Origin: a virus
Lineage: Duplodnaviria > Heunggongvirae > Uroviricota > Caudoviricetes
Reading direction: 5' to 3' (one strand)
Length of the DNA stretch: 27,571 nucleotides
IMG/VR virus record: IMGVR_UViG_2617271072_000003
Part shown: positions 1 to 27,571 of the stretch, one piece after another
Layout: the number at the start of each line of letters is the position of its first letter
Position numbering within the stretch: the stretch's first letter is position 1
Position numbers and translations under genes: made by a program
The notes under the pieces: generated by a model
Database searches by the model: none
Seen by the model: only the letters and a program-made list of their open reading frames with translations
What the model was told of the DNA's origin: nothing

Positions 1-63
1 GCGCTGGAAGGTATGGCGAGAACACAGGTTATCTGGCTGAAAGAGGGGGTTATTAAGGCGTGA
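1..63 (+). CDS. 3' end of upstream nin-region gene (partial; product unknown)
   Basis: Frame is open from the window edge ([20 protein letters not shown]), stop TGA 61-63 overlaps the rusA GTG start (GTGA). Confidence 0.3.
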
Positions 64-422
64 ATACCTACAGCATCACATTACCCTGGCCTCCGAGCAA
101 TAATCGCTATTACCGCCATAATCGCGGGCGCACGCACGTCAGCGCAGAGGGGCAGGCATACCGCGATAACGTCGCCCGAATCATTAAAAACGCAATGCTG
201 GATATCGGCCTGGCTATGCCTGTGAAAATCCGCATTGAGTGCCACATGCCGGATCGCCGTCGCCGTGACCTGGATAATCTGCAAAAAGCCGCTTTTGACG
301 CACTCACTAAAGCAGGTTTCTGGCTGGATGATGCTCAGGTCGTTGATTACCGCGTTGTGAAGATGCCGGTTGTCAAAGGTGGAAAGCTGGAACTGACCAT
401 CACTGAACTGGGAGATGAATGA
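60..422 (+). CDS. rusA: Holliday junction resolvase RusA (crossover junction endodeoxyribonuclease)
   Basis: 120-aa ORF, GTG start; translation [28 protein letters not shown]... recognised as RusA of lambdoid prophages (recollection). Confidence 0.93.
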
Positions 423-559
423 TGTTTGAGTTTTATATGGCAGAACTTCTTCGCCACCGCTGGATGCGCCTGCGCTTATATCGTTTCCCCAGTTCTGTTT
501 TGACCGATTACCGAATACTGAGGAATTACGCCAAAACCCTGACAGGAGCAGGAGTATGA
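419..559 (+). CDS. ylcG: small YlcG-like phage protein (46 aa)
   Basis: Hand-translated: ATG 419 overlaps the rusA stop (ATGA); [46 protein letters not shown]; sits between rusA and Q as in DLP12-type prophages. Below the ORF-track size cutoff. Confidence 0.55.
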
Positions 560-644
560 AGTCAGAGATAACAATCAACTAATACTGTTTTATTGATTTT
601 TGCTTGTAATTGGCGTTCTGGTCTGATTTTTGTGGAGTAAGTTG

Positions 645-1010
645 ATGCGTGATATTCAGATGGTTCTTGAGCGTTGGGGTGCATGGGCGGCGAGTGACAG
701 TTCAGGAGTAGACTATTCGCCTATAGCTGCTGGGTTTAAGGGACTTCTTCCCTATACAAGCAAAACACGTCAGGCTTGTTCAGATAGTGATGCATTAATT
801 ATTGAAGGTTGTCTTGCTCGTCTAAAGCAAAAAAGGCCAGACGAACATTCGCTTCTTGTTGCCCATTACCTATACGGTATCTCTAAAAGAAAGCTCGCCA
901 AAGCTCGTAAAAAGGATGAGAAACTAATACGCATTGAGATACAGATGGCTGAGGGGTTTATTGAAGGCTGTCTCTCAATGCTTGATCTTTGTTTGGAAAT
1001 GGACCAATAG
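645..1010 (+). CDS. Q: late-gene antiterminator Q (phage 21/82 / DLP12 QuuD type)
   Basis: ORF track 630..1010 starts at TTG; ATG at 645 (MRDIQMVLERWGAWAA...) with GGAG about 9 nt upstream is the likelier start. Recognised as Q-family antiterminator, directly after rusA/ylcG. Confidence 0.85.
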   Translation: MRDIQMVLERWGAWAASDSSGVDYSPIAAGFKGLLPYTSKTRQACSDSDALIIEGCLARLKQKRPDEHSLLVAHYLYGISKRKLAKARKKDEKLIRIEIQMAEGFIEGCLSMLDLCLEMDQ

Positions 1011-1026
1011 ACTACCAGAATAGCAA

Positions 1027-1058
1027 CTGCCGCTCAGCTTTGCGGATCGGCAGTTTTT
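1027..1058 (+). terminator. hairpin plus T-run immediately downstream of Q (possible intrinsic terminator)
   Basis: ctgccg (1027-1032) pairs with cggcag (1048-1053) around a 15-nt loop, followed by TTTTT (1054-1058). Confidence 0.35.
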
Positions 1059-1456
1059 GATGGTGTAATGTTACGCGCAGATGTTTCAAGTATAGATTCC
1101 CTTCCGATTGATACCAAAATTTCGATTGTTCTTGCTTTAGCCTGCATCAATGTTGATTTTATTTCAGGACTTAAGTGGTCAGATCGTAACTGCTTCTCAA
1201 TCTCAGCCAAATCACGCTTGCATTTTGCTCTTTTGGCTGCGTCTTCTGGAGATTCGAAACCATGCCTCGAAATGAACCAATTCATGACGTAAGTTAAAGT
1301 TGCCGCAACACCCGGTACTAATGCGTAGGCTACAGTTCGCCACACGCTATTAGGGTCGGTTAAAATCGCGCTAACAAGAACACTTAAAATTGCTCCCCAA
1401 CCACCAGTTGAAAGGGTAGCTTTTCCTGTGCTTAGACCTTTAGTTTGAGAATTCAT
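1034..1456 (-). CDS. hypothetical protein, predicted membrane protein (cassette gene C)
   Basis: 140-aa ORF; two hydrophobic segments (GGWGAILSVLVSAILT, VAYALVPGVAATLTYVMNWFI) then a charged C-terminal half; start overlaps the upstream stop (ATGA); AT-rich by eye. Confidence 0.55.
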   Translation of the reverse strand: MNSQTKGLSTGKATLSTGGWGAILSVLVSAILTDPNSVWRTVAYALVPGVAATLTYVMNWFISRHGFESPEDAAKRAKCKRDLAEIEKQLRSDHLSPEIKSTLMQAKARTIEILVSIGRESILETSARNITPSKTADPQS

Positions 1457-1722
1457 TTTCGTTTTGAATTCTCCGCAATTGCCTCATCAATGAGGGTTGT
1501 TAGCATTTTTCCCTTTTTACTTGGAACTTTTATTACTAGCGTTTTGGTCACTCCGGAATCTTCATCGTGATATCGGAATTCGAAGACTTTTGTAGGGAAT
1601 AGTCGACGCCAAAGCAAGGCTGACGCTGAATAGCAAAAACGACTAAAGGCAGGGATGATCATTATCACCCCTATCCAGAAGATCAGTTGTGCTATCTGCA
1701 TGTTTAGTGTCACTTTTGTCAA
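1453..1722 (-). CDS. hypothetical small membrane protein (cassette gene B)
   Basis: 89-aa ORF from TTG at 1722 (alternative ATG at 1701, MQIAQLIFWIGVIMIIPAF...); N-terminal hydrophobic helix; same frame as the upstream ORF, separated only by TGA plus one codon. Confidence 0.45.
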   Translation of the reverse strand: MTKVTLNMQIAQLIFWIGVIMIIPAFSRFCYSASALLWRRLFPTKVFEFRYHDEDSGVTKTLVIKVPSKKGKMLTTLIDEAIAENSKRK

Positions 1723-1725
1723 GCC

Positions 1726-2664
1726 TCAGCAGGGCGTTTTTCGTTTTACTTTGGTTATAGCATACTTGGTTGTGGCATTTCGCGCAGTGAAAGTTTTTAT
1801 AGTTTTTAGCTCAACAACAAACAAATCTTCTTTTGTAAAACTGATGATTCCGTTTTGAACTTGGTGTATAAACAACTGATCTTCAAAGGTAACAGCATGC
1901 TCTTCGCCTAAATAATCGATTCTCCAACCCTTTGTACCCTCGAAGTTGATCTGTACGAATCTAACATTGACTTCTTCTACAGACTCTTCTTTTTCAAGTA
2001 GTGTGCCTCTAGGCAGCGGTTTGATCTCTTCGGTTTCACTTCCTTCAAGACGAACGACTTCTTCGCCTTCATCATTCAGCACCTTAAATACTGCTCCTTG
2101 TTTGCCGTCTAATGGTGCACGAACTACATTCACAAGGGCATCACGGACTTCTGGATCTGTTACTAACTTAGCCACTGAGTCATGGCAAACAATTTCTTCC
2201 CCTTCAAGCTCAAGAACAGATTCTTCTGTTCCTGCCCGTTTTGTTACCGAAATTACTTTCTTGCTGCCCAGTTGGCGGATTAGTGATAATGCTGGAGCTC
2301 CAATAGTAGCCCCGGCTATCCCTGTTAGGCCAATCACTTTTGCTACGTCGACGGCATGAGGAACAAGCTCCATCATCGTATAGGATACGCCGAGTGATCC
2401 CGCTTCAGCTGGATTAGTAACCATTAACTTAACGGTTTGTTGGCCGTCATTAAGTCTTTTATCAGCTGCTGATATTAAATCTGCCATCGAACCTATGGAA
2501 ATGCTTAATGTTTTGGCATCAATTTTATGCTGTGCTAATTCATTATCCTCTGCATCGTAGAAGATCTGAAAAGAAGTTGTTTTAGTCACTCTTTGCTCGC
2601 TATGTCTTGATTTTTTTCCATAAAATACCTTTTTTGGTGTAAAAAACATTATCGCGGTCCGCAA
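1726..2664 (-). CDS. hypothetical protein (cassette gene A), no family recognised
   Basis: 312-aa ORF from TTG 2664 (ATG at 2649 gives 307 aa); acidic Glu-rich central linker, Gly/Ala-rich segment GLTGIAGATIGAPALSLIRQLG; AT-rich relative to flanking phage genes. Confidence 0.6.
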   Translation of the reverse strand: MRTAIMFFTPKKVFYGKKSRHSEQRVTKTTSFQIFYDAEDNELAQHKIDAKTLSISIGSMADLISAADKRLNDGQQTVKLMVTNPAEAGSLGVSYTMMELVPHAVDVAKVIGLTGIAGATIGAPALSLIRQLGSKKVISVTKRAGTEESVLELEGEEIVCHDSVAKLVTDPEVRDALVNVVRAPLDGKQGAVFKVLNDEGEEVVRLEGSETEEIKPLPRGTLLEKEESVEEVNVRFVQINFEGTKGWRIDYLGEEHAVTFEDQLFIHQVQNGIISFTKEDLFVVELKTIKTFTARNATTKYAITKVKRKTPC

Positions 2665-2713
2665 AAAAATTGCGTTACTGTGTTAAGAGTGATTACTTCG
2701 TCACACAGCTTAA

Positions 2714-2737
2714 ACCCGCCGTCGAGCGGGTTTTTTT
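2714..2737 (+). terminator. intrinsic terminator (+ orientation), candidate tR'-like element
   Basis: acccgc (2714-2719) / loop cgtcga / gcgggt (2726-2731) followed by T7 (2731-2737). Confidence 0.5.
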
Positions 2738-2861
2738 ATACCTGTAAACCTGGTGCAGTACGGTAAACACGCTGGTGGTCGTGAATACTGACTTTTTTAT
2801 CTTGCTGGCTTTTTAGACAAGAGTTATTGGTATGTCATGTTAACCATGAAGGTAAAAAGAC

Positions 2862-3056
2862 ATGCTAAAACAGCAAGATATGACAGAAACGGCGAAAGTT
2901 GTTTTTAATGAATTAAACGGCAAACCGGCAACAGTCGGGGAGATAGCACAAAACACATACCTTTCACGCGAACGCTGTCAGTTAATACTGACCCAGCTGG
3001 TTATGGCGGGGCTGGCAGATTACCAGTTCGGCTGTTACAGACGCCTTCAGCAATGA
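2862..3056 (+). CDS. hypothetical small protein, possible helix-turn-helix
   Basis: 64-aa ORF with ATG and GAAGG about 8 nt upstream; segment ATVGEIAQNTYLSRERCQLILTQLVMAGLAD looks HTH-like; directly upstream of the methyltransferase. Confidence 0.45.
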   Translation: MLKQQDMTETAKVVFNELNGKPATVGEIAQNTYLSRERCQLILTQLVMAGLADYQFGCYRRLQQ

Positions 3057-3205
3057 AGGGCTTTTAATTTGTGAAAATGGGCGGCTGGTGGGTGTTGGTA
3101 GCACCTGCCAGCCATTCGCTCATGCTTACTGGTCACAAGCGAACCATGGCCCACTGCTTTAGCGCAAAAGCAGAGTGAGCCTACCAGAGTTACGCTTACT
3201 GATCC

Positions 3206-4258
3206 ATGAAGAATACTGTAAAAATAAACAGTGTTGATTTAATCAACGCTGATTGCCTGCATTTTATTCAGTCCCTGCCTGATGACTCCATTGATCTGAT
3301 TGTTACCGATCCGCCGTACTTCAAAGTGAAGCCCAACGGCTGGGACAATCAGTGGAAAGGGGACGAAGATTACCTGAAGTGGCTGGACCACTGTCTGGCC
3401 CAGTTCTGGCGGGTACTGAAACCAGCCGGAAGCCTTTACCTGTTCTGTGGACATCGCCTGGCATCTGATATCGAGATCATGATGCGTGAACGTTTCAACG
3501 TTCTTAACCATATCATCTGGGCGAAGCCGTCCGGACGATGGAACGGGTGTAATAAAGAAAGCCTGCGGGCATATTTCCCCGCTACAGAGCGCGTTCTGTT
3601 TGCTGAACATTACCAGGGGCCATATCGCGGCAAAAGTGACGATTATGCGGCAAAAGAAAGGGAACTCAAACAGCACATAATGGCACCGCTGATTTCGTAT
3701 TTCAGGGATGCTCGTGCCGAACTGGGTATAACGGCAAAACAGATTGCCGAAGCCACTGGTAAGAAAAATATGGTTTCCCACTGGTTTGGTGCCAGTCAGT
3801 GGCAGTTGCCGAATGAGGCTGACTACCGGAAGTTGCAGGCACTGTTTTCCCGTATAGCGGCAGAGAAATTTCAGGAACAACAACTGGAACAACCACACCA
3901 CCAGCTGGTGGCATCTTATGATTCACTGAATCGCAAATATTCTGAATTGCTGGATGAGTTTAAAACTCTCCGGCGCTATTTCTCCGTATCAGTTTCCGTG
4001 CCTTATACCGACGTCTGGACGCATAAACCCGTTCAGTTCTACCCGGGTAAACATCCGTGTGAGAAGCCTGCGGATATGCTCCGGCAAATAATCAGTGCCA
4101 GTAGTCGACAAGGCGATCTGGTTGCTGATTTCTTTATGGGATCCGGTTCCACAATAAAAGCAGCAATGGCGCTGGGGCGTCGGGCCTTAGGTGTTGAGCT
4201 TGAGTCAGAGCGGTTTAACCAGACAGTGAAAGAGATAAACGAGCTGGTGGGGAAATAA
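3206..4258 (+). CDS. DNA N6-adenine methyltransferase (beta-class, orphan)
   Basis: 350-aa ORF; catalytic DPPY motif near the N-terminus (IVTDPPYF) and AdoMet-binding FxGxG near the C-terminus (DFFMGSGST); no adjacent restriction endonuclease ORF. Confidence 0.85.
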
Positions 4259-4264
4259 TCTGGT

Positions 4265-4286
4265 GGCCACGTCAGGTGGCCTTTTT
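4265..4286 (+). terminator. intrinsic terminator downstream of the methyltransferase
   Basis: ggccac (4265-4270) / loop gtcag / gtggcc (4276-4281) then TTTTT (4282-4286). Confidence 0.5.
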
Positions 4287-4325
4287 ATTTCCATTACACA
4301 GCACCCGCATCTGCGAGGTGGGGTT

Positions 4326-4541
4326 ATGAAATCCATGGATAAGTTAACAACGGGTGTCGCCTATGGCACCTCAGCAGGTAGTGCCGGGTACTGGTTTTTA
4401 CAGTTGCTCGATAAAGTCACGCCCTCACAGTGGGCGGCAATAGGTGTGCTGGGTAGTCTGGTATTTGGCCTGCTGACGTACCTGACAAACCTTTATTTCA
4501 AGATTAAAGAAGATAAGCGCAAGGCTGCGAGAGGTGAATAA
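4326..4541 (+). CDS. S: class II holin / pinholin (phage 21 S21-like), dual-start motif
   Basis: 71 aa from ATG 4326 within ORF 4263..4541; [26 protein letters not shown]... resembles S21 (recollection); Met1-Lys-Ser-Met4 dual start; GAGGTG upstream. Confidence 0.85.
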
Positions 4542-5038
4542 TGCCTCCATCATTACGAAAAGCAGTTGCTGCTGCTATTGGTGGCGGAGCAATTGCTATA
4601 GCATCAGTGTTAATCACTGGCCCAAGTGGTGACGATGGCCTGGAAGGTGTCAGCTACATACCATACAAAGATATCGTTGGCGTATGGACTGTATGTCACG
4701 GACACACCGGAAAAGACATCATGCTCGGTAAAACGTATACCGAAGCAGAATGCAAAGCCCTCCTGAATAAAGACCTTGCCACGGTTGCCAGACAAATTAA
4801 CCCGTACATCAAAGTCGATATACCGGAAACAACGCGCGGCGCTCTTTACTCGTTCGTCTACAACGTGGGTGCTGGCAATTTCAGAACATCGACGCTTCTT
4901 CGCAAAATAAACCAGGGCGATATCAAAGGCGCATGTGACCAGCTACGTCGCTGGATATACGCTGGCGGTAAGCAATGGAAAGGCCTGATGACTCGTCGTG
5001 AGATTGAGCGTGAAGTCTGTTTGTGGGGGCAACAATGA
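4541..5038 (+). CDS. R: SAR endolysin (T4-lysozyme-like muramidase, R21-like)
   Basis: 165-aa ORF overlapping the holin stop (TAATG); N-terminal Gly/Ala-rich weakly hydrophobic SAR segment [18 protein letters not shown], then lysozyme-like domain. Confidence 0.88.
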
Positions 5039-5502
5039 GCAGAGTAACCGCGATTATCTCCGCTCTGGTTATCTGCATCATCGTCTGCCTGTCGTGGGCG
5101 GTCAATCATTACCGTGATAACGCCATCGCCTACAAAGAACAGCGAGATAAAAAAGTCAGTGAGCTGAAGCAGGCGACCGCCACCATTACTGACATGCAGC
5201 AACGCCAGCGTGCTGCTGATGTACTCGATGCTAAATACACGAAGGAGTTGGCTAATGCGAAAGCTGAAAATGATGCTCTTCGGCGCAAGCTTGATAATGG
5301 TGGTCGGGTGCTCGTCAAAGGAAAATGCTCTGTGCCATCCGCAGCCGAAACTTCCAGCGCCTCCGGCATGGGCAATGATGCCACCGTCGAACTCTCTCCA
5401 GTTGCTGGACGAAACGTTCTCGGTATCCGGGACGGAATCATCAGAGACCAGACAGCACTGAGAACGCTTCAGGAATATATCAGGACGCAATGCCTTCGAT
5501 GA
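5035..5502 (+). CDS. Rz: i-spanin Rz
   Basis: ATG 5035 overlaps the R stop (ATGA); N-terminal TM segment [20 protein letters not shown] followed by a coiled-coil-like periplasmic region. Confidence 0.8.
5255..5461 (+). CDS. Rz1: o-spanin Rz1 (lipoprotein embedded in Rz, +1 frame)
   Basis: ATG 5255 with AAGGAG 8 nt upstream; lipobox LIMVVGC; proline-rich mature part; entirely inside Rz. Confidence 0.72.
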
Positions 5503-5642
5503 TAGCGATAATTTTACTCATCATCCTTCACATTTGGCTCTGTAGACAGGGTGGTGATCACTTCTGGAGTGAATCCAGATTAAACATCTCATTGCTGATG
5601 CTTGAAGTTGAGCATCTGGCGCGCGGTAAGGGGCTGCGTTGA
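5499..5642 (+). CDS. possible small hydrophobic peptide (47 aa), translationally coupled to Rz
   Basis: Hand-translated: ATG 5499 overlaps the Rz stop (ATGA); [47 protein letters not shown]. Below ORF-track cutoff. Confidence 0.25.
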
Positions 5643-5993
5643 GATAAGAGCCAGTCATTACAAATACCAGGATTTAGCCTCGTATTCGCGGGGCTTTTTA
5701 TTGCCATTACAAAAGCCACTCCCTACAGAGTGGCTTTGATAATGGCTTATACCCTACACGGGATAACTTAACTGATATCCCTTTTAAAGGATAAAGGTAT
5801 TCAAGCCTGACACATCATGCGCTGTATCGTCGCCGTATTCCCGTATTAACAGAGACCGTAGCCCGACGGGGAACTCCTTCTGCGCGAGTGTGCGGGAATA
5901 ATCAAAAACGATGCACACCGGGGTTACCGGGTACACATATTTCATCATGCCAGCGAGTCCGGTTCTGGCACGGAAGAAACCGGACGTTATGAT

Positions 5994-6420
5994 TTAGTGC
6001 GGAAATATTTGTGTAGTGTTCTGAATGTTCTCAGTAAAGAGTAATGAATTATCAAAGGTATAGTAATACCTTTTGTTTTCGTGGATATTTGTAATCCATC
6101 TGAAAACCCCTGCTGTAGCAAGATTTTTCCTGTATTCGTAAAATGATAACTCTCCTGATTTGAATCCTTTTAAGGTGGCTTCTATAAGGCATTTATTTTT
6201 TGAAAATCTTACATTTACAACCTTACCCTGTCCTTTTATTAAAACCGTATTATCGTTTTCAAGAACAAGATGAATATTCTCTGTAGCTAAATAGTAAATG
6301 TAATGTGAGACATTGTGACGTTTTTAGTTCAGAATAAAACCAGTGATAGTTTAAATTATTTCGCACTTTATCGAATATTTGTTTAAAAATGGCAACCTGA
6401 GCCATTGTAGTACCTTCCAT
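5994..6420 (-). pseudogene. AT-rich frameshifted ORF remnant, product unknown
   Basis: Hand-translated minus strand: ATG at 6420 opens a 53-codon frame to a stop at 6259-6261; an adjacent frame is open for 109 codons from 6323 to a stop at 5994-5996 with no ATG. The two frames overlap, consistent with one ~140-codon gene broken by a frameshift. Confidence 0.3.
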
Positions 6421-6461
6421 GTGATATGAGGGGCGTAGTCTGCACGATTATCTAAATTGCT

Positions 6462-6695
6462 TCAATCTGGTCTGATCTGTTTTCTGAGCAATTCAGTAAT
6501 GTCACTCTTTTCTTTGTTTGCTTCAGGAGAAACTCTTTTTTCTGAGCACAGTCTCCGGCGGCAGGCTTCAATGACCCAGGCTGAGAAATTCCCGGACCCT
6601 TTTTGATCAAGAGCGATGTTAATTTGTTCAATCATTTGGTTAGGAAAGCGGATGTTGCGGGTTGTTGTTCTGCGGGTTCTGTTCTTCGTTGACAT
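6462..6695 (-). CDS. small ribbon-helix-helix-like DNA-binding protein (possibly YlcI/DUF3950-like)
   Basis: 77-aa ORF; basic N-terminus then NIRFPNQMIEQINIALDQKGSGNFSAWVIEA, resembling an RHH fold; family assignment is recollection only. Confidence 0.45.
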   Translation of the reverse strand: MSTKNRTRRTTTRNIRFPNQMIEQINIALDQKGSGNFSAWVIEACRRRLCSEKRVSPEANKEKSDITELLRKQIRPD

Positions 6696-6894
6696 GAGGT
6701 TGTCCCGTATTCAGTGTCGCTGATTTGTATTGTCTGAAGTTGTTTTTACGTTAAGTTGATGCAGATCAATTAATACGATATCTGCGTCATAATTGATTAT
6801 TTGACGTGGTTTGATTGCGTAGATGCACGTTGTGACATGTAGATGATAATTATTATCATTTTGCGGGTCCTTTCCGGCGATCCGACAGGTTACG

Positions 6895-6906
6895 GGGCGG
6901 CGACCT
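6895..6906. other. cos: cos site: cosN 12-nt cohesive end GGGCGGCGACCT (cosQ upstream, cosB downstream, roughly 6790-7080)
   Basis: Exact lambda cohesive-end sequence at 6895-6906, preceded by ...CCGACAGGTTACG and followed by CGCGGGTTTTCGCTATTTATGAAAA..., immediately upstream of Nu1. Confidence 0.88.
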
Positions 6907-7083
6907 CGCGGGTTTTCGCTATTTATGAAAAATTTCCGGTTTAAGGCGTTTCCGTTCTTCTTCGTCATAACTTAATGTTTTTATTTAAAATACCCTCTGA
7001 AAAGAAAGGAAACGACAGGTGCTGAAAGCGAGCTTTTTGGCCTCTGTCGTTTCCTTTCTCTGTTTTTGTCCGTGGAATGAACA

Positions 7084-7604
7084 ATGGAAGTCAACAAAAA
7101 GCAGCTGGCTGACATTTTCGGTGCGAGTATCCGTACCATTCAGAACTGGCAGGAACAGGGAATGCCCGTTCTGCGAGGCGGTGGCAAGGGTAATGAGGTG
7201 CTTTATGACTCTGCCGCCGTCATAAAATGGTATGCCAAAAGGGATGCTGAAATTGAGAACGAAAAGCTGCGCCGGGAGGTTGAAGAACTGCGGCAGGCCA
7301 GCGAGGCAGATCTCCAGCCAGGGACTATTGAGTACGAACGCCATCGACTTACGCGTGCGCAGGCCGACGCACAGGAACTGAAGAATGCCAGAGACTCCGC
7401 TGAAGTGGTGGAAACCGCATTCTGTACTTTCGTGCTGTCGCGGATCGCAGGTGAAATTGCCAGTATTCTCGACGGGATCCCCCTGTCGGTGCAGCGGCGT
7501 TTTTCCGGAACTGGAAAACCGACATGTTGATTTCCTGAAACGGGATATCATCAAAGCCATGAACAAAGCAGCCGCGCTGGATGAACTGATACCGGGGTTG
7601 CTGA

Positions 7605-7630
<26 letters not shown>
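7084..7630 (+). pseudogene. nu1: terminase small subunit Nu1, reading frame interrupted by a +1 indel
   Basis: ORF 7084..7530 matches Nu1 to ...SVQRRF, then shifts at a T5 run (7500-7504) and stops; the Nu1 C-terminus ...PELENRHVDFLKRD...SEYIEQSG continues in ORF 7385..7630. Confidence 0.85.
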
Positions 7631-11321
<3,691 letters not shown>

Positions 11322-11341
<20 letters not shown>

Positions 11342-12641
11342 TCTCCCGCATATTGCCAGCATGGCTTTTAATGAGCCGCTGATGCTTGAACCCGCCTATG
11401 CGCGGGTTTTCTTTTGTGCGCTTGCAGGCCAGCTTGGGATCAGTCGCCTGACGGATGCAGTATCCGGCGACAGCCTGACTGCCGGAGAGGCACCCGCGGC
11501 GCTGGCGTTATCCGGTGATGATGACGGACCACGACAGGCCCGCAGTTATCAGGTCATGAACGGCATCGCCGTGCTGCCGGTGTCCGGTACGCTGGTCAGC
11601 CGGACGCGGGCGCTGCAGCCGTATTCGGGAATGACCGGTTACAACGGCATTATCGCCCGTCTGCAACAGGCTGCCAGCGATCCGATGGTGGACGGCATTC
11701 TGCTCGATATGGACACACCGGGCGGGATGGTGGCGGGAGCATTTGACTGTGCTGACATCATCGCCCGTGTGCGTGACATAAAGCCGGTATGGGCGCTGGC
11801 CAACGACATGAACTGCAGTGCAGGTCAGCTGCTTGCCAGCGCCGCCTCCCGGCGTCTGGTCACGCAGACCGCCCGGACAGGCTCCATCGGCGTCATGATG
11901 GCTCACAGTAATTACGGCGCTGCGCTGGAGAAACAGGGCGTGGAAATCACGCTGATTTACAGCGGCAGCCATAAGGTGGATGGCAACCCCTACAGCCATC
12001 TACCGGGTGATGTCCGGGAGACACTGCAGTCCCGGATGGATGCAACCCGCCGGATGTTTGCGCAGAAGGTGTCGGCATATACCGGCCTGTCCGTGCAGGC
12101 TGTGCTGGATACCGAGGCTGCAGTGTACAGCGGTCAGGAGGCCATTGATGCCGGACTGGCTGATGAACTTGTCAACAGCACCGATGCGATCACCGTTATG
12201 CGTGATGCACTGGATGCACGTAAATCCCGTCTCTCAGGAGGGCGAATGACCAAAGAGACTCAATCAACAACTGTTTCAGCCACTGCTTCGCAGGCTGACG
12301 TTACTGACGTGGTGCAAGCGACGGAGGGCGAAAACGCCAGCGCGGCGCAGCCGGACGTGAACGCGCAGATCACCGCTGCGGTTGCGGCAGAAAACAGCCG
12401 CATTATGGGGATCCTCAACTGTGAGGAGGCTCACGGACGCGAAGAACAGGCACGTGTGCTGGCCGAAACCCCCGGTATGACCGTGGAAACGGCCCGCCGC
12501 ATTCTGGCAGCTGCACCACAGAGTGCACAGGCGCGCAGTGACACTGCGCTGGATCGTCTGATGCAGGGGGCACCGGCACCACTGGCTGCAGGTAACCCGG
12601 CATCTGATGCCGTTAACGATTTGCTGAACACACCAGTGTAA
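11322..12641 (+). CDS. C: capsid assembly protease gpC
   Basis: GTG start at 11322 (VTAELRNLPHIASMAF...), 439 aa; ORF track's 11187 start is an upstream extension overlapping B. Confidence 0.93.
12036..12641 (+). CDS. nu3: scaffolding protein Nu3 (in-frame internal start within C)
   Basis: Internal ATG at 12036 (MDATRRMFAQKVSAYTGLSVQ...) in the C frame, as in lambda. Confidence 0.6.
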   Translation: MDATRRMFAQKVSAYTGLSVQAVLDTEAAVYSGQEAIDAGLADELVNSTDAITVMRDALDARKSRLSGGRMTKETQSTTVSATASQADVTDVVQATEGENASAAQPDVNAQITAAVAAENSRIMGILNCEEAHGREEQARVLAETPGMTVETARRILAAAPQSAQARSDTALDRLMQGAPAPLAAGNPASDAVNDLLNTPV

Positions 12642-12650
12642 GGGATGTTT

Positions 12651-12983
12651 ATGACGAGCAAAGAAACCTTTACCCATTACCAGCCGCTGGGCAACAGTGA
12701 CCCGGCACATACGGCAACCGCGCCCGGCGGATTGAGTGCGAAAGCGCCTGCAATGACCCCGCTGATGCCGGATACCTCCACCCGTAAGCTGGTTGCGTGG
12801 GATGGCACCACCGACGGTACTGCCGTTGGCATTCTGGCGGTTGATGCTGACCAGACCAGCACCACGCTGACGTTCTACAAGTCCGGCACGTTCCGTTATG
12901 AGGATGTGCTCTGGCCGGAGGCTGCCAGCGACGAGACGAAAAAACGGACCGCGTTTGCCGGAACGGCAATCAGCATCGTTTAA
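12651..12983 (+). CDS. D: head decoration protein gpD
   Basis: 110 aa from ATG 12651 ([12 protein letters not shown]...); matches lambda D. Confidence 0.95.
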
Positions 12984-13004
12984 CCTTACCCTTCATCACT
13001 AAAG

Positions 13005-13025
13005 GCCGCCTGTGCGGCTTTTTTT
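13005..13025 (+). terminator. hairpin plus T-run between D and E
   Basis: gccgc (13005-13009) / loop ctgt / gcggc (13014-13018) followed by T7 (13019-13025). Confidence 0.4.
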
Positions 13026-13037
13026 ACGGGATTTTTT

Positions 13038-14063
13038 ATGTCGATGTACACAACCGCCCAGCTGCTGGCGGCAAATGAGCAGAAATTTAAGTTTGATCCG
13101 CTGTTTCTGCGTCTCTTTTTCCGTGAGAGCTATCCCTTCACCACGGAGAAAGTCTATCTCTCACAAATTCCGGGACTGGTAAACATGGCGCTGTACGTTT
13201 CGCCGATTGTTTCCGGTGAGGTTATCCGTTCCCGTGGCGGCTCCACCTCTGAATTTACGCCGGGATATGTCAAACCCAAGCATGAGGTGAATCCGCAGAT
13301 GACCCTGCGTCGCCTGCCGGATGAAGATCCGCAGAATCTGGCGGACCCGGCTTACCGCCGCCGTCGCATCATCATGCAGAACATGCGAGACGAAGAGCTG
13401 GCCATTGCTCAGGTCGAAGAGATGCAGGCAGTTTCTGCTGTGCTTAAGGGCAAATACACCATGACCGGTGAAGCCTTCGATCCGGTTGAGGTGGATATGG
13501 GCCGCAGTGCGGCGAACAACATCACACAGTCCGGTGGTACGGAGTGGAGCAAGCGTGACAAGTCCACGTATGACCCGACCGACGATATCGAAGCCTATGC
13601 GCTGAACGCCAGCGGCGTGGTGAATATCATCGTGTTTGATCCGAAAGGCTGGGCGCTGTTCCGTTCCTTCAAAGCCGTCAAGGAGAAGCTGGATACCCGT
13701 CGCGGCTCTCATTCCGAGCTGGAGACAGCGGTAAAAGACCTGGGCGAAGCGGTGTCCTATAAGGGGATGTATGGCGATACGGCGATCGTCGTGTATTCCG
13801 GACAGTACGTGGAAAACGACGTCAAAAAGAACTTCCTGCCGGACAACACGATGGTGCTGGGGAACACTCAGGCACGCGGTCTGCGCACCTATGGCTGCAT
13901 TCAGGATGCGGACGCACAGCGCGAAGGTATTAACGCCTCTGCCCGCTACCCGAAAAACTGGGTGACCACCGGCGATCCGGCGCGTGAGTTCACCATGATT
14001 CAGTCAGCACCGCTGATGCTGCTGGCTGATCCTGATGCGTTCGTGTCCGTACAACTGGCGTAA
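13038..14063 (+). CDS. E: major capsid protein gpE
   Basis: 341-aa ORF; MSMYTTAQLLAANEQKFKFDPLFLRLFF... matches lambda E. Confidence 0.97.
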   Translation: MSMYTTAQLLAANEQKFKFDPLFLRLFFRESYPFTTEKVYLSQIPGLVNMALYVSPIVSGEVIRSRGGSTSEFTPGYVKPKHEVNPQMTLRRLPDEDPQNLADPAYRRRRIIMQNMRDEELAIAQVEEMQAVSAVLKGKYTMTGEAFDPVEVDMGRSAANNITQSGGTEWSKRDKSTYDPTDDIEAYALNASGVVNIIVFDPKGWALFRSFKAVKEKLDTRRGSHSELETAVKDLGEAVSYKGMYGDTAIVVYSGQYVENDVKKNFLPDNTMVLGNTQARGLRTYGCIQDADAQREGINASARYPKNWVTTGDPAREFTMIQSAPLMLLADPDAFVSVQLA

Positions 14064-14104
14064 TCATGGCCCTTCGGGGCCATTTTCTCTCTGTGGAGGA
14101 GTCC

Positions 14105-14500
14105 ATGACGAAAGATGAACTGATTGCCCGTCTTCAGGTGCTGGGTGAGCAACTGAACCGTGATGTCAGCCTGACGGGGACGAAAGAAGAACTGGTGCTC
14201 CGTGTGGCAGAGCTGGAAGAGGAGCTTGATGACACGGATGACGCTGCCGGTCAGGACACATCTGTCAGCCCGGAAAATGCGCTGACCGGACATGAAAATG
14301 AGGTGGTATCAGCGCAGCCGGATACCGTGATTGATACGGCTGCTCTGGTCACGGTCGTGGCACTGGTGACGCTGCATACTGATGCACTTCACGCCACGCG
14401 GGATGAGCCTGTGGCATTTGTGCTGCCGGGAACGGCGTTTCGTGTCTCTGCCGGTGTGGCAGCCGAAATGACAGAACATGGCCTGGCCAGAATGCAATAA
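14105..14500 (+). CDS. FI: DNA packaging protein gpFI
   Basis: ATG 14105 (MTKDELIARL...) within ORF 14066..14500; lambda FI-like. Confidence 0.88.
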   Translation: MTKDELIARLQVLGEQLNRDVSLTGTKEELVLRVAELEEELDDTDDAAGQDTSVSPENALTGHENEVVSAQPDTVIDTAALVTVVALVTLHTDALHATRDEPVAFVLPGTAFRVSAGVAAEMTEHGLARMQ

Positions 14501-14511
14501 CGGGAGGCGCT

Positions 14512-14865
14512 GTGGCTGATTCCGATAACCTGTTCGATGCTGCCATTGCCCGCGCCGATGAAACGATACGCGGGTACATGGGAACGTCAGCCACCATGAC
14601 ATCCGGTGAGCTGTCCGGTGCTGTGATACGTGGTGTTTTTGATGACCCTGAAAATATCAGCTATGCCGGACAGGGGGTGCGCGTTGAAGGCTCCAGCCCG
14701 TCCCTGTTTGTCCGGACTGATGATGTGCGGCAGCTGCGGCGTGGAGACACACTGACCATCGGCGAGGAAAACTTCTGGGTGGACCGGATTTCGCCGGATG
14801 ATGGCGGAAGCTGTCATCTCTGGCTTGGGCGGGGCGTACCGCCTGCCGTTAACCGTCGCCGCTGA
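14512..14865 (+). CDS. FII: head completion protein gpFII
   Basis: 117-aa ORF; MADSDNLFDAAIARADETIRGYMG... matches lambda FII. Confidence 0.95.
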   Translation: MADSDNLFDAAIARADETIRGYMGTSATMTSGELSGAVIRGVFDDPENISYAGQGVRVEGSSPSLFVRTDDVRQLRRGDTLTIGEENFWVDRISPDDGGSCHLWLGRGVPPAVNRRR

Positions 14866-14876
14866 AGGGGGGATGT

Positions 14877-15457
14877 ATGGCCATAAAAGGTCTTGAGCAG
14901 GCCGTTGAAAACCTCAGTCGTATCAGCAAAACGGCGGTGCCCGGTGCGTCAGCAATGGCCATTAACCGCGTTGCGTCATCCGCGATATCGCAGTCTGCGT
15001 CACAAGGTTGCCCGTGAGACAAGGGTACGCCGGAAACTGGTAAAGGAAAGGGCCAGGCTGAAAAGGGCCACGGTTAAAAATCCGCAGGCCAGAATCAGGG
15101 TTAACCGGGGGGATTTGCCCGTAATCAAGCTGGGTAACGCGCGGGTTGTCCTGTCCCGACGCAGGCGTCGTAAAAAGGGGCAGCGTTCATCCCTGAAAGG
15201 TGGCGGCAGCGTGCTTGTGGTGGGAAACCGTCGTATTCCCGGCGCGTTTTATTCAGCAACTGAAAAATGGCCGCTGGCATGTCATGCAGCGTGTGGCCGG
15301 GAAAAACCGTTACCCCATTGATGTGGTGAAAATCCCGATGGCGGTGCCGCTGACCACGGCGTTTAAACAGAATATTGAGCGGATACGGCGTGAGCGTCTT
15401 CCGAAAGAGCTGGGCTATGCGCTGCAGCATCAACTGAGGATGGTAATAAAGCGATGA
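14877..15457 (+). pseudogene. Z: tail completion protein gpZ, frame interrupted twice
   Basis: ATG 14877 MAIKGLEQAVENLSRISK...SQSASQ then stop at 15015-15017; middle of gpZ in ORF 14893..15321; C-terminus (FIQQLKNGRWHVMQ...MVIKR) in ORF 15200..15457. Shift points near 15004-15005 and the T4 run 15247-15250. Confidence 0.85.
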
Positions 15458-15852
15458 AACATACTGAACTCCGTGCAGCCGTACTGGATGCACTGGAGAA
15501 GCATGACACCGGGGCGACGTTTTTTTTGATGGTCCGCCCCGCTGTTTTTGATGAGGCGGATTTTCCGGCAGTTGCCGTTTATCTCACCGGCGCTGAATAC
15601 ACGGGCGAAGAGCTGGACAGCGATACCTGGCAGGCGGAGCTGCATATCGAAGTTTTCCTGCCTGCTCAGGTGCCGGATTCAGAGCTGGATGCGTGGATGG
15701 AGTCCCGGATTTATCCGGTGATGAGCGATATCCCGGCACCGTCAGATTTGATCACCAGTATGGTGGCCAGTGGCTATGACTACCGGCGCGACGATGATGC
15801 GGGCCTGTGGAGTTCTGCCGATCTGACTTATGTCATTACCTATGAAATGTGA
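15454..15852 (+). CDS. U: tail terminator protein gpU
   Basis: 132-aa ORF overlapping the Z stop; lambda U-like; contains a T8 run at 15520-15527. Confidence 0.9.
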
Positions 15853-15859
15853 GGACGAT

Positions 15860-16600
15860 ATGCCTGTACCAAATCCAGCAATACCGGTGAAAGGTGCCGG
15901 AACCACCCTGTGGGTTTATAACGGGAGCGGCGACCCTTATGCGAACCCGCTTTCAGACGTTGACTGGTCGCGTCTGGCTAAAGTTAAAGACCTGACGCCC
16001 GGCGAACTGACCGCTGAGTCCTATGACGACAGTTATCTCGATGATGAAGATGCGGACTGGACCGCGACCGGGCAGGGGCAGAAATCTGCCGGAGATACCA
16101 GCTTCACGCTGGCGTGGATGCCCGGAGAGCAGGGGCAGCAGGCGCTGCTGGCGTGGTTTAATGAAGGGGATACCCGTGCCTATAAAATCCGCTTCCCGAA
16201 CGGCACGGTCGATGTGTTCCGTGGCTGGGTCAGCAGTATCGGTAAGGCGGTGACGGCGAAGGAAGTGATCACCCGTACGGTGAAGGTCACCAATGTGGGC
16301 CGTCCGTCAATGGCAGAAGATCGCAGTACGGTGACGGCGGCAACCGGCATGACCGTGACGCCTGCCAGCACTTCGGTGGTGAAAGGGCAGAGCACCACGC
16401 TGACCGTGGCATTCCAGCCGGAAGGCGCAACCGACAAGAGCTTCCGTGCGGTGTCTGCGGATAAAACAAAAGCCACCGTGTCGGTCAGTGGTATGACCAT
16501 CACCGTGAAAGGTGTTGCTGCAGGCAAGGTCAACATTCCGGTTGTATCCGGTAATGGTGAACTTGCTGTGGTTGCAGAAATCACCGTCACCGACAGTTAA
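15860..16600 (+). CDS. V: major tail tube protein gpV
   Basis: ATG 15860 ([20 protein letters not shown]...) with GAGGA upstream; C-terminal Ig-like region; lambda V-like. Confidence 0.95.
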
Positions 16601-16615
16601 TCCGGAGAGTCAGCG

Positions 16616-17038
16616 ATGTTCCTGAAAACCGAATCATTTGAATATAACGGTGTGAGCGTCACGCTTTCTGAACTGTCAGCCCTGCAGCGAATTGAGCATC
16701 TCGCCCTGCTGAAACGACAGGCAGAACAGGCGGGATCCAGTCTCAATCGACAGGTGAGCGTGGAAGATCTCGTCAGAACCGGTGCTTTTCTGGTGGCGAT
16801 GTCCCTGTGGCATAGCCATCCGCAGAAGACAAAGATGCCGTCCATGAATGAAGCCGTTAAACAAATTGAGCAGGAAGTGCTTACCACCTGGCCCACAGAG
16901 GCAATTTCTCATGCTGAAAACGTGGTGTACCGGCTGTCCGGTATGTATGAGTTTGTGGTGAATGATGCTCCTGAACAGACAGAGGACGCCGGGCCTGCAG
17001 AGCCTGTTTCTGCGGGAAAGTGTTCGATGGTGAGCTGA
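16616..17038 (+). CDS. G: tail assembly chaperone gpG
   Basis: 140-aa ORF; lambda G-like; contains the slippery heptamer near its 3' end. Confidence 0.95.
   Translation: MFLKTESFEYNGVSVTLSELSALQRIEHLALLKRQAEQAGSSLNRQVSVEDLVRTGAFLVAMSLWHSHPQKTKMPSMNEAVKQIEQEVLTTWPTEAISHAENVVYRLSGMYEFVVNDAPEQTEDAGPAEPVSAGKCSMVS
17014..17020 (+). other. programmed -1 ribosomal frameshift site G GGA AAG (G to G-T fusion)
   Basis: GGGAAAG at 17014-17020 in the G frame; the -1 frame continues into the T ORF (17020..17454). Confidence 0.85.
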
Positions 17039-17454
17039 GTTTTGCCCTGAAACTGGCGCGAGAGATGGGGCGACCCGACTGGCGTGCCATGCTTGCCGGG
17101 ATGTCATCCACGGAGTATGCCGACTGGCACCGCTTTTACAGTACCCATTATTTTCATGATGTTCTGCTGGATATGCACTTTTCCGGGCTGACGTACACCG
17201 TGCTCAGCCTGTTTTTCAGCGATCCGGATATGCATCCGCTGGATTTCAGTCTGCTGAACCGGCGTGAGGCTGACGAAGAGCCTGAAGATGATGTGCTGAT
17301 GCAGAAAGCGGCAGGGCTTGCCGGAGGCGTCCGCTTTGGCCCGGACGGGAATGAAGTTATCCCCGCTTCCCCGGATGTGGCGGACATGACGGAGGATGAC
17401 GTAATGCTGATGACAGTATCAGAAGGGATCGCAGGAGGAGTCCGGTATGGCTGA
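17020..17454 (+). CDS. T: tail assembly protein T (expressed as G-T fusion via -1 frameshift)
   Basis: Open frame 17020..17454 with no independent RBS or ATG, overlapping the 3' end of G; lambda T-like. Confidence 0.88.
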   Translation: MFDGELSFALKLAREMGRPDWRAMLAGMSSTEYADWHRFYSTHYFHDVLLDMHFSGLTYTVLSLFFSDPDMHPLDFSLLNRREADEEPEDDVLMQKAAGLAGGVRFGPDGNEVIPASPDVADMTEDDVMLMTVSEGIAGGVRYG

Positions 17455-20026
17455 ACCGGTAGGCGATCTGGTCGTTGATTTAAGTCTGGATGCGGCCAGA
17501 TTTGACGAGCAGATGGCCAGAGTCAGGCGTCATTTTTCCGGTACGGAAACTGATGCGAAAAAAACAGCGGCAGTCGTTGAACAGTCGCTGAGCCGACAGG
17601 CGCTGGCTGCACAGAAAGCGGGGATTTCCGTCGGGCAGTATAAAGCCGCCATGCGTATGCTGCCTGCACAGTTCACCGACGTGGCCACGCAGCTTGCAGG
17701 CGGGCAAAGCCCGTGGCTGATCCTGCTGCAACAGGGGGGTCAGGTTAAGGACTCCTTCGGCGGGATGATCCCCATGTTCAGGGGGCTTGCCGGTGCGATC
17801 ACCCTGCCGATGGTGGGGGCCACCTCGCTGGCGGTGGCGACCGGTGCGCTGGCGTATGCCTGGTATCAGGGCAACTCAACCCTGTCCGATTTCAACAAAA
17901 CGCTGGTCCTTTCCGGCAATCAGGCGGGACTGACGGCAGATCGTATGCTGGTCCTGTCCAGAGCCGGGCAGGCGGCAGGGCTGACGTTTAACCAGACCAG
18001 CGAGTCACTGACGGCGCTGGTGAATGCCGGTGTGCGTGGTGGTGAGCAGTTTGAGGCGATCAGCCAGAGTGTGGCGCGTTTCTCCTCTGCATCCGGCGTG
18101 GAGGTGGACAAGGTCGCTGAAGCCTTCGGGAAGCTGACCACAGACCCGACGTCGGGACTGACAGCGATGGCACGTCAGTTCCATAACGTGACGGCGGAGC
18201 AGATTGCGTATGTTGCTCAGTTGCAGCGTTCCGGAGATGAAGCCGGGGCATTGCAGGCGGCGAACGAGGCCGCAACGAAAGGGTTTGATGACCAGACCCG
18301 CCGCCTGAAAGAGAACATGGGCACGCTGGAGACCTGGGCAGACAGGACAGCACGGGCATTCAAATCCATGTGGGATTCGGTGCTGGATATTGGTCGCCCG
18401 GACACTGCCCAGGTAATGCTGGAGAAAGCAGAAAAGGCTTTTGATGAGGCGGACAAAAAATGGCAGTGGTATCAGAGCCGGAGCCACCGGCGCGGTAAAA
18501 CCTCAGCATTTCTTGCCAATCTCCGGGGAGCATGGGAGGACAGAGCGAATGCGCAACTTGGGCTTTCAGCCGCCACGTTGCAGGCCGATCTTGAAAAGGC
18601 CAGAGAGATGGCAGCAAAGGACTGGGCCGAGTCTGAGGCATCACGGCTGAAATATACCGAAGAGGCGCAGAAGGCTTACGAACGGCTGCAGACGCCGCTG
18701 GAGAAATATACCGCCCGTCAGGAAGAACTGAACAAGGCACTGAAAGACGGGAAAATCCTGCAGGCGGATTACAACACGCTGATGGCGGCGGCGAAAAAGG
18801 ATTATGAAGCGACGCTGAAAAAGCCGAAACAGTCCGGCGTGAAGGTGTCTGCGGGCGATCGTCAGGAAGACAGTGCTCATGCTGCCCTGCTGATGCTTCA
18901 GACAGAACTCCGGACGCTGGAGAAGCATGCCGGAGCGAATGAGAAAATCAGCCAGCAGCGCCGGGATTTGTGGAAGGCAGAAAGTCAGTTCGCGGTACTG
19001 GAGGAGGCGGCGCAACGTCGTCAGTTGTCTGCACAGGAGAAATCCCTGCTGGCGCATAAAGATGAGACGCTGGAGTACAAACGCCAGCTGGCTGCACTTG
19101 GCGACAAGGTTACGTATCAGGAGCGCCTGAACGCGCTGGCGCAGCAGGCGGATAAATTCGCACAGCAGCAACGGGCAAAACGGGCCGCCATTGATGCGAA
19201 AAGCCGGGGGCTGACTGACCGGCAGGCAGAACGGGAAGCCACGGAACAGCGCCTGAAGGAACAGTATGGCGATAATCCGCTGGCGCTGAATAACGTCATG
19301 TCAGAGCAGAAAAAAGACCTGGGCGGCTGAAGACCAGCTTCGCGGGAGCTGGATGGCAGGCCTGAAGTCCGGCTGGAGTGAGTGGGAAGAGAGCGCCACG
19401 GACAGTATGTCGCAGGTTAAAAGTGCAGCCACGCAGACCTTTGATGGTATTGCACAGAATATGGCGGCGATGCTGACCGGCAGTGAGCAGAACTGGCGCA
19501 GCTTCACCCGTTCCGTGCTGTCCATGATGACAGAAATTCTGCTTAAGCAGGCAATGGTGGGGATTGTCGGGAGTATCGGCAGCGCCATTGGCGGTGCTGC
19601 CAGTGGTGGAGCATCCGCGTCAGGCGGTACAGCCATTCAGGCCGCTGCGGCGAAATTCCATTTTGCGACCGGGGGATTTACGGGAACCGGCGGCAAATAT
19701 GAGCCAGCGGGGATTGTTCACCGTGGTGAATTTGTCTTCACGAAGGAGGCAACCAGCCGGATTGGTGTCGGCAACCTGTACCGCCTGATGAGGGGCTATG
19801 CGGAAGGTGGTTATGTGGCGGTGCCGGAAGTCCGGCGCAGATGCGGCGGGCTGAAGGCATTAATTTTAATCAGAACAATCACGTGGTGATTCAGAACGAC
19901 GGTACGAATGGTCTGCCAGGTCCACAGATGATGAAGGCAGTGTATGACATGGCCCGCAAGGGTGCCCGTGATGAAATTCAGACACAGATGCGTGATGGTG
20001 GCCTGTTCTCCGGAGGTGGACGATGA
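17447..20026 (+). pseudogene. H: tail tape-measure protein gpH, frame interrupted twice
   Basis: ORF 17447..19330 (627 aa, MAEPVGDLVVDLSLDAARF...) stops at 19328-19330; gpH continues in frame 0 (ORF 19353..19889) and returns to the original frame in ORF 19841..20026 (...MRDGGLFSGGGR). The two shifts compensate over 2580 nt, but stop codons intervene. Confidence 0.85.
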
Positions 20027-20352
20027 AAACCTTCCGCTGGAAAGTGAAACCCGGTATGGATGTGGCTTCGGCCCCTTCTGTAAGAAAGGTGCGCTTTGGT
20101 GATGGCTATTCCCAGCGAGCGCCTGCCGGGCTGAATGCCAACCTGAAAACGTACAGCGTGACGCTTTCTGTCCCCCGTGAGGAGGCCACGGTACTGGAGT
20201 CGTTTCTGGAAGAGCACGGGGGCTGGAAAGCCTTTCTGTGGACGCCGCCTTATGAGTGGCGGCAGATAAAGGTGACCTGCGCAAAATGGTCGTCGCGGGT
20301 CAGTATGCTGCGTGTTGAGTTCAGCGCAGAGTTTGAACAGGTGGTGAACTGA
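20023..20352 (+). CDS. M: tail tip protein gpM
   Basis: 109-aa ORF; MKTFRWKVKPGMDVAS... matches lambda M. Confidence 0.95.
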   Translation: MKTFRWKVKPGMDVASAPSVRKVRFGDGYSQRAPAGLNANLKTYSVTLSVPREEATVLESFLEEHGGWKAFLWTPPYEWRQIKVTCAKWSSRVSMLRVEFSAEFEQVVN

Positions 20353-21050
20353 TGCAGGATATCCGGCAGGAAACACTGAATGAATGCACCCGTGCGGAGC
20401 AGTCGGCCAGCGTGGTGCTCTGGGAAATCGACCTGACAGAGGTCGGTGGAGAACGTTATTTTTTCTGTAATGAGCAGAACGAAAAAGGTGAGCCGGTCAC
20501 CTGGCAGGGGCGACAGTATCAGCCGTATCCCATTCAGGGGAGCGGTTTTGAACTGAATGGCAAAGGCACCAGTATGCGCCCCACGCTGACGGTTTCTAAC
20601 CTGTACGGTATGGTCACCGGGATGGCGGAAGATATGCAGAGTCTGGTCGGCGGAACGGTGGTCCGGCGTAAGGTTTACGCCCGTTTTCTGGATGCGGTGA
20701 ACTTCGTCAACGGAAACAGTTACGCCGATCCGGAGCAGGAGGTGATCAGCCGCTGGCGCATTGAGCAGTGCAGCGAACTGAGCGCGGTGAGTGCCTCCTT
20801 TGTACTGTCCACGCCGACGGAAACGGATGGCGCTGTTTTTCCGGGACGTATCATGCTGGCCAACACCTGCACCTGGACCTATCGCGGTGACGAGTGCGGT
20901 TATAGCGGTCCGGCTGTCGCGGATGAATATGACCAGCCAACGTCCGATATCACGAAGGATAAATGCAGCAAATGCCTGAGCGGTTGTAAGTTCCGCAATA
21001 ACGTCGGCAACTTTGGCGGCTTCCTTTCCATTAACAAACTTTCGCAGTAA
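20352..21050 (+). CDS. L: tail tip protein gpL
   Basis: 232-aa ORF; lambda L-like with Cys-rich C-terminus. Confidence 0.95.
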   Translation: MQDIRQETLNECTRAEQSASVVLWEIDLTEVGGERYFFCNEQNEKGEPVTWQGRQYQPYPIQGSGFELNGKGTSMRPTLTVSNLYGMVTGMAEDMQSLVGGTVVRRKVYARFLDAVNFVNGNSYADPEQEVISRWRIEQCSELSAVSASFVLSTPTETDGAVFPGRIMLANTCTWTYRGDECGYSGPAVADEYDQPTSDITKDKCSKCLSGCKFRNNVGNFGGFLSINKLSQ

Positions 21051-21055
21051 ATCCC

Positions 21056-21799
21056 ATGACACAGACAGAATCAGCGATTCTGGCGCACGCCCGGCGATGT
21101 GCGCCAGCGGAGTCGTGCGGCTTCGTGGTAAGCACGCCGGAGGGGGAAAGATATTTTCCCTGCGTGAATATCTCCGGTGAGCCGGAGGCGTATTTCCGTA
21201 TGTCGCCGGAAGACTGGCTGCAGGCAGAAATGCAGGGTGAGATTGTGGCGCTGGTCCACAGCCACCCCGGTGGTCTGCCCTGGCTGAGTGAGGCCGACCG
21301 GCGGCTGCAGGTGCAGAGTGATTTGCCGTGGTGGCTGGTCTGCCGGGGGACGATTCATAAGTTCCGCTGTGTGCCGCATCTCACCGGGCGGCGCTTTGAG
21401 CACGGTGTGACGGACTGTTACACACTGTTCCGGGATGCTTATCATCTGGCGGGGATTGAGATGCCGGACTTTTATCGTGAGGATGACTGGTGGCGTAACG
21501 GCCAGAATCTCTATCTGGATAATCTGGAGGCGACGGGGCTGTATCAGGTGCCGTTGTCAGCGGCACAGCCGGGCGATGTGCTGCTGTGCTGTTTTGGTTC
21601 ATCAGTGCCGAATCACGCCGCAATTTACTGCGGCGACGGCGAGCTGCTGCACCATATTCCTGAACAACTGAGCAAACGAGAGAGGTACACCGACAAATGG
21701 CAGCGACGCACACACTCCCTCTGGCGTCACCGGGCATGGCGCGCATCTGCCTTTACGGGGATTTACAACGATTTGGTCGCCGCATCGACCTTCGTGTGA
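21056..21799 (+). CDS. K: tail tip assembly protein gpK (MPN/JAMM plus NlpC/P60-like)
   Basis: 247-aa ORF; JAMM-like HSHPGG...SEAD motif; the classical 199-aa lambda K start corresponds to internal Met49 (ATG 21200); 3' end overlaps I. Confidence 0.88.
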   Translation: MTQTESAILAHARRCAPAESCGFVVSTPEGERYFPCVNISGEPEAYFRMSPEDWLQAEMQGEIVALVHSHPGGLPWLSEADRRLQVQSDLPWWLVCRGTIHKFRCVPHLTGRRFEHGVTDCYTLFRDAYHLAGIEMPDFYREDDWWRNGQNLYLDNLEATGLYQVPLSAAQPGDVLLCCFGSSVPNHAAIYCGDGELLHHIPEQLSKRERYTDKWQRRTHSLWRHRAWRASAFTGIYNDLVAASTFV

Positions 21800-22368
21800 A
21801 AACGGGGGCTGAAGCCATCCGGGCACTGGCCACACAGCTCCCGGCGTTTCGTCAGAAACTGAGCGACGGCTGGTATCAGGTACGGATTGCCGGGCGGGAC
21901 GTCAGCACGTCCGGGTTAACGGCGCAGTTACATGAGACTCTGCCTGATGGCGCTGTGATTCATATTGTTCCCAGAGTCGCCGGGGCCAAGTCAGGTGGCG
22001 TATTCCAGATTGTCCTGGGGGCTGCCGCCATTGCCGGATCATTCTTTACCGCCGGAGCCACCCTTGCAGCATGGGGGGCAGCCATTGGGACCGGTGGTAT
22101 GACCGGCATCCTGTTTTCTCTCGGTGCCAGTATGGTGCTCGGTGGTGTGGCGCAGATGCTGGCACCGAAAGCCAGAACTCCCCGTACACAGACAACGGAT
22201 AACGGTAAGCAGAACACCTATTTCTCCTCACTGGATAACATGGTTGCCCAGGGCAATGTTCTGCCTGTTCTGTACGGGGAAATGCGCGTGGGGTCTCGCG
22301 TGGTTTCTCAGGAGATCAGCACGGCAGACGAAGGGGACGGTGGTCAGGTTGTGGTGATTGGTCGCTGA
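21697..22368 (+). CDS. I: tail tip assembly protein gpI
   Basis: 223-aa ORF; ubiquitin-like N-terminus and Gly-rich hydrophobic segment; lambda I-like. Confidence 0.95.
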   Translation: MAATHTLPLASPGMARICLYGDLQRFGRRIDLRVKTGAEAIRALATQLPAFRQKLSDGWYQVRIAGRDVSTSGLTAQLHETLPDGAVIHIVPRVAGAKSGGVFQIVLGAAAIAGSFFTAGATLAAWGAAIGTGGMTGILFSLGASMVLGGVAQMLAPKARTPRTQTTDNGKQNTYFSSLDNMVAQGNVLPVLYGEMRVGSRVVSQEISTADEGDGGQVVVIGR

Positions 22369-22428
22369 TGCAAAATGTTTTATGTGAAACCGCCTGCGGG
22401 CGGTTTTGTCATTTATGGAGCGTGAGGA

Positions 22429-25400
22429 ATGGGTAAAGGCAGCAGTAAGGGGCATACCCCGCGCGAAGCGAAGGACAACCTGAAGTCCACGCAGCTGCTG
22501 AGTGTGATCGATGCCATCAGCGAAGGGCCGGTTGAAGGTCCGGTGGATGGATTAAAAAGCGTGCTGCTGAACAGTACGCCGGTGCTGGACACTGAGGGGA
22601 ATACCAACATCTCCGGTGTCACGGTGGTGTTCCGTGCCGGTGAGCAGGAGCAGACACCGCCGGAGGGGTTTGAATCCTCCGGCTCCGAGACGGTGCTGGG
22701 TACGGAAGTGAAATATGACACGCCGATCACCCGCACCATTACGTCTGCAAACATCGACCGTCTGCGCTTTACCTTCGGTGTGCAGGCACTGGTGGAAACC
22801 ACCTCAAAGGGGGACCGGAATCCGTCGGAAGTCCGCCTGCTGGTTCAGATACAGCGTAACGGTGGCTGGGTGACGGAAAAAGACATCACCATTAAGGGCA
22901 AAACCACCTCGCAGTATCTGGCCTCGGTGGTGGTGGATAACCTGCCGCCGCGCCCGTTTAATATCCGGATGCGCAGGATGACGCCGGACAGCACCACAGA
23001 CCAGCTGCAGAACAAAACGCTCTGGTCGTCATACACCGAAATCATCGATGTGAAACAGTGCTACCCGAACACGGCACTGGTCGGCGTGCAGGTGGATTCG
23101 GAGCAGTTCGGCAGCCAGCAGGTGAGCCGTAATTATCATCTGCGCGGGCGCATTCTGCAGGTGCCGTCGAACTATAACCCGCAGACGCGGCAATACAGCG
23201 GTATCTGGGACGGAACGTTTAAGCCAGCATACAGCAACAACATGGCCTGGTGTATGTGGGATATGCTGACCCATCCGCGCTACGGCATGGGGAAACGTCT
23301 TGGTGCAGCGGATGTAGATAAATGGGCGCTGTATGTCATCGGCCAGTACTGCGACCAGTCGGTGCCGGACGGCTTTGGCGGCACGGAGCCGCGCATCACC
23401 TGTAATGCGTACCTGACCACACAGCGCAAGGCGTGGGATGTGCTCAGTGATTTCTGCTCGGCGATGCGCTGTATGCCGGTATGGAACGGGCAGACGCTGA
23501 TGTTCGTGCAGGACCGACCATCAGATAAGGTGTGGACCTATAACCGCAGTAATGTGGTGATGCCGGATGATGGTGCGCCGTTCCGCTACAGCTTCAGCGC
23601 CCTGAAGGACCGCCATAATGCCGTTGAGGTGAACTGGATTGACCCGAACAACGGCTGGGAGACGGCGACAGAGCTTGTTGAAGATACTCAGGCCATTGCC
23701 CGTTACGGTCGTAACGTCACGAAGATGGATGCCTTTGGCTGTACCAGCCGGGGGCAGGCGCACCGCGCCGGGCTGTGGCTGATTAAAACGGAACTGCTGG
23801 AAACGCAGACCGTGGACTTCAGCGTGGGTGCGGAAGGGCTTCGCCATGTACCGGGGGATGTCATTGAAATCTGCGATGATGACTATGCGGGTATCAGCAT
23901 CGGCGGGCGCGTGCTGGCGGTGAACAGCCAGACCCGGACGCTGACGCTCGACCGTGAAATCACGCTGCCATCCTCCGGTACCACGCTGATAAGCCTGGTT
24001 GACGGAAGTGGCAATCCGGTCAGCGTGGAGGTCCAGTCCGTCACCGACGGCGTGAAGGTAAAAGTGAGCCGTGTTCCTGACGGCGTTGCCGGATACAGCG
24101 TGTGGGGGCTGAAGCTGCCGACGCTGCGCCAGCGCCTGTTCCGCTGCGTGAGTATCCGTGAGAACGACGACGGCACGTATGCCATCACCGCCGTGCAGCA
24201 TGTACCCGAAAAAGAAGCCATCGTGGATAACGGGGCGCACTTTGACGGCGACCTGAGCGGCACGGTGAATGGCGTCACGCCGCCCGCGGTGCAGCACCTG
24301 ACTGCCGAAGTCACCGCAGACAGCGGGGAATATCAGGTGCTGGCGCGCTGGGACACGCCGAAGGTGGTGAAGGGGGTGAGCTTCCTGCTTCGCCTGACCG
24401 TGGCAGCGGACGATGGCAGTGAGCGGCTGGTCAGTACGGCCAGGACGACGGAAACCACATACCGCTTCACGCAACTGGCGCTGGGGAACTACAGGCTGAC
24501 TGTCCGGGCGGTAAATGCGTGGGGACAGCAGGGCGAACCGGCATCGGTATCGTTCCGGATTGCCGCACCGGCAGCGCCGTCTCGGATTGAGCTGACACCG
24601 GGCTATTTTCAGATAACCGCCACGCCGCATCTTGCGGTTTATGATCCGACGGTACAATTTGAGTTCTGGTTCTCGGAAACGCGGATTACCGATATCAGGC
24701 AGGTTGAAACCACAGCCCGCTACCTTGGCACGGGGCTGTACTGGATAGCCGCCAGTATCAATATCAAACCGGGCCATGATTATTACTTTTATATCCGCAG
24801 TGTGAACACCGTTGGCAAATCGGCATTCGTGGAGGCTGTCGGTCAGCCGAGTGATGATGCATCAGGCTATCTGGATTTTTTCAAAGGCGAGATAGGGAAA
24901 ACCCATCTGGCTCAGGAGCTGTGGACGCAGATTGATAACGGTCAGCTTGCGCCTGACCTGACTGAAATCAGGACGTCCATAACGGATGTCAGCAATGAAA
25001 TAACACAGACCGTCAATAAGAAACTGGAAGACCAGAGTGCAGCGATCCAGCAGATACAGAAGGTTCAGGTTGATACAAATAATAACCTGAACAGCATGTG
25101 GGCAGTGAAGCTGCAGCAGATGCAGGACGGACGCCTTTATATTGCGGGTATCGGTGCCGGTATTGAGAACACCCCTGACGGCATGCAGAGTCAGGTGCTG
25201 CTGGCAGCAGACAGGATTGCGATGATTAATCCTGCGAATGGCAACACAAAGCCGATGTTTGTTGGTCAGGGCGATCAGATATTCATGAATGAAGTGTTCC
25301 TGAAACGCCTGACGGCCCCCACCATTACCAGCGGCGGTAATCCTCCGGCATTTTCCCTGACATCAGACGGGAGACTGACGGCGAAAAATGCGGATATCAG

Positions 25401-25926
25401 TGGCAGTGTGAATGCGAACTCAGGAACGCTCAACAATGTCACGATTAACCAGAACTGTACGATTAAGGGCATGCTGGAGGCGACCCAGGTCAGAGGAGAT
25501 TTCGTTAAAGCTGTATCAAAAGCCTTCCCGAAAAAAGTCGGTACGTGGGGTAACACGGAAACACCAAACGGTACGGTTACAGTCACCATCAGCGATGATC
25601 ATAACTTTGACCGCCAGATTATTATTCCGCCCATTATTTTTAACGGTATAGCGTATGACGATCCGGGGAGCGGAAATAACCCAGGAGGCACGCGATACAC
25701 GGGTTATGGTTTTGAAGTTCGCAAAAACGGCGTATTAATCGCATCCAGAGAAACTAAAGGGGCCATTCCCGGTAGTTACAGTGCAGTTATTGATATGCCG
25801 AGTGGCAGGGGAAGCGTCACTCTGGAGTTTAAGATTTTCCAGAAAGGCAATCAGGGGGCAGGCAATATCACCGACTGTACGGTGATTGTGACCAAAAAAG
25901 CCGCTTCCGGCATCAGTATTCGTTGA
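22429..25926 (+). CDS. J: central tail fibre / host specificity protein gpJ
   Basis: 1165-aa ORF; N-terminal ~850 aa lambda J-like; the C-terminal ~300 aa differ from lambda J as I recall it. Confidence 0.95.
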
Positions 25927-25948
25927 AATATTTATAACCCCAATAAAG

Positions 25949-25972
25949 GGCGTCAGGAATGACGCCTTTTTT
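25949..25972 (+). terminator. intrinsic terminator downstream of J
   Basis: ggcgtca (25949-25955) / loop ggaa / tgacgcc (25960-25966) followed by T6 (25967-25972). Confidence 0.6.
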
Positions 25973-25996
25973 ATTGCAGAAAAGCGAGAGGTAATT

Positions 25997-26596
25997 ATGC
26001 GTAAAGTTTGTGCAGCAATTTTGTCCGCAGCCATTTGTCTGGCCGTATCCGGTGCGCCTGCATGGGCGTCTGAACATCAGTCCACGCTGAGCGCGGGGTA
26101 TCTTCATGCCTCGACGAACGTCCCCGGCAGCGATGATCTGAACGGGATTAACGTGAAATACCGTTATGAGTTTACGGACACACTGGGGCTGGTGACGTCA
26201 TTCAGCTATGCAGGAGACAAGAATCGCCAGCTGACCCGTTACAGCGATACCCGCTGGCATGAAGATTCCGTTCGTAACCGCTGGTTCAGCGTAATGGCGG
26301 GGCCGTCTGTGCGCGTGAATGAATGGTTCAGCGCGTATGCGATGGCGGGTGTAGCTTACAGCCGTGTGTCGACTTTCTCCGGGGATTATCTTCGCGTAAC
26401 TGACAACAAGGGGAAAAAGCACGATGTGCTGACCGGAAGTGATGACGGTCGCCACAGCAACACGTCTCTGGCGTGGGGGGCTGGCGTGCAGTTTAACCCG
26501 ACCGAATCCGTGGCCATTGATATTGCTTATGAAGGCTCCGGCAGTGGTGACTGGCGCACTGACGGTTTCATCGTGGGTGTCGGTTATAAATTCTGA
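25997..26596 (+). CDS. lom: outer membrane protein Lom (Ail/Lom family beta-barrel)
   Basis: 199-aa ORF with signal peptide MRKVCAAILSAAICLAVSGAPAWA, C-terminal ...VGVGYKF; lambda Lom-like. Confidence 0.95.
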   Translation: MRKVCAAILSAAICLAVSGAPAWASEHQSTLSAGYLHASTNVPGSDDLNGINVKYRYEFTDTLGLVTSFSYAGDKNRQLTRYSDTRWHEDSVRNRWFSVMAGPSVRVNEWFSAYAMAGVAYSRVSTFSGDYLRVTDNKGKKHDVLTGSDDGRHSNTSLAWGAGVQFNPTESVAIDIAYEGSGSGDWRTDGFIVGVGYKF

Positions 26597-26622
26597 TTAG
26601 CCAGGTAACACAGTGTTATGAC

Positions 26623-26650
26623 AGCCCGCCGGTTCAGGCGGGCTTTTTTT
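26623..26650 (+). terminator. intrinsic terminator downstream of lom
   Basis: agcccgcc (26623-26630) / loop ggttca / ggcgggct (26637-26644) followed by T7 (26644-26650). Confidence 0.6.
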
Positions 26651-26661
26651 GTGGGGTGAAT

Positions 26662-27571
26662 ATGGCAGTAAAGATTTCAGGTGTACTGAAAGACGGCACA
26701 GGAAAACCGGTACAGAACTGCACAATCCAGCTGAAAGCAAAACGTAACAGCACCACGGTGGTGGTGAACACGCTGGCCTCAGAAAATCCGGATGAAGCCG
26801 GGCGTACAGCATGGACGTTGAGTACGGGCAGTACAGCGTTATTCTGTTGGTGGAGGGATTCCCGCCGTCACATGCCGGGACCATCACCGTGTATGAAGAT
26901 TCCCGACCCGGTACGCTGAATGATTTTCTCGGTGCCATGACGGAGGATGATGCCCGTCCTGAGGCACTGCGCCGTTTTGAACTGATGGTGGAAGAGGTGG
27001 CGCGTAACGCGTCCGCGGTGGCACAGAACACGGCAGCCGCGAAGAAGTCAGCCAGCGATGCCAGCACATCAGCCCGTGAGGCGGCAACCCATGCGACTGA
27101 TGCTGCAGGCTCAGCACGCGCAGCCAGCACGTCAGCCGGACAGGCCGCGTCGTCGGCTCAGTCAGCATCTTCCAGCGCAGGAACGGCATCAACAAAGGCC
27201 AGTGAAGCATCGAAAAGTGCTGCTGCTGCAGAGTCCTCAAAAAGCGCGGCAGCTACCAGTGCCGGTGCGGCGAAAACGTCAGAAACGAATGCGGCAGCGT
27301 CACAACAATCAGCAGCCACTTCTGCATCCGCCGCGACCACGAAGGCGTCAGAAGCAGCCACCTCAGCCCGGGATGCGGCGGCCTCAAAAGAGGCAGCGAA
27401 ATCATCAGAAACGAACGCATCATCAAGCGCCAGTAGTGCCGCTTCCTCGGCAACGGCGGCAGGCAATTCCGCGAAGGCGGCAAAGACGTCTGAGACAAAC
27501 GCCAGGTCTTCTGAAACGGCAGCGGGACAGAGCGCCTCGGCTGCGGCAGGCTCAAAAACAGCGGCTGCGTC
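26662..27571 (+). pseudogene. stf: side tail fibre Stf, N-terminal part (frame interrupted near 26805; runs off the window end)
   Basis: ATG 26662 MAVKISGVLKDGTGKPVQNCTIQLKAK...DEAGR, then frame lost and stop at 26917-26919; the Stf-like sequence (Ala/Ser-rich, KTSETNA repeats) is open in the other frame from about 26811 to 27571 (hand-translated). Confidence 0.8.

What the first reader, a model, noticed from the sequence alone, without database searches (positions are those of the whole stretch)
1034..2664. Uncharacterised AT-rich three-gene antisense cassette between Q and the lysis genes: candidate novel accessory or defence module
Three co-directional minus-strand ORFs (A 1726..2664, B 1453..1722, C 1034..1456) are inserted antisense to late transcription in the Q-to-holin slot, a classic moron position. 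By eye the cassette is clearly more AT-rich than the flanking phage genes, suggesting separate acquisition. B and C overlap by ATGA (translational coupling); A and B share a frame. B and C each carry strongly hydrophobic segments (predicted membrane proteins); A is larger and soluble-looking with a Glu-rich linker. I recognise none of the three as a known phage housekeeping, toxin or defence family. A soluble protein paired with small membrane proteins is an arrangement seen in abortive-infection and superinfection-exclusion systems. Function is inference only.
Basis: partly seen in the sequence, partly recalled or inferred. Interest (0 to 1): 0.85.

Follow-up and report, generated by a model that had tools for sequence, protein, structure and literature searches.

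The report
Prophage three-gene candidate defence operon
Three tightly coupled genes (one soluble protein plus two small membrane proteins) form a conserved, mobile prophage cargo operon wedged between the late-gene activator gene Q and its target promoter; context points to an untested anti-phage exclusion system whose main protein is already listed as a defence candidate.

Summary
The three minus-strand genes are real. All three are under strong purifying selection, including B, which RefSeq does not annotate. They travel as one unit, A→B→C, with overlapping stop/start codons.

- A starts at GTG 2589 (287 aa), not at 2664.
- "A and B share a frame" comes from a 1-nt insertion in this copy. 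Canonical copies overlap as TTGA.
- The AT-richness is modest.
- The cassette lies upstream of the late promoter block, between the Q stop codon and that block. It is not inside the late transcript.

The Q–PR′ slot is a cargo hotspot. It can be empty, or hold the porin gene nmpC (DLP12), a DUF6731 plus membrane-protein pair (phage cdtI), or a nuclease-like gene, always antisense.

A is not unknown. It matches PADLOC candidate PDC-S42 (untested), phrog_3243 and NCBIfam "LAPAL" family. Its superfamily has about 1,900 cluster representatives.

The same trio also occurs downstream of prophage repressor genes, the position rexAB holds after cI in lambda, and in Mu-like phages. Distant A relatives pair instead with a TIR protein or sit beside a Type I restriction gene.

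Best reading: a lysogen-expressed sensor (A) with two membrane effectors (B, C). No member has been tested, so function remains inference. It is a new variant of a known kind, of moderate-to-high interest.

The parts
1726..2589 (-). Gene A, 287 aa (listed ORF runs to 2664; real start is GTG 2589). A soluble protein with an N-terminal alpha/beta domain, a Gly/Ala-rich variable linker (about residues 77-100) and two beta-rich, OB-like domains. Proposed sensor or adaptor.
   Evidence: - ORF. Start taken from family alignment A1.
- Family hits: PADLOC PDC-S42 4.4e-32, phrog_3243 1.5e-59, NCBIfam NF053583 199.9 bits against a cutoff of 60.
- dN/dS 0.035.
- 1,864 cluster representatives at E<=1e-3.
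1737..1741 (-). A-run carrying a 1-nt insertion relative to 99%-identical copies. It shortens A's C-terminus (KRKRPAEA* becomes KRKTPC*) and removes the canonical TTGA overlap between A's stop and B's start.
   Evidence: Direct comparison of the window with L001, and three-frame translations. Family C-termini are shown.
1453..1722 (-). Gene B, 89 aa from TTG 1722 (86 aa if from GTG 1713). It has one N-terminal transmembrane helix (about residues 8-27), the conserved motif W-x7-P-x3-RF...LLWRRLFP, and a basic cytoplasmic tail. Not annotated by PGAP.
   Evidence: - ORF.
- Homologues called in other assemblies.
- Conserved in 51/53 loci at 36-100% identity.
- dN/dS 0.097.
- Hydropathy.
- Missing from the RefSeq annotation.
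- hhalign to the L068 partner: probability 88%, E 3.2e-6.
1034..1456 (-). Gene C, 140 aa. Charge distribution indicates N-in/C-in topology with two transmembrane helices (about 18-32 and 42-62). It carries the conserved motif R-H-G-[LF]-E-[ST]-P-[EA]-[DE]-A and a long cytoplasmic helical tail. Its ATG overlaps B's stop (ATGA).
   Evidence: - ORF and sequence.
- Family.
- Junctions.
- Topology and alignment.
- Four-helix model, low confidence (pLDDT 58).
- dN/dS 0.067.
- hhalign to the L053 partner: probability 80%, E 1.4e-5.
1011..1033 (.). 23-nt gap between the convergent stop codons of Q and C, with no terminator. The gap is 16-42 nt in all 51 related loci.
630..1010 (+). Q antiterminator gene (Q21/Q933W family, PF06530). 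It is the left boundary of the cargo slot.
   Evidence: - Pfam 3.8e-53.
- Always convergent with C.
- Family assignment from 10.1101/651190.
2590..2644 (-). AT-rich leader upstream of A. This is where the cassette's own promoter is presumed to lie, but it has not been identified with confidence. A -10-like GATAAT at 2653..2648 abuts the conserved GCGGACCGC.
   Evidence: - Sequence.
- The scan found no convincing sigma-70 site here.
- The region varies between clades.
2645..2740 (+). Putative late promoter unit PR'-qut-tR'. It comprises an A-rich tract, CGCGGTCCGC (2653..2662), TGTTAAGAGTGATTACTTCGTCACACAGC (2681..2709), a terminator hairpin (2712..2733) and a T-run. It is the right boundary of the cargo slot.
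   Evidence: - In the empty site it directly follows the Q stop codon, and it lies beyond every cargo.
- It is present upstream of A in all the unique related loci examined (one, L052, carries only a more diverged copy). Its core changes to GCGTACGC where Q is only 52-62% identical.
- Terminator.
- Annotated as a terminator in SfV.
- Canonical layout.

Best explanation
A-B-C is a self-contained, horizontally mobile prophage cargo operon. It most likely acts in the lysogen as an anti-phage exclusion or abortive-infection system.

Shown:
- The three genes are translationally coupled (canonical junctions TTGA and ATGA).
- They co-evolve and move as one unit.
- They are inserted antisense between the Q gene and the Q-dependent late promoter. 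Other antisense cargo, such as the porin gene nmpC, occupies the same slot.

Inferred mechanism:
- A is a cytoplasmic protein with OB-like beta-barrel domains. It is proposed to be the sensor or adaptor for an infection cue, possibly phage nucleic acid or a phage protein.
- B (one transmembrane helix) and C (two transmembrane helices plus a long cytoplasmic helix) both have tails facing the cytoplasm, where A could dock. They are proposed to be inner-membrane effectors.
- On activation, B and C would compromise the membrane (depolarisation or premature lysis) or block DNA entry, stopping the superinfecting phage.
- The logic is that of lambda RexA/RexB, without homology to them.

In more distant clades the same A scaffold is paired with other effectors (TIR, others). 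This fits a conserved sensor with swappable effectors.
For: 1. Unit character:
- The A-B-C order is kept in 51/53 viral loci.
- Junctions overlap.
- Identities co-vary at Spearman 0.89-0.93 among A, B and C, against about 0.55 with Q.
- dN/dS is 0.035-0.097.

2. Mobility and cargo status:
- Empty site L057, and alternative antisense cargos L058, L059/cdtI and L060. The last hits PADLOC PDC-M68A and CBASS-type endonuclease models.
- DLP12 nmpC sits in the same slot.
- L026/L028 have Q 96%, methyltransferase 99% and holin 100% identical, but A/B/C only 70/47/45%.
- The full cassette is in only 31 of 5,426 E. coli genomes.

3. Lysogeny-side contexts elsewhere:
- Directly after an S24 CI-type repressor gene and divergent from cro (L067).
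- After XRE-type repressor genes in Mu-like phages and in an integrase-linked element.

4. Defence association of A:
- Full-length PADLOC PDC-S42 match.
- PDCs were nominated because they are embedded in BREX, DISARM or Type I RM loci.
- Core PDC-S42 members are followed by an overlapping TIR gene (L071), sit beside HsdR (L072), or sit near an Mrr_N protein (L074).

5. Architecture:
- B and C are membrane proteins with cytoplasmic tails.
- A is soluble and confidently folded, with OB-like domains.
- Partners in deep clades are homologous or co-linear.
Against: - No member of the family has been tested. PDC-S42 is explicitly an untested candidate, and no literature was found.
- B and C hit no defence, holin or other family.
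- Expression in the lysogen is not shown, and no convincing promoter was found upstream of A.
- The TIR pairing is a single observed locus.
- In four loci from two non-lambdoid contexts (the Mu-like phages L053, L054 and L070, and contig L065) the trio lies immediately upstream of, and co-directional with, lysis genes. That also fits a lysis-related role.
- NCBI names the family a 'putative phage structural protein'.
Confidence: 0.5

Rival explanations
1. The module controls lysis. B and C would act with or on the phage's own holin, endolysin or spanin system (antiholin-like, lysis-timing or lysis-inhibition function), with A as a regulator. The module would serve the carrier phage's own lytic cycle rather than defence.
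For: - The trio is immediately upstream of, and co-directional with, lysis genes in Mu-like phages (L053, L054, L070) and in L065, where a Pfam Holin_2-3 gene follows.
- In the window it is one promoter block away from the lysis cassette.
- C's layout, two transmembrane helices plus a charged cytoplasmic tail, resembles small holin-like proteins.
Against: - In 51 of the 53 viral loci, plus L001 and L063, the operon is antisense and lies upstream of PR'. It therefore cannot be co-transcribed with lysis genes.
- Many otherwise near-identical prophages lack it or carry unrelated cargo there, so it is dispensable for lysis.
- In L067 and L061 it is next to repressor genes, not lysis genes.
- Distant A relatives occur outside phages with a TIR protein or next to RM genes.
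- B and C hit no holin, spanin or antiholin family.
- A 70-80 nt gap separates C from the lysis genes in the co-directional cases, enough for a separate late promoter.
Confidence: 0.12
2. The module is a lysogenic-conversion function unrelated to phage defence. It would be an envelope or membrane-physiology module that benefits the host (stress tolerance, colonisation, resistance to host factors), like other cargo in this slot.
For: - The same slot carries the porin gene nmpC in DLP12.
- B and C are membrane proteins.
- The antisense orientation and independent transcription unit are typical of conversion genes.
Against: - A's family is associated with defence loci and with a TIR partner.
- The trio is confined to phages and mobile elements across many genera and is placed next to repressor genes.
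- Nothing in A, B or C resembles transporters, adhesins or envelope enzymes.
Confidence: 0.13
3. A is a virion structural protein, as the NCBIfam name 'LAPAL motif-containing putative phage structural protein' suggests, and B and C are assembly or accessory factors.
For: NCBIfam NF053583 equivalog hit, 199.9 bits against a cutoff of 60. PGAP uses that product name in some genomes.
Against: - A is never located in a head or tail module in any context seen. In lambdoid prophages it is antisense and outside the late operon.
- It is absent from near-identical prophages.
- Relatives occur outside phages with TIR or RM neighbours.
- No fold similarity to virion proteins was found in PDB or BFVD.
- No relative was found by tblastn in 50,697 deposited phage genomes.
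Confidence: 0.03
4. The main role is regulatory, acting through transcription rather than through the proteins. Leftward transcription of any cargo in this slot runs convergently into Q, with no terminator in the 23-nt gap. It would act as an antisense brake on Q in lysogens, as lambda paQ does. The proteins would be secondary.
For: - The C-stop to Q-stop gap is 16-42 nt with no terminator in all 51 loci.
- All cargos in the slot are antisense to Q.
Against: - Strong purifying selection on all three proteins, and conservation of the trio in contexts without Q, show that the proteins themselves are the selected function.
- The empty site shows Q control works without cargo.
Confidence: 0.05

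Closest known systems
PADLOC phage defence candidate PDC-S42 (Payne et al., bioRxiv 10.1101/2024.01.29.577857)
   Same: A aligns over its full length to model PDLC05015 (4.4e-32). It shares the conserved N-terminal and C-terminal domains with core members (alignment A5). Both are untested candidates supported by genomic context.
   Different: - Core PDC-S42 proteins score 1e-89 to 1e-95. The window's A belongs to a sister, phage-borne clade.
- PDC-S42 is defined as a single-gene system. Here A is obligatorily linked to two small membrane-protein genes that PADLOC does not model.
- Core members have other partners: a TIR protein, a 190-aa soluble protein, or a 153-aa protein with one transmembrane helix.
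Lambda RexA/RexB exclusion system (and Rex-like prophage pairs)
   Same: - Works alike in outline: a roughly 280-aa soluble protein plus small inner-membrane protein(s), encoded by a prophage.
- In one relative (L067) the genes sit immediately downstream of, and co-directional with, the CI-type repressor gene. That is the position of rexAB after cI (the lambda layout is from established knowledge).
   Different: - There are three genes, not two. The membrane partners have one and two transmembrane helices, whereas RexB has four (established knowledge).
- In the window the location is the Q-PR' slot, not the immunity region.
lc/nmpC porin gene of lambdoid phages (PA-2, DLP12)
   Same: It occupies exactly the same slot and orientation: between a PF06530-type Q gene and the PR' block, antisense. 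It is a classical lysogen-expressed conversion gene (established knowledge).
   Different: The proteins are unrelated: an outer-membrane porin against a cytoplasmic protein plus two small inner-membrane proteins. The similarity is one of position only.
Phage cdtI orf54/orf53 (DUF6731 protein plus multi-transmembrane protein)
   Same: - Same slot and same antisense orientation.
- Similar sizes (313 aa soluble plus 147 aa membrane).
- Shares the flanking PR' block DNA.
   Different: No sequence similarity to A or C. It has two genes rather than three, and its function is also unknown.
Defence systems with a conserved sensor and swappable effectors (for example TIR or transmembrane effectors in Thoeris, CBASS and retrons)
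   Same: The A scaffold is paired with two membrane proteins in phages and with a TIR-domain protein in L071. That partner hits bSEFIR, ThsB and PDC-S66 models.
   Different: There is no signalling enzyme, nucleotide cyclase or reverse transcriptase. A matches none of those systems' components. The effector swap rests on very few inspected loci.

Membership tests
PADLOC PDC-S42 (defence candidate) | Full-length match of the protein to a PDC-S42 HMM | tested here: met
   PDLC05015 at 4.4e-32, covering residues 29-310 of the 312-aa ORF against profile positions 3-290 of 302. This is weaker than core members, which score 1e-89 to 1e-95.
PADLOC PDC-S42 (defence candidate) | Single-gene system | tested here: not met
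   A is followed by B and C, with overlapping junctions, in 51/53 viral loci and in several deeper clades.
PADLOC PDC-S42 (defence candidate) | Found embedded in, or adjacent to, BREX, DISARM or Type I RM loci | tested here: inconclusive
   Not the case in this window. One distant relative lies next to an HsdR gene (L072).
PADLOC PDC-S42 (defence candidate) | Demonstrated anti-phage activity | not testable with these tools
   PDCs are described as 145 untested candidates. No experimental report was found.
NCBIfam NF053583 LAPAL motif-containing putative phage structural protein | Score above the curated cutoff | tested here: met
   199.9 bits against a cutoff of 60, E 5.7e-59.
NCBIfam NF053583 LAPAL motif-containing putative phage structural protein | Structural (virion) role, as the name implies | tested here: not met
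   - The gene lies outside, and antisense to, the late operon.
- It is dispensable in sibling prophages.
- It shows no fold similarity to virion proteins.
- Virion proteomics cannot be done with these tools.
PHROG phrog_3243 | HMM match | tested here: met
   1.5e-59 over residues 24-309. The family has no known function.
RexAB-type exclusion system | Homology of the soluble and membrane components to RexA and RexB | tested here: not met
   - No Pfam family for A, B or C at E<=0.1, apart from a sub-threshold coiled-coil hit for C.
- No PADLOC hit for B or C.
RexAB-type exclusion system | Soluble protein plus inner-membrane protein(s), encoded by a prophage and co-transcribed with or near the repressor | tested here: inconclusive
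   - The architecture is met.
- Repressor-adjacent placement is seen in relatives L067, L053/54, L061 and L070.
- It is not seen in the window, where the operon is in the Q-PR' slot.
Holin / antiholin / lysis accessory proteins | Membership of a holin or spanin family, and location within the late lysis transcription unit | tested here: not met
   - No holin, spanin or antiholin hits for B or C in Pfam, PHROGs or NCBIfam.
- The cassette is antisense and upstream of PR' in the window and in the 51 related viral loci, plus L001 and L063.
- It is co-directional and adjacent to lysis genes only in Mu-like phages and in L065.
Moron / lysogenic-conversion cargo of lambdoid prophages | An autonomous transcription unit inserted between conserved phage modules, present or absent among close relatives, and differing in composition | tested here: met
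   - Empty site and alternative cargos.
- Orientation opposite to the flanks.
- GC 42.1% against 48.9% (methyltransferase) and 49.2% (lysozyme), but similar to Q at 43.6%.
- The cassette's own promoter was not identified.

The most novel reading that the evidence does not exclude
A-B-C is the phage-borne, three-component form of a large, uncharacterised immune family of about 1,900 cluster representatives. In this family a conserved OB-like sensor protein (A, PDC-S42) is wired to interchangeable effectors. In prophages the effector is a fixed pair of small inner-membrane proteins, one of which is systematically missed by genome annotation. Elsewhere it is a TIR protein or another partner. If so, this would be a new abortive-infection or exclusion system with a new sensor fold. 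The Q-PR' intergenic slot would be a general defence hotspot of Q21/Q933W-type lambdoid prophages.
Probability: 0.4. Interest if true: 0.75.

Novelty: new variant of a known kind. Interest (0 to 1): 0.6.

Why it matters
If the operon is a working exclusion system, four things follow:
- It would turn an untested single-gene database candidate (PDC-S42) into a defined three-gene system with identifiable effector partners.
- It would give a function to a very large family of unknown proteins (PHROG 3243 and NCBIfam LAPAL) whose current product name, "structural protein", is probably misleading.
- It would reveal a conserved small gene (B) that standard annotation omits.
- It would define the Q-to-PR′ gap of Q21/Q933W-type prophages, the family that includes Shiga-toxin phages, as a cargo hotspot worth mining.

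The locus is compact (about 1.6 kb), occurs in E. coli, and can be tested directly with standard phage panels.

Tried and rejected
- **DNA and tblastn searches of 50,697 deposited phage genomes** found no copy of A, B or C. Only the PR′/orf64 segment is shared.
- **Genome-contig scan** with the A alignment found nothing confirmable.
- **afdb50 fold library** was unavailable.
- **Fold and profile searches for A:**
  - BFVD gave two uncharacterised matches: a DUF6575 protein and a Pipsqueaks ORF.
  - A PDB sequence-profile search found nothing.
- **C's AlphaFold model** was too poor (pLDDT 58) to justify a fold search.
- **Rfam** found nothing in 500..4400.
- **Literature searches** for "PDC-S42", "LAPAL motif" and "DUF6731" returned nothing.
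- **Tai systems** (PMC11364771) occupy a different slot, upstream of packaging, and were rejected as an explanation.
- **The Q21 structure paper** gives PR′/QBE sequences only in figures, so the PR′ block could not be matched base for base.
- **Supplements of two defence-discovery papers:** one paper (DefensePredictor) has no supplementary files held as text, and the other's supplements have no entry for PDC-S42.
- **The 288-aa ORF next to A in L061** is not an A paralogue.
- **Stop-codon read-through or an A-B fusion**, suggested by the shared frame, was rejected. The shared frame comes from a 1-nt insertion and is not conserved.
- **The hydrophobic "LAPAL" stretch of A as a membrane anchor** was rejected. 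It is a variable, low-confidence linker that is also present in the TIR-paired clade.
- **Diversifying selection** was not found. All three genes are under purifying selection.
Full report
**1. The observation**

Three co-directional minus-strand ORFs are present at the stated coordinates: 1726..2664, 1453..1722 and 1034..1456. They lie between a RusA gene and a Q antiterminator gene on one side (630..1010, PF06530, 3.8e-53). On the other side are a small ORF (2862..3056), a DNA methyltransferase (3206..4258), a holin and a lysozyme. The ATGA overlap of B and C is real.

Several details need correcting:
- A's family is 287-293 aa long and begins "M..TSFK[IV]FYDA". A therefore starts at GTG 2589, not at the upstream TTG.
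- The window copy has one extra A in the run at 1737..1741. In 99%-identical copies A ends ...KRKRPAEA*, and its TGA overlaps B's TTG start (GCTTGACA).
- The "shared frame" is therefore an accident of this copy. The canonical operon has TTGA and ATGA junctions, and frame relations vary across loci.
- GC content is 42.1% for the cassette and 53.9% for the window. Q next door is 43.6%, and 4.8% of equal-sized windows are as low.

**2. All three are real genes and form one unit**

A search of IMG/VR with the A alignment returned 53 prophage or viral loci, with A from 99% down to 29% identical.
- In 51 of them tblastn finds B (36-100% identity) and C (41-100%) directly downstream of A in the same order. 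A Q gene (52-99%) is convergent just beyond C.
- The B/C junction overlaps in all but one of these loci. The gap from C's stop to Q's stop is 16-42 nt in all 51.
- Pairwise dN/dS medians are 0.035 (A), 0.097 (B) and 0.067 (C). B is therefore a genuine coding gene, although PGAP leaves it out.
- Identity to the window proteins co-varies tightly among A, B and C (Spearman 0.89-0.93) and only loosely with Q (about 0.55).
- Loci L026 and L028 have almost identical flanks (Q 96%, methyltransferase 99%, holin 100%) but A/B/C at 70/47/45%. Cassette alleles are therefore exchanged as blocks.

**3. Where the cassette sits**

Aligning the cargo boundaries of several E. coli prophages shows a conserved block. 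It consists of an A-rich tract, CGCGGTCCGC, a short variable spacer, TGTTAAGAGTGGTTACTTCGCCACACAGC, a GC hairpin and a T-run.
- In an "empty" prophage the block starts right at the Q stop codon (L057). In every cargo-bearing prophage it lies on the far side of the cargo.
- In the window it is at 2645..2740, with the terminator at 2712..2733.
- It lies 65-160 nt upstream of A, on the opposite strand, in all the unique related loci examined; one (L052) carries only a more diverged copy. Its core changes to GCGTACGC precisely where Q is most divergent, at 52-62% identity.
- The canonical arrangement is Q gene, PR′, sigma-dependent pause element, terminator, then late genes. PF06530 is the Q21/Q933W family (10.1101/651190).
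- PR′ is constitutively active and is terminated immediately downstream in lysogens (PMC7547250).

I therefore read the block as PR′-qut-tR′. This is an inference from position, conservation, co-variation with Q and the terminator, because published PR′21 sequences were only in figures.

The consequence is that the cassette lies between Q and PR′. It is convergent with the delayed-early transcript that reads through Q, and it is not inside the late transcript.

**4. The slot is a cargo hotspot**

With the same Q family, the slot has these states:

| Locus | Content of the slot |
|---|---|
| L057 | empty |
| L058 | antisense 339-aa unknown protein |
| Phage cdtI, L059 | antisense DUF6731 protein plus multi-transmembrane protein |
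| L060 | antisense 248-aa protein whose N-terminal domain hits PADLOC PDC-M68A (7.5e-27) and CBASS-type endonuclease effectors |
| K-12 DLP12 | antisense porin gene nmpC (plus IS5) |

The nmpC gene is a classical lysogenic-conversion gene. All cargos are antisense to Q. The full A-B-C DNA is in 31 of 5,426 complete E. coli genomes.

**5. What the proteins are**

*Protein A*
- It hits PADLOC PDC-S42 (4.4e-32, full length), phrog_3243 (1.5e-59, unknown function) and NCBIfam NF053583 "LAPAL motif-containing putative phage structural protein" (199.9 bits, cutoff 60). It has no Pfam hit.
- Its AlphaFold model is confident (pLDDT 82.8, pTM 0.73). It shows an N-terminal alpha/beta domain, a low-confidence Gly/Ala-rich linker and two beta-rich domains.
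- BFVD gives only two significant matches, both uncharacterised. A profile search of PDB sequences finds nothing.
- An exhaustive HMM search finds 1,864 cluster representatives at E<=1e-3. Nearly all of the 150 best-scoring ones listed are 285-310 aa, so the architecture is fixed and stand-alone.

*Protein B*
- It has one strong N-terminal transmembrane helix and a basic cytoplasmic tail.

*Protein C*
- Charge distribution indicates N-in/C-in topology with two moderate transmembrane helices.
- It has the conserved motif R-H-G-[LF]-E-[ST]-P and a long cytoplasmic helix.
- Neither B nor C hits any library.

**6. The trio in other contexts**

- Mu-like transposable phages carry the order XRE-type repressor gene, variable small ORFs, A′, B′ (about 80 aa, one TM in L053/L054), C′ (about 125 aa, two hydrophobic segments by eye in L053/L054), then holin-like, endolysin and spanin genes, then terminase. 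This is seen in L053, L054 and L070; L070's small partners (71 and 121 aa) gave no transmembrane segment at the hydropathy threshold used.
- An integrase-linked element has the order XRE-type gene, two membrane ORFs, A, B, C (L061/L062).
- L067 has a cro-like gene divergent from an S24 CI-type repressor gene, which is followed directly by A, B and C. This is the position of rexAB after cI in lambda (established knowledge).
- L065 and L068/69 also carry trios.
- Profile comparisons support homology of the small partners across some of these distances. C against the L053 partner gives 80% probability. B against the L068 partner gives 88%. For L067 the comparison is not significant.

**7. Links to defence**

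- PDCs are 145 untested candidates. They were nominated because at least one member is nested in BREX, DISARM or Type I RM loci (10.1101/2024.01.29.577857).
- More distant A relatives are core PDC-S42 members, at 1e-89 to 1e-95. They lack B and C and have other partners:
  - a TIR-domain protein overlapping A's stop by 4 nt (L071; it hits bSEFIR, ThsB and PDC-S66 models);
  - a soluble 190-aa protein, in a locus beside an HsdR gene (L072/73);
  - a 153-aa protein with one transmembrane helix, followed by an Mrr_N/TPR protein (L074).
- The Gly/Ala-rich stretch of A is a variable linker in all clades, so it is not a dedicated membrane anchor.

**8. Interpretation**

*Shown*
- A conserved, translationally coupled, mobile three-gene operon.
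- It sits in a defined cargo slot between Q and PR′.
- Its large protein belongs to a catalogued but untested defence-candidate family.

*Inferred*
- The operon is expressed in the lysogen.
- A acts as a cytoplasmic sensor or adaptor. B and C act as inner-membrane effectors, or as blockers of DNA entry. This is RexAB-like logic without homology.

I put about 0.5 on the module having an anti-phage exclusion or abortive-infection function. I put less on the specific sensor-to-membrane mechanism.

*Rivals*
- A lysis-control role. It is supported by adjacency to lysis genes in Mu-like phages. It is contradicted by the antisense, pre-PR′ position in the 51 related viral loci, and by dispensability.
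- A non-defence conversion function.
- A virion structural role, as the NCBIfam name suggests. Position and distribution contradict it.
- A purely transcriptional, antisense-Q role. Purifying selection on the proteins and the Q-less contexts contradict it.

**9. Novelty and score**

The main protein is already in three libraries, and the "soluble protein plus membrane protein prophage exclusion" idea is an established kind. I found no description of the following:
- the obligatory three-gene form;
- the unannotated gene B;
- the effector-swap pattern;
- the Q-PR′ slot as a hotspot.

No experimental data on any member were found. I rate it a new variant of a known kind, with interest 0.6.

Noticed in passing
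window 1737..1741 (minus strand, 3' end of gene A): This copy has a 1-nt insertion in an A-run relative to 99%-identical E. coli copies. It changes A's last residues (KRKRPAEA* becomes KRKTPC*) and removes the TTGA overlap with B. It could be a real mutation or a homopolymer sequencing error.
   Followed up: yes
window 1453..1722; L001 6557..6823: Gene B is conserved and under purifying selection, but RefSeq/PGAP does not annotate it in the genome inspected. In PADLOC the family is modelled as a single-gene system.
   Followed up: yes
window 2653..2662 and related loci L030, L031, L032, L034, L047, L052: The core of the putative PR' block (GCGGTCCGC) changes to GCGTACGC exactly in the loci whose Q protein is only 52-62% identical. 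This suggests a Q-specific recognition element. On the opposite strand the same DNA reads as a face-to-face promoter-like pair (ATTACA...GATAAT-type), so PR' and a leftward promoter might overlap.
   Followed up: partly
L055 (phage cdtI) 1049..2437; L059 1917..3329: A different antisense pair sits in the same Q-PR' slot: a 313-aa DUF6731 protein plus a 147-149-aa multi-transmembrane protein. It is unrelated in sequence to A and C and is also uncharacterised. It is a second candidate exclusion module.
   Followed up: partly
L060 1929..2675: The same slot holds an antisense 248-aa protein. Its N-terminal 130 residues match PADLOC PDC-M68A and CBASS/Shedu-type endonuclease effector models.
   Followed up: partly
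L058 1908..2927: The same slot holds an antisense 339-aa hypothetical protein with no PADLOC hit and no significant Pfam hit.
   Followed up: no
L064 (E. coli K-12 DLP12) 251..3693: The order is quuD, IS5 plus the porin gene nmpC (antisense), a PR'-like block, then essD. The classical nmpC gene therefore sits in exactly the same Q-PR' slot and orientation as the cassette.
   Followed up: yes
window 5500..7080: A very AT-rich stretch (GC down to 0.31 at about 6000-6450) lies between the lysis genes and the small terminase gene. It has only short ORFs, for example a 77-aa minus-strand ORF at 6462..6695. In L001 the equivalent region carries an 'SDH family Clp fold serine proteinase' gene. This is a second variable cargo region, and Tai defence genes are reported 'upstream of the packaging module' in other phages (PMC11364771).
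   Followed up: no
window 3206..4258: The DNA methyltransferase downstream of PR' matches a PADLOC Type II methyltransferase model at 1.8e-151. No restriction partner is nearby, so it is an orphan phage methylase conserved in many lambdoid and Stx-type prophages.
   Followed up: no
L072 7130..7702 and L073 1291..1863: The 190-aa soluble partner of a core PDC-S42 protein begins MKIACLGWGSLIWD. From memory this resembles the GGCT/ChaC-like motif, but I did not test it against a family library other than PADLOC, where it had no hit.
   Followed up: no
L053 6751..7972 versus L054 7179..7972: Two sibling Mu-like phages have nearly identical lysis and early genes. They differ in the ORFs between the repressor gene and the trio, and the trio itself has diverged. 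The repressor-proximal region is variable there too.
   Followed up: partly

What the first reader, a model, noticed from the sequence alone, without database searches (positions are those of the whole stretch)
1720..1728. Cassette ORFs A and B are in the same frame, separated only by a TGA and one codon
On the minus strand, A ends ...KRKTPC-TGA (1726-1728), followed by one codon (GGC) and then B's TTG start at 1722, in the same frame. B has no convincing Shine-Dalgarno and only a TTG start (next ATG at 1701). This could be a single ~400-aa protein with a C-terminal TM helix split by a nonsense mutation or read through at TGA, or two genuinely separate genes; same frame occurs by chance one time in three.
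Basis: seen in the sequence. Interest (0 to 1): 0.5.

Follow-up and report, generated by a model that had tools for sequence, protein, structure and literature searches.

The report
Two separate genes, not one split
The in-frame junction between two prophage genes comes from one extra base in a run of A's, most likely a sequencing error, and relatives show two ordinary neighbouring genes of a conserved three-gene operon.

Summary
The sequence facts are correct. On the minus strand, ORF A ends ...KRKTPC-TGA (1728-1726), followed by GGC and then TTG (1722), all in one frame.

This arrangement depends on a five-A run at 1741-1737.
- All 31 complete E. coli genomes that carry the cassette have one base fewer in this 151-nt stretch. 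All 7 I inspected have four A's.
- All 22 E. coli-type IMG/VR loci show the A tail that four A's give.
- With four A's, A ends KRKRPAEA-TGA (1721-1719), in a different frame from B.
- Across the whole window, the nearest genome differs by 1 substitution and 18 indel events, mostly in homopolymers. These indels break the portal, small-terminase, tail and tape-measure genes. The extra A is therefore most likely an assembly error.

A and B are separate genes.
- A homologues are mostly 287-295 aa (longest 327), and family profiles end where A ends.
- B is a conserved gene of about 86 aa for a membrane protein, with dN/dS about 0.12.
- B starts at GTG 1713, 10 nt after a GAGG, not at TTG 1722.
- All 53 IMG/VR loci with an A homologue have the A, B, C order. 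The A and B frames coincide in 17 of 51, exactly the chance rate.

The split-protein and readthrough readings are refuted. Separately, the A-B-C module is an uncharacterised candidate defence cassette (PADLOC PDC-S42).

The parts
1737..1741 (-). Run of five A's (five T's on the + strand). No relative has the fifth base, and it alone puts A and B in one frame.
   Evidence: Searches show a single-base gap here against L001-L004. In one search, all 31 genomes align as 150 nt to the 151-nt query. Searches show A4 in all 7 genomes inspected.
1726..2589 (-). Gene A as read in the window. It starts at GTG 2589 and its tail is frameshifted to ...KRKTPC-TGA. With A4 the gene would be 289 aa, ending KRKRPAEA-TGA at 1721-1719. 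It belongs to the LAPAL-motif / PDC-S42 / phrog_3243 family.
   Evidence: Family hits: NF053583 at 199.9 bits, PDC-S42 at E 4.4e-32, phrog_3243. PGAP annotates the 870-nt CDS WP_021549515.1. Alignment A1 shows the conserved tail.
1726..1728 (-). TGA that ends A in the window only. In relatives these bases lie across the codons GCT GAG, and they overlap B's Shine-Dalgarno sequence.
1719..1721 (-). TGA that is A's true stop codon in every relative of the E. coli type.
1724..1727 (-). GAGG, the probable Shine-Dalgarno sequence of B, 10 nt upstream of GTG 1713. It lies inside A's last codons (AEA) and is conserved in L020 and L019.
   Evidence: The function is inferred from position and conservation only.
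1720..1722 (-). TTG, the start of the mechanical ORF B. It is not the real start.
1453..1713 (-). Gene B, 86 aa. It has an N-terminal transmembrane helix and a conserved LLWR[RK]LFPT motif. PGAP does not annotate it in E. coli RefSeq genomes.
   Evidence: Homologues are 78-95 aa and stand alone. Gene callers start it at MTLN..., equivalent to GTG 1713. Alignment and hydropathy are. dN/dS is 0.11-0.13. Searches show the annotation gap.
1034..1456 (-). Gene C, 140 aa, with two predicted transmembrane helices and a C-terminal helical region. Its ATG overlaps B's TGA (ATGA).
   Evidence: It is present by HMM in 51 of 53 loci, and a counterpart is visible in L076.

Best explanation
A and B are two separate, adjacent genes of a conserved three-gene operon (A, then B, then C) that sits on the minus strand of a lambdoid prophage between the Q antiterminator gene and the late/lysis region.

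In the true sequence, A (289 aa) ends ...KRKRPAEA-TGA. Five bases later B (86 aa) starts at GTG. B's GAGG ribosome-binding site is embedded in A's last codons, and B's stop overlaps C's start (ATGA). Ribosomes therefore terminate on A and initiate afresh, or re-initiate, on B. This step is inferred from the anatomy.

The window carries one extra A in a homopolymer 10 nt before the stop. That base shifts A's last codons to ...KRKTPC-TGA and happens to put A into B's frame. The extra base is most likely an assembly or sequencing error, because the whole window is full of homopolymer-length discrepancies. No fused A-B protein is made.
For: 1. The extra base is unique to the window. All 31 E. coli genomes align as 150 nt to the 151-nt query. 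All 7 inspected have A4. All 22 E. coli-type IMG/VR loci have the tail KRKRPAE[A/V], a TGA stop, a 4-5 nt gap, a GTG start, and a different frame for B.
2. The window shows an error signature. Against the nearest genome there are 1 substitution and 18 gap openings over 27.5 kb, most of them in A/T homopolymers. They frameshift or alter DUF1398, nohD, portal, Z, U and the tape-measure gene as well as A.
3. A's tail R-[KH]-R is nearly invariant in the family, and the window departs from it.
4. A homologues do not extend into B. Most are 287-295 aa (a few are truncated or carry extra residues, up to 327 aa) and none is near 400 aa. The profiles NF053583 (292 positions) and PDC-S42 end at A's end.
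5. B is a real gene in its own right. There are 77 stand-alone clusters of 60-95 aa. The start is conserved at the GTG 1713 position. dN/dS is 0.11-0.13.
6. The A-B-C order is conserved in all 53 IMG/VR loci and in Serratia, Klebsiella, Edwardsiella and Dickeya genomes, and in metagenome loci down to 30-37% identity.
7. The A-B gap is -1 to 15 nt, the stop codons vary (TGA, TAA, TAG), and there are two in-frame stops in 11 of the 17 same-frame loci. The frames coincide in 17 of 51 loci, the chance rate.
Against: - I could not see reads, so the extra A could be a genuine private mutation of this strain. That would change A's last five residues. It would not change the conclusion that A and B are separate genes.
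- Translational coupling or re-initiation at the A/B junction is inferred from spacing and the GAGG. It has not been shown.
- No expression data were available.
Confidence: 0.9

Rival explanations
1. The extra A is real. It is a private frameshift mutation in this strain's prophage that shortens and alters A's C-terminal tail (KRKRPAEA becomes KRKTPC). A and B remain separate genes.
For: The bases are in the window as given. Prophages do decay. The change touches only the last residues of A and leaves B's GAGG and GTG intact, so it could be tolerated.
Against: The window differs from its nearest relative by 18 indel events and only 1 substitution, and most of the indels lie in homopolymers. 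The indels include frameshifts in the portal, small-terminase and tape-measure genes. Real decay would also accumulate substitutions. None of the 31 genomes or 22 IMG/VR loci shares the A5 state.
Confidence: 0.08
2. A and B are one protein of about 400 aa, either split by a recent nonsense mutation at 1728-1726 or produced by programmed readthrough or recoding of that TGA.
For: In the window only, a single TGA and one codon separate the two ORFs in one frame. In a few other lineages (L011, L014) one stop and 3-4 codons separate them in frame.
Against: - No A homologue extends into B (86 clusters, longest 327 aa).
- No B homologue is longer than 95 aa.
- In the consensus E. coli sequence the TGA at 1728-1726 is out of A's frame. 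A fused product would then need both a frameshift and a readthrough.
- Same-frame junctions occur at exactly the chance rate. They use different stop codons, often two of them.
- B has its own conserved start and GAGG.
Confidence: 0.01

Closest known systems
Tightly packed, translationally coupled bacterial and phage operon junctions (stop and start a few bases apart or overlapping, for example ATGA)
   Same: The A stop is followed by a 5-nt gap and B's GTG, with B's GAGG inside A's last codons. B's stop overlaps C's start as ATGA. Across homologues the gaps run from -1 to 15 nt.
   Different: Nothing unusual. Coupling itself is not demonstrated, and GTG starts are confined to the E. coli-type clade.
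NCBIfam NF053583 'LAPAL motif-containing putative phage structural protein', PADLOC PDC-S42 and phrog_3243 (gene A)
   Same: A matches all three profiles end to end.
   Different: PADLOC lists PDC-S42 as a single-gene candidate, and NCBIfam calls the family 'structural'. Here A always comes with two small membrane-protein genes, B and C. It sits in the Q/late-region accessory slot on the opposite strand, not among the structural genes. I found no published test of function.
Lambda RexA/RexB-type prophage exclusion (a cytoplasmic sensor plus a small membrane effector expressed from the prophage)
   Same: The resemblance is in layout only: a soluble protein of about 290 aa, small multi-pass membrane protein(s) of about 140 aa, carried by a lambdoid prophage, and oriented against late transcription.
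   Different: A, B and C give no significant Pfam hit at all at E <= 1, so nothing ties them by sequence to RexA or RexB. The module has three genes rather than two. A's only fold match is an OB-like barrel. This is a working analogy and not a claim of membership.

Membership tests
Programmed stop-codon readthrough or recoding (including selenocysteine) | An in-frame stop at a conserved position between the two coding parts in homologues | tested here: not met
   A and B share a frame in only 17 of 51 loci. The stop identity varies (TGA, TAA, TAG), and many loci have two in-frame stops. In all E. coli-type relatives the two genes are in different frames.
Programmed stop-codon readthrough or recoding (including selenocysteine) | The downstream part lacks its own initiation signals | tested here: not met
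   B has a conserved start (GTG or ATG) at the same alignment position. In the E. coli-type clade a GAGG lies 8-10 nt upstream.
Gene split by a nonsense or frameshift mutation (pseudogene) | Intact homologues encode the two parts as one ORF | tested here: not met
   The 86 A clusters are at most 327 aa, most of them 287-295 aa. The 77 B clusters are at most 95 aa. All 53 IMG/VR loci have separate ORFs.
NCBIfam NF053583 LAPAL_fam (gene A) | Whole-protein score above the curated cut-off (60 bits), with end-to-end coverage | tested here: met
   The score is 199.9 bits. Residues 32-310 of the mechanical ORF match profile positions 1-291 of 292.
PADLOC PDC-S42 candidate defence gene (gene A) | A match to a PDC-S42 HMM | tested here: met
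   PDLC05015 matches at E 4.4e-32, profile positions 3-290 of 302.
PADLOC PDC-S42 candidate defence gene (gene A) | Demonstrated protection against phage | not testable with these tools
   No paper in the library mentions PDC-S42 or the LAPAL motif.
Translationally coupled operon junction | The stop of the upstream gene lies within a few nt of, or overlaps, the start of the downstream gene, and this is conserved | tested here: met
   The A-B gap is -1 to 15 nt in 51 loci, and B and C overlap.
Translationally coupled operon junction | Translation of the downstream gene depends on translation of the upstream gene | not testable with these tools
   This needs reporter fusions with premature stops placed in A.
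RexA/RexB exclusion system | Sequence homology to RexA or RexB | tested here: not met
   A and B have no Pfam hit at E <= 1. C has only a sub-threshold hit to CCDC-167.

The most novel reading that the evidence does not exclude
The finding itself is ordinary. The cassette it sits in may still be an undescribed three-gene, prophage-borne anti-phage (exclusion or abortive-infection) module. In that reading, a soluble protein of about 290 aa with a C-terminal OB-like barrel (A, PADLOC's 'single-gene' candidate PDC-S42) acts together with two small membrane proteins: B (86 aa, overlooked by PGAP) and C (140 aa). The module occupies a variable cargo slot between Q and the late promoter/terminator region of lambdoid phages across Enterobacterales.
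Probability: 0.35. Interest if true: 0.45.

Novelty: not a real feature. Interest (0 to 1): 0.08.

Why it matters
As a candidate for recoding or a split gene, it does not matter: the junction is an ordinary operon junction seen through a probable one-base assembly error.

Three practical points follow.
1. This window carries many homopolymer-length discrepancies, so any frame-based observation in it should first be checked against relatives.
2. A conserved 86-aa membrane-protein gene (B) is missing from RefSeq annotation of E. coli prophages.
3. PDC-S42 should probably be treated as a three-gene module if anyone tests it for phage defence.

Tried and rejected
- **Pfam:** no significant domain for A, B or C.
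- **PDB sequence search with the A profile:** nothing below E 0.1.
- **Literature:** searches for 'PDC-S42' and 'LAPAL motif' found no paper, and a wider PADLOC/PDC search found nothing specific.
- **The search for related loci in genome contigs with the A alignment:** 600 pattern matches but no confirmed relative. I used IMG/VR instead.
- **The minus-strand cassette of phage cdtI at the same site:** tested as a possible divergent version of A and C, and found to be unrelated. Its large protein is DUF6731.
- **The 288-aa gene upstream of A in L014:** tested as a possible paralogue of A, and it is not one.
- **An 11-codon upstream ORF that overlaps A's GTG start:** considered as a conserved leader peptide, but it is not conserved outside the E. 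coli type.
- **Programmed -1 frameshifting in the A4 consensus sequence as a route to a fusion protein:** rejected. In B's frame the TGA at 1728-1726 lies two codons upstream of TTG 1722, so a frameshift into B's frame upstream of it would terminate there.
- **Simple sigma-70 scan:** no convincing promoter for the cassette.

Full report
**Setting**

The window is the late half of a lambdoid E. coli prophage. On the + strand it carries rusA (60-422), ylcG, an antiterminator Q gene (642-1010), a small ORF (2862-3056), a DNA methyltransferase (3206-4258), and then lysis, head and tail genes. Three ORFs lie on the minus strand between Q and a + strand hairpin followed by a T-run at 2712-2733:
- A, mechanical ORF 2664-1726
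- B, 1722-1453
- C, 1456-1034

**The observation**

The minus strand reads ...GTA AAA CGA AAA ACG CCC TGC TGA GGC TTG ACA AAA GTG ACA CTA AAC ATG... The TGA is at 1728-1726, GGC at 1725-1723, TTG at 1722-1720 and ATG at 1701, all in one frame.

**The frame match rests on one base**

I aligned window 1000-2850 to three nearly identical E. coli chromosomes. There were no substitutions in two of them and only indels in homopolymer runs. One of these is a missing base in the A run at 1741-1737, which is A5 in the window and A4 in the relatives.

A 151-nt query centred on the site found 31 complete E. coli genomes. Every one aligned as 150 nt. I read the site directly in seven of them, including the 98%-identical allele found in STEC, poultry and musk-deer strains, and all have A4.

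With A4, A reads ...AAA CGA AAA CGC CCT GCT GAG GCT TGA. It ends KRKRPAEA with its stop at window 1721-1719. PGAP annotates exactly this 870-nt CDS (WP_021549515.1, WP_021570437.1). In that sequence the TGA at 1728-1726 is not in A's frame, and B lies in a different frame from A.

**The extra base is probably an error**

Over the full 27,571 bases, the window differs from its nearest relative (strain fEC.1) by 1 substitution and 18 gap openings covering 27 gapped columns. Most of the gaps lie in A or T runs, and one is a 9-base insertion that lengthens a T run at 9980-9989.

I mapped that genome's annotation onto the window. The indels frameshift or alter A, a DUF1398 gene, nohD (small terminase), the portal gene, tail genes Z and U, and the tape-measure gene. 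The other 27 of the 34 genes compared keep their length and reading frame.

An 18:1 ratio of indels to substitutions concentrated in homopolymers is the pattern of homopolymer-length sequencing error, not of mutational decay. I could not see reads, so this remains an inference at about 85-90% confidence.

**A does not extend into B**

- The corrected A found 86 protein clusters. Most are 287-295 aa; a few are truncated (down to 163 aa) or carry extra residues, up to 327 aa. None is near 400 aa.
- NCBIfam NF053583 ('LAPAL motif-containing putative phage structural protein', 292 positions) matches A from profile position 1 to 291.
- PADLOC PDC-S42 matches positions 3-290 of 302.
- phrog_3243 matches positions 8-284 of 293.
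- In a 33-sequence alignment the family ends in a basic tail, V-x-R-[KH]-R. The window's KRKTPC departs from a nearly invariant arginine there.

**B is a gene of its own**

Loci encoding A homologues at 76-37% identity (Serratia, Klebsiella, Edwardsiella, Dickeya, metagenomes) all show the same layout: A, then an ORF of 80-88 aa, then an overlapping ORF of 131-144 aa.

The B proteins align along their length. They share an N-terminal hydrophobic helix and an LLWR[RK]LFPT motif. A profile search found 77 clusters, all stand-alone proteins of 60-95 aa. Several carry locus tags adjacent to the A gene of the same genome.

The E. coli-type B proteins are called as 86 aa beginning MTLN, MALN or MSMN. 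That is the position of GTG 1713 in the window, not TTG 1722. The ATG at 1701 is not conserved, because residue 5 is L in relatives.

In the E. coli-type clade a GAGG sits 8-10 nt upstream of this GTG, inside A's last codons (GCT GAG GCx, encoding AEA). Pairwise dN/dS for B is 0.11-0.13 at dS 0.7-1.9, so it is under purifying selection as a protein. PGAP does not annotate B in the E. coli genomes I looked at and leaves a 262-nt gap there.

**Survey of the junction**

In 53 IMG/VR loci with an A homologue, A always ends at 284-295 aa. Fifty-one loci have B and C immediately downstream by HMM (B at E <= 5e-30, C at E <= 1e-45).

The other two loci have A at 30-32% identity. In the one I opened (L076), A is followed by an 81-aa ORF with a hydrophobic N-terminus and an overlapping 126-aa ORF. 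Both loci give weak C hits.

Across the 51 loci:
- The A-B gap is -1 to 15 nt.
- B's start is GTG in the 22 E. coli-type loci and ATG elsewhere.
- A's stop is TGA, TAA or TAG.
- A and B share a frame in 17 of 51 loci (33%). In 11 of those 17, two in-frame stops lie between them.
- All 22 E. coli-type loci have KRKRPAE[A/V]-TGA, a 4-5 nt gap, a GTG start and different frames.

The same-frame relation is therefore exactly what chance gives, and the junction carries no conserved recoding signal.

**Mechanism of the junction (inferred)**

Ribosomes terminate at A's stop. B is then initiated 5 nt downstream at GTG 1713, using the GAGG embedded in A's tail, either de novo or by re-initiation. B's TGA overlaps C's ATG (ATGA at 1456-1453), the classic arrangement for coupling. 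The window's extra A lies upstream of all these signals, so B and C would be made normally even if the base were real. Only A's last five residues would change.

**What the cassette may be**

This goes beyond the finding and is low-confidence.
- A has no Pfam domain and no sequence relative in the PDB.
- The strand order of residues 199-285 (three strands, a helix, two strands) fits an OB barrel. This is my reading.
- A glycine- and alanine-rich hydrophobic stretch at about residues 80-105 holds the 'LAPAL' motif, and the model has its lowest confidence there (residues 92-95).
- B has one predicted transmembrane helix. C has two, plus a helical tail.
- The module lies in the accessory slot between Q and the late region. 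Other phages carry unrelated cargo at the same place: a DUF6731 gene pair in phage cdtI, other small ORFs in phage Ayreon, and a Fic/Phd pair next to the module in L020.
- In L014 the module sits elsewhere, near an integrase and next to a protein with a weak match to PADLOC 2TM_IV.

Together with the PADLOC candidate status, this suggests a prophage-expressed exclusion or abortive-infection module in which A senses a signal and B and C act at the membrane, broadly as RexA/RexB do. There is no homology to Rex and no experimental evidence.

**Verdict**

The sequence facts in the finding are correct, but the feature is not real biology. It is an ordinary operon junction seen through a single, probably erroneous, homopolymer base. 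Interest is low.

Noticed in passing
window 2629, 2663-2664, 2793, 6321, 7500, 9980-9989, 10445, 13031, 15004, 15247, 15526-15534, 19310, 19816, 26644, 26804: The window differs from the nearest E. coli genome by 18 indel events and 1 substitution, and most of the indels are in A/T homopolymers. They frameshift or alter DUF1398, nohD, portal, Z, U and the tape-measure gene. Any frame-based observation in this window is suspect.
   Followed up: yes
window 1453-1713 (-): Gene B is a conserved 86-aa membrane protein under purifying selection. It is not annotated in any of the E. coli RefSeq genomes I inspected (a 262-nt gap between C and A). Other gene callers do call it.
   Followed up: yes
window 1010-2860; L017 (phage cdtI) 549-1937; L018 (phage Ayreon) 1300-1950; L020 156-835: The interval between the Q gene and the conserved terminator / small-ORF / methyltransferase block is a variable cargo slot. 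Different phages carry A-B-C, a DUF6731 gene pair, other small ORFs, or Fic/Phd next to A-B-C.
   Followed up: partly
window 2652-2664 (-) and 2712-2733 (+): A short hairpin followed by a T-run (TGCGGACCGCG...TTTTT) just upstream of A recurs in several lineages (L001, L011, L019, L021, with a variant in L020). A strong hairpin with a T-run on the + strand lies 50 nt away and is annotated 'terminator' in phage Ayreon. Together they may be the late promoter / tR' unit, which would place the cassette between Q and its site of action. Not resolved.
   Followed up: partly
window 2586-2621 (-): An 11-codon upstream ORF (MEKNQDIASKE) has its TGA overlapping A's GTG start (GTGA), and an AGG lies 6 nt before its ATG. 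It is present in the E. coli type but not conserved in other lineages.
   Followed up: partly
L014 3122-3988: In a metagenomic locus with A at 37% identity, the module is not at the Q locus. It sits near an integrase, directly downstream of a 288-aa protein with a weak match to PADLOC 2TM_IV (E 1.7e-8).
   Followed up: partly
[not shown]
   Followed up: partly

Follow-up and report, generated by a model that had tools for sequence, protein, structure and literature searches.

A conserved structured leader RNA between the two genes of a mobile M.EcoGII-type methyltransferase cassette of lambdoid phages

How can a prophage safely carry an adenine methyltransferase of a type that is toxic when expressed? 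M.EcoGII is in wide use for chromatin footprinting, MadID and RNA labelling, and we found no description in the searchable literature of how phages naturally control enzymes of its type. The question is raised by a locus in what we call the window, the whole stretch of DNA that was analysed (27,571 nucleotides of a virus of the class Caudoviricetes, IMG/VR record IMGVR_UViG_2617271072_000003). An earlier note on this DNA had described two + strand ORFs between two + strand terminators. This layout holds: rechecking of the ORF coordinates gave exactly 2862-3056 (64 aa) and 3206-4258 (350 aa), both terminators were called, and both equivalent hairpins are annotated as rho-independent terminators in the record of phage SfV (NC_003444). 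The features of the locus are the following.

2652..2699, + strand: candidate late promoter/qut block (pR'-like), from its comparative position; promoter assignment putative
2712..2739, + strand: upstream intrinsic terminator (8-bp G+C-rich stem at 2712-2733, then T7)
2800..2845, + strand: conserved block CTTGCTG-N10-CAGAGTTAY-N-TGTRTGT upstream of the small ORF
2862..3056, + strand: 64-aa winged-helix protein (SfV orf47; PHROG 331; PGAP name 'TrmB family'), from its coding signature and predicted fold
3044..3059, + strand: stop-codon hairpin, followed in the window by a U-rich tract; called terminator-like
3070..3208, + strand: structured leader RNA of 139 nt ending at the methyltransferase AUG, from conservation and covariation
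3077-3123 (P1), 3131-3140 with 3194-3204 (P2) and 3148-3181 (P3), + strand: helices of the covariation-supported leader model
3115..3143, + strand: alternative helix P-alt (3115-3121 with 3137-3143), from covariation
3206..4258, + strand: 350-aa beta-class N6-adenine methyltransferase of the M.EcoGII family (SfV orf48), from PF01555, identity and motifs
4265..4289, + strand: downstream intrinsic terminator (stem 4265-4281, then a T-run) between the methyltransferase and holin S

The product of 3206-4258 matches Pfam family PF01555 (N6_N4_Mtase) at 144 bits against a cut-off of 26.7 (E=8e-42, profile positions 1-220). Its DPPY motif (aa 35-38, nt 3308-3319) and its FxGxG AdoMet motif DFFMGSGS (aa 308-315, nt 4127-4150) are invariant in 36 homologues. 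The target-recognition domain lies between the two motifs, at about nt 3683-3916. A central segment (aa 175-194) had been read as an inserted HTH; it is not an insertion, as it occupies the normal position of the beta-class target-recognition domain, which PMC11551740 describes in M.EcoGII (aa 160-237) as a bundle of four helices containing an HTH. An AlphaFold2 model built from a shallow alignment (mean pLDDT 65) places low-confidence helices at 146-173, 177-184, 190-193, 204-223 and 231-254, with pLDDT about 61-82 over aa 160-230; these agree with the published M.EcoGII model and are no independent confirmation of it.

Identity to M.EcoGII is 80.5% over 349 aa and to the reconstructed ancestor Anc291 88.8%, both figures being approximate because the sequences were machine-read from PDF (for M.EcoGII, a PDF supplement); identity to the enzyme of phage 1720a-02, described in PMC5778455 as very similar to M.EcoGII, is 81%. 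M.EcoGII and M.EcoGI, from prophages of E. coli O104:H4, and the 1720a-02 enzyme share with the enzyme of the window a length class (349-352 aa), the motif order DPPY, target-recognition domain, FxGxG, and a prophage setting; the 80-81% identity to M.EcoGII and the 1720a-02 enzyme extends along the whole protein, leaving about 20% of residues different. By this likeness the methyltransferase belongs to the M.EcoGII family. PMC5778455 describes M.EcoGII as methylating adenine in DNA, and more weakly in RNA, independently of sequence, and all reconstructed ancestors tested, including Anc291, were reported to be sequence-non-specific adenine methyltransferases on DNA and RNA. Because the ~80% identical M.EcoGII and the ~89% identical Anc291 are both non-specific, the target is probably not a motif: extrapolation at ~80% identity predicts adenine methylation regardless of sequence, and since the family is non-specific a REBASE motif look-up would be uninformative.

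No restriction endonuclease partner was found among the ORFs of the window or in the late region of the E. coli 13KWH46 prophage that covers it. This prophage is 99.8% identical to window 2600-4400, and its gene content over the covering stretch is confined to lambdoid functions (regulation, lysis, packaging, head and tail). The immediate neighbours of the methyltransferase are the winged-helix ORF and the holin. With no cognate nuclease nearby, the enzyme counts as an orphan phage methyltransferase of the N6-adenine type, as the earlier note had proposed, and not as a member of a restriction-modification system.

The two genes travel together. SfV orf47-orf48 match the window with 94.7% DNA identity and in the same gene order from the first terminator to just past the second, the homology starting at window 2713, at the upstream terminator, and ending at window 4320. 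To judge from this match the two are the same cassette, which was thus already known as SfV orf47/orf48, and the terminator at 4265-4289 is its right end. SfV differs from the window in its Q protein, its promoter-proximal region and its holin, and the cassette must therefore move as a unit; it is found to shift in this way between phages differing in Q and holin genes. The distance from Q to the terminator is 107 nt in SfV; in the window a 1.6-kb insert lies between the two. The cassette occurs in 2052 of 5426 complete E. coli genomes. The small ORF lies upstream of the methyltransferase in 76 of 80 viral loci and in 19 of the 20 genome loci that reach far enough downstream (21 found), separated from the enzyme by a constant spacer of about 150 nt, and small ORF, leader and enzyme occur together in almost all loci. 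On balance we regard window 2712-4289 as a mobile three-part cargo cassette of lambdoid late operons, composed of winged-helix protein, leader RNA and methyltransferase, and consider this reading, jointly with the account of its control given below, to be probable.

What would transcribe such a cassette? In the block at 2652-2699, the palindrome GCGGTCCGC (2654-2662) is followed by an A-tract and by TGnTAAGAG (2681-2689), which resembles an extended -10 element. The same block lies directly 3' of PF06530-type Q genes, with a terminator following, at five loci (L003, L069, L072, L010 and L101). SfV, whose Q belongs to another family, lacks the block ahead of its cassette, and a sigma-70 consensus scan called no promoter at 2652-2699. 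Because the upstream terminator sits after this conserved, Q-type-linked promoter-like block, it is probably the tR' of a Q-dependent late operon; we infer the pR'/tR' assignment from this arrangement across phages. Lambdoid phages are known to take up insertions downstream of pR' (PMC4104026), and the stx, tRNA and sRNA cargo of this slot sits, like the cassette, after Q/pR'/tR' and ahead of the lysis genes; the cassette of phage 1720a-02 is flanked by Q on one side and by the tRNAs plus stx2 on the other. By analogy with stx, expression of the cassette would be expected to depend on Q antitermination. The cassette would differ from other pR' cargo in serving the phage itself by DNA protection, rather than converting the host, and in bringing its own putative post-transcriptional control element.

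The earlier note had called the locus a moron. Read strictly, this would be an autonomous unit expressed from the prophage, with a site-specific methyltransferase that acts epigenetically on the host or protects it and the small ORF as an HTH regulator. The cassette does have its own terminator downstream of the cargo genes, at 4265-4289, it is bracketed by terminators and moves whole between phages with different Q and holin, and a weak promoter could reside in the conserved block that precedes the small ORF. That block, at 2800-2845, has a mean pairwise identity of 0.63 against 0.32 in the preceding spacer, is retained in distant clades and is lost along with the small ORF in one locus (L078); having no match to the sigma-70 consensus and, by inspection, no clear dyad symmetry, it is a candidate weak promoter, operator or 5'-UTR element. 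Against autonomy, the sigma-70 consensus scan of 2740-2861, from the terminator to the small ORF, found no promoter, the upstream terminator goes together with the Q-linked promoter-like block, and the M.EcoGII family is non-specific rather than motif-specific. Close homologues, moreover, showed neither detectable methylation nor transcript in lysogens: the published enzymes were silent there, with no detectable methylation, and slowed growth when expressed (PMC5778455), and in strain EC958 a 99%-identical M.EcoGI homologue was predicted from RT-PCR to be inactive (PMC4659465). We therefore think an autonomous unit unlikely; 'moron' fits only loosely, in the sense of cargo downstream of pR'.

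Is the small ORF a gene at all, and if so of what kind? Across 21 diverged loci its mean pairwise identity is 0.76, 0.81 and 0.49 at codon positions 1, 2 and 3, against 0.77, 0.84 and 0.45 for the methyltransferase in the same comparison, and it has 320 homologues, 77-100% identical among the 120 matches listed. Conservation and coding signal, whose lack the earlier note would have taken as a refutation, are thus present: selection acts on the ORF as a genuine gene, and its product is a minimal winged helix. AlphaFold2 predicts the 64-aa protein with pLDDT 87 and the topology H1-b1-H2-H3-b2-b3 (H4-17, H25-32, H36-48, E52-55, E58-61). A fold search returned generic winged-helix matches with TM up to 0.84, a value reached by the N-terminal domains of IclR-type regulators, and the closest were the DNA-binding domains of IclR and MarR regulators. 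The label 'HTH-like' was therefore right as to a fold of nucleic-acid-binding type and wrong as to its kind, the predicted structure being a winged helix and not a classical HTH. By that model the protein is of nucleic-acid-binding type; it is conserved and tightly linked to the enzyme. The Pfam TrmB match stays below its cut-off (16.6 against 25.6 bits), an NCBIfam search gave no match, and PHROG 331 carries no functional assignment. Poxvirus E3-type proteins also match, with TM up to 0.84. The Z-alpha signature consists of Asn and Tyr in helix 3 and Pro-Pro-x-Trp in the wing; these residues are absent, and we rejected a Z-alpha-like reading in favour of generic fold similarity.

The new element lies between the two genes. 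The 150-nt spacer (3057-3205), whose conservation and structure had been overlooked in the earlier note, has an identity of 0.78, the level of codon positions 1 and 2, with no 3-nt periodicity. In the window a frame of 33 codons starts from an AUG at 3077; at other loci it is closed after 7-18 codons, and since single-base indels are also tolerated, the spacer is not coding. It folds instead. In the MAFFT alignment 86.7% of leader cells are paired, against 25-46% with slid partners, and in a model-fitted alignment of 53 distinct sequences 88.5% against 26-45%, with compensatory change in 13 of 38 leader pairs (110 compensatory cells). A covariance model finds one + strand match per locus in 88 loci, at 95-151 bits. 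The RNA strand is fixed as + because G-U pairs are abundant and because the model scores 148 bits on the + strand and 15 bits on the - strand. Both the fold of the RNA and the covariation within it are real, and a conserved structured leader between two known cassette genes is what is new here. Scans against Rfam 15, one of 7 kb with E<=1 and one of 571 nt with E<=10, gave nothing over the leader; the sole matches, in the tR' region or, ahead of the spacer, at 2839-2918, all scored far under their gathering scores, and the weak Trp_leader and isrK matches were dismissed as the tR' hairpin. A literature search of incomplete coverage likewise found no described RNA or regulator upstream of M.EcoGII-type enzymes. 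The leader is thus a candidate new RNA family.

Some parts of the structure are less informative. The lower P1 stem and a UGGGC/GCCCA pairing are nearly invariant across the sequences, so covariation neither supports nor refutes them. A possible pseudoknot, in which the P1 loop would pair with the CUAYCA joining segment, reaches 6-7 bp in roughly half of the sequences; the others show no more pairing there than chance would give. The stop-codon hairpin at 3044-3059 is paired in 82% of cells, with one pair switching from C-G to U-A in 5 sequences; the slid control reaches 74.5%, nearly as high, and we rejected the hairpin as a conserved terminator, leaving a weak terminator or attenuator as a possible function.

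The covariation also bears on why the spacer is conserved. Were it held at the DNA level, as a promoter, operator or recombination site with incidental RNA helices, one could point to CAGAGTTA, which the E. coli clade has in the upstream block and again in the leader's 3' part, and to the GATC sites within the P2 strands. Yet 13 pairs change on both sides and stay paired, many of the G-U pairs would turn into A-C mismatches if the opposite strand were read, and the slid-partner controls drop to 26-45% paired; the covariation already disfavours such an explanation, and we give it hardly any credence. That the spacer encodes or yields a trans-acting sRNA against host or phage transcripts, its position before the methyltransferase being incidental, would suit the slot, since lambdoid prophages carry many sRNAs downstream of pR' (PMC4104026), and in the window a hairpin and U-tract precede the element. 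The element, however, always ends exactly at the methyltransferase AUG with no terminator of its own, P2 uses bases abutting the start codon, and the leader is decaying in L020, the one locus where the enzyme is lost, which we had considered as a leader in front of a different gene and which is in fact a decaying remnant. A separate sRNA is for these reasons improbable. Improbable to much the same degree, or a shade more so, is a metabolite riboswitch, for instance for SAM or SAH, that tunes a SAM-consuming enzyme: the multi-helix build, the highly conserved joining regions and two mutually exclusive folds would fit, as would the use of SAM by the downstream gene product, but the leader bears no likeness to any Rfam 15 riboswitch family, and a clade with a short leader has neither P3 nor the junctions and hence no conserved aptamer core. 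Riboswitches are generally rare upstream of phage DNA methylases.

We return to the leader as an mRNA element of the enzyme gene. P2 engages positions -2 to -12, its 3' strand stopping 2 nt short of the AUG, and the AUG itself (3206) has no Shine-Dalgarno sequence. P2 is paired in 89.9% of cells in the model-fitted alignment, with compensatory change in 3 pairs. In locus L089 the whole outer P2 can be drawn, by eye, with different bases (GGAGAGU with AUUUUCC); the model-fitted alignment leaves these bases out of register and scores the locus as unpaired there. The predicted opening energy of the start region is 9-15 kcal/mol and exceeds that of the shuffled leader in 9 of 9 loci, the excess per locus being modest (z = 0.5-2.2). 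The start region of the enzyme gene is therefore predicted to be sequestered in mRNA structure.

A second helix competes with this pairing. P-alt is mutually exclusive with the lower P1 stem and the inner part of P2, is paired in 78.7% of cells against 6-47% with slid partners, and has a covariation score of 0.292; its pairs 48:72, 49:71 and 51:69 covary, and one P-alt pair is found as U-A, C-G, A-U and U-G. On the other side, the two clades differ at the inner P2 pair 70:126, one having G-C and the other A-U. The leader thus has two mutually exclusive helices, each with independent covariation, as a bistable leader should, and in the window the energies of the two constrained folds lie about 2 kcal/mol apart. 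We make no claim for the second half of the alternative fold, where UGGGC/GCCCA never varies and GUGAGC/GCUUAC holds in the E. coli clade only. The covarying alternative helix suggests a switch, and the leader probably gates production of the toxic methyltransferase. We infer, from the pairing at the start site and from gene linkage, translational gating by the leader and a role for the winged-helix protein in control of the cassette. That the leader represents a new class of bistable riboregulator, gating translation of M.EcoGII-type enzymes and flipped by an RNA-acting winged-helix protein, we put forward only tentatively.

Natural variants limit what the small protein may do. In three loci (L078, L085 and L083) the enzyme persists although the small ORF is missing; the winged-helix protein is thus no absolute requirement, and in such loci the leader is unchanged. 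In a divergent clade (L090-L104) the leader is short, with P1 only, and the start region is not obviously paired. An unchanged leader where the small ORF is missing would suit a different division of labour, in which the winged-helix protein is an ordinary, C-protein-like DNA-binding transcription factor at 2800-2845 and the leader a stability, processing or folding element with no switch. So would the generic fold, with its closest matches in IclR/MarR DNA-binding domains, and the conservation of the 2800-2845 block across clades and its loss with the small ORF in L078. The C proteins of type II restriction-modification systems offer a similar layout, in which a dangerous enzyme is timed by a small DNA-binding protein whose gene comes just before it in one transcription unit; they are Xre-type HTH dimers acting on C-boxes to control an endonuclease, whereas the cassette has a winged helix, no endonuclease and no C-box-like dyad that we could see. 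The block at 2800-2845 has neither a clear dyad nor a consensus promoter, and a transcription factor leaves the covarying P-alt and the pairing next to the AUG unexplained. We regard this division of labour as a serious but doubtful alternative.

For the favoured reading, a late-operon cassette with a leader-gated enzyme, the best analogy is the com-mom operon of phage Mu. There, as in the loci of FluMu, Pnm1 and B3 that pair com with a non-specific adenine methyltransferase (PMC3299994), a gene for a small regulatory protein lies immediately upstream of a host-harmful promiscuous enzyme, a layout like that of the cassette. In Mu, translation is controlled via the mRNA around the start of the enzyme gene. 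The com-mom operon is a late function, and the cassette likewise probably sits in a late operon. The likeness is one of layout and not of homology: Com is a four-cysteine zinc finger, whereas the cassette protein is a winged helix with only two cysteines (C39 and C58) and is no zinc-finger RNA-binding activator of the Com type; the Mu-type enzymes are Mom or alpha-class, the cassette enzyme is beta-class; and the Mu leader is a single hairpin, the cassette leader about 140 nt with three helices, between genes that do not overlap. Phage 1720a-02 has the small ORF and the leader ahead of its enzyme as the window does; PMC5778455 studied the cloned M.EcoGII ORF only, and its accessible text does not mention the upstream small ORF and leader.

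Taken together, the explanation that we favour, with more confidence than doubt, is a late-operon cargo cassette with a leader-gated non-specific methyltransferase and a winged-helix partner. In the lysogen, the cassette would lie 3' of the Q-dependent late promoter and tR' and 5' of the lysis genes, and tR' would stop transcription, so that no enzyme is made. Upon induction, Q-modified RNA polymerase would pass both terminators, and the enzyme would broadly methylate progeny phage DNA and so blunt restriction in the next host. The leader may act as a second lock: in one fold, P2 would pair the bases abutting an AUG that lacks a Shine-Dalgarno sequence, and in the nearly isoenergetic P-alt fold the start-adjacent region would be left free. 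The most likely trans-acting partner would be the winged-helix protein, working either on the leader, in the manner of Com on mom mRNA in Mu, or on the conserved DNA block in front of its own gene. The non-specific activity, toxicity and lysogen silence assumed here come from the literature, where they were measured on homologues, and would need to carry over to this enzyme.

If the leader were inert, the finding would amount to a very common and already annotated phage methylase cassette. If our reading is true, the leader and a dedicated small protein would explain how such enzymes are safely carried in thousands of E. coli, Salmonella, Klebsiella and Proteus prophages, a candidate RNA family would be added to Rfam, and engineers would gain a compact natural off-switch for expression. 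The cassette would be a lambdoid, non-homologous counterpart of Com-mom, with a rare minimal bacterial winged helix as a translational switch. It may also refine how the Q-stx slot of Shiga-toxin phages is read, with the cassette lying directly upstream of the tRNAs and stx2.

The window is the late half of a lambdoid prophage from E. coli, and the annotated prophage of E. coli 13KWH46, 99.8% identical over window 2600-4400, served as a proxy for all of it. The principal features are:

60-422: rusA
630-1010: Q antiterminator, 126 aa (PF06530)
1034-1456, 1453-1722 and 1726-2664, - strand: three ORFs
2652-2739: candidate pR'/qut/tR' module, with the palindrome GCGGTCCGC, an A-tract, an extended -10-like TGnTAAGAG and a terminator
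2862-3056: small ORF, 64 aa
3206-4258: methyltransferase, 350 aa
downstream of this cassette: P21-type holin S, lysozyme and Rz, with terminase, head and tail genes also in the window

The earlier note described a helix-turn-helix (HTH)-like ORF and an orphan methyltransferase forming a moron between two terminators. Both ORFs are present, and both + strand terminators were recovered, with stems at 2712-2733 and 4265-4281 that each run into a T-run; the record of Shigella phage SfV annotates the two independently. Our scan of the region returned 11 terminator-like sites against 6.3 expected, so a lone terminator call is weak evidence; the bracketing pair are the best stems of that scan. The methyltransferase is rightly called an orphan, no restriction endonuclease gene being found across the prophage late region with the 13KWH46 annotation as proxy. 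SfV carries the same cassette as orf47-orf48, between its two annotated terminators: identity is 94.7% over a stretch that begins at the first terminator and runs slightly beyond the second. The cassette also occurs in the cdtI phage, mEp460, phiP27, Stx2c phages and others, and of 5426 complete E. coli genomes 2052 contain 80% or more of it. Because SfV flanks the shared cassette with another Q family and another holin, the cassette moves as a unit. Species-representative genomes yielded 21 loci, 20 of them long enough to judge, and in 19 the enzyme follows the small ORF; both genes occur in 76 of 80 loci of a more distant Proteus/Morganella-type set, where small-ORF identity falls to 39-65%. 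As first described, the cassette is ordinary, previously annotated and very widespread, and its enzyme family is well characterised.

The methyltransferase matches PF01555 across the full profile (8e-42) and its motifs come in the beta-class order, with DPPY (aa 35-38) ahead of a central domain and DFFMGSGS (aa 308-315) behind it. Both motifs are invariant among 36 homologues (76-92% identity), so the enzyme bears no sign of the inactivation by motif mutations that the earlier note named as a refutation. It is 81% identical over all 350 residues to the enzyme of phage 1720a-02, and approximately 80.5% identical to M.EcoGII and 88.8% to the reconstructed ancestor Anc291, these last two values being approximate because the sequences were machine-read from a supplement. 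The M.EcoGII report describes a 349-aa enzyme from an E. coli O104:H4 prophage that methylates adenine in any sequence context, is silent in the lysogen and slows growth on expression, and it terms the 1720a-02 enzyme "a very similar" relative (PMC5778455). M.EcoGII and all six reconstructed ancestors, back to the common ancestor with the site-specific M.PflMI, methylate both DNA and RNA; site preference was checked for three enzymes in that study, none of which showed a motif (PMC11551740). Since M.EcoGII and these ancestors are non-specific and the identity is high, non-specific adenine methylation would be the expected property of the window enzyme; non-specificity, lytic-only expression and toxicity are all drawn from work on homologues. 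The segment at aa 175-194, read earlier as an inserted HTH, does correspond to an HTH-bearing region, the four-helix target-recognition domain of M.EcoGII at aa 160-237 (PMC11551740), but the layout is that of a normal beta-class enzyme, and the segment is part of its regular target-recognition domain rather than an insertion. Our own structure model (pLDDT 65, mediocre) predicts helices where the M.EcoGII domain has them, and solved structures align to the catalytic and AdoMet halves only, leaving the centre unmatched. A second, Dam-like "phage N-6-adenine-methyltransferase" is found in the nin region of 13KWH46, upstream of the window (L001:5211-5738), so the prophage encodes two unrelated adenine methylases; in the same prophage, ren is interrupted by an IS3 element.

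The Q gene of phage 1720a-02 is 74% identical to that of the window, and its stop codon is followed at once by a block whose alignment with the window begins at 2639. This pR'-like block recurs right after PF06530-type Q genes in several genera, while SfV has unrelated sequence there, and the terminator lies about 25-70 nt beyond TGnTAAGAG, at a distance that differs among phages. Since a promoter-proximal element travelling with the Q type fits expectation for such a site, the block is a candidate qut/pR', and the first bracketing terminator would then be tR'; the assignment stays comparative because no consensus promoter was found at the block or from tR' to the small ORF. The transcript expected of such a module would be no longer than about 45 nt and would correspond to the 6S RNA of lambda. 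With a pR'-like block and a tR'-like terminator preceding it, the cassette appears to occupy the slot downstream of pR', a recognised cargo site in lambdoid phages (PMC4104026), and this position fits the silence of M.EcoGI/II-type genes in lysogens described in two reports (PMC5778455, PMC4659465). The word moron therefore holds loosely, for cargo downstream of pR', but probably not in its stricter sense, given the comparative tR' reading and the homologues silent in lysogens. In 1720a-02 the cassette lies directly upstream of three tRNAs that separate the methyltransferase from stx2 (L003:5667-5918), and cassette and tRNA arrays seem to share one late-operon slot, in either order. In another locus a group of four tRNA genes separates the pR'-like block from the first cassette terminator (L013:4537-4844). 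Between the Q gene and the presumed Q promoter/qut block sits a 1.6-kb insert (window 1011-2640) containing the three - strand ORFs, and different inserts of 1.2-2.6 kb at the same joint in five further loci suggest an insertion hot spot. The largest ORF of the window insert matches NCBIfam LAPAL_fam (5.7e-59) and the PADLOC candidate defence family PDC-S42 (4.4e-32). Another small cargo island of the late region, window 5784-6968 on the - strand, between the lysis genes and the terminase small subunit, carries DUF1398 and YlcI/YnfO family proteins in the matching-genome annotation.

The small ORF, whose coding signal and conservation the earlier note had singled out for checking, has identities of 0.76, 0.81 and 0.49 at codon positions 1, 2 and 3 (21 loci), a pattern like that of the methyltransferase; with the first two positions held while the third drifted, it is a real gene. 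Its 320 homologues, in Escherichia, Salmonella, Klebsiella, Citrobacter, Buttiauxella, Pantoea and others, are often annotated with spurious N-terminal extensions to a conserved core of 64 aa. AlphaFold2 gives a confident minimal winged helix (pLDDT 87), so that the label HTH-like was right as to a possible nucleic-acid-binding type of fold but not as to the fold itself. Fold searches returned generic winged-helix domains only: the DNA-binding domains of IclR and MarR, O-methyltransferase dimerisation domains, SelB domains and poxvirus Z-alpha domains. The winged-helix domains of SelB bind SECIS RNA. The predicted fold would thus say only nucleic-acid binding or dimerisation, and the Pfam TrmB match is below cut-off, although PGAP labels the gene TrmB. 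Because leader and enzyme are kept without the small ORF in L078 and L085, and the enzyme in L083, where two thirds of the leader is gone as well, the winged-helix protein is accessory. Upstream of it, the block CTTGCTG-N10-CAGAGTTAY-N-TGTRTGT (window 2800-2845) is conserved even at 40-60% small-protein identity, is lost together with the small ORF in L078, and contains no consensus promoter. This DNA block and the leader RNA are the two candidate targets of the winged-helix protein, which may act on either or on neither. An octamer, CAGAGTTA (CAAGAGTTA in the upstream copy of the window), is shared by the upstream block and the 3′ part of the leader (window 2821-2827 and 3186-3192), exclusively in cassettes of the E. 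coli clade; the sharing could be coincidence or mark a common recognition site.

The gap between the two genes is constant at about 150 nt. Its mean pairwise identity of 0.78 is similar to that of codon positions 1 and 2 and exceeds the 0.32-0.49 of neutral sequence; the gap lacks three-base periodicity and tolerates single-base indels. RNAalifold with manual refinement yielded three helices:

3077-3123: P1, a long irregular hairpin
3131-3140 with 3194-3204: P2, its 3′ strand stopping two bases short of the AUG
3148-3181: P3, nested in P2

In a structure-blind MAFFT alignment of 35 sequences, 86.7% of cells are paired (25-46% in the slid-partner control), 13 pairs have changed on both sides, and covariation is 0.219 (controls ≤0.10). 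A model-fitted alignment of 53 distinct sequences gives 88.5% (control 26-45%), 13 pairs changed on both sides (110 cells) and 0.226, but such an alignment favours the model, so the MAFFT figures are the more trustworthy. The upper stem of P1 has different bases, still paired, in L024, L052 and L089, and for inner P2 one clade has AAGC/GCUU, the other GGAC/GUUC; outer P2 of L089, where the model-fitted alignment is not in register, can be drawn by eye as GGAGAGU/AUUUUCC instead of GGUCA/UGAUC. The strand is fixed as + by many G-U pairs and by the scores, 148 bits for + and 15 for -. In each of 88 loci the leader covariance model, R1, has a single hit, whose end is invariably at the methyltransferase AUG. 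A loop-to-junction pseudoknot is supported in half of the sequences only, and a hairpin at the small-ORF stop codon weakly. Rfam 15 holds nothing resembling this RNA, and searches of an incomplete literature library returned no description of one upstream of these enzymes. In L052 (2862-3003) the P1 tip is apparently inverted, GAUGCUACUAACAUC resembling the reverse complement of the usual GUGUUGGUAGCAC, which looks like a small DNA inversion at a palindromic stem. A divergent clade (L090-L104, e.g. L094:2906-3009) has the small ORF and the enzyme with a shortened leader of about 85 nt that keeps the P1 hairpin only, scores 18-24 bits with R1 and leaves the start region not clearly paired.

No Shine-Dalgarno sequence is found at the methyltransferase AUG, and the 11 bases preceding it are the 3′ strand of P2. 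An alternative helix, P-alt (3115-3121 with 3137-3143), is mutually exclusive with the P1 lower stem and inner P2 and covaries on its own (score 0.292), one pair being seen as U-A, C-G, A-U and U-G. Constrained folding of the window leader gives two complete folds within about 2 kcal/mol, the second of which frees the start region and is the minimum-energy fold in L013; if most segments serve two alternative pairings, the invariance of the "unpaired" stretches would be explained. Opening positions -15 to +12 costs 9-15 kcal/mol, above shuffled-leader controls in all nine loci compared, modestly in each. On the favoured reading, the leader would gate translation of a toxic enzyme and so add a second control to termination at tR'. 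There is a precedent in phage Mu, whose mom gene, for a harmful adenine-modifying enzyme, is directly preceded by the gene for a small protein, Com, that controls Mom translation. A com homologue precedes the methyltransferase gene in FluMu, Pnm1 and B3; the FluMu, Pnm1 and Hia5 enzymes have been shown to be non-specific, that of B3 not having been assayed (PMC3299994). Since its parts resemble those of com-mom in neither sequence nor fold, the cassette is analogous to that system and does not belong to it.

What comparison adds to the known cassette is a strongly conserved, covarying leader with two alternative folds, beside a dedicated winged-helix gene. Together the two are plausibly the native control system of M.EcoGII-type enzymes, and the pair offers a directly testable candidate for it.

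Follow-up and report, generated by a model that had tools for sequence, protein, structure and literature searches.

The two overlapping minus-strand reading frames between the lysis genes and cos of the window (the whole stretch of 27,571 nt that was analysed) are the two halves of one DUF1398 gene (Pfam PF07166, YbcV/YdfO/lambda p78 family). As written, this gene differs from an intact allele of 136 aa by one extra T in a homopolymer run. Judged by the pattern of differences between the window and its relatives, this base is very likely to be a sequencing or assembly artefact, and the real organism would then carry the intact 136-aa gene. The allele, the family and the lambdoid position are already known, and there is nothing new about them in this window. 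A structure for the family has been available since 2006, and the position in the lambdoid genome is standard.

Two minus-strand frames of one DUF1398 gene

The features on which the assignment is based are as follows.

5994..6405, minus strand: DUF1398 gene, 412 nt here versus 411 nt in the intact allele WP_000079508.1 (136 aa)
6405..6403 and 5996..5994, minus strand: ATG start and TAA stop codons of the DUF1398 gene; the likely true start is the RefSeq start
6259..6420, minus strand: 53-codon frame, in which 5 codons are probably untranslated, 28 encode the native N-terminus and 20 are out of frame, with its stop at 6261..6259
5997..6323, minus strand: 109-codon frame, equal to residues 28-136 of the intact protein
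6413..6418, minus strand: GGAAGG motif resembling a Shine-Dalgarno sequence, 7 nt ahead of the ATG at 6405 and overlapped by the ATG at 6420
6321..6325, no strand assigned: homopolymer with the extra base, T5 on the plus strand (A5 in the coding direction) versus T4 in all relatives; the frameshift site

The ORF listing of the window contains a 53-codon ORF with an ATG start on the minus strand (6420..6259), and the same strand is open for 109 codons, without an ATG, from 6323 to 5997. Both frames include the stretch 6259-6323, but read it in different registers. No ORF of at least 60 aa lies wholly inside 5503-6460 according to the same listing. These observations agree with an earlier note on this DNA, which had reported both frames and the lack of longer ORFs, and had assigned the frames to a single gene of about 140 aa, close to the 136 aa of the intact allele.

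The region stands out by its base composition. The GC content is 29-33% across 6000-6399 in 200-nt windows, compared to about 50% in the flanks, and amounts to 31.5% for 5990-6430. The earlier note had further argued that so long a frame was unlikely to arise by chance. Mononucleotide shuffling produced a frame with 109 or more open codons in 16 of 5000 sequences for 5990-6430, and in 336 of 5000 (6.7%) for the entire stretch from 5503 to 6460 (958 nt). The length of the frame is uncommon rather than extraordinary, and composition alone is suggestive only and does not prove a gene. On the second of these figures, it could be supposed that the region does not contain a gene at all, and that AT-rich non-coding DNA happens by chance to be open in these frames. 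The question is settled by homology, since Pfam DUF1398 matches the 109-codon frame, taken by itself, with 118.7 bits over profile positions 21-119 of 119. The repaired protein can moreover be aligned over nearly its full length to YdfO from the Qin prophage, which has been solved by NMR (PDB 2HH8, E 9e-67), and an intact CDS is annotated at this place in thousands of genomes. Chance open frames can thus be discarded as an explanation.

Removal of a single base restores the 136-aa product exactly, with the first 28 residues contributed by the 53-codon frame, the other 108 by the 109-codon frame, and a C-terminus that reads ...QIFPH. The repaired protein matches PF07166 over profile positions 1-119 of 119 (147.1 bits, E 3e-43). 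The 53-codon frame taken alone covers profile positions 1-24 with 20.3 bits, slightly under the gathering score of 22 bits. The family HMM, the YdfO fold and lambdoid synteny all support membership in the DUF1398 family. What is missing is an uninterrupted frame of about 130-140 aa: the frame is broken after codon 28, and the gene as written would give 28 native and 20 out-of-frame residues, a truncated product of 48 aa. This break is probably a property of the written sequence, and not of the organism.

The earlier note had proposed a search for homologues, and intact ones are abundant. A megablast search with 5503-7083 against complete E. coli genomes returned 4,945 records, the best of which are 99.9% identical. 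The best records carry the annotations 'DUF1398 domain-containing protein', 'YlcI/YnfO family protein' and 'hypothetical protein', and their intact DUF1398 CDS has 411 nt and encodes the 136 aa of WP_000079508.1. The locus is an ordinary and widely conserved DUF1398 gene of lambdoid prophages, orthologous to ybcV (DLP12), ydfO (Qin) and p78 (lambda).

Some gene callers pick the upstream ATG at 6420 and report a 141-aa form (P0001). The true start is probably not this codon, but the ATG at 6405 that is used in RefSeq. The GGAAGG motif lies within ATGGAAGG, which, as read from the alignment, also holds the upstream ATG. The motif may act as the ribosome-binding site for the ATG at 6405.

The extra base and its likely origin

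On the coding strand, GAACT-AAAA-CGT of the relatives is changed to GAACT-AAAAA-CGT in the window. The earlier note had expected a 1-nt indel between about 6259 and 6323, and the run at 6321-6325 that contains the extra T is found at the upper edge of this interval. Alignment of 5980-6440 to the strains 13KWH46 and CREC-2 extends over 461 columns, with one gap column as the sole difference, and the gene contains 0 substitutions compared to the intact allele. An 81-nt query centred on 6321-6325 did not find any match of at least 99% in 2,202 E. coli records (2,200 genomes) with the gene; every best match was 80/81, with an 80-nt span. Likewise, a 37-nt pattern with A5 had no exact match in the IMG/VR viral contigs, the GTDB species-representative contigs or the JGI metagenome contigs. 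The corresponding A4 pattern is matched by at least 120 viral contigs.

The frameshift is not an isolated event. The indels that were detected by alignment of the window to its relatives, all of them private to the window, are located at the following positions.

1737, 2629, 2663-64, 2793, 6321, 7500, 9980-89, 10445, 13031, 15004, 15247, 15526-34, 19310, 19816, 26644, 26804: window-private indels

Over its 27,571 nt, the window departs from strain fEC.1 by 18 gap openings (27 gap bases) and a single substitution. The same 27 gap bases are found in comparison with isolate 602 (1-2 substitutions versus fEC.1/602), and again with 600468 and 13KWH46 as far as these loci extend. The relatives, whose sources are a pigeon (China) and human samples (Spain, Bangladesh and Hong Kong), differ from each other by 0 gaps and 0-68 substitutions. 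The ratio of indels to substitutions, 18:1 for the window and 0:68 for the relatives, is significantly different by Fisher's exact test (p = 1e-17). The 18 events comprise 14 insertions and 4 deletions. Fifteen affect only A or only T (12 T, 3 A), and 11 of these are located in runs of at least four bases. Eight genes, among them nu1, the portal gene, Z, U, the tape-measure gene and stf, harbour 13 of the events. Among the matches to the window, identity reaches 99.9% for E. coli genomes and 99.2% for phage records (Kati).

These data argue for an error, because the T5 allele is unique, because 18 indels are accompanied by only 1-2 substitutions, because A/T homopolymers are affected, and because essential genes are hit. 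A T4 run would have been read as T5 at 6321-6325 through a homopolymer-length error in sequencing or assembly. The lesion is a homopolymer indel with many others like it on the same contig, and the indel to substitution ratio is far above the natural divergence of the lineage. The earlier note had regarded the locus as the remnant of an inactivated gene. This does not fit a gene that is identical to the intact allele save for one base, in an allele that was found nowhere else among the sequences searched. Decay also does not account well for private indels that are mostly in A/T homopolymers and extend to essential packaging, head and tail genes, which is the signature of error.

A genuine pseudogene, created by a real +1 slippage in the A4 tract, perhaps as one step in the degeneration of a defective prophage, is nevertheless an alternative that should be considered, if an unlikely one. 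Short homopolymers are natural hotspots for +1 and -1 mutations, a truncated product is indeed what the written sequence specifies, and sequence alone cannot separate a real from an erroneous indel. However, a gene that decays naturally should also collect substitutions, and this one has none relative to the intact allele. For the window as a whole, 18 indels per substitution contrast with 0 indels per 8-68 substitutions among the relatives. Even in mismatch-repair-deficient E. coli, substitutions still outnumber indels, and we know of no natural pattern of decay in which 18 indels arise and point mutations are all but absent. The absence of the T5 allele from about 2,200 E. coli genomes that have the gene, and from the three other collections, also speaks against a pseudogene.

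Not all differences conform to a simple error model. The portal gene has a 9-nt insertion ('AT' and T7) at 9980-9989, and there are single-base events at 15004, 15534, 19816 and 26804, which run counter to pure homopolymer error. The cause of the differences is therefore not purely a homopolymer-length error. It is highly improbable that the indels are real and result from a strand-biased, homopolymer-targeted insertion process, which would have put the DUF1398 gene and many structural genes out of frame and left hardly any point mutations. If true, this would represent an undescribed mode of prophage inactivation. On the plus strand, T events outnumber A events (12 versus 3) despite a similar frequency of runs of at least four (143 for A, 127 for T), and this bias fits a strand-specific read error.

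A functional role of the A5 tract, as a programmed frameshift site or a phase-variation switch, is the least plausible of the explanations for the extra base, and we give it hardly any credence. It is suggested by the local sequence, in which a +1 slip of tRNA-Lys from AAA to the overlapping AAA in CUA-AAA-ACG would restore the wild-type continuation ...ELKRHNVS. All homologues examined, however, have A4 and a single frame, and A5 was found nowhere else in the searches. Recoding lacks support because the tract is not conserved, conservation being the hallmark of programmed recoding. An adjacent stop codon, an obviously slow A-site codon or an upstream stimulator was not seen at the site. With five A residues, the tract is shorter than efficient transcriptional slippage or classical slipped-strand phase variation would require.

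With an artefact as the preferred explanation, the significance of the locus lies mainly in quality control. The window would contain about 18 probable indel errors, and other frameshifts, split genes or remnants that are derived from it (nu1, portal, Z, U, tape measure, tail fibre) should be considered suspect.

Some of the other affected genes can be described briefly. In nu1/nohD (7084..7630), an extra T in a T4 run at 7496-7500 causes a frameshift of the same class as the one in the DUF1398 gene. The nu1 ORF of the window has 148 aa (7084..7530), with the C-terminal part in another frame (7385..7630), compared to 181 aa in the relatives. The insertion at 9980-9989 in the portal gene is seen relative to all relatives and generates a T13 run; the T13 pattern had no exact match in viral, GTDB-representative or metagenome contigs. 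Together with a further extra T at 10445, it goes along with a split of the portal gene into ORFs of 240 aa and 393 aa. Tail gene Z is also split by indels (15004, 15247). In tail gene U, insertions of +2 and +1 within 9 nt (15526-15534) restore the frame. The tape-measure gene is broken into ORFs of 627 aa, 178 aa and further pieces, and a +1 event at 19310 is followed by a -1 event at 19816, so that the frame is regained after about 500 nt.

Genomic position and neighbours

The DUF1398 gene is located in the accessory region between the lysis genes and cos, as had been recognized before; Rz ends at 5502. Two features delimit the region to the right of the gene.

6462..6695, minus strand: ylcI/ynfO-family gene (77 aa, DUF3950), 56 nt upstream of the DUF1398 start
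6895-6906, plus strand: cosN core GGGCGGCGACCT, exact match, 189 nt before the nu1 ATG at 7084; right boundary of the accessory-gene region

The assignment of the ylcI/ynfO-family gene is based on matches of its product to Pfam PF13132 (74.8 bits) and to the NCBIfam model YlcI_YnfO_N (35.7 bits), and agrees with the RefSeq annotation in the relatives. The order of this gene and the DUF1398 gene is that of ynfO and ydfO in the Qin prophage of K-12. The DUF1398 gene is read from the minus strand, opposite to the late operon, and directly follows the ylcI/ynfO-family gene in the accessory slot from Rz to cos. The same lambdoid layout, with a minus-strand accessory gene between Rz and cos/nu1, is present in E. 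coli prophages and in HK629.

The loci that encode WP_000079508.1 (13KWH46, fEC.1, CREC-2, 600468) are the closest relatives. Their DNA is identical over the gene and its flanks, save for the extra T of the window, and they share with the window the orientation of the gene and its neighbours, namely Rz, a 50-aa ORF, the ylcI/ynfO-family gene, cos and nu1. Lambda p78 (NP_597781, 'putative envelope protein') and its counterparts in HK629 and HK630 are more distant, with 76% identity over 135 residues, but lie on the same strand and likewise between the lysis genes and cos. The lambda-type ORF is annotated with 177 aa, including a 41-residue N-terminal extension. In the lambda-type phages, bor lies between p78 and Rz, so that the comparison with the bor/moron slot of lambda in the earlier note was apt: the p78 homologue is directly beside bor. 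In the window, bor is absent and about 350 nt without annotated gene (5643-5993) are found instead. YdfO (Qin, PDB 2HH8) and the other K-12 paralogues, YbcV (DLP12) and YcgX, represent a different allele.

Several observations on the surroundings may be added. The 50-aa ORF (5490-5642, plus strand) overlaps the end of Rz and matches phrog_11822 (E 9e-38). Its product has a hydrophobic N-terminus and is called a 'hypothetical protein' (WP_001139681) in the relatives. Between this ORF and the DUF1398 stop codon, the stretch that holds bor in lambda-type phages is without annotated gene in the relatives too. Within it lie a terminator-like hairpin followed by a T tail (5676-5695, plus strand) and a 54-codon ORF on the minus strand (5784..5948) without match in Pfam or PHROG. 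A promoter and terminator scan of 5400-7200 gave counts at shuffle expectation, which makes it uninformative, and a promoter-like site on the minus strand was not found in it. The search for Rfam families in the whole window, at gathering thresholds, did not identify known RNA families. Further to the left, a DNA methyltransferase of 350 aa is encoded just upstream of the holin (3206-4258, plus strand). Two hypothetical genes between Q and the methyltransferase (about 1000-2600, minus strand) occupy the slot of the toxin genes in Stx phages, and in the window one of the two carries a frameshift at 1737.

The DUF1398 family and its possible role

As was already known, lambdoid phages, lambda itself among them, carry DUF1398 as a conserved accessory gene rich in AT, and the window does not advance this knowledge. 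The family is small: 184 clusters (50% identity, E at most 1e-3) were found among 1.84 billion representatives, and many of them are fragments. According to the predicted structure, the protein consists of two successive helix-helix-three-strand units. A transmembrane segment or a signal peptide is not evident in the protein. Near-invariant positions of the family alignment (L32, Y40, T46, N48, L100, A101, A103, G104, V105, W108, R117, Y119) are hydrophobic or structural, and catalytic-looking invariant residues are not among them. In searches of solved structures and of predicted viral structures, only YdfO was convincingly similar.

Regulation data are available for the K-12 copies only. The transcription factor PdhR activates ybcV and ybcW (PMC7660256). 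The ydfO gene is strongly induced by an imidazolium ionic liquid (PMC4077768) and is responsive to the induction of DicC (PMC11430063). According to a report as cited in PMC4077768, overexpression of YdfO led to higher resistance to oxidative stress. The ycgX, ybcV and ydfO genes have been described as mutual homologues (PMC3509220). In the full-text literature on DUF1398, ybcV and ydfO, we found mentions of expression and regulation only, and no mechanism or established function.

As a best guess, made with low confidence, DUF1398 proteins may be small, stand-alone, soluble accessory ('moron') proteins that are expressed in the lysogen, and that bind a macromolecule of host or phage rather than act as catalysts.

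Other assignments were considered and set aside. The labels 'head protein' (PHROG phrog_413) and 'putative envelope protein' are inherited without support. The HK629 protein of the latter name is annotated as similar to lambda NP_597781, no experimental basis was found for the 'envelope' label of p78, and YdfO was solved as a soluble protein. A role in defence was not supported by PADLOC, which had no match for any of three proteins, namely DUF1398, YlcI/YnfO and the product of the 50-aa ORF. A toxin-antitoxin pair, with the ribbon-helix-helix-like YlcI/YnfO protein as the antitoxin and the DUF1398 protein as the toxin, was also considered, in view of a weak HicB-like PHROG match of the YlcI/YnfO protein (E 0.007). 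It was rejected, since distant homologues of DUF1398 do not have a conserved partner. They are found beside yqeI/yqeJ-like regulators, beside a GerE regulator, or, in another lambdoid phage, between Q and holin, and this lack of a constant neighbour argues against an obligate two-gene system with YlcI/YnfO.

Two distant homologues, in the Logan assemblies DRR526056 (L127) and SRR23754875 (L131), share 29-31% identity and are located outside the slot between Rz and cos; one adjoins yqeI/yqeJ-like regulator genes, the other is flanked by the antiterminator Q and holin genes of a different lambdoid phage. Public metagenome gene calls include proteins of 233 aa (P0014 and P0010, from a cluster with 761 members) that look like fusions of YnfO with DUF1398. 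In both, the TGA stop codon of ynfO is read as W (…RPDWSNLD…), and it looks as though they result from gene calling with a genetic code in which TGA specifies Trp, and are not real fusions.

Follow-up and report, generated by a model that had tools for sequence, protein, structure and literature searches.

The split small terminase gene Nu1 in a prophage contig of Escherichia coli ISC7 very probably reflects a homopolymer-length error

The prophage contig and its small terminase gene

The window examined in this study is the whole stretch of 27,571 nucleotides that was analysed, and it corresponds to the entire contig CBWN010000039.1 of the draft assembly GCA_000529855.1 of Escherichia coli ISC7. 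This contig represents the late region of a lambda-like prophage; it comprises rusA, Q, a DNA methyltransferase gene, the lysis genes and cos, and extends to the start of stf. Downstream of cos, the genes are arranged in the order Nu1, A, W, B, C, D, E, FI, FII, Z and U, followed by V, G, T, H, M, L, K, I, J, lom and the beginning of stf. By direct reading, the cohesive-end 12-mer of cos, GGGCGGCGACCT, was located on the plus strand at positions 6895-6906, approximately 180 nt upstream of Nu1; the same 12-mer has been quoted for lambda (PMC9611059). No difference could be observed in the cos stretch between the window and the six reference prophages described below, and its position places Nu1 in the canonical lambda cos-Nu1-A arrangement. 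The large terminase subunit, gpA (641 aa; PF05876 and PF20454), is encoded intact on the same strand at 7605-9530 and was 100% identical to the reference protein over residues 1-641 in a tblastn search. As in lambda, the start of its gene overlaps the 3' end of Nu1.

To the right of cosN, at positions 6920-6928, the window and its six relatives all read ATGAAAAATTTCC, and lambda presumably reads ATGAAAATTTTCC at this place. If lambda does read so here, the difference is a natural substitution near cos that is common to intact prophages and not an error. Upstream of cos, a 350-aa N6/N4 DNA methyltransferase (PF01555) is encoded at 3206-4258, between the Q antiterminator and the lysis cassette, and a gene of approximately 290 aa with no Pfam match was found on the opposite strand at 1726-2649. 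Both genes are moron-like cargo, and lambda has neither of them at the same place.

The small terminase gene Nu1 (nohD-type) is intact in frame over codons 1-140 (7084-7503, plus strand), and residues 1-140 of the reference Nu1 could be aligned to this segment in frame 1 at 100% identity (tblastn). The frame breaks after residue 140, at a run of five T residues located exactly at 7500-7504 on the plus strand, with the flanks GTGCAGCGGCG-TTTTT-CCGGAACTGG. Here the window reads gcggcg-TTTTT-ccgga and the reference counterpart GCGGCG-TTTT-CCGG; four T residues are present in every relative, and the single extra T shifts the frame. The resulting open reading frame (ORF, 7084-7530) contains Nu1 residues 1-140 (ending in DGIPLSVQRRF), followed by SGTGKPTC and a stop codon at 7528-7530. 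The deposited product (CDL25639.1 / UniProt W1EU12, 'Terminase small subunit [Escherichia coli ISC7]') therefore has 148 aa and is without residues 141-181. The remaining 41 codons sit one frame over: codons 141-181 and the stop codon (PELENRH...SEYIEQSG) occupy 7505-7630 on the plus strand in the +1 frame, and the ORF at 7385-7630 bears this displaced C-terminus, ending in SEYIEQSG. A previous sequence-only reading of this DNA had claimed that Nu1 is split by one surplus T in a homopolymer and that the expected C-terminus is readable one frame over, both of which are borne out by these observations.

The same reading had also predicted that a T4 run would restore a full 181-aa Nu1 like that of lambda. 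Indeed, deletion of one T gave a 546-nt ORF encoding 181 aa, with the same DNA sequence as nohD (WP_000453600.1) in E. coli fEC.1. In an alignment with lambda Nu1 (PV340536), the restored product differed at 2 of 181 residues (E52K and L132I, with 179 residues the same), and the prediction concerning lambda Nu1 proved to be right in every detail. Both E52K and L132I are common to intact prophage copies as well. The N-terminal part of the truncated Nu1 matched PF07471 (Phage_Nu1) in Pfam with E = 1e-86; against a cut-off of 30, the truncated product scored 289 bits and covered positions 1-141 of the 164 in the profile, and the T4-restored product scored 332.5 bits and covered positions 1-164. 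Profile score, near-identity over 181 aa and gene position all assign the gene to the lambda-type Nu1 family. It should be noted that the deposited Nu1 is not one unbroken ORF that includes the C-terminal gpA-binding region, a defect that we would attribute, judging from the sequence comparisons below, to a sequencing error and not to biology.

Related genomes and the private indels of the contig

A 69-nt query centred on the T run was compared by BLAST with 5,426 complete E. coli genomes, which revealed 5,869 homologous places in 3,995 genomes. Among the matches listed for these 5,869 places, no exact full-length match to T5 was found, and all had 98.6% identity, which equals one gap. Two records in the band of at least 99% identity, ranked below those listed, are taken to be partial-coverage matches. 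In addition, the alignments with the listed lambda-family phages and with the best-matching E. coli records covered 820 nt, against 821 nt in the query, which indicates that these relatives have T4. An exact-protein look-up identified no carrier of the truncated 148-aa protein beyond CBWN010000039.1, and the T5 31-mer had no exact match in IMG/VR, JGI metagenome contigs or GTDB species representatives; for the T4 equivalent, at least 120 exact matches were obtained in IMG/VR alone.

When the first 25 kb of the window was used as a query against the 5,426 complete E. coli genomes, six records were identified at 99.9% identity and none at 100%. These references are the prophages of strains fEC.1 (pigeon, China), EC_J_9 (swine, China), 2196 (human, China), 602 (human, Spain), 13KWH46 (human, Hong Kong) and B1S11 (duck, China), and the shared prophage segment that was compared has 27,552 bp. 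The six references, which come from independent genomes, differ among themselves by 0-2 substitutions and 0-2 one-base gaps, and comparison of the window with each one gave 1-2 substitutions but 18-19 gap openings. Compared end to end with the fEC.1 prophage, the window showed 1 mismatch, 18 gap openings and 27 gap bases. None of 19 window-specific 31-mers was present in any of the six references, and thus all of the indels are private to the draft contig. The affected genes were annotated as intact in the references, except for Z of 13KWH46 and an accessory gene of B1S11.

Some peculiarities of the references themselves were also observed. A private 1-nt gap in 13KWH46 (17863-18440 of its locus) is accompanied by the label 'frameshifted' for Z, and another in B1S11 (about 4034-4456 of its locus) by a hypothetical gene left unannotated; 'complete' assemblies also show sporadic single homopolymer errors or real mutations, approximately 1 per 27 kb. 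For strain 2196, the chromosomal-type prophage is borne by a 1.69-Mb circular 'plasmid unnamed1' (NZ_JBUCKS010000002.1), which is apparently no plasmid but a piece of chromosome with the wrong label.

Besides the Nu1 lesion (T4 to T5 at 7500-7504), the window contains 17 further lesions of this kind, which the earlier reading had missed. All of them are given here as they read on the plus strand. A T4 run extended to T5 at 1737-1741 falls in the hypothetical gene WP_021549515 (minus strand), and T7 to T6 at 2630-2635, A5 to A7 at 2663-2669 and T5 to T6 at 2793-2798 are intergenic. A DUF1398 gene on the minus strand is split by T4 to T5 at 6321-6325. Downstream of Nu1, the portal gene B carries an inserted AT at 9980-9981 and an expansion of T6 to T13 at 9983-9995, and T5 to T6 at 10445-10450 splits it into parts of 240 and 284 aa. 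An intergenic T7 to T6 at 13032-13037 lies between D and E. The tail gene Z is split and has two events, A1 to A2 at 15004-15005 and T3 to T4 at 15247-15250, and the tail gene U also has T6 to T8 at 15520-15527 and C1 to C2 at 15534-15535. In the tape-measure gene H, A5 to A6 at 19310-19315 truncates the product at approximately residue 623, and G3 to G2 at 19817-19818 regains the original frame 506 nt past that indel. Finally, T6 to T7 at 26644-26650 is intergenic, between lom and stf, and T2 to T1 at 26805 affects the side tail fibre gene stf.

Several of these events show additional features. The AT insertion and the T6 to T13 expansion in the portal gene (9980-9995) together add 9 nt in frame and convert ...VGSFFRL... 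into ...VGYLFFFFRL..., a form private to the contig, and this event is far larger than a normal homopolymer miscall. The indels in U (15520-15535) are +2 and +1 within 8 nt, a net change of +3, and U stays open with 132 aa instead of 131. In H, a stop codon lies between the members of the +1/-1 pair, and H is still truncated. The sole private substitution, C to A at 19791, is located 25 nt upstream of the deletion in H, and this closeness suggests that the consensus is poor locally.

Altogether, the broken genes are Nu1, portal B, Z, H, stf, the DUF1398 gene and one hypothetical gene. The gene calls in the source record give a portal split into 240 + 284 aa, Z split into 46 + 80 aa and H truncated at 627 aa. 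Every broken protein was found by tblastn to resume in the shifted frame at 93-100% identity, exactly at the indel.

Error signature and alternative explanations

Only 6.4% of the sequence lies in reference homopolymers of 4 or more bases, yet 12 of the 18 indels were located there (binomial P = 5.7e-11). If runs of 3 bases are also counted, the number rises to 14 of 18 (P = 1.5e-8), which leaves 4 events outside such runs. Thirteen indels are located in genes and 5 of 18 are intergenic, at a coding fraction of approximately 0.90, and the essential genes Nu1, B, Z and H were struck as well as intergenic DNA. The density of indels is 0.65 per kb (approximately one per 1.5 kb), which would amount to some 3,300 frameshifting events if extrapolated to a 5-Mb genome. 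The most indel-prone natural condition measured is that of mismatch-repair-deficient E. coli, in which 30,061 substitutions and 5,324 small indels were reported, that is, 15% indels or approximately 5.6 substitutions per indel (PMC8510543). If the private changes followed this spectrum, indels would account for at least 18 of the 19 with a probability of 2.5e-14. Wild-type cells are more substitution-biased than mismatch-repair-deficient cells. Moreover, selection on a functional prophage would purge frameshifts first, and thus the natural expectation is still more extreme. The private changes carry the marks of an artefact: indels greatly outnumber substitutions, are concentrated in homopolymers, are private to one contig and appear heedless of gene function.

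Among the 18 private indels, insertions prevailed over deletions (14 versus 4). In runs of at least 4 bases on the plus strand, 10 events were found in T runs versus 2 in A runs, although the two kinds of run occur at similar frequencies. This skew would not arise from an error or mutation process that is strand-symmetric. The excess of insertions, the excess of T runs, the T6 to T13 expansion with its AT and the four non-homopolymer events are odd features that point past simple flow-space miscalling, for example to low coverage or poor read ends. None of the four favours a biological origin. A mutator or slippage-prone lineage was considered separately and was ruled out by the measured mismatch-repair-deficient spectrum (PMC8510543).

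The sequence-only reading had left a choice between a phage that cannot package DNA and a homopolymer error. This choice was apt, and the whole-contig data strongly favour the second branch: 18 private indels against 1 substitution, together with a T5 allele found nowhere else, lead to a sequencing error. We consider it very probable that the extra T is a homopolymer-length error of sequencing or assembly and not a real feature. The lesion, its uniqueness, its homopolymer context, the 18:1 ratio of indels to substitutions and the continuations in the shifted frame were observed directly; that their cause is technical rather than biological we infer on statistical and not on direct grounds. Run lengths would have been mis-counted, mostly in T or A runs, during sequencing or assembly of the ISC7 draft, and a miscall inside a gene would then appear as a frameshift, with Nu1 as one of at least 7 genes split or truncated in this way. 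The contig would otherwise be base-for-base equal to a prophage that is intact in several complete E. coli genomes, and T4 together with an unbroken 181-aa small terminase is almost certainly the true state of the ISC7 prophage. With regard to the origin of the data, the full-text literature yielded no platform or publication for GCA_000529855.1 or CBWN01, and 'ISC7' occurred there as incidental mentions of BLAST hits.

A genuine slippage mutation, which would make the ISC7 prophage defective, appears very unlikely in comparison with the rest of the contig. E. coli commonly harbours cryptic lambdoid prophages whose late genes are damaged, T5 is what the deposited sequence contains, and a 1-nt gap each is also present in two finished references; a lone real frameshift is not impossible in principle, considering that lambdoid prophages decay and that two finished references hold single-base gaps. 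The phenotype predicted in this case is clear, since lambda TerS uses its C-terminal region to bind the N-terminus of TerL (gpA), and neither subunit is dispensable in vivo (PMC9611059, PMC10810279). The 148-aa Nu1 would keep its N-terminal DNA-binding and self-association regions without the gpA-binding C-terminal 41 residues, no terminase holoenzyme would assemble at cos, and the prophage would neither cut nor package DNA. Many truncated or partial Nu1-type proteins are likewise present in the 90% cluster (881 members), but those listed bear the name 'partial', a sign that they may have been cut at contig ends. However, T5 is one of 18 private indels that are accompanied by 1 private substitution, a pattern that no known mutational process fits even in mismatch-repair-deficient cells (P = 2.5e-14, as above); real decay would not spare the rest of each broken gene from change, and the T5 allele was found nowhere else. 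The branch in which the phage cannot package DNA is thus now improbable and, even if it were true, only one prophage copy in one strain would be packaging-defective, which is common and unsurprising. There is also a slim chance that T5 is real and that the 148-aa Nu1 binds cosB via its winged-helix with no recruitment of gpA, in which case it could interfere with superinfecting lambdoids that share cosB, or else be rescued to full length by +1 slippage on UUU-U at a low level.

Such recoding, taken by itself, would require that tRNA-Phe slips +1 from UUU at 7501-7503 to UUU at 7502-7504, so that a part of the ribosomes would yield full-length Nu1, the others the truncated form, and the shift either sets a ratio of products or rescues a 'problem indel'. 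The context CGU-UUU-UCC would let tRNA-Phe re-pair perfectly in the +1 frame, and a true programmed site exists in the same prophage: where genes G and T meet, the slippery heptamer GGGAAAG (17014-17020), which in lambda serves the programmed -1 frameshift of G/GT, is intact. Correction at the level of translation has been described for problem indels (PMC5009743). At the Nu1 T5 run, however, neither of the two hallmarks of programmed frameshifting, a conserved site and a stimulatory context, could be identified: all relatives have T4 and one unbroken ORF, the A site is UCC (Ser), which is neither a stop nor a rare codon, and by inspection the upstream sequence is GCGGCG with no AGGAGG or Shine-Dalgarno-like stimulator. 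A separate invocation would also be needed for six other broken genes (portal, Z, H and so on), which is untenable, and we regard recoding as highly improbable. Alternatively, the six finished references could be wrong and the window right, if homopolymers had been under-called in all of them as a shared fault of long-read assemblies. Long-read assemblies can under-call homopolymers (PMC4687164), and 14 of the 18 events in the window are extra bases; but four are deletions, the reference state gives intact full-length ORFs that the window state breaks, and lambda has the reference state at 11 of 14 sites, the Nu1 site included (the 14 comparable sites being those in the continuously aligned window parts 6533-18421 and 18635-24925). 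At the Nu1 site, thousands of genomes sequenced on many platforms agree with the references. The integrity of the ORFs and the thousands of agreeing records at the Nu1 site thus effectively refute this explanation, whose probability is negligible.

Given a homopolymer-length error as the preferred explanation, CDL25639.1 / W1EU12, like the other gene models split on this contig (portal, Z, H and further ones), is most likely an artefact of annotation; none of these models should be counted as a pseudogene, as evidence for a defective prophage or as a new short variant. The finding matters for quality control only. In scans of this type, before a homopolymer frameshift is interpreted, the whole contig should be compared with its relatives and the ratio of indels to substitutions should be checked.

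Comparison with known systems

The closest counterparts of the gene are lambda gpNu1 (TerS) itself and its homologues in E. coli prophages, nohA and nohD. In comparison with lambda gpNu1, the following was observed. The restored product has the same 181 aa, is identical at 179 of 181 positions and covers the whole Pfam profile, and the gene begins approximately 180 nt past the cos 12-mer, its 3' end reaching into the start of gpA exactly as in lambda. The difference is that the window has T5 instead of T4 at codons 139-141 and hence a product of 148 aa. A second comparison is offered by lambda G/GT, in which a frameshift likewise occurs at a slippery run in a lambda late gene, and which is present in the same window. 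However, the G/GT site is conserved in all relatives and gives a functional fusion, whereas the Nu1 T5 run is confined to one contig and has no stimulatory context, and the gene is a single ORF elsewhere.

The pattern as a whole resembles homopolymer errors known from draft or unpolished assemblies, as made with flow-based and early long-read platforms. In one published genome, more than 90% of discrepancies were found in homopolymers of more than 4 nt, and Sanger sequencing exposed the annotated frameshifts as errors (PMC4687164). As in that case, the changes in the window are almost only single-base indels in runs, otherwise perfect genes are split, and intergenic DNA is affected too. In contrast with such draft-assembly errors, those observed here are mostly over-calls (14 insertions to 4 deletions), favour T over A and include one +7 expansion accompanied by AT.

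Follow-up and report, generated by a model that had tools for sequence, protein, structure and literature searches.

The tape-measure gene of phage lambda encodes gpH (NP_040595, 853 aa), a protein with the Pfam domains TMP_2 and Tape_meas_lam_C, and it lies in the gene order V-G-T-H-M-L-K-I-J. Membership of the gpH family is judged by full-length homology, by gene position and by the presence of one uninterrupted frame. Nearer relatives of the DNA described here are prophages in two complete Escherichia coli genomes, fEC.1 (NZ_CP085638) and 13KWH46 (NZ_CP019250), in each of which H is a single open reading frame (ORF) of 2580 nt. Homopolymeric-tract length variation in high-throughput genome data is a recognized concern (PMC4746626), and the homopolymer errors of draft bacterial assemblies typically take the form of one-base changes in run length, private to one assembly, that produce false frameshifts and pseudogenes.

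The DNA that we analyzed (the window, 27,571 nt) is the entire contig CBWN010000039.1 of the draft E. coli assembly GCA_000529855.1, and it covers the late region of a lambda-like prophage. A search of the literature and of the records returned no publication and no sequencing platform for this assembly (CBWN01). The late operon runs in the order Nu1, A, W, B, C, D, E, FI, FII, Z, U, V, G, T, H, M, L, K, I, J, lom, stf. As judged from the order of the ORFs and from the syntenic annotation of fEC.1, H sits directly 3' of the G/G-T chaperone pair and 5' of M-L-K-I-J, just as in lambda. The −1 frameshift heptamer of lambda G-T, GGGAAAG, is intact at 17014-17020, at the end of G (16616..17038), which overlaps T (17020..17454).

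The H gene as written and as repaired

The lambda-type H gene spans positions 17447-20026 on the plus strand. An earlier note on this DNA had observed that the length from start to final stop is a multiple of three, and indeed it amounts to 2580 nt. As written, however, H fails to form a single uninterrupted frame and is represented by three ORFs. The N-terminal piece (17447..19330, 627 aa) is in the original frame and carries the TMP_2 domain (PF06791); the middle piece (19353..19889), 178 aa long when counted from its first ATG, is in the next frame and carries Tape_meas_lam_C (PF09718); the C-terminal piece (19841..20026, 61 aa), which can also be recognized from the annotation of fEC.1, is in the original frame again. 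The ORF list bore out the two stops that the note had placed at 19328-19330 and 19887-19889, the former being an early TGA that follows the frame change and the latter ending the middle piece, and it likewise agreed with the return to the original frame. On direct reading of the sequence, the shifted frame is open from 19290. The normal stop of H overlaps the start of M (20023).

When the H region was aligned to three close relatives, all differences were accounted for by two one-base indels and one substitution. The first indel is an additional A at 19310..19315 (plus strand), where A5 has become A6: the relatives read CAG AAA AAG ACC TGG and the window reads CAG AAA AAA GAC CTG G, which moves H into the next frame. 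The note had assumed that a lambda-like sequence needs A7 here. This was incorrect, because the sequence at this point in lambda (NC_001416), as in every close relative, is CAGAAAAAGACCTGG, with A5 followed by G, so the window contains one extra A and not a G interrupting a run of seven. The second indel (19814..19819, plus strand; G3 to G2) removes a G from GTGGGCGG after 19816, which leaves GTGGCG in place of the GTGGGCG of the relatives and brings back the original frame. The position given earlier for this change, 19800-19850, was loose, yet it included the base that the alignments identify. Between the two indels lie 507 nt of shifted reading, in line with the approximately 510 nt of H-like sequence reported before. 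The substitution, C to A at 19791 on the plus strand (CGG to AGG), is synonymous in the repaired H frame, and it is the only one on the contig relative to fEC.1.

Removal of the extra A and restoration of the missing G yielded one continuous frame encoding a protein of 859 aa that matches the intact H of fEC.1 (WP_074417142.1) residue for residue, while the nucleotide sequences showed one synonymous difference in 2580 nt. The repaired protein has not a single amino-acid replacement, and thus shows none of the decay that an old pseudogene would be expected to display. In the alignment to lambda H, a check that the note had called for, residues 1-859 of the repaired protein matched residues 1-853 of gpH end to end, with 89.5% identity and with both Pfam domains in common, so that the H of the window shows the full-length homology as well as the gene position of the gpH family. 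It differs from gpH in being interrupted, as written, by a +1 and a −1 single-base change. The C-terminal linker is also different (GGAGSPAQMRRAEGINF in the window versus TPGSMADSRSQASGTF in lambda), as it is in many other E. coli prophage variants. The underlying gene is most likely an ordinary lambda-type tape-measure gene, already known, and its failure to form a single frame is most likely attributable to sequence error.

Single-base changes across the contig

The 627-aa H fragment is on record for exactly one contig, CBWN010000039.1. At least six complete E. coli genomes, from various hosts and countries, contain the same prophage with 99.9% sequence identity, and H is annotated as one gene in all of them. 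We aligned the whole contig to two of these complete genomes, fEC.1 and 13KWH46, to whose prophage the 27.6-kb sequence is 99.9% identical. Over 27,571 nt, the comparison with fEC.1 revealed one substitution and 18 gap openings (27 indel bases), two of them in H and 16 elsewhere, whereas fEC.1 and 13KWH46 differed from each other by only one substitution and one indel.

The gap openings comprise 14 insertions and four deletions. Thirteen of the 18 alter single-base runs of at least three bases, mostly by adding bases to A or T runs. The others are A1 to A2 at 15004, C1 to C2 at 15534, T2 to T1 at 26805, an AT insertion at 9980 and, if runs are counted in the window, the G3 to G2 loss in H, which leaves a two-base run. 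Five gap openings are intergenic and have no coding effect, and the remainder are spread over eight genes.

The consequences for the reading frames are extensive. On the plus strand, a T4 to T5 change at 7500 truncates Nu1 (nohD) to 148 of its 181 aa; the portal gene (9980..10445) has gained AT and seven T (T6 to T13) at 9980-9989, with a further T5 to T6 change at 10445, and its frame stops after 240 of 533 aa; and two +1 insertions in Z (15004..15247) bring a stop after 46 of 192 aa. In U (15526..15534, plus strand), two T and one C have been added eight bases apart. The net change of +3 keeps the frame and turns FDG into FLMV, which makes U the second locally compensated pair on the contig, besides H. 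A gene with a DUF1398 domain and a hypothetical gene are each frameshifted by +1, and stf, the side tail fiber gene, by −1.

The portal site is the contig's largest and least homopolymer-like discrepancy: at 9975-9998 the window reads GGGT-AT-C-T13-CC, as opposed to GGGT-C-T6-CC in the complete genomes. The gain amounts to nine bases, and T6 to T13 is large for a simple miscall. In this respect the contig differs from the usual one-base homopolymer errors of draft assemblies.

A strand asymmetry was also apparent, in that 11 of the 14 events in A or T runs affect T runs on the plus strand. Runs of four or more bases are nearly equally common for the two letters on the contig (A, 143; T, 127), and the excess of T runs has a binomial P of 0.03. 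A technical bias of the sequencing platform might lie behind it.

As to the limits of the contig, its start (1-60) lies inside the DUF1364/rusA region and its end (26660-27571) inside the side tail fiber gene. Modules of both kinds recur among lambdoid prophages, and we infer that such ends fit a short-read draft. The complete-genome copies carry an IS3-family element in ren (fEC.1, locus L004, 982-2298), a gene upstream of the stretch represented in the window. In 13KWH46, the annotation of this prophage marks the Z-like tail gene as frameshifted (NZ_CP019250, locus L005, 19091): a G run there is one base shorter than in fEC.1 and in the window, either through a real change of independent origin or through a further error.

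The earlier note was confined to H, and consequently the scatter of the same kind of one-base change over the contig was not visible to it. Because such changes also break Nu1, portal, Z, the DUF1398 gene, the hypothetical gene and stf, and garble U, we read the split of H as an artifact of an error-prone draft assembly, and we put the probability of this reading, which rests on sequence comparison, at roughly 90%. A contig-wide excess of one-base run-length changes that is private to one draft is a classic signature of consensus errors. Here the excess over substitutions relative to near-identical references was 18 to 1, and the altered runs were genic and intergenic alike. The consensus would have miscounted the length of short homopolymers, in most cases by giving a run of A or T one base too many, and two of some 18 miscounts would have landed in the 2.6-kb H gene, as an extra A in A5 and a missing G in G3. 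Being of opposite sign, the two would cancel, giving the look of two compensating frame changes. The origin of the indels would accordingly lie in sequencing or assembly, presumably not in the cell.

For the first H indel, a 61-nt query centered on the A run found the A6 allele in none of 3,582 complete E. coli genomes that contain the segment, the best match being 60/61 in each. Exact-pattern scans likewise gave no occurrence of A6 in IMG/VR, in the GTDB species representatives or in the JGI metagenomes; the A5 pattern, used as a positive control, was present in at least 120 IMG/VR contigs. For the second indel, we used an 81-nt query covering both 19791 and the G deletion. Among 1,958 E. coli genomes, its full-length matches all showed at least two differences, neither the C to A substitution at 19791 nor the G2 allele was present in any of them, and an exact-pattern scan of IMG/VR gave no match to the G2 allele. 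The two H indels are therefore private to one assembly among the collections searched, a property that was tested for these two, the other 16 gap openings having been compared with two genomes. Phase variation of H was considered and rejected, since the runs are short (A5, G3) and of constant length in thousands of genomes.

H is the longest but one gene on the contig, and with about 17-18 indel events in 27.6 kb it is expected to receive 1.7 of them. When the observed events were placed at random, two or more fell in H in 48% of the simulations, and two or more with a net in-frame length in 18%. The two H indels are H's share of the contig-wide events, and the compensated pair is not special. 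Compensation as a sign of selection was rejected for this reason and for another: a TGA stands five codons past the first indel, and the original frame holds eight stops across the shifted stretch, so that selection cannot explain the return of the frame.

Other readings of the interrupted gene

The earlier note had rightly seen that a +1 and a −1 change cancel, and had rightly named an artifact and a defective prophage as the two possible outcomes; the evidence now strongly favors the former. If the indels were real, the prophage would be defective, H having been inactivated by replication slippage at A5, and an earlier or later slippage at G3 would have restored the frame by chance. We regard this as very unlikely. 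Both H sites do allow polymerase slippage, the lambdoid prophages of E. coli are in many cases genuinely defective, and cryptic ones with frameshifted tail genes exist, the Z-like gene of 13KWH46 being an example from the same prophage. Against this, the reading requires some 18 indels to have been fixed on a lineage with a single substitution, contrary to known mutation spectra. It also has to accommodate a return of the frame that brings no benefit, given the stops just mentioned, a repaired H that is 100% identical to the intact copies, and H alleles private to one draft among thousands of genomes.

The spectrum can be put in figures. Mutation-accumulation lines of mismatch-repair-defective E. 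coli, the background with the strongest known tendency to homopolymer indels, yielded 30,061 substitutions and 5,324 small indels, so that indels were 15% of point mutations and were outnumbered 5.6 to 1 by substitutions (PMC8510543). The observation of 16-18 indels with one substitution has, under this spectrum, a probability of about 1e-12 to 2.5e-14. In wild-type strains the indel share is lower still. A mismatch-repair mutator lineage was rejected on the same ratio.

The merging of reads from several similar lambdoid prophages of the strain into one chimeric consensus with indels is a sub-type of the artifact explanation and not a true alternative to it. Copies of the H segment per E. coli genome have a median of two and reach eight, and both contig ends lie in repeated modules (the rusA-side genes and stf), as such a collapse of repeats would have it. 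Nevertheless, such merging should leave mixed substitutions wherever the prophages are polymorphic, yet the contig has only one substitution, and most of the indels are in homopolymers rather than at sites that vary between prophages. This particular route to the artifact is consequently rather improbable.

We give still less weight to a real burst of homopolymer slippage almost without substitutions, caused for instance by a slippage-prone polymerase, which would have left H with a compensated double frameshift; this would be a very improbable event.

Least credible of all is programmed recoding, whereby full-length H would be produced by a ribosomal shift of +1 (or −2) near CAG AAA AAA GAC, followed some 507 nt downstream by a −1 shift back. 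The H sequence would be regained by a +1 or −2 shift at any point of 19290-19327, and −1 slippage does occur in the neighboring G-T genes, at the GGGAAAG of position 17014. However, the arrangement occurs in no other genome, every relative having one open frame, the searches for A6 and G2 gave no second occurrence of either allele, and elsewhere on the contig identical one-base changes interrupt genes unrelated to H as well as intergenic runs. Inspection of the sequence by eye showed neither H site to have a slippery heptamer of the X XXY YYZ type in the appropriate frame. The lack of conservation would appear effectively to refute recoding of H, which we consider next to impossible.

Implications for the prophage and its annotation

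If the split is an assembly artifact, as we favor, the real H is most likely intact, its protein being identical to that encoded by the prophage copies of several complete genomes, and it would work as an ordinary lambda-type tail length ruler. The split H then matters as quality control only. The contig is unfit for inferring prophage defectiveness, pseudogene content or recoding, and the broken Nu1, portal, Z, H, stf and other genes should be treated as probable false frameshifts. Should the indels be real after all, the window would add one more defective lambdoid prophage, and nothing beyond that.

Follow-up and report, generated by a model that had tools for sequence, protein, structure and literature searches.

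The stretch of DNA analysed here (27,571 nucleotides, called the window in this text) belongs to a lambda-like Escherichia coli prophage and represents its late region. It carries rusA, Q, an accessory region and the S-R-Rz lysis genes; these are followed by the terminase, the head genes and the tail genes, with J, lom and the 5' part of stf coming last. The gene order around J fits the arrangement ...H-M-L-K-I-J-lom-stf and is colinear with the annotations of PhiR34_1 and of the prophage in E. coli 13KWH46. The features on which the analysis depends are the following.

14877-15460: Z, frameshifted by indels at 15004, 15107 and 15247, as judged against 13KWH46 and PhiR34_1
17447-20026: H (tape-measure), with A6 for A5 at 19310 leading to a stop at 19330, and a -1 indel at 19817, as judged against the same two sequences
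21697-22368: gene I, from the ORF listing, located 5' of J
22429-25926, + strand: gene J (tail tip attachment / central tail fibre protein), an intact ORF of 1165 aa in the ORF listing
22429-24836, + strand: conserved body of J, aa 1 to about 803, tail-tip cone and FNIII/Ig domains, lambda/434-like by block-wise alignment
24837-25305, + strand: Module A, aa ~807-959, helical segment, longer by 28 residues, plus the upper straight fibre, delimited by alignments
25300-25428, + strand: conserved linker, aa 958-1000, delimited by amino acid alignment and overlapping Module A at its lower end and the 434-like DNA where this begins
25384-25926, + strand: Module B, 434-type distal fibre and receptor-binding domain (RBD), aa ~986-1165, with the RBD proper at aa ~1001-1165, delimited by alignment
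25997-26596, + strand: lom (Ail/Lom outer-membrane beta-barrel), 434-type by amino acid alignment and lying inside the 434-like DNA block
26656-27571, + strand: 5' part of stf (side tail fibre gene), running off the window, identified by translation and by alignment to the stf of PhiR34_1 and 13KWH46

Several observations concern the part of the window upstream of the tail genes. Q lies at 630-1010, and between it and the lysis genes three ORFs occupy the minus strand (1034-2664), in sequence without a match to PhiR34_1. For the largest of them (1726-2664, 312 aa), the hits are PDC-S42 (E=4e-32), a candidate defence family of PADLOC, and phrog_3243, a family of unknown function, and the other two (1453-1722 and 1034-1456) have no Pfam, PHROG or PADLOC family match; located downstream of Q, the segment could represent a defence or moron cassette. 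Directly upstream of the holin gene (4263-4541), the plus strand encodes a 350-aa N6/N4 DNA methyltransferase (3206-4258), recognised by Pfam PF01555 (E=8e-42) and by the model for Type II MTases in PADLOC (E=2e-151). The window revealed no restriction partner for it, and therefore it looks like an orphan phage methylase. In the area of W and the portal start, nine extra bases (AT plus T7, a longer T-run) are present at 9980-9990 relative to PhiR34_1. A tRNA scan of the window found none.

The protein encoded by J is a member of the lambda gpJ family of tip attachment / central tail fibre proteins. All six J-specific Pfam domains (FNIII-A_GpJ, Phage-tail_3, Ig_J, Ig_J_second, Phage_Tail_Tip and Ig_GpJ_C) are found above their gathering thresholds, with scores of 89-144 bits against cut-offs of 22-29, and the last of them (PF12421) covers aa 1029-1164 (E=4e-25). 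The initial annotation had correctly given the length of the ORF as 1165 aa compared with 1132 aa for lambda J, as the ORF listing and the lambda record show. Overall, the two proteins are 82% identical (BLASTP), and this value averages over regions that differ strongly. In the block-wise alignment, 37-40 residues per 40 are the same in lambda, and likewise in 434, over aa 1-800, and identity to lambda J over aa 1-805 amounts to 97-99%. Subsequently, identity to lambda falls to 22/40 in aa 801-840 and 5/40 in aa 841-880, recovers through 18/40 (aa 881-920) and 30/40 (aa 921-960) to 38/40 in aa 961-1000, and falls again to 9-21 per 40 in aa 1001-1165. The same edge is visible in the DNA, where there are zero differences from lambda at 24735-24836 and dense differences from 24837 onwards, with identity dropping from ~98% to 18-46% per 100 nt. 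The GC content changes as well, from ~0.60-0.65 in the body of J to 0.47-0.52 in the C-terminal 1.1 kb. The divergent region had been placed from 24850 onwards by the initial annotation, and both this start and the motif quoted for it (aa 805 onwards) are right, with the DNA differences beginning slightly earlier, at 24837. The description of J as lambda-like at its N-terminal part also holds, although for about 805 aa rather than the first 850 or so; the divergent C-terminal part comprises about 360 aa instead of about 300, and consists of two divergent modules around a conserved stretch of ~43 aa (41/43). The 33 residues by which the protein exceeds lambda J are accounted for by 28 in the helical segment and a net five in the RBD.

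Module A aligns to two segments of lambda J, the three-helix segment AHS (residues 809-861) and the central straight fibre (CSF), a beta-prism of which it covers the upper part. The identity is equally low to lambda (67/152 aa) and to 434 (68/152 aa), 44% in each case, whereas lambda and 434 are identical to one another across this region; Module A is thus neither lambda-type nor 434-type. Its close relatives are found in Lambda_4B5, ev017 and PPompW_699, at 95-99% amino acid identity, in phages whose RBDs are only 41-43% identical to that of the window. Among the phages compared, Module A is found with at least three RBD types. In a simple a/d heptad score, the helical segment has only 8-9 hydrophobic positions out of 16-28, which does not suffice to equate the 28-aa insertion with four heptads. 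An internal duplication was considered as the source of the 28 extra residues and rejected, as direct repeats of 12-15 nt occur only at chance level.

The two divergent modules are separated by the linker (aa 958-1000), in which 41 of the 43 residues are identical to lambda (95%) and 40 to 434, and which is kept in all compared phages that carry either module. At 25306-25383, sites of the 4B5, lambda and 434 kinds are intermingled in the DNA as a fine-scale mosaic. This is the pattern expected of a recombination joint, and therefore the linker is likely to be the joint between Modules A and B.

Beyond the linker, the relationship changes to phage 434. From 25384 to the stop codon of J (25926, ~540 nt), just 12 nucleotides differ from 434, and in the RBD 160 of 165 amino acids are identical to 434 J (97%), compared with 64/169 for lambda J (38%). 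The five differing residues, given from the window to 434, are N1047D, R1127G, I1136V, Q1138H and G1143R; these substitutions could tune the recognition of OmpC variants. No close identity was found to the LamB-binding RBD of lambda (residues ~985-1132; 38%, with several indels) or to the RBD of the 4B5/ev017/A8 type (72/168, 43%). By its close identity over the whole length, the RBD of the window is assigned to the 434 type (h434). The swap of a host-range module, proposed by the initial annotation, is directly demonstrated by the abrupt drop in identity and by this near-identity to 434 as far as the stop codon, and the alignment to lambda revealed no high identity across the C-terminal domain that would speak against it.

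The 434-like DNA extends past the end of J. In blastn, an uninterrupted match to 434 spans 25095-27082 at 92.4%, so that it continues beyond the RBD through lom and into the first ~430 nt of stf. The lom product is identical to the Ail/PagC/OmpX protein of 434 at 193 of 199 residues (97%), and to lambda Lom at 93 of 207 (45%). Since the J RBD, lom and the start of stf lie in a single 434-like block, the RBD and lom seem to have been transferred as one piece. Two hairpins were observed in this part of the window. A short GC-rich hairpin at 25949-25966, 22 nt past the stop codon of J, is scored as a terminator on the minus strand only, and its position is that of the terminator annotated after J in the 434 record; the other, a terminator-like hairpin with a T-run, lies 3' of lom at 26623-26644.

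Taken together, these alignments indicate that homologous recombination has built the distal third of J out of two cassettes that can be exchanged, Modules A and B, a reading to which a probability of roughly 0.85 is assigned. The two modules assort independently among phages, which, like their boundaries, identities and abundance, is shown directly by the sequences. Module A occurs with other RBDs, as described above, and the reverse combination, a 434-type RBD with the short lambda-type helical segment, is carried by 434, mEp460_ev081, IdasGreatGrand and many Stx2c phages; the records with the short segment match only query positions 399-1077 of the 1077-nt region (24850-25926). The existence of two independently exchanged modules goes beyond what the initial annotation had described, as does the finding that the allele is common and already annotated.

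Three known kinds of J protein illustrate this modular relationship. The J of 434 (UMO75286.1; record OL657226; also present in lambda h434 imm21) is 91% identical overall and shares with the window both the RBD and the type of lom (97%), but its helical segment and upper fibre are of the short lambda type, where the window has a different module with 28 residues more. Conversely, Lambda_4B5 and ev017 have Module A in common with the window at 97-99% amino acid identity, and they carry, together with Stx2_95, another RBD class (43% identical to the window) that resembles the A8 RBD (A8 gpJ, PDB 9wca). The A8 RBD has been engineered into lambda to recognise O157 OmpC (bioRxiv 10.1101/2025.02.28.640725). 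Finally, the LamB-binding J of lambda (AAA96553.1; structures 8iyk/8xcj) has the same domain order and a 95% identical linker, and the trimeric fibre architecture and the triggering mechanism are presumably alike; its RBD (38%) and its helical/upper fibre module (44%, with 28 aa fewer than the window) are different, and LamB specificity is not expected for the window.

The complete C-terminal region is widely distributed. The 1077-nt region is 100% identical in Kati, PhiR34_1, PhiR42_1, PhiR68_2 and phiSTEC1575-Stx2k, and at least 99.8% identical in four further phage records. The J genes of these five phages and of ev243 and mEp332 represent the same allele (99.8-100% over the 1077-nt region); over the whole gene, such records (Kati, PhiR34_1, mEp332 etc.) are 96.6-97.6% identical, with scattered substitutions in the conserved body only. 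The gpJ of E. coli 13KWH46 (WP_001512628.1) is 100% identical to that of the window in both nucleotides and amino acids. Among 5426 complete E. coli genomes, 1164 cover at least 80% of the 1077-nt region at one place, and in 520 records the best match reaches at least 99% identity. In their annotations, the matching sequences are all called J, host-specificity or tail fibre proteins. Isolated plaque-forming phages contain the 1077-nt sequence unchanged, namely PhiR34_1, whose recorded host is K-12 MG1655, and others propagated on other E. coli hosts, and therefore the allele is functional in virions.

The state of the particular copy in the window has to be considered separately. Here, J could be a relic of a decaying prophage, serving as a recombination reservoir for host-range modules and not as a working adsorption protein. 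Compared with the 13KWH46 prophage, the 16.8 kb at 10745-27571 are 99.92% identical, and indels within this span break Z, H and stf; in stf, a T missing at 26805 relative to PhiR34_1 and 13KWH46 leads to a stop at 26919. The exact sequence of the window at 19250-19900, within H, is present in no complete E. coli genome of the collection, the best match being 99.5%. Next to such frameshifted Z, H and stf genes, the copy may currently yield no virions. However, the differences from 13KWH46 comprise ten small indels and two substitutions, and the indels fall mostly in homopolymer runs. Because indels outnumber substitutions in this way, which is the signature of sequencing error, the breaks in Z, H and stf are suggested to be homopolymer sequencing errors rather than decay. 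Moreover, J itself is intact, untouched by the indels and identical to the gpJ of 13KWH46. Decay of the prophage is therefore regarded as a possible but less favoured explanation, and it bears on the state of this copy and not on the nature of the J module.

With respect to the receptor, the evidence comes from phages that carry the same type of fibre tip. Lambda carrying the fibre gene of 434 binds OmpC, the 434 receptor (PMC11101478), and the J of 434 is described as targeting OmpC in a study of an EHEC phage (PMC12502783). Given the 97% identity of the RBD to that of 434 J, it is highly probable that the J of the window recognises OmpC rather than LamB, and the reading with the best support is a change of host range in which OmpC takes the place of LamB. 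The more general proposal of the initial annotation, that the receptor differs from LamB, is very probably correct on the same grounds. In the searchable literature, no receptor experiments on phages with exactly this J allele were found, nor was anything on receptors found in the literature on mEp332, PhiR34, Kati, phiSTEC1575, ev243, phi458 and Ayreon; a large receptor-screen preprint from 2026 deals with GpJ of the Drexlerviridae type and not with lambdoid J.

The way in which the fibre would act can be proposed by analogy with lambda. There, the J trimer shuts the tail tip and extends as the central fibre, and its distal RBD binds a trimeric porin; the binding is passed up the fibre and the helical segment, and the tip then opens (PMC11101478). 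In the J of the window, as in lambda, residues up to 805 build the tail-tip cone and the FNIII domains. In cassette A (aa ~807-959), a widespread variant with 28 more residues takes the place of the three-helix segment and of the upper beta-prism fibre, and cassette B (aa ~986-1165) is the RBD of phage 434 (h434). The trimer would dock its distal RBD on trimeric OmpC, in analogy to the solved lambda J-LamB complex, and the binding would be relayed via the straight fibre and the helical segment, leading to the opening of the tail tip and the ejection of DNA. The triggering mechanism is thus inferred to be that of lambda. By sequence, aa 865-1164 match the solved lambda J fibre structures 8xcj/8iyk with E about 1e-95. 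A single-sequence monomer AlphaFold2 model of aa 790-1165 has a mean pLDDT of 40.9, too low for structural use.

Alternatively, the five substitutions could have retargeted the 434-like RBD, either to another porin (OmpF, LamB) or to particular OmpC alleles only, in which case K-12 OmpC would be the wrong receptor. Single substitutions in J can add the use of OmpC/OmpF in phage 21 and lambda (PMC11336670), and the RBD of the window differs from that of 434 at five positions. In addition, OmpC is also used by several unrelated RBD classes of J, such as those of phi330 (PMC12502783) and of the engineered gpJ-A8/1A2 (bioRxiv 10.1101/2025.02.28.640725), so the fine specificity of the J RBD is plastic. 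Nevertheless, the 97% identity to 434 holds over the whole RBD, and the identical allele is present in phages grown on K-12 MG1655, which makes retargeting quite improbable. The weakest alternative, gradual divergence of an orthologous J without any exchange of cassettes, could appeal to the weaker divergence that grades over 25129-25428 (61-89% DNA identity) without a single sharp edge, but it is hardly credible against the abrupt left edge at 24836/24837, the near-identity to 434 that sets in at 25384, the different combinations of the two modules in other phages and the lower GC content of the C-terminal 1.1 kb.

Returning to the two-cassette assembly of J, a functional role of Module A can be discussed. 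In lambda J, the AHS and CSF undergo large rearrangements upon LamB binding, as observed by cryo-EM (PMC11101478). Because the lambda counterpart of Module A is the segment that rearranges most on LamB binding, and because Module A is freely combined with three or more RBD classes, it might be an independently exchanged functional module and more than a neutral variant, although this is rather unlikely. The same tentative reading would have it tune the reach of the central fibre, e.g., through O-antigen or capsule, or the relay of receptor binding to the opening of the tail tip. The sole under-described aspect of this J is that Module A, in its long version, is exchanged as a cassette of its own, and a functional consequence of this is doubtful.

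In other respects, the J of the window is real but ordinary, combining a well-known 434-type tip with a common, longer shaft segment. The h434 host-range allele has been in genetic use for decades. It is a classical genetic tool (PMC9119081). As this allele has long been used, and as many records of phages and of E. coli already contain the exact allele of the window, the finding is nothing new in kind; its use lies in annotation and phage engineering. For this family of prophages, it predicts the adsorption phenotype, which would be a dependence on OmpC and not on LamB, and the J described here shows cleanly, in a natural case, how host range is shuffled by means of two cassettes in lambdoid J genes.
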